Shown here piece after piece: positions 1 to 64,000 of a stretch of DNA of 64,000 nucleotides. The notes below the pieces were generated by a model that saw only the letters and a program-made list of their open reading frames with translations, made no database searches and was not told where the DNA came from. Source of the DNA: Tetramitus jugosus (taxonomy: Eukaryota > Protista > Heterolobosea); assembly GCA_937625935.1 (NCBI GenBank), contig OW569355.1, forward strand, positions 496,001-560,000, read 5' to 3'. Within the stretch, counting starts at the first letter, position 1, and every line of letters starts with the position of its first letter. The position numbers and the translations under genes are program-made.

Positions 1-1
1 T

Positions 2-1300
2 AACAATGCATCCAGCAGTGCAAGTGGCAGCAGTGGTCACAGACGTACTGGCAGTGGTTACTATTTGAATGTGATTTACAACACTTATAATTCAAAGAGC
101 CCTGATGCAACATATAATCACATTCACAGACGATTGTTCCCTGACACCAAGCTCATGTCAGCAGAGGAAATTGAAACCATTGTGAGACAGCAGATGCAAG
201 ACTTGCAGATCAAGAATCCATTCCTCGACGATTTCTACTACTTCTCAATGACCAACAAGAGAGGCATTGAAGCAAGAAAGATTAATGCAACATCTGCTCA
301 TCACATTCAAGAAGCACTTGAACTGTACAATTCAAAGACTGGAAAAACAGAGGAGGAGTTGAAGAGAGAGGAAACATTGGCTCATCAACCAAGAGTCTTT
401 GGTAGAATTCCATCACAGAATGTGAGAGCACCTAGAGCCATGTTTGAGATTGAGGAAGAATTGAAAGACTTGCAAAATTCACCTGTATCACTCGCTACAC
501 TGCGCCGAGATGCTGTTGCTCAACTGAATCTGTTGATTGAGAATGGTTTGGTCTTCTTGATTCAAATTCAAGAGAGTGCTCTGTGCATGAGAAACATTCC
601 AAACGAAATGTCTCCTCAGGCCATTCATGAATACTTTGGACTGTGTCAGATTGTTGCACGTATGCTCAATGTGCCAACACAACAACAACCAGGCTTCTAT
701 TCCTTTTATCAAATTTTGGAAAAGAGAAAGGGTATCAAGTTCGTGTCCAAGGCGTTGCAACATTTGCCAGAACCCTTCATTGTCCACTTGTTGAAGAGTG
801 TTCTGCTGTACTGGAACTTGATCTTCAGTAACTTTATTGCAAGACACGAGGATGCTGATGAATTGAGACAGCGCTTCATCAAGGATACAATCACTGGAGT
901 CAATTCCTTGAGTCTTGTTGCGATTTGTCAAATTTTGCATGACGATCCAACACGCGACGACATTATCCATATCAACTATGCTGACTTCTTCTCCCATGGT
1001 GGAATCAATGTGTTGGCCGCTATGCTGAAGAGAGCACACGAGATTATACCGTCCGATCCGTCGACTGTCAATGCATGGCAATCAGATTTTGGACAATTGT
1101 TTAACCACTTGAGGTCGTTTGGCTTTACACGGATTGCAACAATCACAAATGATGACGGATGGAAATTGTTGGAGAATGTTCTCATCCATTGTAATGAACA
1201 TCAGACCAGAGCAATTAGCGAAGATTTGCACTCATTCCTTACACAACAACCAACACCCAACATGGCAGGCTTCCTACAGCGATTGATGAATAGGCCATAA
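2..1300 (+). CDS. PAT1: Pat1/PATL-like mRNA decapping activator, 5'-partial
   Basis: Frame is open from position 2. Motif LMSAEEIETIVRQQM...NPFLDDFYY matches the Pat1 middle domain, followed by a helical C-terminal region. Confidence 0.7.
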   Translation, partial: NNASSSASGSSGHRRTGSGYYLNVIYNTYNSKSPDATYNHIHRRLFPDTKLMSAEEIETIVRQQMQDLQIKNPFLDDFYYFSMTNKRGIEARKINATSAHHIQEALELYNSKTGKTEEELKREETLAHQPRVFGRIPSQNVRAPRAMFEIEEELKDLQNSPVSLATLRRDAVAQLNLLIENGLVFLIQIQESALCMRNIPNEMSPQAIHEYFGLCQIVARMLNVPTQQQPGFYSFYQILEKRKGIKFVSKALQHLPEPFIVHLLKSVLLYWNLIFSNFIARHEDADELRQRFIKDTITGVNSLSLVAICQILHDDPTRDDIIHINYADFFSHGGINVLAAMLKRAHEIIPSDPSTVNAWQSDFGQLFNHLRSFGFTRIATITNDDGWKLLENVLIHCNEHQTRAISEDLHSFLTQQPTPNMAGFLQRLMNRP

Positions 1301-1472
1301 TGTAAACAACGAAATAATAATAAACATAATATCCACAACAAGATAACTCTCGTCTTCTGAAGCAGTTTATTTTTGTGTTTCTCTTCGGTCCGATGTTCTG
1401 CAGTTGAGAGTTCCCACAGGTTTTGAACGAAAAAACAAACCAAAACAAAGCAACACAAACAACAACAAGAAT

Positions 1473-2195
1473 ATGGTCCAACGAACAGGAGTAGTCCGTG
1501 GCATCCCAACCAACAATACTGTCAGAACATCGTACCATGACATGGCCTATGCAAAGCAAGACGTTGACTTGTGTAAACTGGAGGTGTACAACCAAGAGTT
1601 CAATCGATCGTATGAAAGAGAATTCAGTGTCGGTCGAGCAAAGCGATGGGAAATGTTTTCAACCAACGACAATAGAGACGATGAAGATTGGAATGAGAGC
1701 AATGAATCTCGTCAGAGTTCCACTGAAATCAAAAAGGAGAGGATGGAACAGAATCGATCTGAAAAGAAACTGATTTCACAGATCAAACGTACCAAGGACA
1801 AGCATATTCGGAGAGAAATTGCCTTGCAACAGAAACAAGAAAGAGTTGAGGCGACTGAAAAAGAAACTGAAGAGAAATCAAGTGACATTCCCATGCACAT
1901 TGGAGGCTTGAGTGATGAATACAACTTGGTGTATGGAAGTCGATCCGCACGTATGAGAAAAGGTCGAAAACAAGAAGTGATTGTACCACAGGACCAAGTG
2001 AACAATCTCATCAATGTGCCAGATGGTGATCAAGTGAAGCGAGGATTCATTGTCAAGACACACAACACTCGGGAACAGGTGCAATCAGGGATTAGGAATC
2101 CAATTCAAAATAAGGGCGATAGGTATTATCTGTCTGAGAACAAGAAGGAAAAGCAAAAGTTAGCCAAGGATTGGAAGAGCACTCTCGAAGCTTAA
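1473..2195 (+). CDS. Hypothetical charged (K/E/R-rich) protein
   Basis: ATG at 1473 follows an A/C-rich leader typical of genes here; 240-codon open frame; no family recognised. Confidence 0.55.
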   Translation: MVQRTGVVRGIPTNNTVRTSYHDMAYAKQDVDLCKLEVYNQEFNRSYEREFSVGRAKRWEMFSTNDNRDDEDWNESNESRQSSTEIKKERMEQNRSEKKLISQIKRTKDKHIRREIALQQKQERVEATEKETEEKSSDIPMHIGGLSDEYNLVYGSRSARMRKGRKQEVIVPQDQVNNLINVPDGDQVKRGFIVKTHNTREQVQSGIRNPIQNKGDRYYLSENKKEKQKLAKDWKSTLEA

Positions 2196-2245
2196 TATGT
2201 TACAATATATTTATTAGCTTAGCAATTGAATTCTCTACAAAAATT

Positions 2246-3586
2246 TCATCTGCAAACAAAAAGATCCAGGTTTTGCTCTGATAACCTGCGCAACGTTTCA
2301 ATCAAAACACCGAGACCATGCTCTGCATCCGGCGATAATTGTGAAAACTTTGGTTTCTCCATTCTTCTCTTCTTGTTCAGTGCGGGTGCAGAAGAACGCT
2401 GTTGTTGCGGTTGTCTTCTTCTGCCCTGCAGGCAATGCTCCACCGAATCCAATGATGACTCATTTCCAATTGTCATCATACTCATCATTTCATCATCTTC
2501 ACCATGATTGTAAAGTTCATCAATATCATCATTATTGAATCCTCGTCTTCTCTTGTTGTTCTCATTACGATATCGATCATCAAAATGAGCCATTGGTTCA
2601 TCATCACTCTCCACTTGTGCCTCTTGACTATCATCACCACTACCACTACTATGATTATGATTCAATTCACTCAAATGATTATCATCATCATCATCTTCAT
2701 CATCATTAATATCTTCATCCAATGAAGGCACATCTGATGATACTCGGCCTAGAAACACTTCTCTTTCATAGTCGGATCGAATATGTCTCAATGATTTGTA
2801 CAGTGATTGAACTTCTTGACTATACAAGTACGAATAAAAAAATTCTTCTGCTTCTTCTGCTTCTTCACTATTATTAGTATGATGATTGGAACAACAACCG
2901 ACTTGTTTCTTAATGAGTGCTCTACCATAGTACAAGTGCATGAGTAGAGAGTGATCTTTGGATGTCAATTGACTATCAAATGCATTCAATAGTGACTCAA
3001 TGACATGTTCATGATTTTTCATCATCTGATTCTGTTCTTGTTGTTCTTGTTGTTTCATAGTAGTAGATGATGATGATGATAATTGATCAAATCTCCAAAT
3101 GGCCAACAATGTTCTACGATGAATATCATACTCATTATCTGGATCATATTCATCAGTAGTAGTACTAGTAGTAGTAGTTGTAGTAGTAGATGATGGAAGC
3201 CATTGATGAGTAACAATGGATTTCATTTGATGATACTGTTCTTTCAATTCTTCCAAAAAACAATCATAATACAATGATGCTGATTCAAGACTACTCTCTT
3301 CTGAATTCATCATTGTTGAGTGGTGGTGACATGATGATGATTGTTGCAAGGATGACAAGTGTTTGTATTCTGAATCTAAAAATGCAAAAAATTGTAGTTT
3401 CCATTCATTGACTGTACTCTTTGATGATGATGATGAAAATGAGTGATTGTTGTTGTTATTGATGTTGTTATTGGTATGAAAAGAAGAGCAATGATGAGTA
3501 CGAAAGAGGAATTGATTGAGTAGAGTACCATGATAAGTCATGGAAGGTGAAATGATTTCATGTTCTGGTTGAGCTGTCATCTTCAC
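2246..3586 (-). CDS. Hypothetical low-complexity protein
   Basis: 446-aa ORF with poly-S/T/N/D tracts and a basic NLS-like segment (NKKRRMEK); no family recognised. Confidence 0.55.
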   Translation of the reverse strand: MKMTAQPEHEIISPSMTYHGTLLNQFLFRTHHCSSFHTNNNINNNNNHSFSSSSSKSTVNEWKLQFFAFLDSEYKHLSSLQQSSSCHHHSTMMNSEESSLESASLYYDCFLEELKEQYHQMKSIVTHQWLPSSTTTTTTTSTTTDEYDPDNEYDIHRRTLLAIWRFDQLSSSSSTTMKQQEQQEQNQMMKNHEHVIESLLNAFDSQLTSKDHSLLMHLYYGRALIKKQVGCCSNHHTNNSEEAEEAEEFFYSYLYSQEVQSLYKSLRHIRSDYEREVFLGRVSSDVPSLDEDINDDEDDDDDNHLSELNHNHSSGSGDDSQEAQVESDDEPMAHFDDRYRNENNKRRRGFNNDDIDELYNHGEDDEMMSMMTIGNESSLDSVEHCLQGRRRQPQQQRSSAPALNKKRRMEKPKFSQLSPDAEHGLGVLIETLRRLSEQNLDLFVCR

Positions 3587-3957
3587 TTGTTGATTTTTTT
3601 TTGTATGTTTATTTACAAAAGCTTTTGAAAAATGAGGGTTATGTACAGTGGAAGGAGCTAATGTTTGAAGAGAGCTCTTTGGGTGCTATTTACAAAGAGA
3701 TGGATTTGCTTGTTGTTTTTTTTGGTGTAAATGAGGTGGTGGTGGTGTTTGCAATGTCAAAGTGGATGTTTGTTGTTGTTTGTTGGTTGAACTTTTGTTT
3801 GTTGTTTGTCCCTGGCAAAATGCATCGGTGCGGATTGGATTTTGGCGGGTGCATAAATTTATGTAATTTTGGCTGGACTACAAGTTTTACCGCAACAAAA
3901 CTTTCGATTTCGTGCTCTCAAATCCGGAAGAACAAGCAGAGGAGATTTTATTTCATT

Positions 3958-5709
3958 TTATTTTCCAGACTTGCTCTTGGTTTTGAAGATTGTCATGGAT
4001 TGGGAGGATGTAGAGTGGATAGGGTCCATTACGAGCATCATGTTGTTATCTGTTTCTCTTTTCACGACGTCTTCGATCAGTCCCTTCACCTTTTTCAACA
4101 TGTTCTCACCAACTCGTGGCTCCTTGGATAGCACTGCAACCTGGACATGCTTTCCTTCGAGCAAAAAGTCAAGAATCTGCTCAGATTTGAGCTCCAAGGC
4201 CTGATCTTGAGTACTGCCCTTGAATCGCACCTTCTTCACCTTGCTCTTGACTGTTTCATTCTTCTGACTCTTCTCCAATTTGTCCTCGAGCTTGCTCATC
4301 ACATGGTCCAAGTATTGACTGTAGCTCGCAATTCTACAAACTGCAGAGTCGTCACTCACTCGGGTCATCAGAATCAAATCCAATCCCAGATCAGCTGCTG
4401 CGTGCAGAGCGTCGTTTCTGGTCTTGGTAGCAGGTGACTCTGATTGTTCTGCTCCTTGTATCTTGCACAGAATTTTGTTAATTTCCACTGGGATCTGTGT
4501 GTTGACCAACTTGGACACATCAGCATACTTTGTGATCGAATTCAACTGTTCAGCCTGTCTCATCCGATGTGGTGCCACAAACGGAACTCGCGAGTACTTT
4601 TCAGATTGAACATCGGGCAAACTTCGACCAGTAGCCTTCTGTAGCTTCTTTCTCTCCTTTTTGCTCATTTTTGACTCGTCTTCGTCACCTTCTTCATTCT
4701 CTAGATCAATGTCATCATCCTCATCACCCATTCCATATCCTCTCATGGATTCATCAGTAATTTCCAGCTCTGCTTCATGTTTTCTTGTTGGCACGCGTGC
4801 TTCACCGGCGGCAGCAGCAGCAGTTACCTCTTGTTCAACAAGGGGCTGCTCTGCTCGCTTGACTTGTTGTCTTGGTGGTTTTTGTGCCTGTTTCTCGTTT
4901 GCCTCTAGAATACTCATGATATCAAATGACGTCTCATCAGCAGCAATTGCAGCAGCAATCGTCTGAGGAGGCTCTCTGATGGGTGATCCCTTCTTGTTGT
5001 TGTTGTTGTTGTTGTTACTCCTTGATTGATTCATTCGTTGTTGATCTTGCATTTTCTTCTCCTCCTTTTCTCTCTCTCTTTGTTCCTTGAGTTCCTTTCT
5101 CTGTCTTTCTTCATCCAACTTTTTCTTCTCAGTCTCTAGTTTCACTTGTTGTTGATAGGCTTTGAATCCAGTGAGTGGTCCTTCTTCTGCTTGTTTCTTT
5201 TGTTGTTGCTGGTGTGGTTGGTGTGGTGAATGTGGACGTGGTTGTGCATGTTGTGATGGACCGGTGTGACTTCTCTGCTTGTGTTGACTACCGTGTGGCT
5301 GATGATGTGGTGACTTTGGTGCACCAAACACATCGGCCATTGCTTGTGTTCTATTGTGTGTAGATGTTTGATGACGCTGATTTGATCCATGTTGTTGTTG
5401 CTTTTGCTGATGTTGTTGTCTTTGACCTCCACTACCACCACTGCTACCACTACTACTACTACTACTACTACGGCTGTTATTGTTATTGTTTTGTTGATAA
5501 CCTCCTCCACTAAAGAAACCACCACCACCACCACCACCACGATGATTACGATCATTGTAATCATTAGAGTTCAATGAAGCAGCAAATGAGTGAAATGATG
5601 ATGCAGCATGATTCATGGTGCGCATCCATGGGGCTGTTGTTGAAGCTTTTGAAGTGGTGGATAGCAAGTTGAACAAAAATTGATTTCCTGTCTTGTAACG
5701 GTGCATCAT
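3958..5709 (-). CDS. Mitochondrial translation initiation factor IF3-like protein with long low-complexity N-terminus
   Basis: C-terminal ALHAAADLGLDLILM...AVCRI and KVKKVRFK...DFLLEGKHVQV match the IF3 N- and C-domains. The N-terminus from ATG 5709 is presequence-like. Confidence 0.65.
   Translation of the reverse strand: MMHRYKTGNQFLFNLLSTTSKASTTAPWMRTMNHAASSFHSFAASLNSNDYNDRNHRGGGGGGGFFSGGGYQQNNNNNSRSSSSSSSGSSGGSGGQRQQHQQKQQQHGSNQRHQTSTHNRTQAMADVFGAPKSPHHQPHGSQHKQRSHTGPSQHAQPRPHSPHQPHQQQQKKQAEEGPLTGFKAYQQQVKLETEKKKLDEERQRKELKEQREREKEEKKMQDQQRMNQSRSNNNNNNNKKGSPIREPPQTIAAAIAADETSFDIMSILEANEKQAQKPPRQQVKRAEQPLVEQEVTAAAAAGEARVPTRKHEAELEITDESMRGYGMGDEDDDIDLENEEGDEDESKMSKKERKKLQKATGRSLPDVQSEKYSRVPFVAPHRMRQAEQLNSITKYADVSKLVNTQIPVEINKILCKIQGAEQSESPATKTRNDALHAAADLGLDLILMTRVSDDSAVCRIASYSQYLDHVMSKLEDKLEKSQKNETVKSKVKKVRFKGSTQDQALELKSEQILDFLLEGKHVQVAVLSKEPRVGENMLKKVKGLIEDVVKRETDNNMMLVMDPIHSTSSQSMTIFKTKSKSGK
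5425..5540. repeat. Trinucleotide (ACC/ACT/GTT) low-complexity tracts encoding poly-G/S/N
   Basis: Seen directly; representative of many such coding tracts in the window. Confidence 0.8.
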
Positions 5710-6034
5710 GATGAATCTGTGTGTTTCGTTTCTTTTGTGTGAAATTATTAATTTTTTTGTTGTTGGTGTTTTCGAATATTGAGTACCGAAATTTGTTTGT
5801 TTGTGTGGTTCAACAAGAAGGGCGACAGAATCATCAATGCCAGCCAAAACAAACAACATGAAGACAGATAGAAGGGAGAAGAGCTAGTGAACGAGCTCGA
5901 ACCCACATAGTAATCTCCCATTTTTTATCTCGTGTCAATCATTGTTTTTTTTACATTGAACTGTGAACTCTGAAGGAACTTGTTCCCCAAATCCAAAAAA
6001 CAAAAAACAGAACGAACAAACAAGAGCAGGCAGC

Positions 6035-7741
6035 ATGGACAACACTGGAGCCAATCATCAGACATCTCTCCCAAACTATTTCGTCTTTTCACTCAATCGA
6101 GATGACCATGGCTCAGCTGAAGAATGCGACGATGTGCACAACAAGTGCAATGCATTCACGCAACAAGTTAGGTCCTTTTTCCAATTACCTGCCAGTGACA
6201 AGCAATCGACAACAGATGTCAGTGAAAACAATAGTGGATATTTTATGAATACGATGGCCAATAAGCAACAATTCCAGTTTCGTATGAATCGAACAAACTT
6301 TTGTTACGGAGAGCAGAATAGCAAGAATTATGTATTTAGTGAGGCTTCCACTGCTGCATTTAATGCTTGTTTATCATTCTGTAAAAAGTACTTGTTGGAA
6401 TGGCTAGGGAGTCTGGAATGTTACTTAAAGGACAAACAATTGGACATTGTGATTGTCAAGGGACTTGAAGTGGCATTGAATCAGGGCGAGAACTATTGGC
6501 AACGATTCTCAGTGTTACTTGCGACCGAGTATTTGAATACTGTTTCAAGTGAGTCTTGTGCCGACATGGTGCAGGATAATTGCCCTGCGCATACGGATGC
6601 TGGAATCGTGACTCTGTGTATCGCACCAGAAGAAGGGTTACAATTGTACGATGAGGAAACAAGATCATGGATCGATGTAAGTGGACCAGATAAGATGGTA
6701 CTATTCTTTGGCGATTCGATGGCTGCACTTACGAATAACGCAGTTCAAGCAGTGAGGCATAAGGTTGTACCAACTCCAACTCACAGATTTTCTGTTGTTT
6801 TCAAACTCAGAATTGATGCTGATATCGTTGGACCACGAAACGAAGCAGATTACAAACTTCTTCAACAGATACAGTCTGATAATGAGAAGAAGTATCGTCA
6901 GGACTCTGACTTTGATCAACATATCCTGGAACAAATATTCTTCTTCTTGCCATATAAGGATCTGTGTAATGTAGAACTTGTCTGTAAGCATTGGCAGATG
7001 ATTGCCTCTTCAAATTTTGTCTGGAGAGCACAATGTATGACAAAATTTGGCACCATTGGCATTAATGTTGTATCCTGGAAACATATATTCAGTCAGAAAT
7101 TGATGACTGCGCCAAGAGATGTAAAATTGAAGAATGTTCTGCCCTCTTTTAAGGGACAGAGTGGAGCATCCTTAAAACTAGTTGTTGTCGGAGATGGAGC
7201 TGTTGGCAAAACTTGTATGTTAGTTTCCTATGCCACTAATATGTTTCCAGATGATTATATCCCTACGGTGTTCGATGAATATTCTACAAATATTGATCTA
7301 GATGGACGAACATATTCATTTAGTCTATGGGACACAGCTGGTCAGCCTGATTACGCAAGGCTCAGACCGCTTTCATATCCAGGCACAAACGTCTTTTTGA
7401 TTCTATTTGATGTGACCTCCAAGGATTCTTTTGACAATGTGAAAAGTCAATGGACTTCAGAACTTGCTCTTCATACAGTTTCTGTGCCATTCATTTTAGT
7501 TGGAACCAAGATTGATCTGAGAGCTACTGCACTCACGAATTGTATCTCATATGAGCAAGGTGTGGAGCTTGCGCAGGAAATACAAGCTGTTGCGTACTTT
7601 GAGATTTCGAGCAAGAATATGGCTGGTGTATCAAATTTGATGGGGTTTGCTGCTCGAGTAGCTGTGCATCACCAATTACAAATACCATTTTGTAGTGTCA
7701 CAGATGAAGTCAGAAAGAATAAGAAATGTATTGTACAGTAA
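6035..7741 (+). CDS. Fusion: 2OG-Fe(II) dioxygenase + F-box + Rho-family GTPase with CaaX
   Basis: HTD...RHKV...RFS (HxD..H..RxS); F-box ILEQIFFFLPYKDLCNVELVCKHW; GDGAVGKT, YIPTVFD, WDTAGQ, RLRPLSY, TKID; C-terminal KKCIVQ. One uninterrupted frame. Confidence 0.85.
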   Translation: MDNTGANHQTSLPNYFVFSLNRDDHGSAEECDDVHNKCNAFTQQVRSFFQLPASDKQSTTDVSENNSGYFMNTMANKQQFQFRMNRTNFCYGEQNSKNYVFSEASTAAFNACLSFCKKYLLEWLGSLECYLKDKQLDIVIVKGLEVALNQGENYWQRFSVLLATEYLNTVSSESCADMVQDNCPAHTDAGIVTLCIAPEEGLQLYDEETRSWIDVSGPDKMVLFFGDSMAALTNNAVQAVRHKVVPTPTHRFSVVFKLRIDADIVGPRNEADYKLLQQIQSDNEKKYRQDSDFDQHILEQIFFFLPYKDLCNVELVCKHWQMIASSNFVWRAQCMTKFGTIGINVVSWKHIFSQKLMTAPRDVKLKNVLPSFKGQSGASLKLVVVGDGAVGKTCMLVSYATNMFPDDYIPTVFDEYSTNIDLDGRTYSFSLWDTAGQPDYARLRPLSYPGTNVFLILFDVTSKDSFDNVKSQWTSELALHTVSVPFILVGTKIDLRATALTNCISYEQGVELAQEIQAVAYFEISSKNMAGVSNLMGFAARVAVHHQLQIPFCSVTDEVRKNKKCIVQ

Positions 7742-7856
7742 TAGGGCATTCATGTTAATTTAATAAAGATCCACAATCATAACTTCCTGCTTCCTTGTTC
7801 CAGTTGAGTTTTTTCATTTTGCACAATAATCAGAAAACGAACACACAGCAATCCAG

Positions 7857-8573
7857 ATGAATCACAGTTGGGAAAATCCAATCCAAGTAACATCGCTCCG
7901 ATTACAAGACAAGATCCAGCAATTGACTCAAGATCAGACATACTTCTTGAGTGGTAAAACTGACCAACAGGACGACAATTCAAAGAGCAACGAGGTCCCT
8001 GTTCGTCTGACAAGTGCCAAGATAGAGTGGATTCATGAGATTGTGGCATTGGTCAATGAAGCCTATCTAGCTGATGCCCATTTCAAGAAACCAAACATGT
8101 CAGATCGTACCGATGCACATGAGATCGAGTCCCTGATCAAGAGACAAGAAGAAAATGATTCCAACTTTTGTCTCTGTTGTCTGGTGACAACAACAGAAGA
8201 TACCAGTCACTCGAAAAAGGATAACCAGAGTGAAAAGATTGTGGGTGTGTTCATGGTTGAGAAGAAGCTTAAGGGTGAAGAATCTTGTTGCTGTTTTGGA
8301 TTAATGGCAGTGCATTCCAGGTTCAAGGGTATAGGATATGGGGTGCTCGTTCTCAACAATATTGTGGTTCACATAGCGAGAGAAATCGCATGTCGCACCA
8401 TTGATCTGTTGTCCATTAGCGAAGCACGAAAACTTAGAGATTGGTACAGAGATACGTGTGGCTTTCAGATTATTGAGAGAGTAGAAGCGCCTCAAGAACT
8501 GTTGGACATTATCCTTCCTGGGTTTGATATCTACTTTTTGGTGATGCGCAAATCAGTAAGCCAGTGCCTGTAA
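7857..8573 (+). CDS. GNAT-family N-acetyltransferase
   Basis: IVALVNEAY, acetyl-CoA motif A (FGLMAVHSRFKGIGYG) and LRDWYRDTCGF. Confidence 0.75.
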   Translation: MNHSWENPIQVTSLRLQDKIQQLTQDQTYFLSGKTDQQDDNSKSNEVPVRLTSAKIEWIHEIVALVNEAYLADAHFKKPNMSDRTDAHEIESLIKRQEENDSNFCLCCLVTTTEDTSHSKKDNQSEKIVGVFMVEKKLKGEESCCCFGLMAVHSRFKGIGYGVLVLNNIVVHIAREIACRTIDLLSISEARKLRDWYRDTCGFQIIERVEAPQELLDIILPGFDIYFLVMRKSVSQCL

Positions 8574-8649
8574 CAACAACGGTGAATTAGCAGTGGCAAA
8601 TGCTCCAAAATAGCAAACACCGGCGTACATCCAAGTAAACTCAACAATC

Positions 8650-9999
8650 ATGAGACCAAGCAACACCTCAAAGAGTTCTTCTTCGATTCTCAGTACCCAT
8701 CGTAAGGCTCACTATCACCAGTTTGGAGCTGCGAATCAACTGTCTTTGAGTCATGTCGGTCCTCACAGTGTCTCCTCTCTCAAACAGTTGAATAGTCCCT
8801 CATCATCTAACTCAACGACTAGGCACTCTCATAACTCTTTTACTTCGATGTCTGTAAACAGGAGAAAGAGATCACAATCTCCTGTCCAAATCTCCTCTCC
8901 TGTTCGATCAAGTGTGACTCTGCTCAACATCGGATCATCGAGTCCATTATCTTCTCCCGGTACCTCGCACTTTCAAACGAAGAAGAACAAGTTATCGACT
9001 CTAACCCCCACGAAATCAAGTTCCCCTGCCAATGCGAGGTATCAGACAAAGCATTCAACAAAAAAGAGCTCGAACTCCAAGTTACTATTTGGTGATGCTG
9101 AGTATATCGATGATTCTCGCAATTCGTATGTTGATGAAAGTCCTGTCGATTATAGGCTCTATCAAACTTTGTTCAAAAATAAGAGAAGAATATCAATCTC
9201 GTATGGACTCTTTGACACCCAAGGACATCGACCAAGCATGGAGGACGAATACTTCTTTGTGGAGGATCTGAACTCAATGGCACTTAATCCTACACAACAT
9301 CAAATTCATTGTGCATTTGGAATTTTTGATGGACATTGTGGCAAAGATGCTGCAACTTATTGTAAAGATAACTTATGTGAGCACATATTGAAAGCCCCGA
9401 GTTTTCAAAAGAGCATAGAGAGAGCACTACAAGAAGGGTTTGTATCCTGTGATGAATCGTTGAGGAAGTACTCAATCGATGAAGAGAAGGCTTCTCCGTT
9501 TGCTGGATGCACGGCCAATGTGGCTATTATTCGAGACAATGTCCTTACAGTCGCAAATTGTGGAGATTCCCGGGCAGTATTAGCAAATGGAGGAAGAGCT
9601 GTACCTATGAGTGAAGATCATAAACCCAACCGCCCTGATGAAAAGAAGAGGATAGAGTCTTTGGGTGGAATGGTTATGTTTGGAAGAGTAGGAGGCTTGT
9701 TGGCGGTGTCTCGCGCATTGGGAGATTTTGAGTACAAGACTGATGGAAAACATTTAGTCACTGCCACTCCTGATGTCAAGTCTTTTACCTTGAATAGCAA
9801 TTCAGATTTTGTAATTGTTGCGTGTGACGGACTATGGGATGTTATGTCATCCGAAGAATCAGTCAAATTTGCCTATCAGTGGATGCACGAAACTCACAAT
9901 CTGGACATAGTCTGCGAACGCTTGGTTCATAAAGCTCTAGAACGGAGATCGATGGATAATATTACTTGTATGATTGTTGCTCTTCATGAATTTGAGTAG
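8650..9999 (+). CDS. PP2C (PPM) Ser/Thr phosphatase with Ser-rich N-terminus
   Basis: QGHRPSMED, FDGHCG, ANCGDSRAVL, DHKP, LAVSRALGD, ACDGLWDV, DNIT motifs. Confidence 0.92.
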   Translation: MRPSNTSKSSSSILSTHRKAHYHQFGAANQLSLSHVGPHSVSSLKQLNSPSSSNSTTRHSHNSFTSMSVNRRKRSQSPVQISSPVRSSVTLLNIGSSSPLSSPGTSHFQTKKNKLSTLTPTKSSSPANARYQTKHSTKKSSNSKLLFGDAEYIDDSRNSYVDESPVDYRLYQTLFKNKRRISISYGLFDTQGHRPSMEDEYFFVEDLNSMALNPTQHQIHCAFGIFDGHCGKDAATYCKDNLCEHILKAPSFQKSIERALQEGFVSCDESLRKYSIDEEKASPFAGCTANVAIIRDNVLTVANCGDSRAVLANGGRAVPMSEDHKPNRPDEKKRIESLGGMVMFGRVGGLLAVSRALGDFEYKTDGKHLVTATPDVKSFTLNSNSDFVIVACDGLWDVMSSEESVKFAYQWMHETHNLDIVCERLVHKALERRSMDNITCMIVALHEFE

Positions 10000-10040
10000 A
10001 GTTGGATTGCGAATTTGATTGACCATTTATTGTTTCAGAA

Positions 10041-11630
10041 TCATCTCTCGTGAATACCAATGACGATCGCAGATAATGTAGGTTTCTCGACGTGCATCGA
10101 AAGATCATACGATGAGCCTCTGTGGTTAATTTTTAGGGTGTTTAAGTCCTCAGCTAGATTCTGTCCTCCACTTGTCATCAATGAGGGAAATTTTGTTCGT
10201 GAGGAATCAGATAATAGAGAGTGAATCGATATGTTTTCAATGACTCCAGTGCTTGACAGCACTGGATTTGTCATGTTCATAACTCTCAGACAGGATACGG
10301 GGTTAGAGCTTCCACATCTCATGATACCACAAATGTCACAAGGTAGTGCTGGCCATACATGTCCAGAGGCAGCCACAGCCATGAACAGTGAATTATCTTG
10401 GAAATCCTGTGGGGATGCATCGAAATCAAGCTCGCATTTGACATCACCAGCTGTCAACTCATAGTGGTATGATTTACCAGGGACTAAAAGAAACGGTTCA
10501 ATTGATACAATAGGATCACTCTCCTCTGTTTCCAATGAGTGACCAGCAGGCTTAATGTGCCTCGATCTCTTATTTAAATTCTTTGCCACAGGAATCGATC
10601 CTACCAACAGAGTATTTTTCGGCACGTTTGTATTGGTTACAGATGCAACTGAATCTCCATTCACGTGAATTCCACTGCCAGATGTCTTCCAACTCGTACC
10701 GCTGTTGGATCCGAGGATCGTGACAGAATGATCATAAGAATATCCCTGTTGAGTTTGAAGACCGTTCAACACGGGTGGAAAGTTGACCCACCACGAGGAA
10801 TAAGCAATGATCGATACACTCTGATTATAGATCAACTCTAAAGCAGGTCTATCGAACAGGATATCATAACAAATGAGCAGACCAACTCTGCCAAATTCAG
10901 TCTCAAAAAACACTGGCTTACCCTTGCCAGCATCAAACACTTCTGATTCATAATACAAGTTTGTCTTGTGATACTTGGTCAAGAGTGTTCCATTCGGACT
11001 GAAAGCCACCTGCGTATTGTACTGATACCGCTTGTCAGATGGACAACCCTTGTCCTCACTAGTGCAAAACTGAACATCACCCATATTTAACACAATATAC
11101 ATGCCATATTCGATCGCCAAACAACTCGTCCTTCTCAACACTGCAAAATCCATGGTATCATTTGGATAGGACAAGCAGGGATTCATCACCTCATTCGGAA
11201 TCGATTCCAAAAAGTAATAAATGGTATCTCGATCATACGACGGTCCATACAGTCCATACTCTGGAAAGACAATGAGTCTTGCACCTTGTTCGTAAGCAGG
11301 TTTGATCATTTCGAGCTCAAACATGTCCAATGTTCTCCTCATGATATCCACCGCTTGTGCCTTGGACTTTACAATGTGAATCTTGGAACCGACGAGTAAT
11401 GTTTCGGCAACTGCCACCGTAACTTTTGACTCAGCAGTGCTGAGGTGCAAGTTCTGATGCAGGTGGTCGTGGTCAGTTGTTGGATCATCCAACAATTGAA
11501 TGTTCATATGTTGTCTCTTCAATCGATTGCTGCTGCTGTCATTGTTGTTCTTGGATGGATGAACAAGGTGAGAGACAAGAACGGCAGCGAAACATGCAGC
11601 AAAGATTAACCATGTTGTTATTCCTCTCAT
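10041..11630 (-). CDS. Secreted vanin/biotinidase-like carbon-nitrogen hydrolase
   Basis: Hydrophobic signal peptide; Glu-Lys-Cys triad motifs LIVFPEYG, YHKTNLY, ICYDILF; Cys-rich C-terminal domain. Confidence 0.85.
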   Translation of the reverse strand: MRGITTWLIFAACFAAVLVSHLVHPSKNNNDSSSNRLKRQHMNIQLLDDPTTDHDHLHQNLHLSTAESKVTVAVAETLLVGSKIHIVKSKAQAVDIMRRTLDMFELEMIKPAYEQGARLIVFPEYGLYGPSYDRDTIYYFLESIPNEVMNPCLSYPNDTMDFAVLRRTSCLAIEYGMYIVLNMGDVQFCTSEDKGCPSDKRYQYNTQVAFSPNGTLLTKYHKTNLYYESEVFDAGKGKPVFFETEFGRVGLLICYDILFDRPALELIYNQSVSIIAYSSWWVNFPPVLNGLQTQQGYSYDHSVTILGSNSGTSWKTSGSGIHVNGDSVASVTNTNVPKNTLLVGSIPVAKNLNKRSRHIKPAGHSLETEESDPIVSIEPFLLVPGKSYHYELTAGDVKCELDFDASPQDFQDNSLFMAVAASGHVWPALPCDICGIMRCGSSNPVSCLRVMNMTNPVLSSTGVIENISIHSLLSDSSRTKFPSLMTSGGQNLAEDLNTLKINHRGSSYDLSMHVEKPTLSAIVIGIHER

Positions 11631-11976
11631 TGTGACAAATTGAATTCCAGGGTTGATTGCACGGTTTCGCGAAATGATTTGTTGTTTCTTCTCTAGAGAT
11701 GGAATTCAATGTTTAGGAGTTATTGTCTTATTTTGCCGACGAGATCAAATGTCCTGTTCCAATTTGGTACCAAACAGATTTCTTGAACATCAAATGTCTC
11801 TGCATGACCGATAGGGAAACTGAACAGGAATCAATTTAATAACCCACGCAATGGTCTTCCACCTTCCAAAACTACAATACAATCTCACCAATGATTTCGA
11901 AGGTGAATGGTACCCTCGGCCTCGATGTTCCGTTCTTGGAGACCAATGGTCCTAAATAATTCATCCTCGCATGGCA

Positions 11977-11983
11977 TATAAAA
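11977..11983 (+). promoter_or_regulatory. TATA box upstream of first Hcp-like gene
   Basis: TATAAAA 62 nt before the ATG at 12039; an equivalent AAATAAA sits at 12896-12902 before the second copy. Confidence 0.5.
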
Positions 11984-12038
11984 GCCCACACCCGGCCAAC
12001 AGTTATCTTTCCAATCACTAGAACTTAAAAGCCAATCA

Positions 12039-12584
12039 ATGAACAAACCTATTGCATTACTCTCATACTTCTTGCTACTCGCCCTTTTCTCCTTCTGCCA
12101 TTCTGAATCGAATGCCTTTCTGACACTCAAGGGAAATCGACAAGGGGACATCCAAGGCAGTGTCACACAAAAGGGAAAAGAAGGTCAAATCCAAGTTGTG
12201 GCTTACGACTGGAGTATCGCTTCTCCCATAGATGCTGCTTCTGGTCAAGGGACTGGTAAAATTCAAATTCAACCTCTCAAGATTGTCAAACCAGTGGACA
12301 AATCGTCACCTCTACTTTTGAGTGCACTTGTGCAAGGAGAGACCTTGACCACATTCACTTTGAATTTTTGGACAGCTTCAGCAAGAGGAGTCCAAGAAAA
12401 CTATTACACAATCAAGCTGGTTAATGCAAGGATTATTTCCATTCATCAAGTGAGCCAAGACAATAGAGTGTCACCAACAATCCCATTGAGTGAGGAAGTC
12501 AGTTTCTCGTTCCAGTCTATTCAAGAAATTTGTACCAATGGCAACATCGTGTCACAGGCTAGTACGATCGACCGAACTCAGTGA
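12039..12584 (+). CDS. hcp: Hcp (type VI secretion tube protein) homologue with N-terminal signal peptide, copy 1
   Basis: NAFLTLKG..QGDIQGSVTQKG..G.I.V, SPIDAASG..TGK, KPVDKSSPLL..AL..GE.L, YYTIKL.NA.I.SI and EEVSFSF match the Hcp1 pattern; preceded by MNKPIALLSYFLLLALFSFCHS. Confidence 0.85.
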   Translation: MNKPIALLSYFLLLALFSFCHSESNAFLTLKGNRQGDIQGSVTQKGKEGQIQVVAYDWSIASPIDAASGQGTGKIQIQPLKIVKPVDKSSPLLLSALVQGETLTTFTLNFWTASARGVQENYYTIKLVNARIISIHQVSQDNRVSPTIPLSEEVSFSFQSIQEICTNGNIVSQASTIDRTQ

Positions 12585-12966
12585 TACACTCCAATGTACA
12601 GTAAAAACCGAGGGTGCCCCTCTTGATGTAGGAGAATTATTGTATTGTTTATTCGACCAGCTGGAGTTTGTCACGTAAGATGAGCTTACTACCAACGACT
12701 CGAAACAGACCTAAGTGAGACTGTTGGGCACTTGAGAACTACTTACTATCATCACAGTAACAACTGACAGTCACCCGATAGCAACATGAATGGTAGTATC
12801 CAGTTCCTGAATGACGTACCGAAATCATAAATTTCTCTTTATCGGATGTAGTGTGAATCGCTGCGGAATCCGCAAATAGCTCAGATCAGATCTTGAAATA
12901 AAGGTCAAATCCATTTCAACATTATCTTTCCGATGGTTCTAACCAACAGAAATCAACAAACCGACA

Positions 12967-13497
12967 ATGAACAAGCTGTTTGTATTGCTCTTTCTTCTAG
13001 CTCTCTTCTCTTTCTGCTTTGCTGAACCGAATGCCTTTCTGACACTAAAAGGAGTCAAACAAGGTGACATCCAAGGCAGTGTCACCCAAAGGGGAAAAGA
13101 AGGTCAAATCCAAGTTGTGGCTTATGACTGGAGCATCACTTCTCCAATCGATCCTGCGACGGGCCAAGCGACTGGTAAAATCCAAGTTCAACCCCTCAAG
13201 ATTGTCAAACCAGTGGACAAGTCTACTCCTAAATTACTGACTGCACTAGTACAAGGAGAAGTGTTGAACACTTTCACTTTGAATTTCTGGAGAGCGTCTT
13301 CAACTGGGGCACAACAAATTTATTACACTGTGAAACTGGTCAGTGCTAAGATTGTATCCATCCATCAGATTAGTCTTGACAATAGAGTATCACCAAACAT
13401 CCCATTGAGTGAGGAAGTTACCTTCGTTGCTCAGTCTGTACAAGAAATTTGGGTCGATGGTAACATCGTGTCACAAACGAGTACGACGAGTGCTTAA
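12967..13497 (+). CDS. hcp: Hcp homologue with N-terminal signal peptide, copy 2
   Basis: Tandem paralogue, about 76% identical to copy 1 over the mature region by manual count; signal peptide MNKLFVLLFLLALFSFCFA. Confidence 0.85.
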   Translation: MNKLFVLLFLLALFSFCFAEPNAFLTLKGVKQGDIQGSVTQRGKEGQIQVVAYDWSITSPIDPATGQATGKIQVQPLKIVKPVDKSTPKLLTALVQGEVLNTFTLNFWRASSTGAQQIYYTVKLVSAKIVSIHQISLDNRVSPNIPLSEEVTFVAQSVQEIWVDGNIVSQTSTTSA

Positions 13498-13617
13498 TGT
13501 AGGGATGAACTATTTTGTACAGTAAATAATAGTGTTCGTCTCCAGATCATTGTTCTTTGTTTCCTTGCCAGAAAAGAACCAATTGTTGATGATCATTAAA
13601 TTCTGTCATTCAATGAT

Positions 13618-14364
13618 TCAATGAGCGATATTGGTGAAGGATATCTCTTTTGGTATCCACTGTAGTCCATAACGATGTTCAATTTTGTCTAAATCCCTCT
13701 CCTTTCTTGAGATTTCACCTCTCTCGGGCTTCGATTGGGGTGAGGTTTGAACCTCCGCGGATTGCTGGTCCACATGATCTTCCTCAGATAGTTTGGTGAA
13801 ATAGGCTCTTATCTGTTTGTTCAATCGGTTCCTAAACCTTTGAACTTCCAAAATGTAGGGCTCTTCCTCTTCAATGGAAAAAATGGGTTCAACATACTCA
13901 AACTGCCCTCGACTTGGAGAGGGAGTTGGTTCCTTAACAGAGATCTTCTTCTTCCTTTCTTTACGGGGTTTCTCCCGAAGAAGAAAAGGTTTGGAATGGC
14001 TACCTGTTGACATATTACATCGTTTGCAATTCATACTATTCCTGTGATTCCGGTGACCGTTCCACATGATGGTACAAGTGTGTGGAGGGAGGTTGGAAAC
14101 AGCATGAACTGACAACACTTTTCGCTTTCGTTGTGGAATCAGAGGGCGTTTTTTCGTGTCGTTTTCATTCGACAGGTGATGGAGAAGATGGTCCATAGCT
14201 TCTCTTCTCTTCTTCTCGAGAGAAATCAACGCAGAGAGAGGAGCGTTGTGATTCATACACTTGTTCAAAACACGAAGATCATGATTCTCTCTTCTTACAA
14301 GTTCAGCCTTCACCATAGTCATTGGTGATTTTTGTTTCGGTGAATTGGTGGAAGTTCGTCCCAT
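13618..14364 (-). CDS. Hypothetical basic protein
   Basis: 248-aa ATG-initiated ORF, divergent from the NamZ-like gene; no family recognised. Confidence 0.5.
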   Translation of the reverse strand: MGRTSTNSPKQKSPMTMVKAELVRRENHDLRVLNKCMNHNAPLSALISLEKKRREAMDHLLHHLSNENDTKKRPLIPQRKRKVLSVHAVSNLPPHTCTIMWNGHRNHRNSMNCKRCNMSTGSHSKPFLLREKPRKERKKKISVKEPTPSPSRGQFEYVEPIFSIEEEEPYILEVQRFRNRLNKQIRAYFTKLSEEDHVDQQSAEVQTSPQSKPERGEISRKERDLDKIEHRYGLQWIPKEISFTNIAH

Positions 14365-14491
14365 AACGAGGGTTTCAACTTGACGAGCTTTGTTTTTTCT
14401 TTCCGTACGGAACGTAACGGTTCAGACCAACGGAGTTATTTCAATTGACCGACTTGCCAGAAAAGAAAGAAGGAGCGAAAGAAACAACAAG

Positions 14492-15769
14492 ATGACACGT
14501 TCTGCCCTTTGGTCGATTCTGACCACAGTTCTCATGTTGATGATTGGAACCTCAACATTGAGTGCTCTAAAAGCGAGGGAAAAGCCAATTGTAAAACCGG
14601 GCATCAATGGCGACATTGATCCACTCTTCTCTGGCCATAACATTGGACTCATTACGAATCCCAGTGGTGTCACCTTTAATTTTACAGCTACAATTGATTT
14701 GTTGTTTGCTGAAAAGACAAAGTACCGTCTCGTCTCCCTGTTCAGTCCAGAGCACGGTTTGAGAGGTGACCAACCACCAGGACAGCACACGTCCTCATAC
14801 GTGGATCCCATTACTGGACTGCCAGTATTTTCACTCTACGGTAATAATTTAGCGCCAACAAAGGAGCAAGTGCACAATGTGACAATGCTTGTGTTTGATT
14901 TGCAGGATGTGGGTGTTCGATGTTTTACGTACATGAGCACTCTGGCCAAAAGTTTGAGTGCCGCTGCCTCGTTCAATATTCCCTTTGTAGTTGTCGATCG
15001 TGTCAATCCGATTGGAGCCAGTGATCGCTGTGTACAAGGACCAGTGCTCGACATGGACTTTAAGTCATTTATTGGTATTTGGTCTATTCCATTGCAGCAT
15101 GGAATGACCATGGGAGAGCTTGCACTCATGTTTAATGAAGAGATGAGTATCCATCACCCGAATTTGCACATTTTGAAGATCCAAGGTGATTATTCGAATA
15201 GACTGCCACTGGACAGCTATGCTGTTACCTCGTGGTTACCACCAAGTCCTAATCTACCAACTCTAGAATCAGCATTCCTCTACCCTGGTATGGTTCTATT
15301 CGAGGCATTAGCAAATATATCACTGGGTCGAGGAACAGCCACTCCGTTCCAGATTGTGGGAGCACCCTTCATGGATCCATATGCAATCTTGCATTACCTG
15401 TACGATAAGCTAGTTGTGAATAATCCTGAGCTTGCTCAATTCCTCGATGGTGTAACGTTGGTACCTGCGTTCTGGGTGCCCACCACAGATATTCACACCG
15501 GTGTACAATGCTCGGGAATTCGTGTATTGGTCATCGATAGATCAAAGGTCAATCCAATTGGCTTGTCACTAGTCATTATGAGATCCATTATGGACATCTA
15601 TCCCGCCTCTCAACTCAAGTTTAGTGACAAGGGCTTCAACATTCGAATGGGATATGACGCCGCCACCGAGATGCTCAACAACGTACCTGTCCAGAACATG
15701 TTTTCTGAATGGAAACCTAATCTCGCGAAATTTATGGACAGAAGATCCAAATATCTAATCTACAAATAA
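14492..15769 (+). CDS. namZ: Secreted NamZ/YbbC (DUF1343) exo-beta-N-acetylmuramidase homologue
   Basis: IGLITNPSG, LFSPEHG.RG, DLQDVGVR.FTY, DRVNPIG, HGMTMGELA, PPSPNLP, YPG..LFE, S.GRGT..PF motifs; signal peptide from ATG 14492. Confidence 0.88.
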   Translation: MTRSALWSILTTVLMLMIGTSTLSALKAREKPIVKPGINGDIDPLFSGHNIGLITNPSGVTFNFTATIDLLFAEKTKYRLVSLFSPEHGLRGDQPPGQHTSSYVDPITGLPVFSLYGNNLAPTKEQVHNVTMLVFDLQDVGVRCFTYMSTLAKSLSAAASFNIPFVVVDRVNPIGASDRCVQGPVLDMDFKSFIGIWSIPLQHGMTMGELALMFNEEMSIHHPNLHILKIQGDYSNRLPLDSYAVTSWLPPSPNLPTLESAFLYPGMVLFEALANISLGRGTATPFQIVGAPFMDPYAILHYLYDKLVVNNPELAQFLDGVTLVPAFWVPTTDIHTGVQCSGIRVLVIDRSKVNPIGLSLVIMRSIMDIYPASQLKFSDKGFNIRMGYDAATEMLNNVPVQNMFSEWKPNLAKFMDRRSKYLIYK

Positions 15770-15955
15770 ATGAACACCCCCGAACTTGCTGCACGGTTCA
15801 CTCAGCAGCGTTGTATTCTCATGGGAGAGATCAATTTGGGACTTGAAGTTTTCTCCGAATTCTTATGTGGCGCAAAAACTTTTTTTCGATCCCAAGAACA
15901 ACAGAAAAAACAACAACATCCAGATCAATTAATAATCATCTCTCATTCACATACA

Positions 15956-16729
15956 ATGTCAGAAAAATTTCAATTCGTACGATACAAGAGCGGCAAGAAC
16001 ACATTTGAGATCCTGTGCAACACTGGCACCGTCCTCAAGTACCGCGATGGACAACTTCCGATTGAAAAAGTCCTATTCGCCGACACTGTTTACAAAAACT
16101 TTGGAACGGGAGATCGCGCCAAGGAGGCTGAGCTTTTGGAAACATTTGGCACATCAAACCAACAAGAATGCCTCCAAAAGATTTTAGAAGAAGGTGACTA
16201 CCATTTGTCAACCAAGGAGAGACAAGAGCTCGTGGACAAGAAGAGAAGAGAGATGATCACTTTTGTTCACAAGAACTATACTGATCCGCGCACAAAGGTA
16301 CCTCATCCATTGACTCGTGTCGAGCAAGTGATTCAGGATATGAAACTGAATGTGGATCCATTCAAACCAGCTGAGAAACAAGTTCAAGACATTTACTCCA
16401 AGTTGGTTGAGAAGATTCCACTCAAGAAGACATTGGTGTATGCTCAATTGATTTTGAAGCATCAATTCATTGGATCAGCAATGCCTCTTGCTCACAAGTA
16501 TGGTCAAGTGAGCGGTGAAAAGTATGATCACATTGGTGTTACCATGGATTTGGCTATTGTTCCTGGTGATTATGACGCCTTGGTCAATGATTTGCACAAG
16601 ATGTGCAAGGGTGACTACTCATTGGAGATTATGAGCTCCACTGGTGACAAGCTGAGTGTCAGTGCACCAGACTCTGGTTCCTCCTCTGCATCCTCTTCCA
16701 AGTCCGGTAAGAAGAAGGGCAGAAAATAA
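15956..16729 (+). CDS. SBDS/Sdo1-family ribosome maturation factor
   Basis: RYKSGKNTFEI, ETFGT...ILEEG...LSTKER, DPRTKVPHP..RVE, VDPFKPAEKQV; ATG at 15956 after an A/C-rich leader. Confidence 0.85.
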   Translation: MSEKFQFVRYKSGKNTFEILCNTGTVLKYRDGQLPIEKVLFADTVYKNFGTGDRAKEAELLETFGTSNQQECLQKILEEGDYHLSTKERQELVDKKRREMITFVHKNYTDPRTKVPHPLTRVEQVIQDMKLNVDPFKPAEKQVQDIYSKLVEKIPLKKTLVYAQLILKHQFIGSAMPLAHKYGQVSGEKYDHIGVTMDLAIVPGDYDALVNDLHKMCKGDYSLEIMSSTGDKLSVSAPDSGSSSASSSKSGKKKGRK

Positions 16730-17074
16730 TCGTGCATTCCAATTATTCACACATGTGTGTGTAATGCGCGTGATGCTTGTGCTGATTGAAGCAAACAAAG
16801 TTTCATCACTGACCGCGAACACCACTGCCCCTCATCCAAGCAAGCCATCTCTCTGATAGAACAAACATTTGAGGGTGTTTGATGTGGTTCGTTTTTTTGG
16901 TACTCTTACGAGTGCCTTCATGCAGTGGTTCAAATATCAAAGAGTAAAAATTCCTCTGACTTCTCTCTTTTCCTTTTTTTGCGCCAGATGGTAATCGGAC
17001 ATATTTTTGAATATCGCGACAGGTGTCAGAAACATAAAACAACACGAAGAGAGAACTTCGAAAGAACATAGGCC

Positions 17075-18916
17075 ATGGGCAGTCGCATCTCAAAGAGAGA
17101 AGCATTGGAAGATATCTATGATAATAATTTCTGGGCAGCTGCCATGGGTTACGACATTCCCATCAATCCAGTCGAAAACACCATATCAGAGAGATGGTGT
17201 GATGAAGCCATCCAGATGATTCATCAAGAGTTGCCCGAGGATGTCTGGATCATGGTGTTTGAGTTCTTGGAGAAGCGTGACCAACGAAATGTTCGCTTGT
17301 GTTGCAAGCCGTTTGACAAAATGGCCAACTTGGCCAACAATTCATTCCTGTTCAACCGAGATTCATCCATTTCGGCCATTGAAGTCATGAAACATCTAAA
17401 GTTGATTGAAAAGGTTGAAAAGAAGGTCAAGGATACTCAGAACTGCAATCGTGACTCTGGAGAGATGTTGCTATCGACACTTTTTGAAAATTATGATAAT
17501 AAGGAGGACGATTGTTCTCAATTCGTGCCATCACTAAGCTTGGGATATGGTCACAGATTGCTCGTGTTGGATTTCACAAGATTGTTGATCAATGACAGTG
17601 AATTGTTGTTTGTGATGAAGTGTTGCCCACTAGTGCACACGCTCAAGCTCAAGAAATGTACACGATTGAGTGCTGCCATATTCTACAAATTGGCACTCGA
17701 AGCAGAGAACTTGAAGAATTTGGATTTTCATGGTACTTTGCTCGATATTAGTGACTCATTCATAAAGTGGAGATCTGCAAAAGAGCAACAAATAGCAAAG
17801 AATAGTTGTGATGTATCCCAAGAAAAGGAACAAGGAGAAGAGGTAACATTGCCACAAATTCGCATGCAACTATCTTCTCTTTCCCTATCTATAACTCCGA
17901 GGCCAGTACTAACACATTTGTTGAGGTACATGGAATTGGAGCAGTCGTTGACTTGTATTCAGTTGGATTGTGAACATGCGGTCATTCAACTCGAATCGTC
18001 ATATGTGTTTGAGTCAATTCAAGAAGTTGTATGTATTAACTATAGCTCTCAACCACAATTTGAGAGTTCCTTTTCGGTCATGTTTCCAAACTTGAAGAAA
18101 TTGGCTCTGGTTTTGGATTACAAATATCAATACTACTACAATAACGGAATTAATTCGCTTTCACAGCAACTATTCCGATCATTGGGAACGTATATGACAG
18201 AGCTGGAATTCTTCAATGGCGAAATCGCTTCAGAAGACTTAATTCATGCCCTGAAAAGTATGACAAGCCTCACAAAGCTCACGGCTCTGAGTCAACACGT
18301 ACATACTGACAATATGTTTGATTTCTCATTGATAGAGCACTTGATACCCAACTTGAAGGTTCTACAGCTGGGTAACTATAGGTACAAGAATGTAGCAGCT
18401 CTTCAAAGTGCGCCGAAGTTGACTGTTCTGGCCTTGGACTCTTCACCGAATCAATCGTTTGATCATGAACTTGGAGCTACCATTAATGTGCTTGCCCCAC
18501 AGTTGACTACGCTTCTACTGGGAGCACTCTCCTGTGCACGTCCTCAATCGTTAATAGAAGCATTTTCAAAGCTTAAATATATTGAAACAATTGACCTGAA
18601 GAACATAAGGCTTACGAGTGATGCAACCAGCCAATTGCTATACAGCATGGCCTCGAATCCTAATCTCGCTATTTCCTTGAAAGAATTACAAATACTTGGA
18701 TCACCTATTTCGTCTGTTGAGCCACTGATTTTGTTGGTGCGGAGATCGACATGCCTGCGATGTATTGATATCTCTCTGAGCCAGAACATTGATGATGATT
18801 CCAATTTGCGTCGTTTGTGTGACAGGAAAAAGGTGTTGCTGGTACACATGGCTTCCCATTATTCAACACGTTCATTTGAGGCAATCACCAGAACCAGTCG
18901 AAGAATCTTCATGTAA
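17075..18916 (+). CDS. F-box/leucine-rich repeat protein
   Basis: F-box ELPEDVWIMVFEFL...VRLCCK; repeated LxxLxL units (PNLKKLAL, PNLKVLQL, PKLTVLAL, LKELQI). Confidence 0.82.
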   Translation: MGSRISKREALEDIYDNNFWAAAMGYDIPINPVENTISERWCDEAIQMIHQELPEDVWIMVFEFLEKRDQRNVRLCCKPFDKMANLANNSFLFNRDSSISAIEVMKHLKLIEKVEKKVKDTQNCNRDSGEMLLSTLFENYDNKEDDCSQFVPSLSLGYGHRLLVLDFTRLLINDSELLFVMKCCPLVHTLKLKKCTRLSAAIFYKLALEAENLKNLDFHGTLLDISDSFIKWRSAKEQQIAKNSCDVSQEKEQGEEVTLPQIRMQLSSLSLSITPRPVLTHLLRYMELEQSLTCIQLDCEHAVIQLESSYVFESIQEVVCINYSSQPQFESSFSVMFPNLKKLALVLDYKYQYYYNNGINSLSQQLFRSLGTYMTELEFFNGEIASEDLIHALKSMTSLTKLTALSQHVHTDNMFDFSLIEHLIPNLKVLQLGNYRYKNVAALQSAPKLTVLALDSSPNQSFDHELGATINVLAPQLTTLLLGALSCARPQSLIEAFSKLKYIETIDLKNIRLTSDATSQLLYSMASNPNLAISLKELQILGSPISSVEPLILLVRRSTCLRCIDISLSQNIDDDSNLRRLCDRKKVLLVHMASHYSTRSFEAITRTSRRIFM

Positions 18917-19161
18917 ATAAACGTCAGAATACACCACACTCGAATCAGCATTGCAGAGAAGGCCAGAAAGAACAAAGCACCAGTCAACCAAATCCCCATC
19001 ACCCGTCAACCCTCCGTTTCTCCGCCTTGTCACTTGATCGGCGGATCGCCACACAAATTGTAGAAGAAAAATTTCATCTGCCTTTGTTTGCTTGATTGCG
19101 CTCCAAAGCAAACACACAGAAAAAAAGCATCATCACACAAGTGTCATCCTAATCATCAACA

Positions 19162-20042
19162 ATGGTACGTACTCACTCAACAACAACAACAACCATAAAG
19201 CTTTCACTGACAGTAGTGATCTTGAATGTCCAAAAAGCTAACACATACTTTTTTTCAACCACCAATCACCAAAAAAACAAAAATTGTAGTCCATTTCCAG
19301 TGAGCCATATATTCAATGCATCAAGAACACCCTTGAAGCAGCCTTGTGCTTGGAGAACTTTGCCTCTCAAATCGTTGAGAGACACAACAAGCCAGAAGTC
19401 GAAGCAGGGTAGGTTGTTTTTTTTTCGTGTCCATAATCGTTTTTTTTCATATTGACTCACACCACATATTCTCTCTTTTTATTTGTCAAATGATATCATG
19501 TCTTATTCAACAACAATCACATGACGATTTCCTATCAACAACAACAACAACAACAATACCACTTCTCAACAACAATAACAACAATAACATTTCATGTGTG
19601 TGACATACAACAACAATAACATGTGACAATCATCAATTACTCTTTCACACTGTACAGTGCAAGCAAGGAACTATTGTTGAATCCAGTCATCATCAGTCGT
19701 GATGCTCAAGAGAGAATCAAGATTGAAGGTTCAATCAACTCTGTCCGTATCTCTGTTTCATTCAGAAAGAGTGATGAGACTGAAGAAATTTTGGCCAAGC
19801 GTTACATGCGTTTCTTGATGCAACGTGCTGAGAGCTTCAAGGTCTTGAGAAGAAAGCCAATGAAGGGCTATGATATTTCATTCTTGATTACCAACTTCCA
19901 CACTGAAGAGATGTACAAGGATTTGTTGATCAACTTTATTCTCGAGTTCATTAAGGATATCGATAGAGATATTAAGGACATGAAGTTGCAACAGACTGCT
20001 CGTGCTCGTGCTGTCGCAAGAGCCTTCTTGTCCACCTTCTAA
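19162..20042 (+). CDS. ARPC4: Arp2/3 complex subunit 4, join(19162..19164,19290..19408,19658..20042)
   Basis: Spliced product contains [61 protein letters not shown]; both GT-AG introns keep the frame. Confidence 0.95.
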
Positions 20043-20364
20043 ACGTGCTCTTTTGTGGCACTGCTGTTGTGCGTGTGATCTATCGTCTTTTGCATGTAAA
20101 TGTATTGTAGCGATGTGACCGGGAGAGAGAAATTGTGGACTGCTGGTCGATTATGATGGAACATGTTCCTGATCTGTGAATGAAGAAGGAAAATGCCGAA
20201 TAAGAGAGACCTGATCCGGATCGCACCGCTATCAACACATTTATGCATTTGGATGTTCACACGCAAACTTGTACAATCATATGGAGCGATTAATGGTACA
20301 ATTTGTTAATCCTTGTGTGTATTCCCAGAATTAAATTATATACATGTATTTCAACGTGCTCGTT

Positions 20365-22070
20365 TTATTGGTTCTGTTGTGCCAGTGATTCTCTATTGTC
20401 ATATGCCCAGAATGCTTCCACATCTGTCAGCATACTAATGACTGTTCCTCCACATTTACAGTCTAACAAGTCTTGCAGTGTAATGTGCGCTGGATCCGAG
20501 GGCATGACCATCGCGTAGATCTCCTCAAGAATATCTTTAATACTTACAACATCTGCATTGTTCTTCTGTAACCTCTTCTGTATGTCCCTGAAGAAGTAGT
20601 TGATGGTAAATGGAGCAAGATAACCTGTTCGATTCAAGTCCAATATTGGCCAGAAGAAATGAATAGACTGAGGGGTGTTCTTGTTATCGTATGCCAGAAG
20701 AAAGTTTACAAACATTTTGAAATCCTTAATTTCACAAGAACATAGTGTTAATATTTTCATTTCTTCACAATTTGAACAGAGTACATACTAGTTGGCCCTT
20801 TTTAGTGCCATATTCCTGTAACAATCGATCTATAAATGTTATTGTAAGACTACTATTGTTAAAACCTCTGATTTCGTTTCGACTCAAGGAGCCCGACATT
20901 GTTAGGTTGAGTTGTCTAAACATGGCGAACAATCCCTGAGCATTTTGTAGAGAAAACCAGTTTTCCAACAAATCCTGCTCTGGAATATCTTCGTTCATTA
21001 GTTCGTTAAATTCGATCAGAATAGGGCTGGCCACAAGTTCATCAATTGATATTCGATCTACATGAGGTACGTAAATGAATGAGTTCCGATTCACATCTCC
21101 ATGGCAATAATGTTGATTCACACATACCTCGTTTATGAGAGTCCAAGAAGAAGCAAAATTTTCGAACTACAGTGGTTACATAGTGGGGACGAAATTGTCT
21201 GGTCATGTCTTTCAAGCATGGAAACTTAGGAATACTATCGATGACAAACGCCTCCAGATCCTTCTCAGACAAATAATTGTCAGCATCCTTGTCATACTGG
21301 GACAGATTAATCTTGTTCTGTATGAGAGATGTCTTCCTCAAGACATAATTAAAGTAGTTTGGTATCGATATTCGTCCTAGATCATCCTTGAAGAACTTGA
21401 GGAATAGAGAGGGAGAACAGTATTCTTCGGCATGAGTTTCAGATAGGTACTTTGCTACTTGTTGAAATCCAGAATAACCAATCTACACAAGTCACGTAAG
21501 TATTGAGTGAAAGGTCGACAGATACACCCAACTGACTATCGTACATACTCTTTCATCATTATTTATGATCGGAGGCGTAGCAAAGTTTAATAGTTGTTCC
21601 CAGAGATCATCCAATTCATGTGAACTCAGTATCATTCCACTCTTGTGTTCAACAAACATTCGATGAGCTTCAGCGTTTACTAACGTGAGAAGTTCTGAAT
21701 TTTCAGGTTTCTTTTTCACGATATGCATGAAATTTTTAGTTATTGAATTCCAGAAGCTCTCAAATCAAAGTTACTTTACCTTGAAGAAGAACCTAGGAAT
21801 CTTGTCGAGGGATTTCTCACGCTCAATCTCATTTTGATAAACCTGGTCCTCAATATTTAGCATTTCATGAAAGACCAAGTCATCTGGTGCATCACATATT
21901 AGGGAGTTTTTCGTCAGAATCTGAAACAGTGATGTGGAGCACAACACTCTCATGTACATACCTATTTGGCTGTCATTTGGTACCACCGAATGATCTGATA
22001 TATACTTCTCTAATTTCCTCAATAAGAGCGACGTCTTCTCACTTGTTGTCCTGGTATTACTTGGAGACAT
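20365..22070 (-). CDS. PPP2R3C: PP2A regulatory subunit B'' gamma (PPP2R3C/TON2-like), multi-exon
   Basis: Consecutive exons give KIPRFF, ELDDLW..L, LSQYD.D.D.YL.E.DLE, VRKF.FFLD, NWFS, FIDRL, FVNFLLA, ITLQDL..C..GGTVISML.D...FWAYDNRE. Not every exon boundary was resolved. Confidence 0.85.
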
Positions 22071-22205
22071 TTTCACTTTGTTTTTTTCACATAGCACCGT
22101 CCGTTTTTCCGTAGATTTTATGGCGCCCAATACCTTCAAAAGAACTTACCGAAACGACAACGATAACAGACAGGAATTCTTTCTTCAATTTTCAATATTT
22201 GAGCA

Positions 22206-25163
22206 ATGGAGGATGACATGATAGATTCTATCGATCATCCAACGAAGCAACTGGCTCAAAATGATCAGGTTGAGATTGCAGATGAAACGCCGATAGAACC
22301 AGACGATGTTGAGAATCAAACCATTGACATGGACATAGAAAAGGATCATCAAGAAGAAGAAACTGACAATCCCAATGAGAATTTTGAGTTGATAGATGAG
22401 GTTTATGTGGGTGGGATTGATGATGACGAAAATTCGGTCAATAAGTTGCTGAAAGAATTGATGGACGATAGATTTATAGAAGAGAATGAGTATCAAGAAT
22501 ATATGACAGAATATAAAAACTTGGATAAAACACTATTGGAAATTATGGCTAAGGAGACAACTTTCATGAACAAGGGCAAACTGTTGAAGAATGAACTATT
22601 GGAGATGAAGAGAAAGTTTCGAAATGCAGAGAAGACTGCAGCTCAAACACAACAACATCTGGCAGATCTGAAAAGAGATTTGATCAAATCGGAGAACCAA
22701 CTTGCGTTAGCTCATGAAGCAGAGTCCCAATTGCAAACTTCGGTGATAGAAACAGAGAGGAAGATAGATTTCCTTGAGACAGAAAGGAAAAAGTTGATTG
22801 AGAGAAGGGAAGACAAGGAGCGACCGGCATTAGAAAAGTACACTACAGATATTGAAGATCTTAAGAATCAAATTAATCATACAGAGTTGAACAATTCCAA
22901 GGAGGAGGAGAAGAGACGCGAGTATACTCTTAGAATCGTTGAACTAGAAGAACAGCTAAAGGAATCCGAACGACACAACATTGCTCTCAGGGAAGAACTT
23001 GCGAGTAAGGGAGAAGAACCCAAAATTGCTCAAAATCAGTTGAATATCGTTCGACAAGGAATAACTGCAGCTATCAAAGATTCGGAGATAAAAGGCGAGA
23101 AGATTTCCCAACTGACTGCTACGATTAACCGATTACAAAATTCTATTGAAGAGACTGAAAAGGAAAAGAATAATCTGTCCAATCAAATATACAATCTGAA
23201 TCTCACATTGGAGAAGATTGACGAGGATATTCAGAATGTTAAATCGAATGTATTATCAAAGAAGGACGAAAATGCGATTTCGGTGAGCAATAAATTCGCT
23301 CTCAGCCATGAGGAACAAACAAAGAAGGATGAGCAGAGGATTGAGATAGAGTCATTAAAGAACCTGCAAAAGCAAGAAGAAGATTGTGTTAAAAAGGCAT
23401 ACAAGGTCGAATCTCAAATTAAGTATCTGGAAAGAGAGATTCATAAGCACGAAAAAGTTAAAGAAATGCTCAACACTGAGAAAAAGCGGGTGGAGGAGAA
23501 GTTAGAAAAGATAAAAACCGAAAGGATGATGTTAGATCGAGAAGTTGACATACTTTCTCATGATCTCTTTCAATCTGAAAATAATGGAGATACTCTCCTG
23601 AAAGAATTAACATCCAAGGAGGCAGAAGTTCAAGGAATGGAGAGCAATATTACAAAAACTGCTGATGAAGAGAGGGAATTAGCAAAAGAGATTACCGACC
23701 TCGAAAAAGAGAGAGAAAAGAAGGCAAGAGATGCTGCCAAAAGAAAATATTTGTTGGTTGAATCGAGAGGAGAACTAAAAATTCTATCATTTGTGAATAG
23801 TGAATTGCAAAAGAAATTGATGGTTATTGACAATGAAATTAATGCTAAGAATGAACTCTATTCTTTAATGAGACAAGAAAGAAACAAATGTTCGAAAGCG
23901 ATACAAGATAGTGCCCAGACATTAGGCGAGATACGAGAAAAGAACAAGATACTAGAAAATGAAATAGATGTTCTCCGGGGACAAATCAATGAGAAGAACA
24001 AGCAGTTGAACGAAGATAAAACTTCACTCGATAAGAGGAACAAGGAGAGTAGAAAGCTTCACTCAGAGTCGAGTAAGCTGAAAATGGCTATTAATGAGAA
24101 AGAGAATCGGAAACAAGCTCTTCAAAGCGAGATTGACGAGCTGAACATGTACATAGACACAACGGAGGAAAGTATGATATTTTTGAAGAATAGATATGAA
24201 TCGGGAGTGCAAGAGAGAAATTATACCGGTATTCAACTTATTGACAGGAATGATGAGCTGTGTATTTTGTATGAGAAGGCGAATATTCAAGGTAATATTA
24301 TTAAGGAGGGAGAGATTGAACTTCAAAAGAGAGAGAAAGAACTGAAAATGTTAACGCTCGAAATGGAAAATGTTCGCCGAGAGACCCAGATCGTATTCAA
24401 GCGAGTACCTGAATTTGAATCCCTCAGGAAGGAAAAGGAGGACTTACTGAGACAGATTGAGGAAACAAAGAAACAATCGGAAGATATATCAACACAGTTA
24501 GAGGATCCAAGTAATACAAGCCGATGGAGAGAACTACCAGGATATGTACCTACGAAGGAAGAACTAAAAGACAAGGTTCAAGAGTTAGAAGAGAAACTCA
24601 ATCAAAGATCCGAACAACTCATGGAGAAAAATTTGATGCTCCAGGAAATTACACAATCATCAGACGAAAGTAGGATGGAAGCTATGCAAGGTCGGGATCA
24701 GATGTACGACTTGGCTCTCAATATGAACAAGGTTCAGGCAAGAATCAGAGATATTAATAAGAAGATGATGGCTACTCTCTCTGAACTATCTGTCTACCAA
24801 GCTACAACAATGGAATTAGAGCAGAGTAACAAGGAGCTAGAAGATATTATAGCCCTTGCACAAGAGAGAATCGCTCGTGGAGAAGCCCCATCACAAGAAC
24901 ATGAAGAGCAATGGTTCAGAGATGAAAGGCTACGGTATAAGAGACAGTTGGAGATGCAACTCATGGCAGAAAGGATCGCCTATGAAAAGAGTTTACCTCC
25001 AACTGTTACACGGACAACTGCTTTACAAAGACCTGGGGCCTACATTCCAGACGATATGCTGGGTTTGCCCAAACCTTACATGTTCAAACCCATGTTATTT
25101 AGTGAACCAGGATCTACAATGAGACATATCAAGAAACAAAAAAATCGCCCTATAATTATATGA
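22206..25163 (+). CDS. CCDC146: Flagellar coiled-coil protein, CCDC146/MBO2-like (CFAP58 family)
   Basis: 985-aa coiled coil with ERNYTGIQLIDRNDELCILYEK, LEDP.N..RWR.L.G and TTALQRP.AYIP...LPKPY. Confidence 0.78.
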   Translation: MEDDMIDSIDHPTKQLAQNDQVEIADETPIEPDDVENQTIDMDIEKDHQEEETDNPNENFELIDEVYVGGIDDDENSVNKLLKELMDDRFIEENEYQEYMTEYKNLDKTLLEIMAKETTFMNKGKLLKNELLEMKRKFRNAEKTAAQTQQHLADLKRDLIKSENQLALAHEAESQLQTSVIETERKIDFLETERKKLIERREDKERPALEKYTTDIEDLKNQINHTELNNSKEEEKRREYTLRIVELEEQLKESERHNIALREELASKGEEPKIAQNQLNIVRQGITAAIKDSEIKGEKISQLTATINRLQNSIEETEKEKNNLSNQIYNLNLTLEKIDEDIQNVKSNVLSKKDENAISVSNKFALSHEEQTKKDEQRIEIESLKNLQKQEEDCVKKAYKVESQIKYLEREIHKHEKVKEMLNTEKKRVEEKLEKIKTERMMLDREVDILSHDLFQSENNGDTLLKELTSKEAEVQGMESNITKTADEERELAKEITDLEKEREKKARDAAKRKYLLVESRGELKILSFVNSELQKKLMVIDNEINAKNELYSLMRQERNKCSKAIQDSAQTLGEIREKNKILENEIDVLRGQINEKNKQLNEDKTSLDKRNKESRKLHSESSKLKMAINEKENRKQALQSEIDELNMYIDTTEESMIFLKNRYESGVQERNYTGIQLIDRNDELCILYEKANIQGNIIKEGEIELQKREKELKMLTLEMENVRRETQIVFKRVPEFESLRKEKEDLLRQIEETKKQSEDISTQLEDPSNTSRWRELPGYVPTKEELKDKVQELEEKLNQRSEQLMEKNLMLQEITQSSDESRMEAMQGRDQMYDLALNMNKVQARIRDINKKMMATLSELSVYQATTMELEQSNKELEDIIALAQERIARGEAPSQEHEEQWFRDERLRYKRQLEMQLMAERIAYEKSLPPTVTRTTALQRPGAYIPDDMLGLPKPYMFKPMLFSEPGSTMRHIKKQKNRPIII

Positions 25164-25184
25164 GTGTCAATGTAAAAACATAAT

Positions 25185-27208
25185 TTATAAGTTAGTGTCT
25201 TGTTTCTTTTCGGCATATTGTTGCTCCTTTCGAGCAATCTCCAGTATTTGTTGCAGTTGTTCGCTGGTTAACTGAGTGTAGCTACTGGTGTGAGTAGCAG
25301 CAATCATTTGATTGATTTCAGCTAAACGCTGCTTCTGCTCTCGTTCTATTCGCGAATTTCGAAGGATATCGTCACATGGAATCTTTTCATATCGATTTAC
25401 TTTTTCAGGTATCCGATAGATTTGGAACTCTCCACCTGGTTTGTCAGACTCTTGAAGTGTCTGCCGAATAACATCCATCTCCCCTAGCGATCGATCAATA
25501 TTTTGTAAACGATTCATATTATCCTCAGAATGCGAATATCCATATCCGAGCGGAATTACAACTCCATCCTTATCAGACTAATTGAATTTGAGTGTTCATG
25601 GATTGTTAGATCAATACTAAGCAAGAACAACAAGAAAGCAAAAAAACATACATCAAAGGTATTGTCTGTCATAATCTGAGCTACCTTAGACTGCTCCTCT
25701 TCTGTAAGGGTATAGTACCTTGCCGCTGGTCCGAGTGTTGCATTTCGATCGCTATAGCTAGAAGTTCTACTACTCGCTAAACTTGCACTCTCCGAGGTGT
25801 CCAAGCTTATGCGGCTCGAATTTGCTCTAGCAGAGCCCGGTCTCGATAGTGATATAATATTGGCTGCTATCGACTCGTCTCTTGCTCCTACCTTGCGGGA
25901 ACTACCTCGACGAACAATACTCATAACATCACTTGATAAACTTTCTCCTTCTTGTGTCTTTGCTCTCAAAACTAGATCCAATTTTCTAATCTTCTCAAGC
26001 GCAAACTCCAGAGGTTCATTTGGCTCAATTGATTTCATTGCTTCTGAATAGCTGAGACGAGTGGCTCTAACGAACTGGTCTGCAACATCATGAGAAGTAA
26101 AAAGTACATCTTCTTTCCGCAGCTCTTCAGGTATATTTTGAATCTTTGACACCAAACTATGCAACCTCTCTTCATAATTTTCGAAATTAATTAACTTTTC
26201 TCCTTCTTCATCTGTTTTCTGCTTTATATTCATTAGATAGGTCTCCAACTCGGAACGTATCATCTCCCTATTTTGATTGTATTTCGCCAATGATGTTTGG
26301 ATGTTTGACTTCATTTCTTCAAACTCTAAAATATCATCTTGATCGTCCTCATTCATCTCAATATTGAAGCTCGTACTATTAACAAATGAGAATGAGTCAC
26401 CCTCACAGATCGAATCCTCTAGATCAAAATCCTCATCCTCACCAATAGTAAATGGCAAGGTTTCTTCATCTTCGAATGATGGATCAACAGATTGAGCACT
26501 ATAATGTGAAAGATCCTTAACATTGATCACAGAAGAAGTTGGAGAAGAAACACAAGATGAAGTCGTAGAGGATAATATGGAAGAGGAAGAACTGGGACGG
26601 GAGGACATGGATTTGCGATAAGACGCACCAACCCTACCACTACTGCCGCTACTATGACTGATTCGACTACCGCAATAGCTCTTCATCATCATCTTGCTGC
26701 TACCATCTCGGTTGCCCTCCCGACTTCCACCATTCATGCCATCTCTAGAACTGGAGCCACTCGTGTTGTTACGACTCTCATCACGAACGGCACTACTTGA
26801 ACCTACTCTCGAATGAGAAGTGGATGAAACACCAGAATAGCGATTACAGTTGCTGCTGCTGTTACTTCTCTTTAATGAAGTGCTTCTTCTTCCTTTTGGA
26901 GGAGTTATGGGATTGGGCACACTTGTCAAGAAGACATCAGATGTTGATCTCCATGAATCAGATGTACTTGAAGAAGAATCTGACTGGATATAACTAGAAT
27001 ACACAGCAGATGATTTAGAGAGAAAGGATGACGATGATGGCCTACTATGGGAAGGACTAGGCACAACACAATCAGCACTCATCGATGACGAGCTCCTGTA
27101 AATGGGTGGAAATCGAACAGTATGAGCAGTAAGTGAGGAATCATTTGTATTATCAGTGTCAATGTTATTATCACCCACCATCATCATGCTCTCTTCATTG
27201 TTCGTCAT
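25185..27208 (-). CDS. Ser-rich coiled-coil protein (weakly FSIP1-like), intron 25578..25651
   Basis: A GTATGT...TAG intron joins the two listed ORFs in frame (TFD|SDKDGV). ALEKIRKLDLVL and RLQNID segments only loosely recall FSIP1. Confidence 0.5.
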
Positions 27209-27771
27209 CCAATATTCAAACTTCAGTCCCAGAGGCACGAATTGAGTTTTCGTAGTCGCGAGGAAAACCGAAGAAAACAACTTTGGCGCCATGTGTATGT
27301 CGGAGCAAAATGAGAATGAACATGATTTTCACACAAAATGAATGAACAATCGACAAGTACCGTTCCGTGGTACTGAACGTGCCACAATGTTAACGAGTGT
27401 CGCTCATGTTGTCCATGGTCCCTTGAGCCATAAAAGAGTCAATCTTTGCGTCTCTCCCATCTTAGAACATCCTTTCTGGTCAAAATGAATGAATTGTTCT
27501 GTTCTTTGTTTTTGTGGCAATCTCTGGTCATATCATGAAATTCAACATGTACTTGCGTTGAAGGTCTTGACCTTCCTTGTCCACATGTAACCTTGTTCTC
27601 TCGTTGACGTCTTTGCGAGTTTCACATTTTCGCAAGATTCACCGATTTGATTGAACGTCAACCATGGCGGCGGTCAACTTCGTGAAAGTGTAGAATTCTA
27701 AAAAATTCATTTTGAAAAAAACAACAAACTTCAAGGATACTTACCCACCCATAAGCCATAACACTTTCAAA

Positions 27772-28566
27772 ATGGTCAACACCACCGCACAATACGGAAT
27801 TTCCACCAAGGTATGAAGACGACACGATATGAGTAATTGATGAACTACATCAACGGCAATATATTCCTCCATGAATGATGCACATGATGTGATTTCTTTT
27901 CGGGAGCCAATATTTGCCTGTGACATGCGTTCAATGTTTTGTTTGAAGCCGGTTTACTGACCTTTTTGTTTTTTAAATCAATAGGTTAAGCACTATGAAA
28001 TCATTGGTAGAGCTAAGCCAAAGTCCTCCACTGACAAGCCAACTCTTTACAAAATGAGAATTTTTGCGCCAAACACTGTTGTCGCCAAGAGCAGATTCTG
28101 GTACTTCATCAGAAGAAACTCCAAGGTCGAAGAGAAGATTAAGAAGGCAAACGGTGAAATCTTGCACATTGCTGAAGTCCCTGAAGAAGACACCACCACT
28201 GTCAAGAACTTCGGAATCTGGATCAGATACAACAGCAGATCCGGAATCACCAACATGTACAAGGAGTACAGAGATGTCAAGCTTGTCGGTGCTGTTCACC
28301 AATTGTTGGTCGAGATGGCTGCAAGACACAGAGCTAGATACCAAAACATTCACATCATCAAGACTATTATCGTCACCAGAACTGAACCAGCTGGTGAGGA
28401 AGACTCTGCTGAAGCAAAGGCTGAGCCATTCTTGAGAAGAGCTCAAAACTTGCAATTCGCTGCCAATGATGACATTAAGTTCCCATTGCCAAGATCCAAG
28501 CCAAAGATCGAGAAGCAACACAGAAAGATCTTCGCATACTCCAGACCAAAGATGTTCTCTTACTAA
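27772..28566 (+). CDS. RPL18A: 60S ribosomal protein eL20 (L18a), join(27772..27810,27985..28566)
   Basis: YKMRIFAPN.VVAKSRFWYF, VKNFGIWIRY.SRSG..NMYKEYRD, MAARHRAR; 174-nt GT-AG intron. Confidence 0.95.
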
Positions 28567-29077
28567 ACAAGGTGTTAATGTTTTGTTTTTCGTTGGCTCC
28601 TTGAATTTAGTCGCGTAATACATGGTACCAACATAAATTCCTATTGTGAAAATTTTATCAATCGCCAAATCATTGTACCAGTTTCATTTTGATGTTCATC
28701 CGAAATTATTGTGCTCAATGTTTCGCCAACCACTGCCAACATCTTTGCCCGCTCTTGTGTCGTTGTTGCGGACTCTCTGCCAAAATGTCCAAGCACAATT
28801 ATCTTTTGAGTCAAACTCAACCATGATGAAGTCATGAACTGCAGACGATCTGACGTTTCAGCGTGGGCTCCTCATTGAACTCTCTCGAATAAACACCACC
28901 GCACGAACTGAACGTTCACACATCAAACCACACTGCAGCTACAGTTGAAGGATTCTATATTAACCCGACCCTTTTCGAATTGAAGCGCTACTTGAATTGT
29001 AAACTGATGATCACTTTTTCAAATTTTGTCAAACGTCACTCACTGGATGACAATACTTGATGTGTAACCTTTCACAC

Positions 29078-29083
29078 TATAAA
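29078..29083 (+). promoter_or_regulatory. TATA box of actin gene
   Basis: TATAAA about 100 nt upstream of the actin ATG, followed by an A/C-rich leader. Confidence 0.55.
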
Positions 29084-29178
29084 TTGCTGATCACGTGTTG
29101 GCTCGTATCATTGATTCACAAAACAAAAACAAACAGTTGTAATTTAACCTCTCTCCAAAACTCTCTTAAATAATAATA

Positions 29179-30306
29179 ATGTGTGACGACGTTCAAGCCC
29201 TAGTTGTTGATAACGGATCTGGTATGTGTAAGGCTGGCTTTGCCGGTGATGACGCACCAAGAGCTGTCTTCCCTTCCATCATTGGTAGACCAAAGCAAAA
29301 GTCCATCATGGTCGGTATGGGTAACAAGGATGCCTATGTCGGTGATGAGGCTCAATCCAAGAGAGGTATCTTGACCTTGAAGTACCCAATTGAACACGGT
29401 ATTGTGACCAACTGGGACGATATGGAAAAGATCTGGCATCACACCTTCTACAATGAGTTGAGAGTTGCTCCAGAAGAGCACCCTGTCTTGTTGACTGAAG
29501 CTCCTTTGAACCCAAAGGCCAACAGAGAAAAGATGACTCAAATCATGTTTGAGACCTTCTCCGTCCCTGCAATGTACGTTGCTATCCAAGCTGTCTTGTC
29601 CTTGTACGCTTCCGGAAGAACCACTGGTATCGTCTTGGATTCTGGTGATGGTGTTTCCCACACTGTCCCTATCTATGAAGGTTATGCTTTGCCTCATGCC
29701 ATTTTGAGAATTGATTTGGCTGGTCGTGACTTGACTGACTACATGATGAAGATTTTGATGGAAAGAGGTTACTCATTCGGAACTACTGCCGAAAGAGAAA
29801 TTGTCAGAGATATCAAGGAAAAGCTTTGCTACATTGCTCTTGACTTTGACGAAGAAATGAAGAAGGCTGCAGAGTCCTCTGTCGTTGAAAAGTCCTATGA
29901 ATTGCCTGACGGTAATGTCATCACTGTCGGTAACGAAAGATTCAGATGCCCTGAAGTTTTGTTCCAACCAAACTTTATTGGTATGGAAGCTGCTGGTGTC
30001 CATGAAACCACCTTCAACTCCATTGGTAAGACTGATATTGATATCAGAAAGGACTTGTACGGAAACGTTGTCTTGTCCGGTGGTACAACCATGTTCGAGG
30101 GTATTGCTGAGAGATTGACCAAGGAATTGACCAATATGGCTCCTGCTTCCATGAAGATCAAGGTTGTTGCTCCACCAGAGAGAAAGTACTCTGTCTGGAT
30201 TGGTGGCTCCATCTTGGCTTCCTTGTCCACTTTCCAACAAATGTGGATCTCCAAGGAAGAATACGAAGACTCTGGTCCAGGTATTGTCCACAGAAAGTGC
30301 TTCTAA
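29179..30306 (+). CDS. ACT: Conventional actin (intronless, 375 aa)
   Basis: Canonical actin from [10 protein letters not shown] to IVHRKCF. Confidence 0.99.
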
Positions 30307-30787
30307 ATCTTTTCATAAACATTTTTCTTACATACAACGTCGATCCCTTTCTTATGAGATGCTCATGTTTGTCAGTTTCTGTTTGAGATCAGACTGACTT
30401 AACATGATTACTCGGTTTCAATTTCATCCCCATTCAACAAATAGAGGAGAACAAGACGTTCCAGCACAATATGTCATTATGGCTATTGGATTCAGCGAAT
30501 TCCTTGGCGTATGAACGAGTCCATGATGTGGCAGTGAGAAAGTTTAAAACAATTTAACAGAGACCGAACTAACCACAGTTCTCTCTTTTATTGAGACAAA
30601 CCGAGGAAGATGAGTTGATTCGGCTGATTTGTGAGTTTTGATTTTCTTTTCTTTCCGTAGACAGAGTCCGGCCCACACCGGAGTAACCAAACACTGTCCA
30701 GGTGCAAGCTCTTGGACAGTTCTACCAAGGTCTCATACCAGTAACCAATCAATTCAAAGTTTGGAAAACAGAGTAAGAACCATCAAG

Positions 30788-31735
30788 ATGATAATCCGCT
30801 CACCAGTTAAAAAGGACAGTAAGGTAGTTAGGAAGCTAACAAAGATTTCCTTCACTGTTGACTCCTATGATTATGAACAATTAAAGGGAATGAAGACAAG
30901 AGCCATGCGGGCGGTCGAAGAAAACTCTATGGACAAAGGGGCCGATATTCTCTTCGGAACAAGAGAGGATCGCAAGGAATACTTTGCCATCATCCAAGGT
31001 CAAGATGAAGAACAAGAAGATAAAATAGCTCTCTTTATTGAAAACTTCTTCCTTTTGAATGAAGTCTTCAACAAAACTGTGGTGAGATCAAAGGTCAGTA
31101 AGATCTTGAGTGAAGGGATTAGCATTCAACAGGTCAAGCTGGAAAACGAAGATCCTGACAATCAGTACATCTCTGGGGAGGTAGCCCCCCAACCAAAATT
31201 TGATGCTGTTGTCTACAAGGAGGCGACTAAGAACAGCCTTTTGGCGAAGAAACGAAGGTTGAAAGAGATTTTCGTGAGTGACAGTGCCCCTTCGGAGCAA
31301 GAAGCAAATATAAATCCACCCCAGAAGAAGCTCAAACCTCAGTTTCCCTTCAACATTGATAGGGGACGTGGGACTAGTTCAATGAGTCATGATAGGCTTG
31401 TGGAGAAATATCAAGAAAGGATAGCTCAGGTGAAGAGTGAACATCGTGCGGAAGTAGCCCAGTTGAGAAATCAGTACAAGCAGCTTATCAAGGAACACCA
31501 AGAGCAGAATAAGGAGAATCAAGTGAAGACCAATCAACTCCGAGCGCAGATCACGGAGTTGACCAATCAACATCAAGCTGAGATCACGGTGTTGACCAAT
31601 CAACACCAAGCGCAGATCACGGAGTTGACCAATCAACACCAATTGAAGATTGACGAGATGATCGAGGAACAATACAAGAAGATTGACAAGCTTACCGAGG
31701 AATATCGCGAGGACCTGAGAAATATGAAGGAATGA
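30788..31735 (+). CDS. Orphan coiled-coil protein with 11-aa tandem repeats
   Basis: ATG 30788, 315 codons, AATAAA shortly after the stop; no family recognised. Confidence 0.55.
   Translation: MIIRSPVKKDSKVVRKLTKISFTVDSYDYEQLKGMKTRAMRAVEENSMDKGADILFGTREDRKEYFAIIQGQDEEQEDKIALFIENFFLLNEVFNKTVVRSKVSKILSEGISIQQVKLENEDPDNQYISGEVAPQPKFDAVVYKEATKNSLLAKKRRLKEIFVSDSAPSEQEANINPPQKKLKPQFPFNIDRGRGTSSMSHDRLVEKYQERIAQVKSEHRAEVAQLRNQYKQLIKEHQEQNKENQVKTNQLRAQITELTNQHQAEITVLTNQHQAQITELTNQHQLKIDEMIEEQYKKIDKLTEEYREDLRNMKE
31528..31642 (+). repeat. About 3.5 copies of a 33-bp coding tandem repeat (TNQHQAQITEL)
   Basis: Units begin GACCAATCAAC at 31528, 31561, 31594 and 31627. Confidence 0.9.
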
Positions 31736-31810
31736 AGGGTTTAAAAACCGATTCAACCAGATCCGGAACATTCAATAAATACGTCTTTTATTGAGGCATT
31801 CGGTGCTGTG

Positions 31811-31918
31811 CCTGGTCCACTTTCCAACAAATGGGAATCTCCAAGGAAGAATACGAAGACTCTGGTCCAGGTATTGTCCACAGAAAGTGCTTCTAAATCT
31901 TTTCATAAACAATTTTCT
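31811..31918 (+). pseudogene. Duplicated actin 3' end (last ~28 codons, stop and start of 3'UTR)
   Basis: 108-nt copy of 30221-30328 with 4 mismatches. Confidence 0.9.
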
Positions 31919-32715
31919 GAAAGGTCCTCCCATTTACTCTCTGCTCTCGACGGGGTATTGTCTCATCATCAAAGTTTGCTCTACAGAGACTCTAGAGTCA
32001 CTCGCCTTCATTCATTTGTGACACCATAATTTTCAGCAACTCATGAGACCTTGGTCCGATCTTACATCCTGGAACTTGTTTTTGATCTCTTTTAAACTCT
32101 TTACTCTCGCACCAACCATCAGCTGACTTCTGTTAGTGATTCCATCCTTTCTTGTTTTGGGCCTTGTTGCTCATCAGATCACCCAGTGTGATCCTAGCAC
32201 TCCTCTTCTGGTTGTCATTGAGTTGTGGACTCTGAATCTCCTTTTCGGAGTCATCATCCACATCCACAATGACTGGTTCGTCCTCAGTGGTGCTCTCTTG
32301 CTCTTTCTCTTGGTTTTCCTCTGATCATCACTGGCTTATATCTTAGAGTTAGTTTCTTCATCACTTGCTCCTTTTGGGCAACCTTTCTGCTCAGTGCTTC
32401 GACCATCAGTATTAACTCCTTTCTAGTACTCTCTATCTTCTTGTTAACAGTGATATGCGGTTCCACTTTGTGTTCCATGTATTTGCTTACCTTCATTGTC
32501 AGTGAGGCATCTCCAACTACAGCTTGAGCGTATGTCTGTGACTTCATTGTCACAAACGCTGTGTTGTTTGTCAATACCACTTGCTATACTTTGTCAGCAC
32601 CGACCAGTGCTGAAACTTCTTCCTCTGCTTTCCTTCTACCCCATACATGACAAACTTTTTGTCATTATCGAGCCCTCTCTTGGAATGTTTCCGTTCGGTC
32701 GGACATATCTTCGTT
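31919..32715 (-). pseudogene. Decayed coding-like sequence, possibly the ORF1 region of an older retroelement
   Basis: Purine-rich minus strand with short, frame-shifting K/E-rich ORF pieces; directly abuts the TSD of the younger element. Confidence 0.3.
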
Positions 32716-33727
32716 TTTTGTTGATTGAATTTTTTTTTTTTTTTTTTTCCATACAACATTTGTTGCCACTTTATTCTATACCCTACTGTGAGTCATGATT
32801 CCGCTCGGCACCGTTAGGTGACGAGCAGTGTTTCACTCCTCTGCGCGACAGAGTTAATATATATCTTGTATAGTGCCTTGATGCACGACCTTTTGATTGA
32901 ATCAATGATTCTCCTTATCTTTTTCTCTGCTTCAACTCTCTTCTTACCAGAGAGCTTCATTTCGTCCAGGAGTTCATCCTTGAAGTCTCCTTCCTTTCCC
33001 ATCAGTCCCTCCAGTGTTCCTTCAGGCGTTCGATTTACATTTCGTGGTTGTATCTTTCCACTCTCGTACAGAACATCCTCGAACCATATAGGGGCCTTGA
33101 CAGAGTCCGGCAGACTCAACTTGTCCAGCTTCACCTTCAGCTCTTCAACCAACTTGCTTCTTGCAATTCTTGCGAGTTCGCACTCCACGAGTAGATGCAC
33201 AATGGTTTCTGGAGCTTTGCAACAATGTGCGCAAGTGACATCGAACAGGGGATTGTACAACTGTCGAATGACAGTCCGTGTGTGGAGAGTCCCACTTCTC
33301 ACCTGATGATAGAACCAAAGTTCCTTTCTTTCCAGACCAAATGGGCACTTGAGAAAGTTATTCCTCTCCTTGTCTTGCTGCAATGCAGCTTCCAACCACC
33401 ATCCCGCATGTTTTGAGATAGTATCACTCCTACTCATTGAGAAGTGATCAGTCAGTTCCTTCCTGATGTTATCCCCAACAAGCGCCCTACCACTGACAGA
33501 CACTGAGACCTTTTGCTGCCCGGTTCTCTGAGCAAACCGCTTTTCATCGCACGGTTTACCAAGCAGTTCCAAGTAAGCACGAATCCTCATGTACTTTTTT
33601 TGGCCAATACCTGACATCTTAAACCTTGACTTCGCTTCTTTGTAGGGCATTGTCATGATACCATCATCATCAAAAAGCTGATGGTTTTTAACAACCCCAC
33701 AGCGCCGGAGTATTTTGTTGATTGAAT
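32716..33727 (-). mobile_element. 5'-truncated non-LTR retrotransposon (ORF2 C-terminus) with poly(A) and 15-bp TSD
   Basis: TSD TTTTGTTGATTGAAT at 32716-32730 and 33713-33727; T19 at 32730-32748 (poly(A) on minus); AATAAA on minus at 32775-32770; open frame with CAHC...ETIVHLLVEC, a zf-RVT-type CCHC motif. Confidence 0.88.
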
Positions 33728-33755
33728 ATATATAATTTGAGAGGGGTAATATCAA

Positions 33756-33829
33756 GCAGGCGTGGCTCAATTGGATAGAGTATCGGCCTACGGAGCCGGG
33801 GGTTGCGGGTTCGAGTCCCGCCGTCTGTA
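33756..33829 (+). tRNA. tRNA-Arg (anticodon ACG), intronless
   Basis: Cloverleaf: GCAGGCG/CGTCTGT acceptor stem, GCTC/GAGT D stem, TCGGC-CTACGGA-GCCGG anticodon arm, GCGGG-TTCGAGT-CCCGC T arm; TATA-like ATATATATAA at about -30. Confidence 0.95.
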
Positions 33830-33836
33830 ACATCAC

Positions 33837-33840
33837 TTTT
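33837..33840 (+). terminator. Pol III oligo-T terminator
   Basis: TTTT 7 nt after the tRNA discriminator base. Confidence 0.5.
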
Positions 33841-33885
33841 ATGATTATTTTTCTCGCTGCTGACCACTACGGCAAATTAAGCAAA

Positions 33886-34734
33886 ATGAAGGAAAGTTCG
33901 ACCACAGATTGTCCATATACTCCATCTTCGTATGTAGTACCCGAGGGAGAATCGTGGGTGCATTCCTCGATATCTTCCTATCAGGTTCTGTTCGTACGAT
34001 TCTTGGCTCTACTTTTAACAATTTCCATCGTGGTAAGTTCACCTCCCAATGACAAATTCTAGGTCTTTAGATATCCTTACCAAGAACTGAGCTATTGATT
34101 TGAGATTTGATTGCACTTTCATGACTGTTCGAATCTGATCCAATTCTTCTTATAGGTCTTCTCTATCACGTTGTTTGGTGCAACATTATCGACGGATATT
34201 GTCCTCGTGATGCTCAGGAAGAAATCATATGCGAGTCCATTGAGGCCGAGAAACTATGGGCCAGAGTTTGGAGTTTTAGGACTTCCATTCATTTTCACTA
34301 TTTTAGTTGCTGTTGCTAGTGTGATACCAATGATTCTTACTCTGGTGATGTTCGGAAGGACATTGGATTTTTCTTCCAGGTCAGCTGGATCTTTTAAAAG
34401 AATGATCTACACGATTAGCATGATCTATTTCTCGAGTATGGTTGTTTCAATCACTTATTTCCTTTCGATCACTATTGCCATACCATTCTTTAGGAAGAGG
34501 GCCTTTTTCTATTGGGCAATATTTTGTTCGGAACCTGGGTTTGAAGCAGAGAAGAACTGCAAACTATTGAACTCGTCCGTCCAGCTCATGAATGCCATGG
34601 CTGCCTTCCTCTTTGTCCTATGTTCAACTCAGGTCATCTACCTTTTCATTTTGCTAGTGGTTCGATTCAGGAGAAGTTCAGCCACAAAGGGAACAACAAC
34701 AGTACACACAGAGGCCACAGTCAATACCATCTGA
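33886..34734 (+). CDS. Multi-pass membrane protein, join(33886..34032,34156..34734)
   Basis: Phase-0 GTAAGT...TAG intron joins two hydrophobic ORFs; about 4 TM segments. Confidence 0.6.
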
Positions 34735-34845
34735 GAGTAAACATGCATTCCTCGCGAATACCAAGAGCTGAGAAGAAATCTTTTTATAGTTCTCACAACA
34801 AACAACAAAACTCTTGATCCACAACCAAAAAAACACAACAACAGA

Positions 34846-35466
34846 ATGTCAAAGTGTGAGCAAGAGCACGATCACAGTCACGATGAGCCAGAGTCAGGCT
34901 TCGAACAAACTCTGTTTCCCTATATTGACACCACAAAGATTGTTTGTCTCAATGAGCACTCTCCCGGTGCAGGCAAACGAATTTTGAAGCCATTTGATCA
35001 AAAACTCACTCAGGACCCGTATCTCGAAAGCTCTGTCGATGAAGAATTGATTCTCGTGATACCGTTCACAGTGTCTGTCAATGTAAAATCGATTATTGTC
35101 ATTGGTGCAGATGAGGACTCGTGTCCTTCACGTGTCAAGCTGTTCAAGAACCGGGATGACATTGACTTTGGTAATGCAGATGAGATTACTGCTGAACAAA
35201 CGCTTGATATTGCGTTTGACAAACGAGGTGAAGTGGATTTGATGGTACGGCCCAGCAAATTCCAAAATGTCAATCAATTGACACTGTATTTCCCATCGAA
35301 TCACAGTGATGGAGAAGAACAGACAAGGATTGTCTATGTGGGTATCAAGGGGACAAGTACGAATTATAGACGAGGTGTCGTAGAGAATGCCATCTATGAA
35401 TCGAAGCCTCAATTGTCTGATCACTCGATCAAGTCAGAGACTACACCAACCATGAGATTTGATTGA
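34846..35466 (+). CDS. PITHD1: PITH domain-containing protein
   Basis: CLNE, YLESSVDEELILVIPFT..V.VKSI, P..VKLF.NR..IDF, KFQNV..LTLYF, YESKPQ..DH. Confidence 0.9.
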   Translation: MSKCEQEHDHSHDEPESGFEQTLFPYIDTTKIVCLNEHSPGAGKRILKPFDQKLTQDPYLESSVDEELILVIPFTVSVNVKSIIVIGADEDSCPSRVKLFKNRDDIDFGNADEITAEQTLDIAFDKRGEVDLMVRPSKFQNVNQLTLYFPSNHSDGEEQTRIVYVGIKGTSTNYRRGVVENAIYESKPQLSDHSIKSETTPTMRFD

Positions 35467-35681
35467 AGATAGATGACAATAAACAATAACATTTAGAAGA
35501 AGACATCCATTATGATGGGAATTCACAAATCTTGTGATTCTAACTCTGAAAAAGAGCGAAGCGAGTGTATTCATCCTGCCCATGTGTGCGAACCGAATCG
35601 TTTCGGATGATGAACGTTTACGTAATTTGAGCTCCAAAACTCCGCAGAACCGTTACACATTTACATGAGAGAGGATGGAGG

Positions 35682-35688
35682 TATAAAA
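35682..35688 (+). promoter_or_regulatory. TATA box
   Basis: GTATAAAAGG about 95 nt upstream of ATG 35780. Confidence 0.55.
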
Positions 35689-35779
35689 GGCATAGCTCGT
35701 GCTTGACTTCATGCAGATAACACAAGATACAAACCAACACAACAACTTACTTCTACATCAACTAAATCTGTATTAACAA

Positions 35780-36352
35780 ATGACCTGCCTATCTCCACCA
35801 TGCAAAAGAACAACTCCTCTACCTCTCGGTTTTGGATCTTCTACTCCAAGATCAAAGCAAATTACAGCTGGGATTCCGTTCATTAAATCCAGAGCTATCA
35901 CCAAAGCAGTATCTCCCAAATTTTCAACTGCTGAAAGAATCAAGAACAGAAGACCTCTTGCTAGAATCTTACCAAAGAAAACAGGGCTACAGATGGAGTC
36001 TGATCTGATCAAATCCTGGTTCACTGCTGCATTTGAAGAGAAACTTCAAGAAGATCCATACATCTCCTCAAAGTTTGACAAGAACCATCCAATCCTTTCT
36101 GTTGAGGAGTTTCAAATCAGAGTCTTGGAGAAGAACTTGAGAAGCGTTGCTGCAGAGAAGAAGGTAAAGTCTGATATCCAGGCTGACAACTATCACATTT
36201 CTGCTCCCATCCTGAGACAAGTATTCCGCGTCCACAAAGCCATGTTCGAATTGAGAGAACAGGGCAAGGTTGTTGTTCTCAAGGCAGCTCCTGGAGTTGA
36301 AGTGGCCAACAACAGAACCAAGTATTCTTGTGTCCTATTTGAATCGCTCTAA
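35780..36352 (+). CDS. Hypothetical basic protein
   Basis: 190-aa ORF with TATA box and A/C-rich leader; no family recognised. Confidence 0.6.
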   Translation: MTCLSPPCKRTTPLPLGFGSSTPRSKQITAGIPFIKSRAITKAVSPKFSTAERIKNRRPLARILPKKTGLQMESDLIKSWFTAAFEEKLQEDPYISSKFDKNHPILSVEEFQIRVLEKNLRSVAAEKKVKSDIQADNYHISAPILRQVFRVHKAMFELREQGKVVVLKAAPGVEVANNRTKYSCVLFESL

Positions 36353-36652
36353 AACGCTTATGTGAGAAGATATTGTACAGCCTATCTTATCATTGACCCC
36401 ACTCAAAATGTCCATGGTCTAATGCACCTTGGACCTCTCCTTGCACCTCAGAGTGCCACAACAAACATGAACCCTCATCAAAAACCTGTCAGAAATAAAT
36501 TGCTCCTTTCATTGTGTGAAACACCAAACAAAAAGCAACAACACACACGTCACCACCGCACAAACAAAACAAACAGATCTTTTTCATCCAATTTCATCAC
36601 CTACCAAAAACACAACAATTGGACAATTACACCACCAACAACAACAACAACA

Positions 36653-38797
36653 ATGACCAATAAAAATGATGAAGATTTGATGATGGAAGAAGACAATAGC
36701 AACAACATCAATAGCAATACCATGATGGAATATGAAAAAATGGCACAACGAAATCTCATTGAATGGGAAGAAAGTACAGTCAAACCATTCTTGTTCCATC
36801 ATGACGCCCTATTGCATCTCTCTTCACCTACAACAACAACAACAAAAAATAATACAAAAAAAAACAATACAAAAAATAACAATCATGAGAATGACAAGGA
36901 AGAAAATTTTCTAGATTTCATCTTTTATACGCACACTGTGAGACAATGTGCCATTCACAAAAAAACATCTTCTCATCAAGATCAAAAAAAGAATAGCTAT
37001 GGTAATATTGGTAGTGGTAATAGTAGTGGTAATAGTGCAGCAGAAAAAAATCATCATTTGAATGAACATGATTTACATTTCATGATTGATTTCCTCTTTT
37101 ATTTCCATTGTTTGCAACATGATTTTTTCAATCAACATTCCACTCGATTGAACCAAATCATTTCACTCTATCACAATAACAACAACAATAACAATAATAG
37201 TATTACTCCTACTACTACTACTACTGATGAAAATGAAAGTGAAAATTTATTGTTCATGAATAAGAAGACGAGTGAGACGTATAATGGTGTTCGAATTACA
37301 ATGCTATGTTATCAATTACAACAACAACAACAGTCATCACCACTCTTTCATTTAACAGTGAAAAAATGCATCAAATTTCTACAATTGTACCCCAATGTCT
37401 TCACTATTCATTCCTATAGTACTCACAATCAATTTGTCTCACTTGATGCTCAATATTTGAAATCTTTGTTATCAGTTTCAACTGAATTAACATTAGTATC
37501 AACAACCAAGGATCGATATCCTCCATTTATTCCACTCTATCAAAAATCAGTTCTCTGTCACAGTGATACTAATGATACTACTACTACTAGTGCTGATAAT
37601 AATAGTAGTAACAACAATAATAGTAGTAGTACTCATCAACAACATGTTCAGTTGATTCATGACATTTTAAAGGAGCATGAACGAGTGCAGTGGAAACAAC
37701 ACAAGAGAGCGAATGCAGCCATGCCACTCGGTACATTGAAAACAGTCTTGTTTGAGAAGCATCATATTCTACCAAAGAAAATTTTTCAATTCCTGAGTCA
37801 GAGACACAATGATTTTGATATTGTGACGAGAGAGAAGAATGGTCATTCGTATTTTATGATTCGTAGTCTACAAATACGTGTAATGACAAAGAATCAAAAT
37901 AACAATACTTCTGGTGCCGTTGCTGTTGTGAGTAGTAATAAGAAGAGTAAGAATGAAAGTGAGGAAAAGAATGTGAAGAGTCACGTAGATGATCACAATG
38001 ATGGTGAAAGTAATAGTAGTAGTGGTGGTGATAAGGATGTGTTGCCTCTCTTTTCATTGCCAAAAAATTATGAAATTGTGTGCACAGAGGACTCTACCAT
38101 GGCTGCTGATTGGATCAGAAAACACATTTTGGACAAGGTGGCGGCACAGAGTCATGGTGATGATGATGATAATGACAATAACAACAATACGATGGCTGTT
38201 GGTATGGATTGTGAGTGGGATGTGACGAGACCATTGTTGAGTCTGAGTATCAATCCTCATTTGACTCATCATCTCAAGAAGGAGACGCGTTATGCGATGC
38301 GTGATCACATTCATCCAAAGTACTTTGACACGATTCAGATTGCTGTTGAGAACTCGTGTCTCATTTATCAAACATTGCAAAACAAGTGTGATGAGGTGAT
38401 GCACGAGGTTTTGTGTGATCTGATGAACAATGAACATGTGTTCAAGTGTTGGTGCAGTCATCACTCTGATATCTCAAAGCTCAAGATTTGGCTGACTACG
38501 TTCGAGGGATCACAGCGTCCATCCGATAACAGTGAAAATTGGGCTGATTCTTGGTCCAAGAGTATCGTGGAGTTGGACGAAGATTGCAAGGGTGCTGCCA
38601 TTCTGTGCAAGCACTATCTCGGAATGGACATGATCAAGGATTACAATATTCAATTGTCTAGGTGGTCTAGGAGACGCCTAGACAACAAGCAACAAGAATA
38701 TGCAGCAATGGACTCGTATCTCAACCTGAAGATCTATGAAGCTCAGGAGAGATCTGGTGCATTTGATGCTGGCCTTAATGTTACTATCGACCTATAA
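36653..38797 (+). CDS. DEDDy 3'-5' exonuclease (WRN/EXD-like) with long N-terminal region
   Basis: ExoI VGMDCEW, IQIA, ExoII HHSDISKL, ExoIII QLSRW....L...QQEYAAMD. Confidence 0.8.
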   Translation: MTNKNDEDLMMEEDNSNNINSNTMMEYEKMAQRNLIEWEESTVKPFLFHHDALLHLSSPTTTTTKNNTKKNNTKNNNHENDKEENFLDFIFYTHTVRQCAIHKKTSSHQDQKKNSYGNIGSGNSSGNSAAEKNHHLNEHDLHFMIDFLFYFHCLQHDFFNQHSTRLNQIISLYHNNNNNNNNSITPTTTTTDENESENLLFMNKKTSETYNGVRITMLCYQLQQQQQSSPLFHLTVKKCIKFLQLYPNVFTIHSYSTHNQFVSLDAQYLKSLLSVSTELTLVSTTKDRYPPFIPLYQKSVLCHSDTNDTTTTSADNNSSNNNNSSSTHQQHVQLIHDILKEHERVQWKQHKRANAAMPLGTLKTVLFEKHHILPKKIFQFLSQRHNDFDIVTREKNGHSYFMIRSLQIRVMTKNQNNNTSGAVAVVSSNKKSKNESEEKNVKSHVDDHNDGESNSSSGGDKDVLPLFSLPKNYEIVCTEDSTMAADWIRKHILDKVAAQSHGDDDDNDNNNNTMAVGMDCEWDVTRPLLSLSINPHLTHHLKKETRYAMRDHIHPKYFDTIQIAVENSCLIYQTLQNKCDEVMHEVLCDLMNNEHVFKCWCSHHSDISKLKIWLTTFEGSQRPSDNSENWADSWSKSIVELDEDCKGAAILCKHYLGMDMIKDYNIQLSRWSRRRLDNKQQEYAAMDSYLNLKIYEAQERSGAFDAGLNVTIDL

Positions 38798-38879
38798 AAC
38801 ACAGTAAATATATGCCACAAGTTGGGAATTCAATAGAACGCAGTGATTGATTTACATTTTGTCAAACGACAACTACTAT

Positions 38880-41800
38880 CTACAATTTTTCGGCAAGATA
38901 CCTTTCGAGTTCACCTACTCGCTTCTGGAACGTGCTCAAGTATTGCGTCAGGTGATCTTTCTCCTTACCTTTTGCGGCTCGTTCAAGCACAAAGGAAGCT
39001 TGTGACAGTGGAGCACAGGCTAGTTGTGCCGAAGAGCCCTTAATGGAGTGAGCAAACATATTTAACGAACTCCAGTTCTCTTCATCGATGTATTGCGCAA
39101 AATCTATCACATCTCGCTTTCCTTCTTCCAGCAACTCCCCCAAAAGTTCTCGAGTAAAATTGATATCACCTCCAGAGAGCTCCAAAGCTTGATCGATATC
39201 GACACAATCTGCATGATTCATACTCAACTCAACACAGTCCTCCACGGCAGCTAAGAATGGTCTTGAGGATATTGGAACATGAACTGTCAGGTCACAGATT
39301 TCATTTAAGCCGGCGCCCGAGTTAAATATCAGACCAAGAACTGCAGTGTAGTGCTTTGTGACCAAAGATTGCTCATTCTGCCTCAACTCACGAATAAATT
39401 CGTGCACCTTTTCAATATCACTATCAGTCACGATTGCAACATTATATTTAACCTGTGAATTTTTGATCTCGCTGGCAGTGCTAGACAATGAATGACTGAC
39501 ACCAACCTCGAAGCCAAATTTGCGCAGGAAACTAGAGAGTTGATTCTCGGAAGACGACTCCATGTCAATCACCATCACACCCACTGCTCTCACCTTGGCA
39601 ACCACATCAAAATCATCTGTTAGAACTTCACCGCTTCCAGTTGCTTTAGATGACACATCAGCTGCTTGATTTGACGTGCTCTCTGGAGTGGTTTCCTGGG
39701 TCTGTGGTTTTTCTATGAGACCTGCACTCCATAAGACACGATTCGATTGCATAGTGTTTGTCAGAATGTACAAGTTGGGCACATACTGAACAAAACATTT
39801 GAACAACGGACCAGCAATATAATCAATAAAATTGACCTGCATTTGAGCTTTGTGCAAGCTGTTTCGGTCCATGAGAGGTGAGATAGCCAATCCTTGCGAT
39901 CGCTCCTCATCTCCCTGTGCCAAAAACTCTTCAATAAGCATGTGGGCCCATGCCTGAGCGACAGGGAATGGACGTATCGCATTCGATACATCAGCACACT
40001 TCAGTATGATATTAATGACTTGTTGCTTATCGTCCTTACTCTCCTTGGAAAGCGGCCCGGTTTGGATACGTGTCTGAAACTTTGTCAGTATCTCGAAATG
40101 ATGAGCCATGTCAGTGGCTAGAATCGTGTTAATGATTGTTCGTCTAAACTCCCGATACGTCTCAGAGTCCAAATTCTCTACAATGTTACAATCAGGTTCC
40201 TTCATTAGCCTGAATGCAACATAACAGTGATGATTCTCCAGGACGCTGATATCATTGTACAGGAGTGCCAGTGGAGTCTTGGCATTGACTTGATAATTGT
40301 TGTTCAAGCCTGGATGATCGAGATCGTGACACAGGGCAGATACCATGATGCACAACTTTTCCAACGAATTTAAGAAATTGCCAACCTTTTCAATACACAG
40401 AGAACTGTACACAAATTGAGTCACATCAATCGCATGAGTCATATTGTGATAAGGATTACTCTTGTAATGTTGTTGGAGTCGATTGAGAAAGTTCATGAGC
40501 TTTGCGGGATCAATGGAAAAGTCTGACACGAGTCCCAACGATTGAAACATGTATGCGGCATTTCTGAGCAACTCGTCTGTTTGATACGCAAATACATCAA
40601 ACTCAAATGAATCTAGTGTCGGTATGGACCTTGTGAGAAGAATGTGTTGCTCTGTCGATGTGCTTTCAACCGACGTGTTTTGACTCTCATTGAAATGAAC
40701 ACCCTTCTTGGTTGGGGACTGACTCTCTGCTGAGGAAGGAGCCAACGGAGGAGGCAACAGAGGTGGTTCTTGTGATTGACTACTCCTTCGAATGTGATGA
40801 GCATTTTCCTCATCTTCACGCATAAATTCACTCTGCAGCCACTTGCGTGTCGTTTCATCAATCGTCTGCTTCTCCAACAATAGAGAGAACGCTGGGCGAT
40901 ACAAGTCTCTGGAACCGAGACTCTTTAGAATCGCAACCAGTGCACCCTTGTACTGCTCCACTGAATAACTACCTTCCATGAGATCACCAATGGTTTTCAT
41001 CACGACTTGCATTGGTGTTTCAATTGTATCGGATATTTGTGATTTAATCTGTTGGAGCTCCTTCTCTTGAGCTTCCACTTGTTTTGAGAGCCGATTCCGG
41101 TTCTCTCTCTCCTTTTTGAGCATCTCCTGGTACATGGTTTCCTTCCTTCGTCTCAATCGATCATCGAGACACATTTCTACTCTGCGTTTCAACATTTCGA
41201 ACCGTATGGGTTTTTGTAAGAAATCTTCTGCTCCACTTTGAAAGCATTGGGCAATTGTATCAGGGTCCTCTGTCGATGAAATCACTATAAGATGATGATG
41301 ATGAAGTGATAGATGAGATGCATGAGTCAAAAATACAATTCTCTCAAAAACACAATGAAAATGAACAAAAAGGCAGCAAAACAAAGACACATACTGATAA
41401 TGGGTATATCTTTTGCATAAGCACTCTTAAATATTCTCAATAGTTCTAATCCATCCATTTCTGGCATCAGAACATCGACGAGCACCAAGCTCACACTATT
41501 GTCTTCACCCAGTAGCTCTAGAGCTTTTTTGCCGCCATCCACCGTAGTTACTAAAAAAATCAAATGAATATGTGAGTACACCAATCATACAACAGCAACA
41601 ACATGCTACAATAAACAATAATTGCATTAAAAAAATCATCATCAATTGTTGTGCACTTACCCTTAAAATTTAATTTTTCGAGCATCCGACTCATCACTGT
41701 CCTAGAAATATTGTCATCATCGACGACCAGTACATGTTTTTCTTCTTGTTGTTCTTCGGCTTCCATCGATCGTATAATATCAGTGACACTACCTCTGTGT

Positions 41801-41907
41801 TCACTGGCAAGTGACGTGTTAAACATTTTGGATCGGTGGGAGTGAGATTGATCAGCTATCGATTGTTGTTGTGACTGTGATTGTGATTGTTGTTGTTTTG
41901 GCAACAT
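38880..41907 (-). CDS. REC - class I cyclic-nucleotide PDE - degenerate REC - HPt protein; introns 41551..41660 and 41285..41394
   Basis: Spliced REC (VLVVDDD, LVLVDVLMPEMDG, ISS, DFLQKP); PDE (YHN..HA.DV, HDLDHPG, LENHH, ATDM, KCADVSN); HPt (AHSIKGSS). Start codon uncertain. Confidence 0.88.
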
Positions 41908-42356
41908 CAAGTTTAATTTTTTTACGGTTGGGTTGTGGTGATTCACTTCACGTGTTATTGTGTTTGGTGGTGTTGTTATTTTTGTTGTTGGGTGAGTGTT
42001 GTTGTTTTGGCCGTGCGTTGTCCGTCTGTGGCTCTTGGTATTGATCAATAATTGTCGTTGTTGTTTGCTGTTGGTGCGACGTGAGTCTTCCTCCTGTTGC
42101 TCCTTGGTGTGAGACAAGATACTGGGTAATATGGAGGGGACCAATATTTCCGCGCTACTCCCAAGATGGTTTCCGAACAGACCAAAAATTGAAGTGATCG
42201 ACACAGGAAAAGCGGTGGTTGACCAATGAGCCATCATTGAGGCCAAGGATTGTATTTTGGGTTTAGATGGGGGTGTCGAGGAATCTTTTATGTGACGCTG
42301 GAAAACAAAAATATTCCTTTCAGATAAAATTGTGTTTGGCCACTCACAGGTTCAAT

Positions 42357-44450
42357 CTAAAAGGCCAGAGAACCTTCTTTTGATTTTTCATCCAAACTTC
42401 TTTGTTCATTTGTGGTTAGTTGCTGTTGCTGTTGAGTATCGGGCATGATTTCGAGTGCCCAATAGTTATCTGGTGTCGAGGGACGTTCATGTCTTGGCTG
42501 ATGTCTGCTGCAGCTATTCACCATCCGTAACCGTTGTGCCTCAGGCAGTCCCTGGAGCGAATCATAAAATACCTTGCATTCCACACATACTATTTTATGC
42601 TTACTTGTACTGTCTTGTTCAGTCCTACTCTTAGAATTTCTGCTGTCAGTGCTACTGCTTGCATTCGAGGACTTCTTGCCAAGAGATGTTGTTGTGTCAG
42701 CATTTCTTCTCGTTGCTTGCACCAGTTGCCGTTGACTCTCCTCACTGGCCATAAACAGATAGTAATCGATATCATCGTTTACAGTTGTGTTGGGTTTTGT
42801 CCTTGAACTGGACGACGATGGCGGGAGCGCGCTGCGTTTTTCATTTGGCATATTGTACTTAGCAGATGGCAAGCCTGTCCGCGAACTGGTTAAATCTACA
42901 ATTTTTGTTGTAGAAGATGCACTGAGTTTCTGCTGTCCTTGAGTCTTTGACTCCTCGTGACGAGATTTCCCTAACAACAGTTTCTTCTTTCTGTTGTCTT
43001 TTGATAAAGTATCGGTTTGATTTTTGTTGGGTGTTGTTGATGCATTGGGTGGAGAGCTGATCATTTGAGTTGATATGATCTTGGGTATTGGGAGTTGACG
43101 TTTCCTTTGATCCCGATTTCTGACGGGTGGTTGCACCTTGTCTGGCGTTGTTTTGCTGGATGAAGCCTTAGGTTTGTTTGAGGTCTTAAACTTGTCGAAT
43201 ATACTATATGATACTTGTTGTTTCGCTGCTTTGTTGACATTGTCTGCACTACTCGATAATGGTCCCAAGCTTTTGGATTTCTTTGTCGATCTTTGTTCTT
43301 CTTCATCGTCAGATGGCATTGGTATTGTCAGAACAGAGTCATCGCGGACCTTCTCACTCGTTTCTAGCTCATTCATACTTCTCTTTCTCTTTCTGTTATC
43401 TTCTCTTTCTATCGTCATGGAAGTAGAGGTCGCTCCCGTGTTCAACTCAGTGCGTTTCCTATTGTTGATCGTAGTATCAGTAGCATCTTCCACCATCGCT
43501 CGGCTGGAAACTCCTCCTCTATTCACAGATATTCTTCCAGAGTTGTCCTTACGGGAAGCCGATCTTTCGCGAGTGGAATGCGCACCAAACTCAGTTGCAT
43601 GTACTCTGTTTCTGGACGATAGATCATTAATCGTCATGTTATCATCGACATTCGATTCCTCTCTCACAGTCTTATCTAATTGTTCCTCTTCCTCTTCAAC
43701 ATCACTCACAACTTGATCATTCAATCGTTCATTTGCAACACCACCGATCCTATACCGGTCATTATCATCTCCATCTCCATCATTACCATCATTTAGTACC
43801 ATCGTATAACCTCTTCTCTTTCCACCACCCATTGATCGATATCTTTCTCTGTACAGTTCATTCTTTCTCTCCAATTTCTCCAATCTCCTTAATAAAAATT
43901 TTTGTTCCATATTCCACAACTCTTCTTCTCTCTGATCTTCACTGCGTTCCATCACGGTTTTCATCTGAATCTGATTCAATATACGCTGATGATGACTGTA
44001 CACCGTTAGTAACTGACTCAAGAACAATTGATTGTCAACATCATTATTATCATGCATCATTTCTCCTTCATTTATCTCATCATTCTCCATTTGATCATCA
44101 TCATCTTCTTCATTTTCGTCATCATCATCATCTTCGATCACATTCACATTATTGTGATAGTGACGATGATGCTTGTTGTAGAGGAGTTGTTGTTCATGGT
44201 GATGGAGGGATGATGATGATGGAGGTGTGGATGTAGGAGGAGCAGTACCTGTTGATATCGCCGTTCCAATAATGGAGGCAACTTCTTCATCGTCACTGCT
44301 ACTACCACTACTATCAAAATATGTCTCTTCTTGCATAAGTGTGTTTCGTTTTCTTTTGGAGGTGTAATTTTGTTCGACCAAACAATCGAATTCTTCGGAG
44401 ATAGATAGAAGGGAGAAACCTGAATTCTCCTCCTTTGAAGAGTCAAACAT
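42357..44450 (-). CDS. CtIP/Sae2/COM1-like DNA end-resection factor
   Basis: C-terminal CVEC..FY...CSRHQ......STPDNYW matches the Sae2/CtIP CxxC-RHR-TP..W block; N-terminal coiled coil. Start codon uncertain. Confidence 0.75.
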   Translation of the reverse strand: MFDSSKEENSGFSLLSISEEFDCLVEQNYTSKRKRNTLMQEETYFDSSGSSSDDEEVASIIGTAISTGTAPPTSTPPSSSSLHHHEQQLLYNKHHRHYHNNVNVIEDDDDDENEEDDDDQMENDEINEGEMMHDNNDVDNQLFLSQLLTVYSHHQRILNQIQMKTVMERSEDQREEELWNMEQKFLLRRLEKLERKNELYRERYRSMGGGKRRGYTMVLNDGNDGDGDDNDRYRIGGVANERLNDQVVSDVEEEEEQLDKTVREESNVDDNMTINDLSSRNRVHATEFGAHSTRERSASRKDNSGRISVNRGGVSSRAMVEDATDTTINNRKRTELNTGATSTSMTIEREDNRKRKRSMNELETSEKVRDDSVLTIPMPSDDEEEQRSTKKSKSLGPLSSSADNVNKAAKQQVSYSIFDKFKTSNKPKASSSKTTPDKVQPPVRNRDQRKRQLPIPKIISTQMISSPPNASTTPNKNQTDTLSKDNRKKKLLLGKSRHEESKTQGQQKLSASSTTKIVDLTSSRTGLPSAKYNMPNEKRSALPPSSSSSRTKPNTTVNDDIDYYLFMASEESQRQLVQATRRNADTTTSLGKKSSNASSSTDSRNSKSRTEQDSTSKHKIVCVECKVFYDSLQGLPEAQRLRMVNSCSRHQPRHERPSTPDNYWALEIMPDTQQQQQLTTNEQRSLDEKSKEGSLAF

Positions 44451-44467
44451 CGAAACATAAAAACAAG

Positions 44468-46612
44468 ATGAAGCTGCAAGCATTGATATCGATTTGTGTC
44501 ATCTTGTTGATAATGACACTATTCATCACTGCACAGACTAATATTGACACTATGGATGTTCGTTATGTAGATAGCTCCGTATTTTTCAATGCTGCTGATG
44601 CAAGTGAGCCAGTGATTAGTTACAATGGATTTTTTGTGTTGGGAAGTACGAGATATGGTGCTCATTATCACTATTGGTTCTTTCCCAGAGAGGAAAACAT
44701 TGTTGCTGGTGGTGATGAACCGTTTGTTGTTTGGTTCAATGGAGGACCTGGTTGCTCATCGATTGTTGGTGTCATGCTGGAGAATGGACCATTTCAATTC
44801 GATATACAGAGAGAGGAGTTGAATCTCGAGCGGTTGAATCCTTCGAGGTGGAGCAAGTTTGCCAACATGCTCTATATTGATAGTCCGTTGGGTGCAGGAT
44901 TCTCTCACTACAATGGAACTGTGAATGATATTCCTAATACTGCACAGGCAACGATGGAAGATATTTACTTGTGTCTACAACTCTTTTTCAAGAATGAACA
45001 GTTTAGAGGGTATAGAGAGAATCGATTGTATCTGAGTGGTGAGTCGTATGGTGCCAAGTATGTGCTGCATCTAGGGTCAATCATTGATCGAGAGAATGAA
45101 AAGGGAAATGATGGTTCAGTGCATTTGAATCTGCATGGTTTAATGATGTTCAATGGATGGGTCTACTCTGAGATTCAACACAGAGTCTATATTGAATACG
45201 CGTATTTGAATGGAATGATTGATTACAAGTATTATGTCGAAGCGAATACACAGATGCAACACTGTATGCAACTGTTTGCAAATCAGCAATATGAACAAGC
45301 AGCAAGAAATTGCTCTAGTTTGTACTTTGGCATTTTGGATGGTGGTGATCGATTACCGAACTCGTTTTATGTTTACGACGTACGAAAAATGGGCTCATTT
45401 CCAGAGAGTGCGTTCACTAACTTTATGAACAAGGATGAGATCAAGAAAGCTCTTGGCACAGAGTTACTTCAATTTTCAACATGTGGTGCCGGTTTGTTCC
45501 CTCACTTTGGTATTGATTTTCATATGAATGATGCACCCTTAATTCCTAAACTACTGTCCAAGTACCAGATTTTGTTACTCAATGGACAGTTTGACATTCG
45601 TTCATCAGTGTATGGAGTCAATGAACTCGTGAAGCAGGTGGAGTGGAATGGCAAATATACGTTTGATCAAATGCCATTAGACTCGTTTCAACTAAATGGA
45701 ACGATGAGTGCATCGTTCAAATCTCACAACAATCTAACTCTTTTGACTCTGTATGGCGCTGGTCATATGGCACCAATGGATCAACCACAGGCCACGTTCA
45801 ACGTAGTGAAGCTATTTATCGATGAAGACTCACTATGTTCTGCAACAAAGGCCGGTAAGTGCAATACAGTGTCATCTTGTCCTCAACAGTGCTCAAAACA
45901 CGGCCAGTGTACTGCTCAATTGAAATGCAAGTGCAACTCTGGCTTTAGTGGCGAAATTTGTAATGAAGGCCACAAACAAGTTGATTTGGGTGAAGTCGCA
46001 CTCTATCCTAGCTACATATTTGGCAAGCAAATGAACACGTACAATATCCAAATTGCCTCTAGAAAAACAAGCGGTAGCTACGATCTCTCCGTAACAATAG
46101 AGAGATCTTCTAAGCTTGCTAAACTACACATGTTCGTGCACACTGGAACGAGTTCAACTCCTGTTAACAAGGCGCAACCTGAGTTATTGAAACAGACATT
46201 TGCGTACAAAGTATTCGAGGACGCTTCAACCTACTCGGCAACAATTCGGCAGCTGCCTCTCCATAACAACACTCACATAACGATTGTTGTCATGAACACT
46301 GTAGATACCGAAGCGAATTTCAAATTAACTGTCACAACTCAGCTGAACAGTGGAAACAAGTATAATACCGCATTGATTGGATCGGTATTTTCATTTGGAG
46401 CTCTGGCTGTGATTTCCGTCTTTCTTGCATTCATTATCGTTGCTCAATTCAGTTTAGATTCTACATGCTTGCGAGCATTGAGCGTTGATGTTGGATCAAG
46501 TAGAAATAATGATGGTCACTTATTCGAGCAGGTTCAGGAGCAAGTACAGGATGAAATGTACGAATCCGATGAGAATCCCGATCAGATACAGGATTCATCA
46601 GACGACTTGTAA
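44468..46612 (+). CDS. Serine carboxypeptidase S10 with EGF-like domain and C-terminal TM helix
   Basis: Signal peptide; WFNGGPGCSS, GESYG, NGQFD, GAGHMAP.DQP; CS.HG.C....C.C..GFSG..C; TM helix and acidic tail. Confidence 0.9.
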   Translation: MKLQALISICVILLIMTLFITAQTNIDTMDVRYVDSSVFFNAADASEPVISYNGFFVLGSTRYGAHYHYWFFPREENIVAGGDEPFVVWFNGGPGCSSIVGVMLENGPFQFDIQREELNLERLNPSRWSKFANMLYIDSPLGAGFSHYNGTVNDIPNTAQATMEDIYLCLQLFFKNEQFRGYRENRLYLSGESYGAKYVLHLGSIIDRENEKGNDGSVHLNLHGLMMFNGWVYSEIQHRVYIEYAYLNGMIDYKYYVEANTQMQHCMQLFANQQYEQAARNCSSLYFGILDGGDRLPNSFYVYDVRKMGSFPESAFTNFMNKDEIKKALGTELLQFSTCGAGLFPHFGIDFHMNDAPLIPKLLSKYQILLLNGQFDIRSSVYGVNELVKQVEWNGKYTFDQMPLDSFQLNGTMSASFKSHNNLTLLTLYGAGHMAPMDQPQATFNVVKLFIDEDSLCSATKAGKCNTVSSCPQQCSKHGQCTAQLKCKCNSGFSGEICNEGHKQVDLGEVALYPSYIFGKQMNTYNIQIASRKTSGSYDLSVTIERSSKLAKLHMFVHTGTSSTPVNKAQPELLKQTFAYKVFEDASTYSATIRQLPLHNNTHITIVVMNTVDTEANFKLTVTTQLNSGNKYNTALIGSVFSFGALAVISVFLAFIIVAQFSLDSTCLRALSVDVGSSRNNDGHLFEQVQEQVQDEMYESDENPDQIQDSSDDL

Positions 46613-46669
46613 TACTATTAATTTATATGATTGGTGGATAACTTTATGTATTAGCTTGTTGAGTGGTGA

Positions 46670-48765
46670 TTAGGTGTGGGTTTGACCCCATCGTGTTAAA
46701 CATGATGATGTGTTCAATATGGCATGCGGCTCGAGTCCATCGTGCAATTGAACAATATTTGGAAGAGAATTGCTTCTAATAGTTCTGAGTTGGTCTTGAG
46801 GTTGTTCCTGTACCATGGCATCCGTACTTGAGCTTGCAGGAGGGCATCTTACAGTTGAGGAATTAGTCGCATAGGAGGAGATCTGTTGATCTTTACAGTC
46901 ATTGATTGCTGTTGCCTCAGCAATCATTACTGACTGTACATCTTGGCTCTCCTGACTGTCGTGCTTGAGTTGCTCTTGTAGTTGTTGTTTCTGCATCTCC
47001 TGCTTGTACTGCTTGTGAATCTTTTGAGCTTCAGAATCTAAAGTTCTGAACTTGTTCTCCAGTTGTGCCAGTCTTCCCTCTGTTGAATCAGAAGACAATA
47101 TGTATTTGTATGGATGGCCTCGACGTCCCTTGCCACTCTGGATCACCACCCCTTCATTGACCAGCATGCATAAAGTTGCCCAAACCTTTGCTCTATTCCC
47201 ACTCACCTTACTCTGAATACAGTCCCATGTGCAGGGAGTGTCAAATTGTTCAAGTACCCTGTACATGCGCTCTCTCAGTGCAGGAGTCGAAGTGATACCG
47301 CCTGTGCACAACTTGACAGTCGGTTTAATTGCATTCCGGGAACAAATTACATTGAAGTCTAATGAGTCAGTGACCTTCTTCTCCAGATCTGGATCTCTCC
47401 GAACTTTTCTGGAATTCAAGCTGTTCCTTCTTCGCTTCACAACTGCTGCTGGGGCATTATCATGCAGGTCATGCTGGTTTCCAGGTAGTGAGCCCGGCTC
47501 TGTTACTCGGCTGACTTGCTGGGTAATCCCTGCTGTTGGTTGTATTCTGTTAAAGTTTGAAGGCAAGGGAAACATGAAGTTCATTGGTTGAAAGTTCATG
47601 ACAGTATCATCAACGGCTCCGCCACTCTGGGAATAGTGATGTATCTTGGGAAGGCGAATGAACGAAGATGAAGGCAGTGATGCAGTGTCGATGATGGAAG
47701 ATCTCTGTTGTTGTACTTCAAATGGATCGAACGGTTGTCCATCGACAATACTAAACGCTTGCAGGAGGGCGTCTATTTTGGAGTTGTTAGGGTCCTGGGA
47801 TATCTCAAACATTTTCATTCTCTTTCGATCTGGACTATTGACTTCCGCTTTCTCAGAGTCTTGTTCTTGGTTCTCTCCAACGAGCTTCTCACTGCCTGTT
47901 GTCTCCTGTTGCAGTTCATCATCCAATACTTGGTACCTTGTGTTGGTGGAAACGCTTCGATCCAATACCAATGATTCCAGTGAACAATCGGGAGAAGGAG
48001 ACAATGGAGTATCATGACTTTGATACATTGTAACCAGCTTTCCGAGTCCTTCCTTGACATGGTCGGCAACAAGAGCTCGATGTATTCTGCACGATTCATT
48101 TTCATCGAGACGTAATTGAGATCCCCTGTATCTTGTGAAAGCCTCCTGATCGGAGCGAAATTGTTGAATCTGGTCAAACAGTTGAGGGTGCAGAAACTCC
48201 TTTAGTTTGGGGATATCAATGCTTGCTAAGCGCTGTATGGACTCTTTGTCTTGACTAATTGAATGAGGGAGAGTATCACAAAAAACATTGTGTTAGTAAG
48301 ATGGCTGCGATCTCAGTTCACAAAACATCGATTGTAACTTTCATCGTTGTACATACTTTTCTAAGGCTTCAAAGTACTGTTGGACCTTGATATTTACGAG
48401 TAGTCCGTTCAAATTGTCCAAAATACTGGCTGTTCTGGCATTATTGTACAGGCATGAGATGGAGGGGAGTTGTTGATCTTGGTGGTTGTTCATCAAATCA
48501 GTACGTAGTACCAGTAGTTCCGAACTACATGTTAAATTACTGAGGCAATGTTGACTTCTGTGTTGAGGCAAGAATTGTTCATAGTGAGAGATCAGGAATT
48601 GGAAGTAGTACTGTACAGTGGACCAATCCCCTGATTGAACAAGTCTAGCGAGCAATTCTACATCTTTGTCCGAGAAATTCTTTTGTTTGTCTGGCAGTTT
48701 TGTCGATTGAGATGAAGGAGCAGCTGTGAATAGTACTTCTTCTTGAGAAGAAGGATATCGGGGCA
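46670..48765 (-). CDS. Putative nuclear protein with CTLH-like N-terminus and winged-helix-like domain; intron 48255..48356
   Basis: A GTATGT...TAG intron joins two listed ORFs in frame (YFEALE-N-QDKESI...MYQ). The 5' end is unresolved and the domain calls are tentative. Confidence 0.5.
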
Positions 48766-49663
48766 TATTTTCTGAATAGAGAGGTATTTTGATACCGTCC
48801 AAGTGGTTAGTGAATTGACGACTTAGTTGTACTAAAAGAAGCAAAACCAATACATTGAGAAAAAGGTATTTTGATTGGTGGCGGGTCGAGTGGATGATGA
48901 GTGGGTACTTACATTGAGTCGGGTCAGAATTCACAGTCAGAAATATTTACTTGGTTCTTCTTGATCTTTAAGCATGTAAGCATCACAGGAGTTAGATGTT
49001 GTAAGATTTGACTTGAGGTACAAAAAGACTGGAGCCATTCGTCACTCATATACAACGCGAATACAATCATCCAAAAGGGACCGATAATAGCATGAAAAAA
49101 CAAAATTTTTGGACTGATTTCAGCACTATTTCCAGGAGTTGGGATGTTTTGGCGAGTATTTAGATTTCGGCGATCAAGCCATCAACAGTTTTGTATGCCA
49201 TGAGGGATCTTGCCGGCACCTTGACACCTTCGAACTTTCCTGATCGATCTTCCCATCGCTAGAAAAGTTTTTCTGGTCATTTATTGAGTACTTGGAGGAA
49301 CTTGTAATACACCCTATTACAAGCTACAATTCCTGCATATCACGAGGATCAATCCGTTCGGTGATCCTTCAACTGTTTTGAGCGGCAAGAGAATATCCTA
49401 CAGTTCACTATAAAAACGAACTTGCATCAAATCCCGGAGTAATATGATTTGGCGGTTCGAATAATAAAAATTCGTCCTTGTGGAACTCTCACAAAGAGAC
49501 GCGTTGGGTGCCAGTGGTTGAGGCACCAAAAAAGCCAGAGTAAAATTTCGCTGCTTGTTGGTGAACCAAAAAACCCCTTCTCGAACGCCACAAACGAAAA
49601 AAAAACCAACAACAACAACAACAAAAAACAACAACAACAACAGCAGTAGTACTATAAAAAAAA

Positions 49664-50314
49664 ATGTCGATTCAATTGGGATTGGTTGCCAACATGACCG
49701 ACAGACAACTCGTCGGTCAATATCCAACATCAGGCAGCACAAGACAACTCTCTGACATTATCACACAAAAAATTGTTCCTAAACTCGCCAGTAACAATCA
49801 CAAGAGAACACTGACACAAGGTGAAAACGAATTTCATTACAAGGTCAGCGGCAATTACGTCTATTTTTGTGTTGCGCACAAAAATGCGACCAAGCGTGTC
49901 GTGTGGGCCTTTATCGACGACATGGAAAATTATGTCATGAAAAATGGAGCACGTTCTCTCAAGAATTCCATTAAAGATAAATTGGCCTATTTCAATGATC
50001 CTGGCAATGACAAGATTAATCAGTTGCAAACAAAGATTGATGACGTCAAGGATGTCATGATTGACAACATTGACAAGATTTTGGAGAGAGGTGAAAAGTT
50101 GGAGACACTTGTGGAGAGCACGGATCAATTGGCTGATGGAGCCAAGCAATTCAGACAAGGAACAAGAAAGGTCAAGAATCGCATGTGCTTCAAGTACATT
50201 ATCATTGTTGTGGCATTGATTTTGGTGATTTTGGCTGTGATTGTGATTGCTATTTTGATTGGTTGTGGTTTCCCAACATTCTATCGCTGTAATCCAAACT
50301 ATTACAGAAAGTAA
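49664..50314 (+). CDS. VAMP7: VAMP7-like longin R-SNARE
   Basis: Longin N-terminus, SNARE motif VKDVMIDNIDKILERGEKLE, C-terminal TM helix. Confidence 0.9.
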   Translation: MSIQLGLVANMTDRQLVGQYPTSGSTRQLSDIITQKIVPKLASNNHKRTLTQGENEFHYKVSGNYVYFCVAHKNATKRVVWAFIDDMENYVMKNGARSLKNSIKDKLAYFNDPGNDKINQLQTKIDDVKDVMIDNIDKILERGEKLETLVESTDQLADGAKQFRQGTRKVKNRMCFKYIIIVVALILVILAVIVIAILIGCGFPTFYRCNPNYYRK

Positions 50315-50714
50315 GATGCAATCATCAATGTCGATGACACTTTTGTTTTTCATGTGTGTGTGGTGTAGGTGCGTGGTGTTTGGATAGGCCTTGAAGACAA
50401 ACACACAACAACATTGCACAACACACATTATGAACGACAAATTTGTCAACCGTGCGCTCAGACACACCTGTACACTCACTATGACTGACTCAACACCACC
50501 ATTGCAAATTCATGATGATGATGATAACTATGATATCTGCATATATCACACAATAGAAGCAGAGAGAATCATCTCTGCCCCTCTTTTCTTTACTACTACT
50601 ACTTCTAATATAACACGTTTATAAATACATACATTTTATCTCTCTGTGACACTTTGTTTCCTCTATATTTTTTGCTCAATGATGATCATTGTAGAACTCA
50701 ATACTGCTGCTACT

Positions 50715-52322
50715 TTAGAAGCATTCCACGAAATAAGCTCCGAGAAGCTTGGGGTTCTTCACGAGGAAGAGTGCAAGATCCTCGACAAAGTTTGCTACAA
50801 GCATCTCACGAATGTTGGGTTGAATCCTCGATGCCAAATTTACCACCTTCTCCGCATACCGCTCTACTTTTTCATGATTGATGATGTTGGATAAGTTTTG
50901 CAGTTGTTGGTGGTTGACTGGATTTCGACGACATGCTTTCAACAGGGAATGAGGGCTGTTGCGTGGAAGAATATTGTCCTCGAACAAGTAGTGATACCTG
51001 GAGTGGACAATCACTTGATTCACAAAATCTCCTGCACTCTTCATTGATCCTAGCTCTGGTATCACCGAAATGTGCTTCTTGAGTAAAACATTGAGGAAAT
51101 GCGTCAGGTAGTATGTTCCAGCATAGAGATTCTGATCAAAAGTCCAATCTGACTCAAATGGCAGTGGTGAAGTGATCATTTGCTGATAATAATCACTGTC
51201 CGGTGCATCGGTCCACACATTGACCGATACTGACAATTCCTCATCAGACTGCACGTGATGGAACCAGAATGGAGGCAAATACAGGAGGTCACCAGGGTTA
51301 AGAGTCACTAGATATGGCCGTTGCATCAATCGATCACTGTACGGATACTTTTCAAACAAATGTTCCCAATTGTCCTCTTCAAAGTTCAATTGAGATTGAC
51401 GATAGGATGGATGATGCCTCGAATACAAGTACATGTAGTACCATTGATCCGGTGGATACAACAAGAACGTCTTTTGTCCAATCACTTGCACAAACGCATT
51501 GTGAAACGCATCAAAATGTGCTTGAGCCGTAGATTTCTTCCCGCCAATCCATAAATTGACCGCCTGACCTGTTTCACCGACATGAAGCAACTCGACTGGT
51601 TGTATATCACGCAGGAGAATGTCATTGGAGGACAATGGCTGCGAAAAGTAGTAGAACTTGTCATTCCGTTGATGATCCAACAATCTCAAGAAGGATTTCA
51701 TTGTCATCCCACTCTGTTGAGCAGCAGAAGTCGCAGCACCAGGTGAGGATGATGACGAGCTAGAATAGAGCATATCGTCATAATGCTTCTGGGTGCCATC
51801 GCTCACTGTTCGAGGAACGAACAAAGACATGGCTCTATCTTCATTATAGTACATGAACAGTGGATGATTGTGATAGTGGTAGTGCTTAATGGGAACGTGA
51901 CCATACTTTGTTTCCAATAGCTGTTTGGTCCATCGTTTGGTCACATCTGGCTGAAGTGCATTCCATGGTATGGGATGATGTGCTTGTTGTTGTTGTTGCA
52001 GATTACCACGTGAAGAACGATAAGCATTGTTGCTGTTGTAGTTTTCAATTTTTGAGAATCGGTAGACAACAGGTTTCTGATCTCGAATGTAGGACCGCAA
52101 ATCTGTTCGAATATCGGTAAAAGATGGATGCTGTGGCTGTTGTGGAAATATTTCGTCAATGGGTTGATGGAGAATGTGAGTGTGACGAAAGTGTTGAACA
52201 AAGATGGAGACTCCAATCAACAGTGGGACAAGGAACAAGAGTGCATGATCTTTTATGGATTGGACGACAAGCATTGATTGTTTTTTCTTCGAATTTTGTT
52301 TTGCTTTGCTGCCAACTTTCAT
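50715..52322 (-). CDS. JmjC/cupin_8 2OG oxygenase with N-terminal hydrophobic anchor
   Basis: NLWIG...AHFD..HN..VQV.G.K.FLLYPP and LNPGDLLYLPPFWFHHV. Confidence 0.88.
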   Translation of the reverse strand: MKVGSKAKQNSKKKQSMLVVQSIKDHALLFLVPLLIGVSIFVQHFRHTHILHQPIDEIFPQQPQHPSFTDIRTDLRSYIRDQKPVVYRFSKIENYNSNNAYRSSRGNLQQQQQAHHPIPWNALQPDVTKRWTKQLLETKYGHVPIKHYHYHNHPLFMYYNEDRAMSLFVPRTVSDGTQKHYDDMLYSSSSSSSPGAATSAAQQSGMTMKSFLRLLDHQRNDKFYYFSQPLSSNDILLRDIQPVELLHVGETGQAVNLWIGGKKSTAQAHFDAFHNAFVQVIGQKTFLLYPPDQWYYMYLYSRHHPSYRQSQLNFEEDNWEHLFEKYPYSDRLMQRPYLVTLNPGDLLYLPPFWFHHVQSDEELSVSVNVWTDAPDSDYYQQMITSPLPFESDWTFDQNLYAGTYYLTHFLNVLLKKHISVIPELGSMKSAGDFVNQVIVHSRYHYLFEDNILPRNSPHSLLKACRRNPVNHQQLQNLSNIINHEKVERYAEKVVNLASRIQPNIREMLVANFVEDLALFLVKNPKLLGAYFVECF

Positions 52323-52437
52323 TCACAGCAATTTTTCACTTTTCTCGTCTCTCCTCACAGTGTCGACGCTTTTCTTCATCACACACCAACTCTTGATATT
52401 TTGAATCTGTTGTTGCGGTGTATCCATGGACTGATCC

Positions 52438-52740
52438 TTAGTTGGTGGTAGGGCTAAAGAATTGCAAAGTTTTCGTTGCCAGTATGCTATTGTCAAGGAA
52501 TCCCTTGACTGATCCTCTGAGATTCCGTGCATTGTCAGCGACAAATCTCACACGAATGATTGAGCCATCTCGTGAGATGGTTCGTTGTACGGTGCCCTGA
52601 GACAAATCTTCATCGACAATCACAGTGTTGTAAACGATGCTTGACGTTTTCTCATTTTCAAAATCAAGTTCAAGGTCACTGTTGGTGGTGGTTCGTGCAC
52701 GTTTTTGGTGAGTGAATAGAGTTTGAGAGGAAATCTCCAT
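52438..52740 (-). CDS. Small hypothetical protein
   Basis: 100-codon ORF after an A/C-rich leader, filling the gap between genes. Confidence 0.35.
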   Translation of the reverse strand: MEISSQTLFTHQKRARTTTNSDLELDFENEKTSSIVYNTVIVDEDLSQGTVQRTISRDGSIIRVRFVADNARNLRGSVKGFLDNSILATKTLQFFSPTTN

Positions 52741-52825
52741 GGTAATGGTTTTGGTACATACTACGTGATTTGGTCTGACATTTTTTTTGTTTGTTTTGTC
52801 TTTGCTGTTTGTTGATTTCAGATGT

Positions 52826-55174
52826 TCATTTGAGGGCACTTCTGTGGTTACTTCGAATGCTGGGGAGCTTGACTTTTTGATCTTTAGGTTTCACAAGTGT
52901 CGTACTGTTCGAGCTACCATATTTGAGAAGTAATTCTGTTGAACTGGAAGAGGATATGGACTCGAGTTCCAGTCTTTCCTGGTCGAGCGCGTCTCTGGTC
53001 TTTGTAATACTGGGGTTAACGATATCCAAGTGAGCTTTCCGATAGAAACGATTGAGTCTGTCCATGGCATCTTCATTTCTTTTCTTGTGGTTCTTTGGTT
53101 TTCTTCTCTTACTCTTTAGGAATGCTTTCATTAGACTGGCATTCTCGAATCCCCACTCCTCGGCAATTGTATTCCGCGACTTGTTCTGCTGTTTGGAAAC
53201 TTCTTGAGATTTGTCCTGAGTTTCCTGATGTACCTCTCCTATCTTTGATTCGGAGTTCTCTACTGCTAATTCTTCTCGATTGTGTTCAGTTGTTTGATAA
53301 TTGGAGTGGTTGGGCTCTGAAGCTTCTTTCAGGTCCACCCAATTTTGTCTGATAATTGGAGATTTTCTTTCAGATAGAGGTAGGATTGACGAAGATTGAT
53401 GGTCTGAATTAAGGTAGTAAATCCGAGTCGTTCGGATGCTTGGGATTGTCCCAACCAGATCAAAGTTGTTCGTGTCGTCCAGAAATCGAATATCGTCATC
53501 AAAATTCTCATCGTGATCTCCCAGCTCGAACAAGTACTCCTTCTCTAGTTGTTGGGCCTTCTTGATTAGTTGACGAACATAGTATCCCTTCCAAAGAGCT
53601 TGAATCCGACATGCAGCATCGATTCTTTTTCTCAATAAGGGGAGTAGCCACGGATAAATGTGCTTCCGTGTCACGTATCCTCTCCATAGTCGTTGGATAG
53701 AGATAGCAGCAGCTTTACTTCGAGAAGTTCGGTTTTCTTTGCATCTTCTAAAGAACTTCACAATAGTCATCACTGCTCTGGTAGACAGTTGTTCTTCTCT
53801 CTTGATGACTACATTCAGATTTTGATCTTGCGATGATGAATACTCGATCGATTGTATTAGGTTCTGTTCCACACTTTGTTCTTCCTTCTCTGACTCGATC
53901 ATTCGTTCGCCCTCCACATCTGACGAAGAGCTGAAAGTATCATGCTGTTCTGTATCTTGATCGTAGGAGGGTTCGTGATGAACAATCAGATTTGTGGCTT
54001 CTGAGCTGGAACGTGTCTCTTCTGTTTCCTCATACTCTTCCCTGTTCTCTCTTTCCTCTGATCCATTGTTACAACTCTCCTGTTCTTCTTTGCTACTGAA
54101 GTAATCTTGAATTTTGTCGGTATCGAACTCGTCATCGACGTTGTTTTCATCCTTGACATCCAGGACGAAGTATTCCCTTATCACTTCCTTATCTGCTTCT
54201 TTTTTTTGTTGTATCGCTTCTCTGAGCTCTCTCTCCTCTTCTTCCAATTGCTTCCGTCGAGCTTCCTTTTCTATTCTCTTCTGCTCGAGTTCTTCAGTCT
54301 CCTTTCTCTCACTTTCAAGTCTTCTATGTTCCTCTTGTACTTTCATAATCTTTTCCGCCTCTCGTCGTTTTCTCTCATCCAAAATTCTCTTACGCTCTAG
54401 CTCTAATTTTTCTCTTCGCAATTCTTGCTGTTTCCTCTCTTGTTCGAGCAGTTGTTTCTCCTTCTCCAAGCGATAATGTTCGATCAACTTCTCCCTCTCC
54501 CTTCTCTCTGCCTCTAACCTATTCTGTTCTCTTTCGAATAGTTCTTGTTTTTCTTTCATTCTTCTCCTTTTCTCCTCGATACGCGCTTCGATCATCTGTT
54601 TCTTCCTTTGCATGTCCTCCCTTCTCTCCTTGACTTCAGCCGGGACTTTCTCATTCTTAGTTTGTGATAAAATCTCGATCAAAGGAACTGTATCAACGTT
54701 ATCATTGACAGTATCAACAATGGCATCCTTCAAAATCTCAGAGTCGAACATCTCTGATGATTCATCCATCTTTTGACAGCTCAGGGTCGTTGTTTCGAGA
54801 CTATCATCCATATCCTTAACATTCCATTCACTGGTGCTGCTAGAAATACCTCTGACTTCTTCTTGGAGTTTGTTCCAATTTGTTAGAATAAAATCTGTTG
54901 TCGAGGATAGATTTCTTTTCACTTCCTCCAATAGATCTCTCCGTTGCACTTCACTATTCGGGAAATTTGAATCCACCTGTTGCATATCGCACTCGGATTC
55001 TTCGTCACTACTGTCCCAATCATCGTAAGTTATCCCTTGTTTCTCTAGAGCTGAAAATCGCCTGTTTAACTCTTCTTCGAACTCTTCGTCATATTCTTCC
55101 TCATCGAACTCATCATCAGACACATTTTCTTCCTCTTCTTCTTCATTGTCAAGCTCTCCCTCATCAATATTCAT
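52826..55174 (-). CDS. Acidic coiled-coil protein with IQ calmodulin-binding motifs
   Basis: AAISIQRLWRGYVTRK and AACRIQALWKGYYVRQ; E/R/K-rich helix. Confidence 0.75.
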   Translation of the reverse strand: MNIDEGELDNEEEEEENVSDDEFDEEEYDEEFEEELNRRFSALEKQGITYDDWDSSDEESECDMQQVDSNFPNSEVQRRDLLEEVKRNLSSTTDFILTNWNKLQEEVRGISSSTSEWNVKDMDDSLETTTLSCQKMDESSEMFDSEILKDAIVDTVNDNVDTVPLIEILSQTKNEKVPAEVKERREDMQRKKQMIEARIEEKRRRMKEKQELFEREQNRLEAERREREKLIEHYRLEKEKQLLEQERKQQELRREKLELERKRILDERKRREAEKIMKVQEEHRRLESERKETEELEQKRIEKEARRKQLEEEERELREAIQQKKEADKEVIREYFVLDVKDENNVDDEFDTDKIQDYFSSKEEQESCNNGSEERENREEYEETEETRSSSEATNLIVHHEPSYDQDTEQHDTFSSSSDVEGERMIESEKEEQSVEQNLIQSIEYSSSQDQNLNVVIKREEQLSTRAVMTIVKFFRRCKENRTSRSKAAAISIQRLWRGYVTRKHIYPWLLPLLRKRIDAACRIQALWKGYYVRQLIKKAQQLEKEYLFELGDHDENFDDDIRFLDDTNNFDLVGTIPSIRTTRIYYLNSDHQSSSILPLSERKSPIIRQNWVDLKEASEPNHSNYQTTEHNREELAVENSESKIGEVHQETQDKSQEVSKQQNKSRNTIAEEWGFENASLMKAFLKSKRRKPKNHKKRNEDAMDRLNRFYRKAHLDIVNPSITKTRDALDQERLELESISSSSSTELLLKYGSSNSTTLVKPKDQKVKLPSIRSNHRSALK

Positions 55175-55582
55175 TGTCCACAAAGTCTTTGATTATTGAT
55201 CAAAAGCATTGCGAGCTTTCTTGAGCGGAGGATAGTGTTATTGACTCCTAATTTGGCGCCTGATCGAATTGTACAGAGACGTGGCGCGAAAGGATCGGTG
55301 AATTTGTTAACCCCGATGTCGGTTCAATATCTACGAATCCGTTTGTCCTGACGTCATGTCCTCCAATGGCCCACTTGACCTTCAACTTACTCCACTGTTT
55401 ACAAAGGATTACTCCGATAGAGTGAATATCTACAGTTGTGCAGCCTTTTGCCAGTTAAGAAGAGAATAGCAGAGTAGGGAGGGTGCAAACCGTTAAGCGA
55501 GTCTTTCCTACCGTAGTTTCATTTCAATTCAAAACCAACAAAGACAACAACCCAAAACCCAAATCAAAGTAACAACGTAACA

Positions 55583-56076
55583 ATGGTATGTCAATGATGA
55601 GTCCGTCTGTGGAGTAAAGAAAGATACTAACTCTTCCTCAACACACTCAGGCAACAGGAGTAAAAGTGAATGATGAATGTATGAGAGATTACAACGACTT
55701 GAAGACCAAGAAGGCCTACAAGTACTTGATTTTCACCATGTCCGACGACATGAAGGAAATTATTGTCCAAGAGAAGGGAGCACGAGAACTCTCCTATGCT
55801 GACTTGTACAACAAGTTGCAAAACGAAATGGTAAAGGACCCAAAGTACGTTGTTGTTGACCACAGCTACGAAGTCGATGGATTGAGAGAAAAGATTGTTT
55901 TCATTAACTGGATTCCTGAAGGTTCCCCTGTTAAGAAGAAGATGATCTTCGCATCTAGCAAGGCTGCTTTGAAGCAAAGATTGCAAGGAATTCACTTTGA
56001 AATTCAAGGAACTGACTTGAGTGAAGTCGTGGAAGAAAAGTTGACTGAGAAGGCTTTGAGCTTGAACAGAAACTAA
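55583..56076 (+). CDS. ADF/cofilin, join(55583..55585,55651..56076)
   Basis: M|ATGVKVNDEC, KIVFINWIPE...VKKKMIFASSK..LK..L.G, IQGTD.SE; 65-nt intron directly after the ATG. Confidence 0.93.
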
Positions 56077-56184
56077 ACTTGTAAAATTGTCAAAAAGTGT
56101 AATTGTAGATCCACACCCGTTCAACCCGTTTTTTCTCCGTCAATCGATAACAAGAACGTTCCTTCAAGAAAGAGATCACACAAA

Positions 56185-57285
56185 ATGGCAAACACTCAAT
56201 CCTTCCGCAGCACAACCGTCATTGATGTTGGATCCATCAACACACGGATCGGCAATGTCATCCACCAGGAGGAGTCACAACTGCTGTCGAATTTTGAGAG
56301 TGCGATCAAGATTGTTCCTTCTTCTGTTTCCATTGTGAACAAGTATGGAAAGTCAAGATCTGCTTGTCCCATGGAACAAGGTGTGATCACTGATTGGGTT
56401 GCTTGGGAGAAATTGTTATCGGGTCATGAGAGTAATGATAATAGTGGTGCTGCTGCACTGGATTCGCTGTTTCTGACAGAGTCTCCATTCAACACGAATC
56501 AAATGAGAGAGAAGATGGGAGAGATTTGTTTCGAGTCGTTTCATACAAGGCGACTCGCAATCGAAAACACTGCCGTTACTAGCTTACGATCCACTGTTTC
56601 ATCAGATGAAGCAGAATATTCTCTGACTGGTGTTGTGATAGATTCTGGGTACGGTGATACGACTATTGTGCCAGTGTACGATGGCATGACAATGATTAAG
56701 AGTGCGTTTAAGATTGAATTGGCAGGAATGTTGATTGATCAGCTGGTGCAGCAGCATTTGAATTGTGATGCGACTGGTGCCGATGAATGGAAGAAACAAA
56801 ATTGTCGCGTAGCATTAGATTTTGAAAGTGTGTTGCCTGATACGCGTGATATCTATCGGTTCTGCGAAGTCATGTTCAATCCAGAGATATCGGATCAAAA
56901 GAAACAATATGCAAAATTTTTTGGTGACTTGTACAATGTGGAGATGGACAAGTTTAATGGATTGGGTGTCGAAGTTTGGAGAAGCATTGTTCAGTCGGAC
57001 AGTTCGATCCGTGAGGAACTCTATGAGAATATTCTCCTGTGTGGTGGGAATACTCTGTTCCCTGGATTGGAGAACAGACTGGAGAAAGAAGTGAAACAAT
57101 TGGCACCAGATTATGTTCAAGTCGTAGTGAACAAGGCAGGTGATCATCCATTCGAGAGACAGCACGCTGCATGCATTGGTGCTTGCAAGATGGCACAAGA
57201 CGCTTCCTTTTCTTCTTGGATCACACCCGAGCAGTATCAAGAACAAGGTCCATCCATCCTCCACAGACAAGAATCAGACCTATAA
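56185..57285 (+). CDS. Divergent actin-related protein
   Basis: VIDVGS..TRIG, GVITDW..WEK, LTESPFN...REK..EI.FE, VVIDSG...T.IVPVYDG, NILLCGG.TLFPG...RL.KE. Confidence 0.85.
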   Translation: MANTQSFRSTTVIDVGSINTRIGNVIHQEESQLLSNFESAIKIVPSSVSIVNKYGKSRSACPMEQGVITDWVAWEKLLSGHESNDNSGAAALDSLFLTESPFNTNQMREKMGEICFESFHTRRLAIENTAVTSLRSTVSSDEAEYSLTGVVIDSGYGDTTIVPVYDGMTMIKSAFKIELAGMLIDQLVQQHLNCDATGADEWKKQNCRVALDFESVLPDTRDIYRFCEVMFNPEISDQKKQYAKFFGDLYNVEMDKFNGLGVEVWRSIVQSDSSIREELYENILLCGGNTLFPGLENRLEKEVKQLAPDYVQVVVNKAGDHPFERQHAACIGACKMAQDASFSSWITPEQYQEQGPSILHRQESDL

Positions 57286-57407
57286 ACGTAATTTATACTT
57301 CACCTCTGTGAACCATTTCCAATACAACACTTTTGTCGCCAAAACAAACACCGGAAAATTGATCATCATTTCCCCTCCAAACAAAAAACAAAAAAAACGC
57401 GTTGTTC

Positions 57408-57704
57408 ATGAACAAAACAACAACAGCAGCAGCGAAACCAGCACTATCACTGGCCTATTTCATTGTTCGTTCACAATCATTATTCTTCTACCGTGATATT
57501 TTAAAAACATTGCGTCAAGTCGATCCCATCATTGCCAAAGAAATTCGCAGAGAAGTCAAACAAAAATTTGAGAGCAGTCGGGGAATTATAGAAGCAAGCA
57601 CTTGTAGAAGATTACTGGCAGAAGGAAGAGTAGAGTTTAAACAGTTGACCAATATTATGTCATTGTCTGCTCATTCAAGTCAACAACAACAAGACGAAGA
57701 ATAA
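57408..57704 (+). CDS. LYR-motif mitochondrial protein (LYRM2-like)
   Basis: LSL..FI.R.Q.L.FYRDILK..R...F pattern; 98 aa. Confidence 0.65.
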   Translation: MNKTTTAAAKPALSLAYFIVRSQSLFFYRDILKTLRQVDPIIAKEIRREVKQKFESSRGIIEASTCRRLLAEGRVEFKQLTNIMSLSAHSSQQQQDEE

Positions 57705-57800
57705 CAATTATTATTAAGTGAAATTGTATCAAATTTTCCATCAAAAAAATCAACAACAACAACACCAATAACAACAACAACATATCACACACAAAAAAAC

Positions 57801-58601
57801 ATGACATCAACATTATCTAAACAATTCATATCATTGCCTCAATTCCTCCAACGAATTCATTACGTTATGCCATCTTCAAACCAATCAACAACATTCCATC
57901 ATCAACATCAACATCAACATCATTTGAAGTCATCATTATTAAACAATTCAATGAATGTGAGTCGATTGATTGGATTGGACGTGGGACAAAAGTTTGTTGG
58001 TATTGCTCTATCGGATGATGAGAATAGAGTGGCAATCGCAAGTGATTTTGGTCTCAAGAGATTCAAGAATGATCATAACATGCATGAAATGAGTCAAGCA
58101 CTGGATGAAATATGTGAACAGAATAATGTCATGGCATTGGTCGTTGGTGTACCATCTGCTTTCACTTCACACGTGCTTGATATTTGTCATTTTGTTCAGC
58201 ATTTGACCAATTATCATCATCATCAGCAGCAGCATGCAGTACCATCATCGCAATTAACACAAGAAAAGACAAGGAATCATTATTATCAATTGAAGCGATT
58301 ACCACATTTGCCAATTCTGTTACAGGATGAAACATATACGACGTATGAGGCCTATGGCGACGTGCATCAGGGAAAGCGTCACTTATCAGCCGACACCAAA
58401 TCAGATATTCTCTCGACCATGTCAGCTGAAGAGAAACGGCACTTGGATCAAGCTGCTGCGGCGCGTATCCTACAGAGAACACTGGACGATATACATGAAC
58501 ACATTCGAATTTATCACCAACAGAAACAACAACGAGAGCAAGAACAGCAGAGACGACATGGACAAGACAAGCAACAACGGAGGAATAAGAGTACGAACTG
58601 A
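57801..58601 (+). CDS. YqgF/RuvX-family RNase H-fold nuclease
   Basis: LIGLDVG.K.VGIALSD, LVVGVP, QDETYTT, LDQAAA..ILQ. Confidence 0.88.
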   Translation: MTSTLSKQFISLPQFLQRIHYVMPSSNQSTTFHHQHQHQHHLKSSLLNNSMNVSRLIGLDVGQKFVGIALSDDENRVAIASDFGLKRFKNDHNMHEMSQALDEICEQNNVMALVVGVPSAFTSHVLDICHFVQHLTNYHHHQQQHAVPSSQLTQEKTRNHYYQLKRLPHLPILLQDETYTTYEAYGDVHQGKRHLSADTKSDILSTMSAEEKRHLDQAAAARILQRTLDDIHEHIRIYHQQKQQREQEQQRRHGQDKQQRRNKSTN

Positions 58602-58648
58602 ATACATGGCAGCAATTGTTTGGAGTTTTAACGAAACTTTTATTCTTT

Positions 58649-61465
58649 TTATTCCTTGTCGAGGAACATGACACTGATGAGACTGTTGATGTAAGAGTCG
58701 ACCATGGATGGATTCTGACTGCTTCCTCCCATGAACTTCCATTTGTATGTCACGTCAATCTTGTCGCCTTCATTAAAGTGCAAGTACTCTCGGTATGGAT
58801 CCACGTACTTGCCATTCACATAAGCATCGATTTGCATCAAGAATTGGAACACTTCACCATTCTTGGCGTCATGCAAACTCTTTCGAATAAACATTTCTCT
58901 CTCATTGGGTGTCATTCCTTCCAGTTCTGATTCACTGTCCTCTTTTTGACCCTTTTCACGCCATCCTGGGTCTTGCTTCATTGGTTCGGCATAAATAACA
59001 ATCACATTGTCTCGAGAGTTGAAGGATTGATCCATGCAAATCTTGATGGCCTTGCAATCCGATCCCACAAAGTGCTCAGACACAATCTTGTTACATATTG
59101 TTTCGAACAGTGCTGTCGTGTATTGGAACATCTTCTCAGCAATATATGTGCCTCCGAATGTGTATCTGTCCATCTCTGCAAGACTAATGAACTCAAATCC
59201 AAAAATGTTCAATGTGTTGTGATAGGCCATAAACATTCCCTGCATCGATCCTATTCTCGCCTGGAATGAATACTTGATGAATGCTGTTCTAATGAGATCG
59301 TAGAACTCTCTTTCGAACGAGTTGATCACTCCATTGATATGCTGTGGTCTCAAATCAGAAACTGACTCATATATCCGTATGTTGTTTCTGACTTCATTGA
59401 TCGCTCTGGTCTTAATATCAAACACAAAAGGATCTGGCAATGGATTCGTTTCTTCTCTCAGTGCACAATCCAACTGAGATCGAATCACAATGCCTCCGTA
59501 CTTCATATAGTTGTACGCTTCACGATCATCTGGCGAGATCGTAGTGTGTTCTGCGAGCACTTGAGTTTGGAATCTCTCTGGTTCCATCACCAACATCTTC
59601 TCCATACTCTTACCCAGGTCGAGTAGAATTTGATTGGCAGGTGCAATGGCATCGATACCATTGTGAGAATCAATACTCCACATGTTTTCGTCCGCTGAGC
59701 TCTTACGAAGAACGACACACTTGCCTCTCATGATACCAGAGGTAAATGCTGATGGTGCACCTCTGAATGATGGCAACAGATCTGCATTGGTCGGTCTATA
59801 ACGACTCAATACATTGTACAGCATTGTCAATGGACCTGAGAGTGAACTTGTACTGGCCTTGAACGTGCATCCCTCCTTCTTGGCAATGCCATTCAAATCT
59901 TCATCTCTGGAAGTGGTCACAAATGGTGCCAAATTGGAGAAGTTGACCTCATTTGGCTGATGAATCTTCTCCAGGAATGGAGCAAAATGATACACCTTCT
60001 CATACTTGTTATAATAAGAATCAATGTTCAACAGGGAGTGCAATCCAGGTTCAAACACCACTTGTTCCAAATTGTGAGCCAATACTTCGACTGGTGGTTG
60101 CTTTGTAATCGATTCTACCTTTGTAGGGTTTTCCTTGGGCAACACCAATTGAATCTCCGGTTCACGAACCAACTCATTCTTGTGAATATCGACACGAATC
60201 TTCTTATAGGAGTAATCTTTGAGACCGTGGAACAAATCATCTGGGTCGTACTCTGCCAAACTCGATCGATACTCTACAGGTTCACTCACATCATAAATAA
60301 TACCCATATTCTTCAGATTGACTTGTTCTTCAATGATTGCATGCTGCACTTTTCGATTGTAAATCATTTGCTTGGTCGATAGCATGACTGGTCTCTTTCC
60401 TGCTCTTCTTCGATCGGATGGATGTTGTCTGTCTGCTGAAAAAGCAGATGCTTGTGATGCAGCAGCAGCAGCACCACCACCACCTGATGACTCTACATCA
60501 TCAAACACTCCAGAGATGAAATTAACAGTGGACGAAGAAGAACTCGTCTTGTTGTTATTGTTCACTGACGATGATGCATTGTTGATGCTTGAGCTAGAGC
60601 TACTATTGTGATGATGAGAATCAAATTCAGTGCTTCTCTTCCTGTTTTGTTGAGAATTGGAACTCGTTGAAAAAACAGGAAAAGCAGTTGAAAAAGCAGA
60701 TGCCAAGTCATTGTTCATGTTTTCAGTCAATGGTGCAGCACTACCTTCAGAGCCTACTAGGTGATTCACAGCAGTGGTAGTAGTAGCATCAGTGGTGGTA
60801 GTAGCAACTGGTTGTTGGTCTTCCTTGTAATAATCACTGGATATTGTTTCGAGTAAACGAGCAGAAATGTCAATTCGAGGTGTTTCCTTGCCTCGAGCAA
60901 TGTTATTGTTGTTGCTATATGATGATGATGATCCAATTTGCTGTTGTTGTTGTTGTTGTTGATCCTTTTGTGGATGATGATGGTGGTGATGATGATGATG
61001 GTGATGATAAAAGTGATGACGACGAGCAGCATTCTGAGAACGACGATTCTTCTTTTGATGATTCAATGATGATGATGATGATTTGCGGTCCTTTGAATCT
61101 TGTTGCTGTTGTTGTTCATTGTTTGATGCTTGTTGTTGTTTTTCTTGTTGTGATTTCTTCTGTTGTTGTTGTTGATTAGTTGTTGTTGTTGTTGAGGATG
61201 AAGAAGGTTGCTTGTGTTTATGATGCTGATGCTGATGGTTCTTGGAATGAGAATGTGGTGGGGATGCTTTTTGTTGAGTTGCTTGAGTCGTTTCATCAGA
61301 GAAGAGTGAAATGGATGTGTGATAAGAGCCGTACTGATAATGATGATGATGACTCAGTGGTGGTGCAAGGCGATTGATGCTGTTGATGCTTGGGATGCAA
61401 TACAAATTTCTGGCCAAGGTATTACCACCGGTGGATAGGAATTTGCGTCTTGATGCTTGCAACAT
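58649..61465 (-). CDS. PET127: Pet127 mitochondrial RNA-processing 5'-3' exoribonuclease
   Basis: STSSL, LGKSMEK.L, RSQLDC, VFDIKTRA, SFEREFYDLIR.AF.KYS.QARIG.M.G.F.AYHN, FGFEF; presequence-like N-terminus. Confidence 0.88.
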   Translation of the reverse strand: MLQASRRKFLSTGGNTLARNLYCIPSINSINRLAPPLSHHHHYQYGSYHTSISLFSDETTQATQQKASPPHSHSKNHQHQHHKHKQPSSSSTTTTTNQQQQQKKSQQEKQQQASNNEQQQQQDSKDRKSSSSSLNHQKKNRRSQNAARRHHFYHHHHHHHHHHHPQKDQQQQQQQQIGSSSSYSNNNNIARGKETPRIDISARLLETISSDYYKEDQQPVATTTTDATTTTAVNHLVGSEGSAAPLTENMNNDLASAFSTAFPVFSTSSNSQQNRKRSTEFDSHHHNSSSSSSINNASSSVNNNNKTSSSSSTVNFISGVFDDVESSGGGGAAAAASQASAFSADRQHPSDRRRAGKRPVMLSTKQMIYNRKVQHAIIEEQVNLKNMGIIYDVSEPVEYRSSLAEYDPDDLFHGLKDYSYKKIRVDIHKNELVREPEIQLVLPKENPTKVESITKQPPVEVLAHNLEQVVFEPGLHSLLNIDSYYNKYEKVYHFAPFLEKIHQPNEVNFSNLAPFVTTSRDEDLNGIAKKEGCTFKASTSSLSGPLTMLYNVLSRYRPTNADLLPSFRGAPSAFTSGIMRGKCVVLRKSSADENMWSIDSHNGIDAIAPANQILLDLGKSMEKMLVMEPERFQTQVLAEHTTISPDDREAYNYMKYGGIVIRSQLDCALREETNPLPDPFVFDIKTRAINEVRNNIRIYESVSDLRPQHINGVINSFEREFYDLIRTAFIKYSFQARIGSMQGMFMAYHNTLNIFGFEFISLAEMDRYTFGGTYIAEKMFQYTTALFETICNKIVSEHFVGSDCKAIKICMDQSFNSRDNVIVIYAEPMKQDPGWREKGQKEDSESELEGMTPNEREMFIRKSLHDAKNGEVFQFLMQIDAYVNGKYVDPYREYLHFNEGDKIDVTYKWKFMGGSSQNPSMVDSYINSLISVMFLDKE
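60918..61195. repeat. GAT/GTT trinucleotide tracts encoding poly-H/Q/S/T in the Pet127 N-terminus
   Basis: Seen directly. Confidence 0.8.
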
Positions 61466-61577
61466 GTTGAGTCAGATGTGATTGATTGGGGTGTGACTTC
61501 AAGTTTTTGTTTGTGTGGAAAAGCTTCTTTTGAGGATGTGAAAAATTGAAAAAATTGTTCAATGAATGGCGCGAAAG

Positions 61578-62567
61578 TTATCCGCAATTATCCGACTGGA
61601 AATGCTGGAACTGGTGGAGAAGAATGGCAGCAACTTGACTCACGTTCATGGAGTCGTAAGAATGGGCCATTGGGATATGAATGTAGGAGATATTGGGCAA
61701 GAGAGAGGAGAATTCGCGCTCATCGCCTGAGTGCTCATGATTGAGCATGACACAGAGGTGTTTCTGTCTCTGCAGGTCATCCAATGGTTCACGATCTGAG
61801 CTCGCTGGATGAAGGCGATAAACTGGATGTTTTTCAATCGATTTTTGTGTCTCGCAGGTCGATATGAGACAGGATATCTCTGGTGCATAGTTCATCCACT
61901 TGACAAACGACTCTTGCGAGCACGTGATCAATGGAAGAGAAAATATGGTCGTTCTGGAGCTCTTGATCACCTTTTCATTGAATGGAGATATCGATCCATC
62001 GAGAATGACCATTGAATCATAGCCCAGGCTATAAGAACTTCGCATAATGGTTCCCAAATTACCTGGATCCTCCAATTTGTTGATCACAACAGTTCGTTGG
62101 CATGACCGTAACTTTTGAAAGGCCAATGTTTCATCAATTGCATCACTGTAGAACAACGAGCGGTGATTCTTTTCGTTGCTACTGTTGGATTGCATTCGAT
62201 TGAGATGAGGATAAGAAAACGTTGCACATATTCCATTGGTAGACTGCACATTGCACACACTCCGTATGATCGAATCATTGGTCACAACGACCACCAAGTC
62301 ATCGTGACTCTTTGGTGACTCCGTCATCACTAGTCGGCTCAAGTTCTCATTCGAGTGCAAGAGTTGTTCATTGGACACCAATAGGCAATTCGGTTTTATT
62401 CGATGTAATTGCAAGCATTCATCCACCATTTTCTCACCATGAATCAGAATGTTGACATCATGCCACTGTTGTTTCTTGACTGACAATGGAAGATGTTCTC
62501 TTTGTTTGATCAACCGTTTCACCAATGGATTCTGTGCACTTGTGATACGTTGAATGACATGTTGCAT
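61578..62567 (-). CDS. SpoU/TrmH-family 2'-O RNA methyltransferase (MRM3-like)
   Basis: ITS.QNPLVK, EDPGNLGTIMRS, N.KVIKSS, HIPM....DSMNVS..AAILL. Confidence 0.85.
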   Translation of the reverse strand: MQHVIQRITSAQNPLVKRLIKQREHLPLSVKKQQWHDVNILIHGEKMVDECLQLHRIKPNCLLVSNEQLLHSNENLSRLVMTESPKSHDDLVVVVTNDSIIRSVCNVQSTNGICATFSYPHLNRMQSNSSNEKNHRSLFYSDAIDETLAFQKLRSCQRTVVINKLEDPGNLGTIMRSSYSLGYDSMVILDGSISPFNEKVIKSSRTTIFSLPLITCSQESFVKWMNYAPEISCLISTCETQKSIEKHPVYRLHPASSDREPLDDLQRQKHLCVMLNHEHSGDEREFSSLLPNISYIHIPMAHSYDSMNVSQVAAILLHQFQHFQSDNCG

Positions 62568-62642
62568 TTCTGTTTCTCTTTTGGTTGTTGTTTGATTGTT
62601 TTTTCAGTGGTTCTTTTGGTTCTTGTCAAGGAGAATTGTTAC

Positions 62643-63286
62643 CTACCAACCAAGACATGCCAAACAACTGATCCTTCCTCTCCGTAATGTTCCTGCACCC
62701 TCCCTTAGTCTTTCTGATTCTTCTCTATAGTTCTCCCTGTCAGCGCTCTTTAGCAGTTTTTCAACATTCTCTACGGTTGCTTCCTTTATTCCGTCCATCT
62801 TTACCTGGAGTTCAACCAGCTTCGAATTGTTTTCATCGTTGTACCATTTCTAAGTTTTCAGATGAAATGATACTCGAGTTAATATTATCAGGAACTAGAA
62901 ATGCTGGACAAGTCGTCAAAATGTTGTAATAGCTAGAAGGTACTCACCATCTTTTGAATCAAAATCTTCTTAGTGTTGGATCCGTTGGCTGCAATGTTCA
63001 TTCGTGTAACCTCTCTATCTACTTCGTTTAAACATGCCCAAACAATCTTTCTGTTGAACCCATAGTCAGTAACAGCAAAGTATGTCTTGTTGTCATGGTT
63101 CTTGTAGTGGAATTCATAAGGCTTCTGCTTCAGAGTCTTTCTTTCACCATTGTTCTTTAAAATCTTTGGATAAATAATATTTACAATCACTTCTCTCACA
63201 TTTCCACCCTTGCCTTCACTGTACTCGGCCAAGAGTCGACCACTGTCCATAACAGCTAAGAACAATATCTGATACTCTGCGCTCAT
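62643..63286 (-). CDS. Longin-domain protein with degenerate SNARE motif and no TM; intron 62850..62947
   Basis: Exon 1 resembles the VAMP7 at 49664 (PKI..N..R.TL.Q...EFHYK, YF.V, .VWA). A GTGAGT...TAG intron leads to KWYNDENNSKLVELQVKMDGIKEATVENVEKLL...ISCLACLGW*. Confidence 0.7.
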
Positions 63287-63483
63287 TGACGTCTTGTATG
63301 TATGGGGTATGAGTACTATTTCTGTTGATTACTTCTTTCAAGAAATGAAAACTTGGAGATATTCTTATTTGAGATTCCATAGTAGAACCATTTCGCGCTT
63401 CTGGGAGGACTGTAAATGGCAGACACAAACGTCGGGTCGGAAGCATTTAACACTCCGCTCAAAGAAAAAACGAGCAGAAGAAA

Positions 63484-64000
63484 ATGATATCACGAGCGGA
63501 GACCAATGACTTGGTGTTTGATGCAGTGTTTCAAGCCGTACCACAAGCCAACAATGAACAATTGCACCAATTTTGTCTCAAAAAATTTCATTCCTCTGGT
63601 TCCAAAGGATGCATCTACCTTTCATACGAGAATATGAATCAAATGCTTCACACGGATCAGCATCGCATGTCATGGAAGCCTCTATCTGCTGTGGAGGAAC
63701 TTGAAGGCCTACAGTCTACTACTACTACTTATGCAACTCAACTGATGAGTGATCTGAGGAGTTATGAGCCAGAAGATTGTTATATTTTGTTGGTGAGTTG
63801 TCCAGTGCCAACAACAAGTGCAGCAGCCAATAACAGCAATACGACTCCTGCTAACAATAATAATACTGATAAAGATCAACAAGCAAGTTCCGAAGCAGAA
63901 CAAACCACTCTCGTGTTCAAGCACAAGATTATCGATGGAAAGAGTGCAATGCAAGTGCCGCCACCAGTGATACGAGAACAGATTCTTCAAATTCCAATTT
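63484..64000 (+). CDS. Hypothetical protein, 3'-partial
   Basis: ATG 63484 (MISRAETNDLVFDAVF...) stays open to the window end. Confidence 0.5.
   Translation, partial: MISRAETNDLVFDAVFQAVPQANNEQLHQFCLKKFHSSGSKGCIYLSYENMNQMLHTDQHRMSWKPLSAVEELEGLQSTTTTYATQLMSDLRSYEPEDCYILLVSCPVPTTSAAANNSNTTPANNNNTDKDQQASSEAEQTTLVFKHKIIDGKSAMQVPPPVIREQILQIPI

Follow-up and report, generated by a model that had tools for sequence, protein, structure and literature searches.

Two tandem Hcp-fold genes with predicted signal peptides in a heterolobosean amoeba

The described systems closest to the genes reported here are Hcp/TssD, the tube protein of the T6SS, and Dae, the T6SS amidase effectors domesticated by ticks and other eukaryotes (available text of bioRxiv 10.1101/2020.04.10.036376). 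According to the accessible part of PMC13323088, Hcp purified alone elutes as a hexamer, and in Hcp3 each subunit meets its neighbour through contacts of strands 2 and 9 with the neighbour's helix and strand 6. Tube polymerisation requires a tip complex, and in most tail tubes one ring touches the next mainly through the loop that joins strands 2 and 3 (available portion of PMC8718954). Cargo is bound via permissive lumen surfaces rather than fixed motifs, and D26, K50, K88 and D119 of P. aeruginosa Hcp1 (1y12) are named as stacking and ring residues (accessible text of bioRxiv 10.64898/2026.06.15.732508). A third point of comparison is an informal group, the signal-bearing orphan Hcps of prokaryotes, for which no description was found in the open-access literature (subscription papers lay mostly outside the search).

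The stretch of DNA that we analysed (the window; 64,000 nucleotides) carries two genes whose products share the fold of Hcp/TssD (4hkh, 6a2v, 5mxn, 3he1, 5urw), score above the curated cut-offs for this family, and also keep its stacking loop and helix region. They differ from Hcp/TssD in being eukaryotic, in bearing a predicted signal peptide, in having no T6SS genes in the window, and in replacing R72, H74, H55, W160, D171, and W173. The Hcp of a working T6SS is leaderless and exported by the machine, whereas each amoeba copy bears a leader as predicted by a hydropathy rule. As in the signal-bearing prokaryotic orphan Hcps, the leader sits directly on the Hcp domain and no T6SS neighbours were found (in the window and in the six prokaryotic loci scanned, respectively), but the prokaryotic proteins keep RxH and mostly the C-terminal D/W, which the amoeba copies do not, and the planctomycete members, unlike the amoeba copies, add a tail that we take to be dockerin-like. 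Dae resembles the amoeba Hcps in that a T6SS-related bacterial gene occurs in a eukaryote without a secretion apparatus and encodes a predicted signal peptide (available text of bioRxiv 10.1101/2020.04.10.036376), and by this analogy would be their closest precedent. Dae is, however, an enzyme that is antibacterial without the machine, whereas Hcp has a structural, ring-forming role and lacks a catalytic site, and the peptidoglycan amidase domain of Dae is absent from the amoeba copies, in which PF05638 was the sole match. Score and fold place the amoeba proteins in the Hcp family, and the features tested set them apart from the T6SS. The open-access literature, including the available text of PMC3482391 and PMC2660368, yielded no report of a eukaryotic Hcp; supplements to genome papers may list such genes.

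Gene pair, fold and predicted leaders

Two tandem, uninterrupted Hcp reading frames had been proposed in a first-pass annotation made from the sequence alone, and both are present, encoding proteins of 181 and 176 aa. The features of the pair are as follows.

12039..12584, + strand: Hcp copy 1 (P0001), 181 aa, intact ORF, no intron; PF05638 and TIGR03344 matches, AF2 model, Z 22.1 to 4hkh, contig in run X9
12967..13497, + strand: Hcp copy 2 (P0002), 176 aa, intact ORF, no intron; PF05638 and TIGR03344 matches, AF2 model, Foldseek match, contig in run X4
12039..12104, + strand: predicted signal peptide of copy 1, about 22 aa, hydropathy 2.7, putative cleavage after C-H-S
12967..13023, + strand: predicted signal peptide of copy 2, about 19 aa, hydropathy 3.4, putative cleavage after C-F-A
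12595..12605, + strand: 11-base motif just past the stop of copy 1, from the alignment of the copies
13516..13526, + strand: same 11-base motif past the stop of copy 2, from the alignment of the copies

Both genes encode true Hcp-fold proteins. Against PF05638 (T6SS_HCP; cut-off 23.5 bits), copy 1 scored 109.5 bits (E-value 1.8e-31) and copy 2 scored 99.1 bits (E-value 3e-28); the corresponding scores against TIGR03344 (NCBIfam TssD; cut-off 58.9 bits) were 117.9 and 110.5 bits, and neither copy matched another family in the Pfam/NCBIfam profile search. The AF2 model of copy 1, built from a 114-row alignment, had a pLDDT of 90.5 and a pTM of 0.82, and the model of copy 2, built from a 15-row alignment, had a pLDDT of 81.3. 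Both predicted models contain the beta-sandwich plus single helix of Hcp. The copy 1 model aligned to 4hkh with a Z-score of 22.1 (149 residues, rmsd 1.7 A) and to 5mxn, the V. cholerae tube subunit, with a Z-score of 20.8 (159 residues, rmsd 2.3), and the copy 2 model matched 4hkh with a Foldseek E-value of 3.6e-15 and an rmsd of 1.9. The earlier assignment of both copies to Hcp is thus borne out by the curated cut-offs and by the modelled fold.

Signal peptides were predicted by a hydropathy rule, the best 9-residue Kyte-Doolittle mean, and not by SignalP. By this rule, each copy has a hydrophobic leader of ~19–22 aa, with means of 2.7 and 3.4, where a cleavable-looking signal peptide had been described. 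In both copies, K at position 3 is followed by a hydrophobic stretch and then by a small-residue site (C-H-S before E in copy 1, C-F-A before E in copy 2). In the predicted model of copy 1, the structural match to Hcp covers residues 23–180, its start lying directly after the leader. A sequence scan found no N-glycosylation sequon, GPI-like tail or anchor in either copy. Judged from sequence, the predicted signal peptides would likely route both Hcps into the secretory pathway, with cleavage and secretion to follow.

We compared the copies with their relatives at 60 positions whose residue is shared by 70% or more of 112 relatives. At 42 of these, both amoeba copies keep the conserved residue, and the kept elements include the D-x-x-x-G-x-x-T-G-K loop and the K-x-x-D-K-S-x-P-x-L helix region. 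The other 18 are changed in at least one copy; among them (copy-2 numbering) are H55W, R72I, H74V/I, Y155A/F, W160E, D171T/A, and W173T, at positions where even the signal-bearing prokaryotic relatives retain the conserved residue. Two of these alterations had been noted at first pass and hold in the 114-row alignment: in the RxH after TGK, R (83% of relatives) and H (94%) have become I and V/I, and in the C-terminal motif, D (88%) has become T/A and W (83%) has become T. H55, R72, H74, D171, and W173, all changed in the amoeba copies, are kept in 71–92% of 38 leader-bearing relatives. H55, D171, and W173 appear to map to the second and last strands, which in Hcp3 contact the neighbouring subunit, and the ring itself could therefore be altered; we speculate that, where subunits meet, the Trp gained at 55 could make up for the Trp lost at 173.

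The mature parts of the two copies, said to differ at about 37 of 155 residues, differ at 36 (119 of 155 identical), without gaps. Duplication of a domesticated gene had also been proposed, and a lack of transcription with a dN/dS near 1 named as evidence against it; the dN/dS between the copies is 0.21 (bootstrap 0.14–0.33), with a dS of 0.69 and a dN of 0.14, which indicates purifying selection and agrees with the proposal. The 11-base motif occurs twice in the window, compared to 0.03 matches expected by chance, and is likely to be a duplication relic or a 3' processing signal. At least eight codons of copy 1 vary among strains (from 40 of 267 difference rows), four of them synonymously and four with a change of amino acid. 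At position 165 of copy 1, the window strain has Cys, and runs X4 and X9, like copy 2, have the conserved Trp. The sole relative above ~53% identity, among the best 120 of 318 and the best 150 of 3683 matches, is P0003, a 761-base ENA contig that is copy 1-like to residue 45 and copy 2-like from residue 61. This switch lies where the two genes are most alike, which points to an assembly chimera or a natural recombinant.

Host genome and independent samples

The actin encoded in the window is 97% identical to those of Naegleria fowleri and N. lovaniensis and 96% identical to that of N. gruberi, and no named actin matched it exactly; on this actin comparison, the host is a heterolobosean near Naegleria. 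Pfam matches identify the neighbours of the Hcp genes as eukaryotic genes for PP2C, a vanin-like nitrilase, SBDS, and an F-box protein, together with a NamZ gene, and, elsewhere in the window, a Ras-family GTPase, CFAP58, VAMP, and Pet127. A Pfam scan of 35 window ORFs gave Hcp as the only T6SS family, as the first-pass annotation had it, and found no sheath, baseplate, VgrG/PAAR or membrane-complex family. The base composition and codon use of both copies match those of the host: the Hcp genes have a GC of 0.43 and a GC3 of 0.42, compared to host medians of 0.43 and 0.44, and their codon fits of 0.081 and 0.038 lie between the lowest and highest values for 34 window ORFs (−0.004 and 0.166), whereas six of eight bacterial hcp genes fall below the host range.

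Several other features of the window were recorded. A TATA-like sequence lies at 11977–11984 (+ strand), ~60 bases upstream of copy 1, and copy 2 has an AT-rich upstream counterpart. The NamZ exo-beta-N-acetylmuramidase gene (14492–15769, + strand; PF07075 and PF20732), 1 kb downstream of copy 2, encodes a bacterial-type peptidoglycan hydrolase with a hydrophobic leader, has contigs in all three RNA runs described below, and is possibly another acquired digestive gene. One ORF (6035–7741, + strand) joins a 2OG-Fe(II) oxygenase, an F-box, and a Rho/Ras-family GTPase domain in a single frame, and another (38880–41195, − strand) encodes a cyclic nucleotide phosphodiesterase with a weak C-terminal Hpt phosphotransfer domain. 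The lowest codon fits in the window belong to two ORFs without a Pfam match, at 32814–33833 (− strand) and 30788–31735 (+ strand); the former has a C-x-x-C...H...C motif, which we take to recall retroelement ORFs.

Among the matches listed, the Hcp stretch is present wholly or partly in 20 runs from 14 studies. We compared cover in four of these runs: X4, from groundwater DNA, and the RNA runs X9 (soil), X11, and X15 (oligo-dT). In run X4, 30 of 30 bins of 9500–16800 were covered, including both Hcp genes and their intergenic flanks, at depths like those of the neighbours; its contigs differ from the window at 7 of 402 bases over copy 1 and at 16 of 432 bases over copy 2 (13104–13535). Run X9 has one contig at 12033–12865, taking in copy 1 with 6 bases ahead of its ATG and 281 bases beyond its stop, which is consistent with transcription of copy 1; contigs cannot prove transcription. 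Within the Hcp pair, run X11 touches only 12562–12768 and run X15 neither copy. Copy 2, the intergenic bin 11696–11939, and the ORF at 13618–14364 were without cover in the three RNA runs, a pattern that fits an RNA origin of the copy 1 contig and is not proof that copy 2 is silent. No single record in the four runs spans the whole region, and the X4 contig across the gap between the vanin-like gene and copy 1 has just 10 and 28 letters within the two ORFs (bridging rule: 31). Long-range linkage thus rests on the assembly, the tiling, and composition.

Prokaryotic relatives and the origin of the genes

Apart from P0003, the best matches are 44–53% identical to the amoeba Hcps and look prokaryotic, and most of those listed start M-A-L-N-A-Y, without a leader. 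These relatives agree with the bacterial origin proposed at first pass, from which a transfer would follow. No other eukaryotic Hcp occurs among the named matches listed, from a collection that includes Naegleria and Willaertia proteins; a three-sequence alignment scan of metagenome contigs found no close relative, with near-full-length matches in 15 loci at 33–47% identity, and Atlas look-ups returned bacterial Hcp clusters only.

Leader-bearing Hcps made up 10 of 85 ORFs in 80 genome loci, 12 of 119 among the database matches listed, and 64 of 114 full single-domain representative matches, the last fraction being inflated by a query that included the leader. Those identified are as follows.

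Signal-bearing Hcps of Planctomycetota (nine): L002, L007, L008, L010, L035, L050, L059, L069, L080
Signal-bearing Hcp of Acidobacteriota (one): L031
Further signal-bearing Hcps: P0026, P0027, P0029, P0055, P0068, P0077, P0111

Eleven signal-bearing proteins in one alignment (A4) are 37–50% identical to the amoeba Hcps. A further signal-bearing Hcp, P0184, comes from a Hodarchaeales (Asgard) archaeal MAG, and other matches have similar long leaders. The leader junction of P0026 (FA:ERNAYL, with the colon at the junction) resembles that of the amoeba (FA:EPNAFL), and the A:E-x-N-A-Y/F-L pattern is found again in P0026, P0029, and P0044 and, in similar forms, in P0077 and P0205; this likeness is a short sequence signal and possibly convergent.

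T6SS genes flank hcp in three of 23 loci (L027, L038, and L044; ~3 kb on either side scanned) and in none of the six leader-bearing loci scanned over ~3 kb, which include five planctomycete loci; signal-bearing Hcps lacking T6SS neighbours thus occur in both Planctomycetota and Acidobacteriota. VipB and TssF were found in none of five genomes (four leader-bearing carriers and L077; MAGs of unstated completeness), and VgrG in none of five leader-bearing carriers (incomplete MAGs); the E. coli control was positive in these searches. These leader-bearing Hcps without T6SS genes suggest that a secreted, T6SS-independent Hcp likely already exists in prokaryotes. All nine planctomycete proteins end in a tail, D-x-x-G-D-G-x-V-N-L-L-D, which is presumably dockerin-like and had no Pfam match at an E-value of 1e-4 in the three proteins scanned. 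Other relatives (P0136–P0142, P0153, P0164, P0250, P0278, and P0281) are ~1050–1540 aa long with ~5–6 tandem Hcp domains, many with an N-terminal export motif that we take to be of the planctomycete type, and one such chain might close a whole ring. In eight Bacteroidota loci (L001, L003, L009, L030, L037, L040, L066, and L077), a leaderless hcp stands alone among housekeeping genes.

The first-pass annotation had read the leader as a eukaryotic re-routing of Hcp and had named leaders on the closest bacterial homologues as evidence against this. The absence of leaders from these homologues largely did not hold, as three of the four best non-self matches (P0026, P0027, and P0029) carry a predicted signal peptide, a rank inflated by the leader of the query. 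The leader on the amoeba Hcps stands; its status as a eukaryotic addition is weakened, because leader-bearing Hcps outside T6SS clusters are common among the prokaryotic relatives.

Trees were built from the Hcp core without leaders, leaving out P0016, P0017, P0018, P0025, cores shorter than 130 aa, duplicates, and multi-domain matches, and they differ in the sister group of the amoeba pair. The pair grouped with leader-bearing P0055/P0068/P0111 at 96/82 in a careful 71-row tree and at 85 in a 215-row FastTree. In a 185-row FastTree, it fell in a mostly leader-bearing group of 34 rows (support 90) with its sister unresolved, one of the two nearest rows being leader-bearing, and in a careful 60-row tree it had another, weak sister at 90/68, with two of three rows leader-bearing in a set enriched for signal-bearing rows. 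The firm grouping with P0055/P0068/P0111 was thus lost under denser sampling, in the 60-row trees, and the bootstrap settled in neither. Signal-bearing prokaryotic Hcps form several clades rather than one in the 215- and 185-row trees.

We consider it somewhat probable that the donor already had a signal-bearing Hcp outside the T6SS. Rather less probable, but still a serious contender, is transfer of a leaderless T6SS or orphan Hcp followed by gain of the signal peptide in the amoeba, an alternative that concerns origin only and fits either function considered below. Most close relatives lack a leader (75 of 85 ORFs and 107 of 119 matches listed), an AU test did not reject a clade of the amoeba pair with five leaderless Bacteroidota-type Hcps (p = 0.134), and leader status changes at least 7, 8 or 25 times across three trees, which indicates that leaders are easily gained and counts for a leaderless donor. 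Set against this are the nearest tree groups, which are wholly or partly signal-bearing (three of three at 96/82, one of two, and two of three at 90/68), and the recurrent junction described above. The genes would have a still different origin as a recent, near-neutral passenger or as an assembly chimera with bacterial DNA. The lack of a spanning record in the four runs, the lack of a named relative from another eukaryote among the matches listed, and the strain variants that alter amino acids are in keeping with this; a dN/dS of 0.21 at a dS of 0.69, host-like codon use, the independent groundwater sample in which both genes and their intergenic flanks were recovered at neighbour-like depths, the copy 1 contig from soil RNA, and the absence of any relative above ~53% identity besides the mosaic P0003 among the matches listed all speak against it. 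A passenger or artefactual insert is accordingly unlikely, and markedly so.

Possible functions of the amoeba Hcps

In the reading that we prefer, at a rough probability of 0.42, an acquired and duplicated Hcp pair would act as secreted or vacuolar free rings that form a binding scaffold, with no injection machine. On the sequences and models, the amoeba likely acquired an Hcp from a bacterium that probably carried a signal-bearing Hcp outside the T6SS, duplicated the gene in tandem, and kept the pair under purifying selection. The predicted signal peptides would send the proteins into the secretory pathway, and the Hcps would likely self-assemble into free hexameric rings, each lumen binding a ligand, to serve, extracellularly or in the food vacuole, as a scaffold for binding or carriage rather than as an injection tube. 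Tube growth would be little or none, because the window encodes neither tip nor baseplate and the copies depart from the family at several conserved residues.

The main rival, which we regard as doubtful but worth weighing, is that the secreted Hcps stack into tubes or lattices as a structural element of a cell coat, cyst wall or extrusome. The presumed dockerin-like tails of the nine planctomycete signal-bearing Hcps and the several large proteins with 5–6 Hcp repeats suggest extracellular structural use among the relatives. Hcp polymerisation normally needs a tip complex, however (available portion of PMC8718954), and none is encoded in the window. The amoeba copies also have no anchor, GPI-like tail or N-glycosylation sequon, and the loop-side R72 and H74 and the conserved C-terminal residues are changed, all of which counts against such a structure. 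Heteroloboseans eat bacteria, and the Hcps could instead be decoys that soak up the T6SS effectors of ingested prey. Hcp lumens do bind varied effectors via permissive surfaces (accessible text of bioRxiv 10.64898/2026.06.15.732508), but effectors travel inside the tube of the attacker to the cytosol, whereas a signal peptide would place the amoeba Hcps in the lumen or outside the cell. Most of the closest relatives examined, moreover, lie outside T6SS clusters (T6SS neighbours in three of 23 loci), and a decoy role is improbable, the least likely of those proposed.

More broadly, we propose, tentatively and at rather less than even odds, that these are the first eukaryotic Hcps, and that the amoeba secretes self-assembling rings or tubes with a remodelled interface, derived from widespread, undescribed, Sec-exported and T6SS-independent Hcps of bacteria and archaea. 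If so, bacteria, archaea and eukaryotes alike would have put the tail-tube fold to a second use, as a component for building outside the cell. The amoeba genes were found in a single lineage. That a eukaryote keeps an Hcp under selection was not to be expected, and it points to a broader class that has gone unrecognised. Hcp is in use as a hallmark of the T6SS and is taken as leaderless, but an hcp match alone does not indicate a T6SS, and the many leader-bearing prokaryotic Hcps in genomes in which no sheath, baseplate or spike gene was found suggest an unrecognised T6SS-independent function. A selected and apparently expressed amoeba pair would extend T6SS-to-eukaryote transfers from enzymes, as in Dae, to a structural part, and would offer a small, testable handle on T6SS-independent Hcp function.
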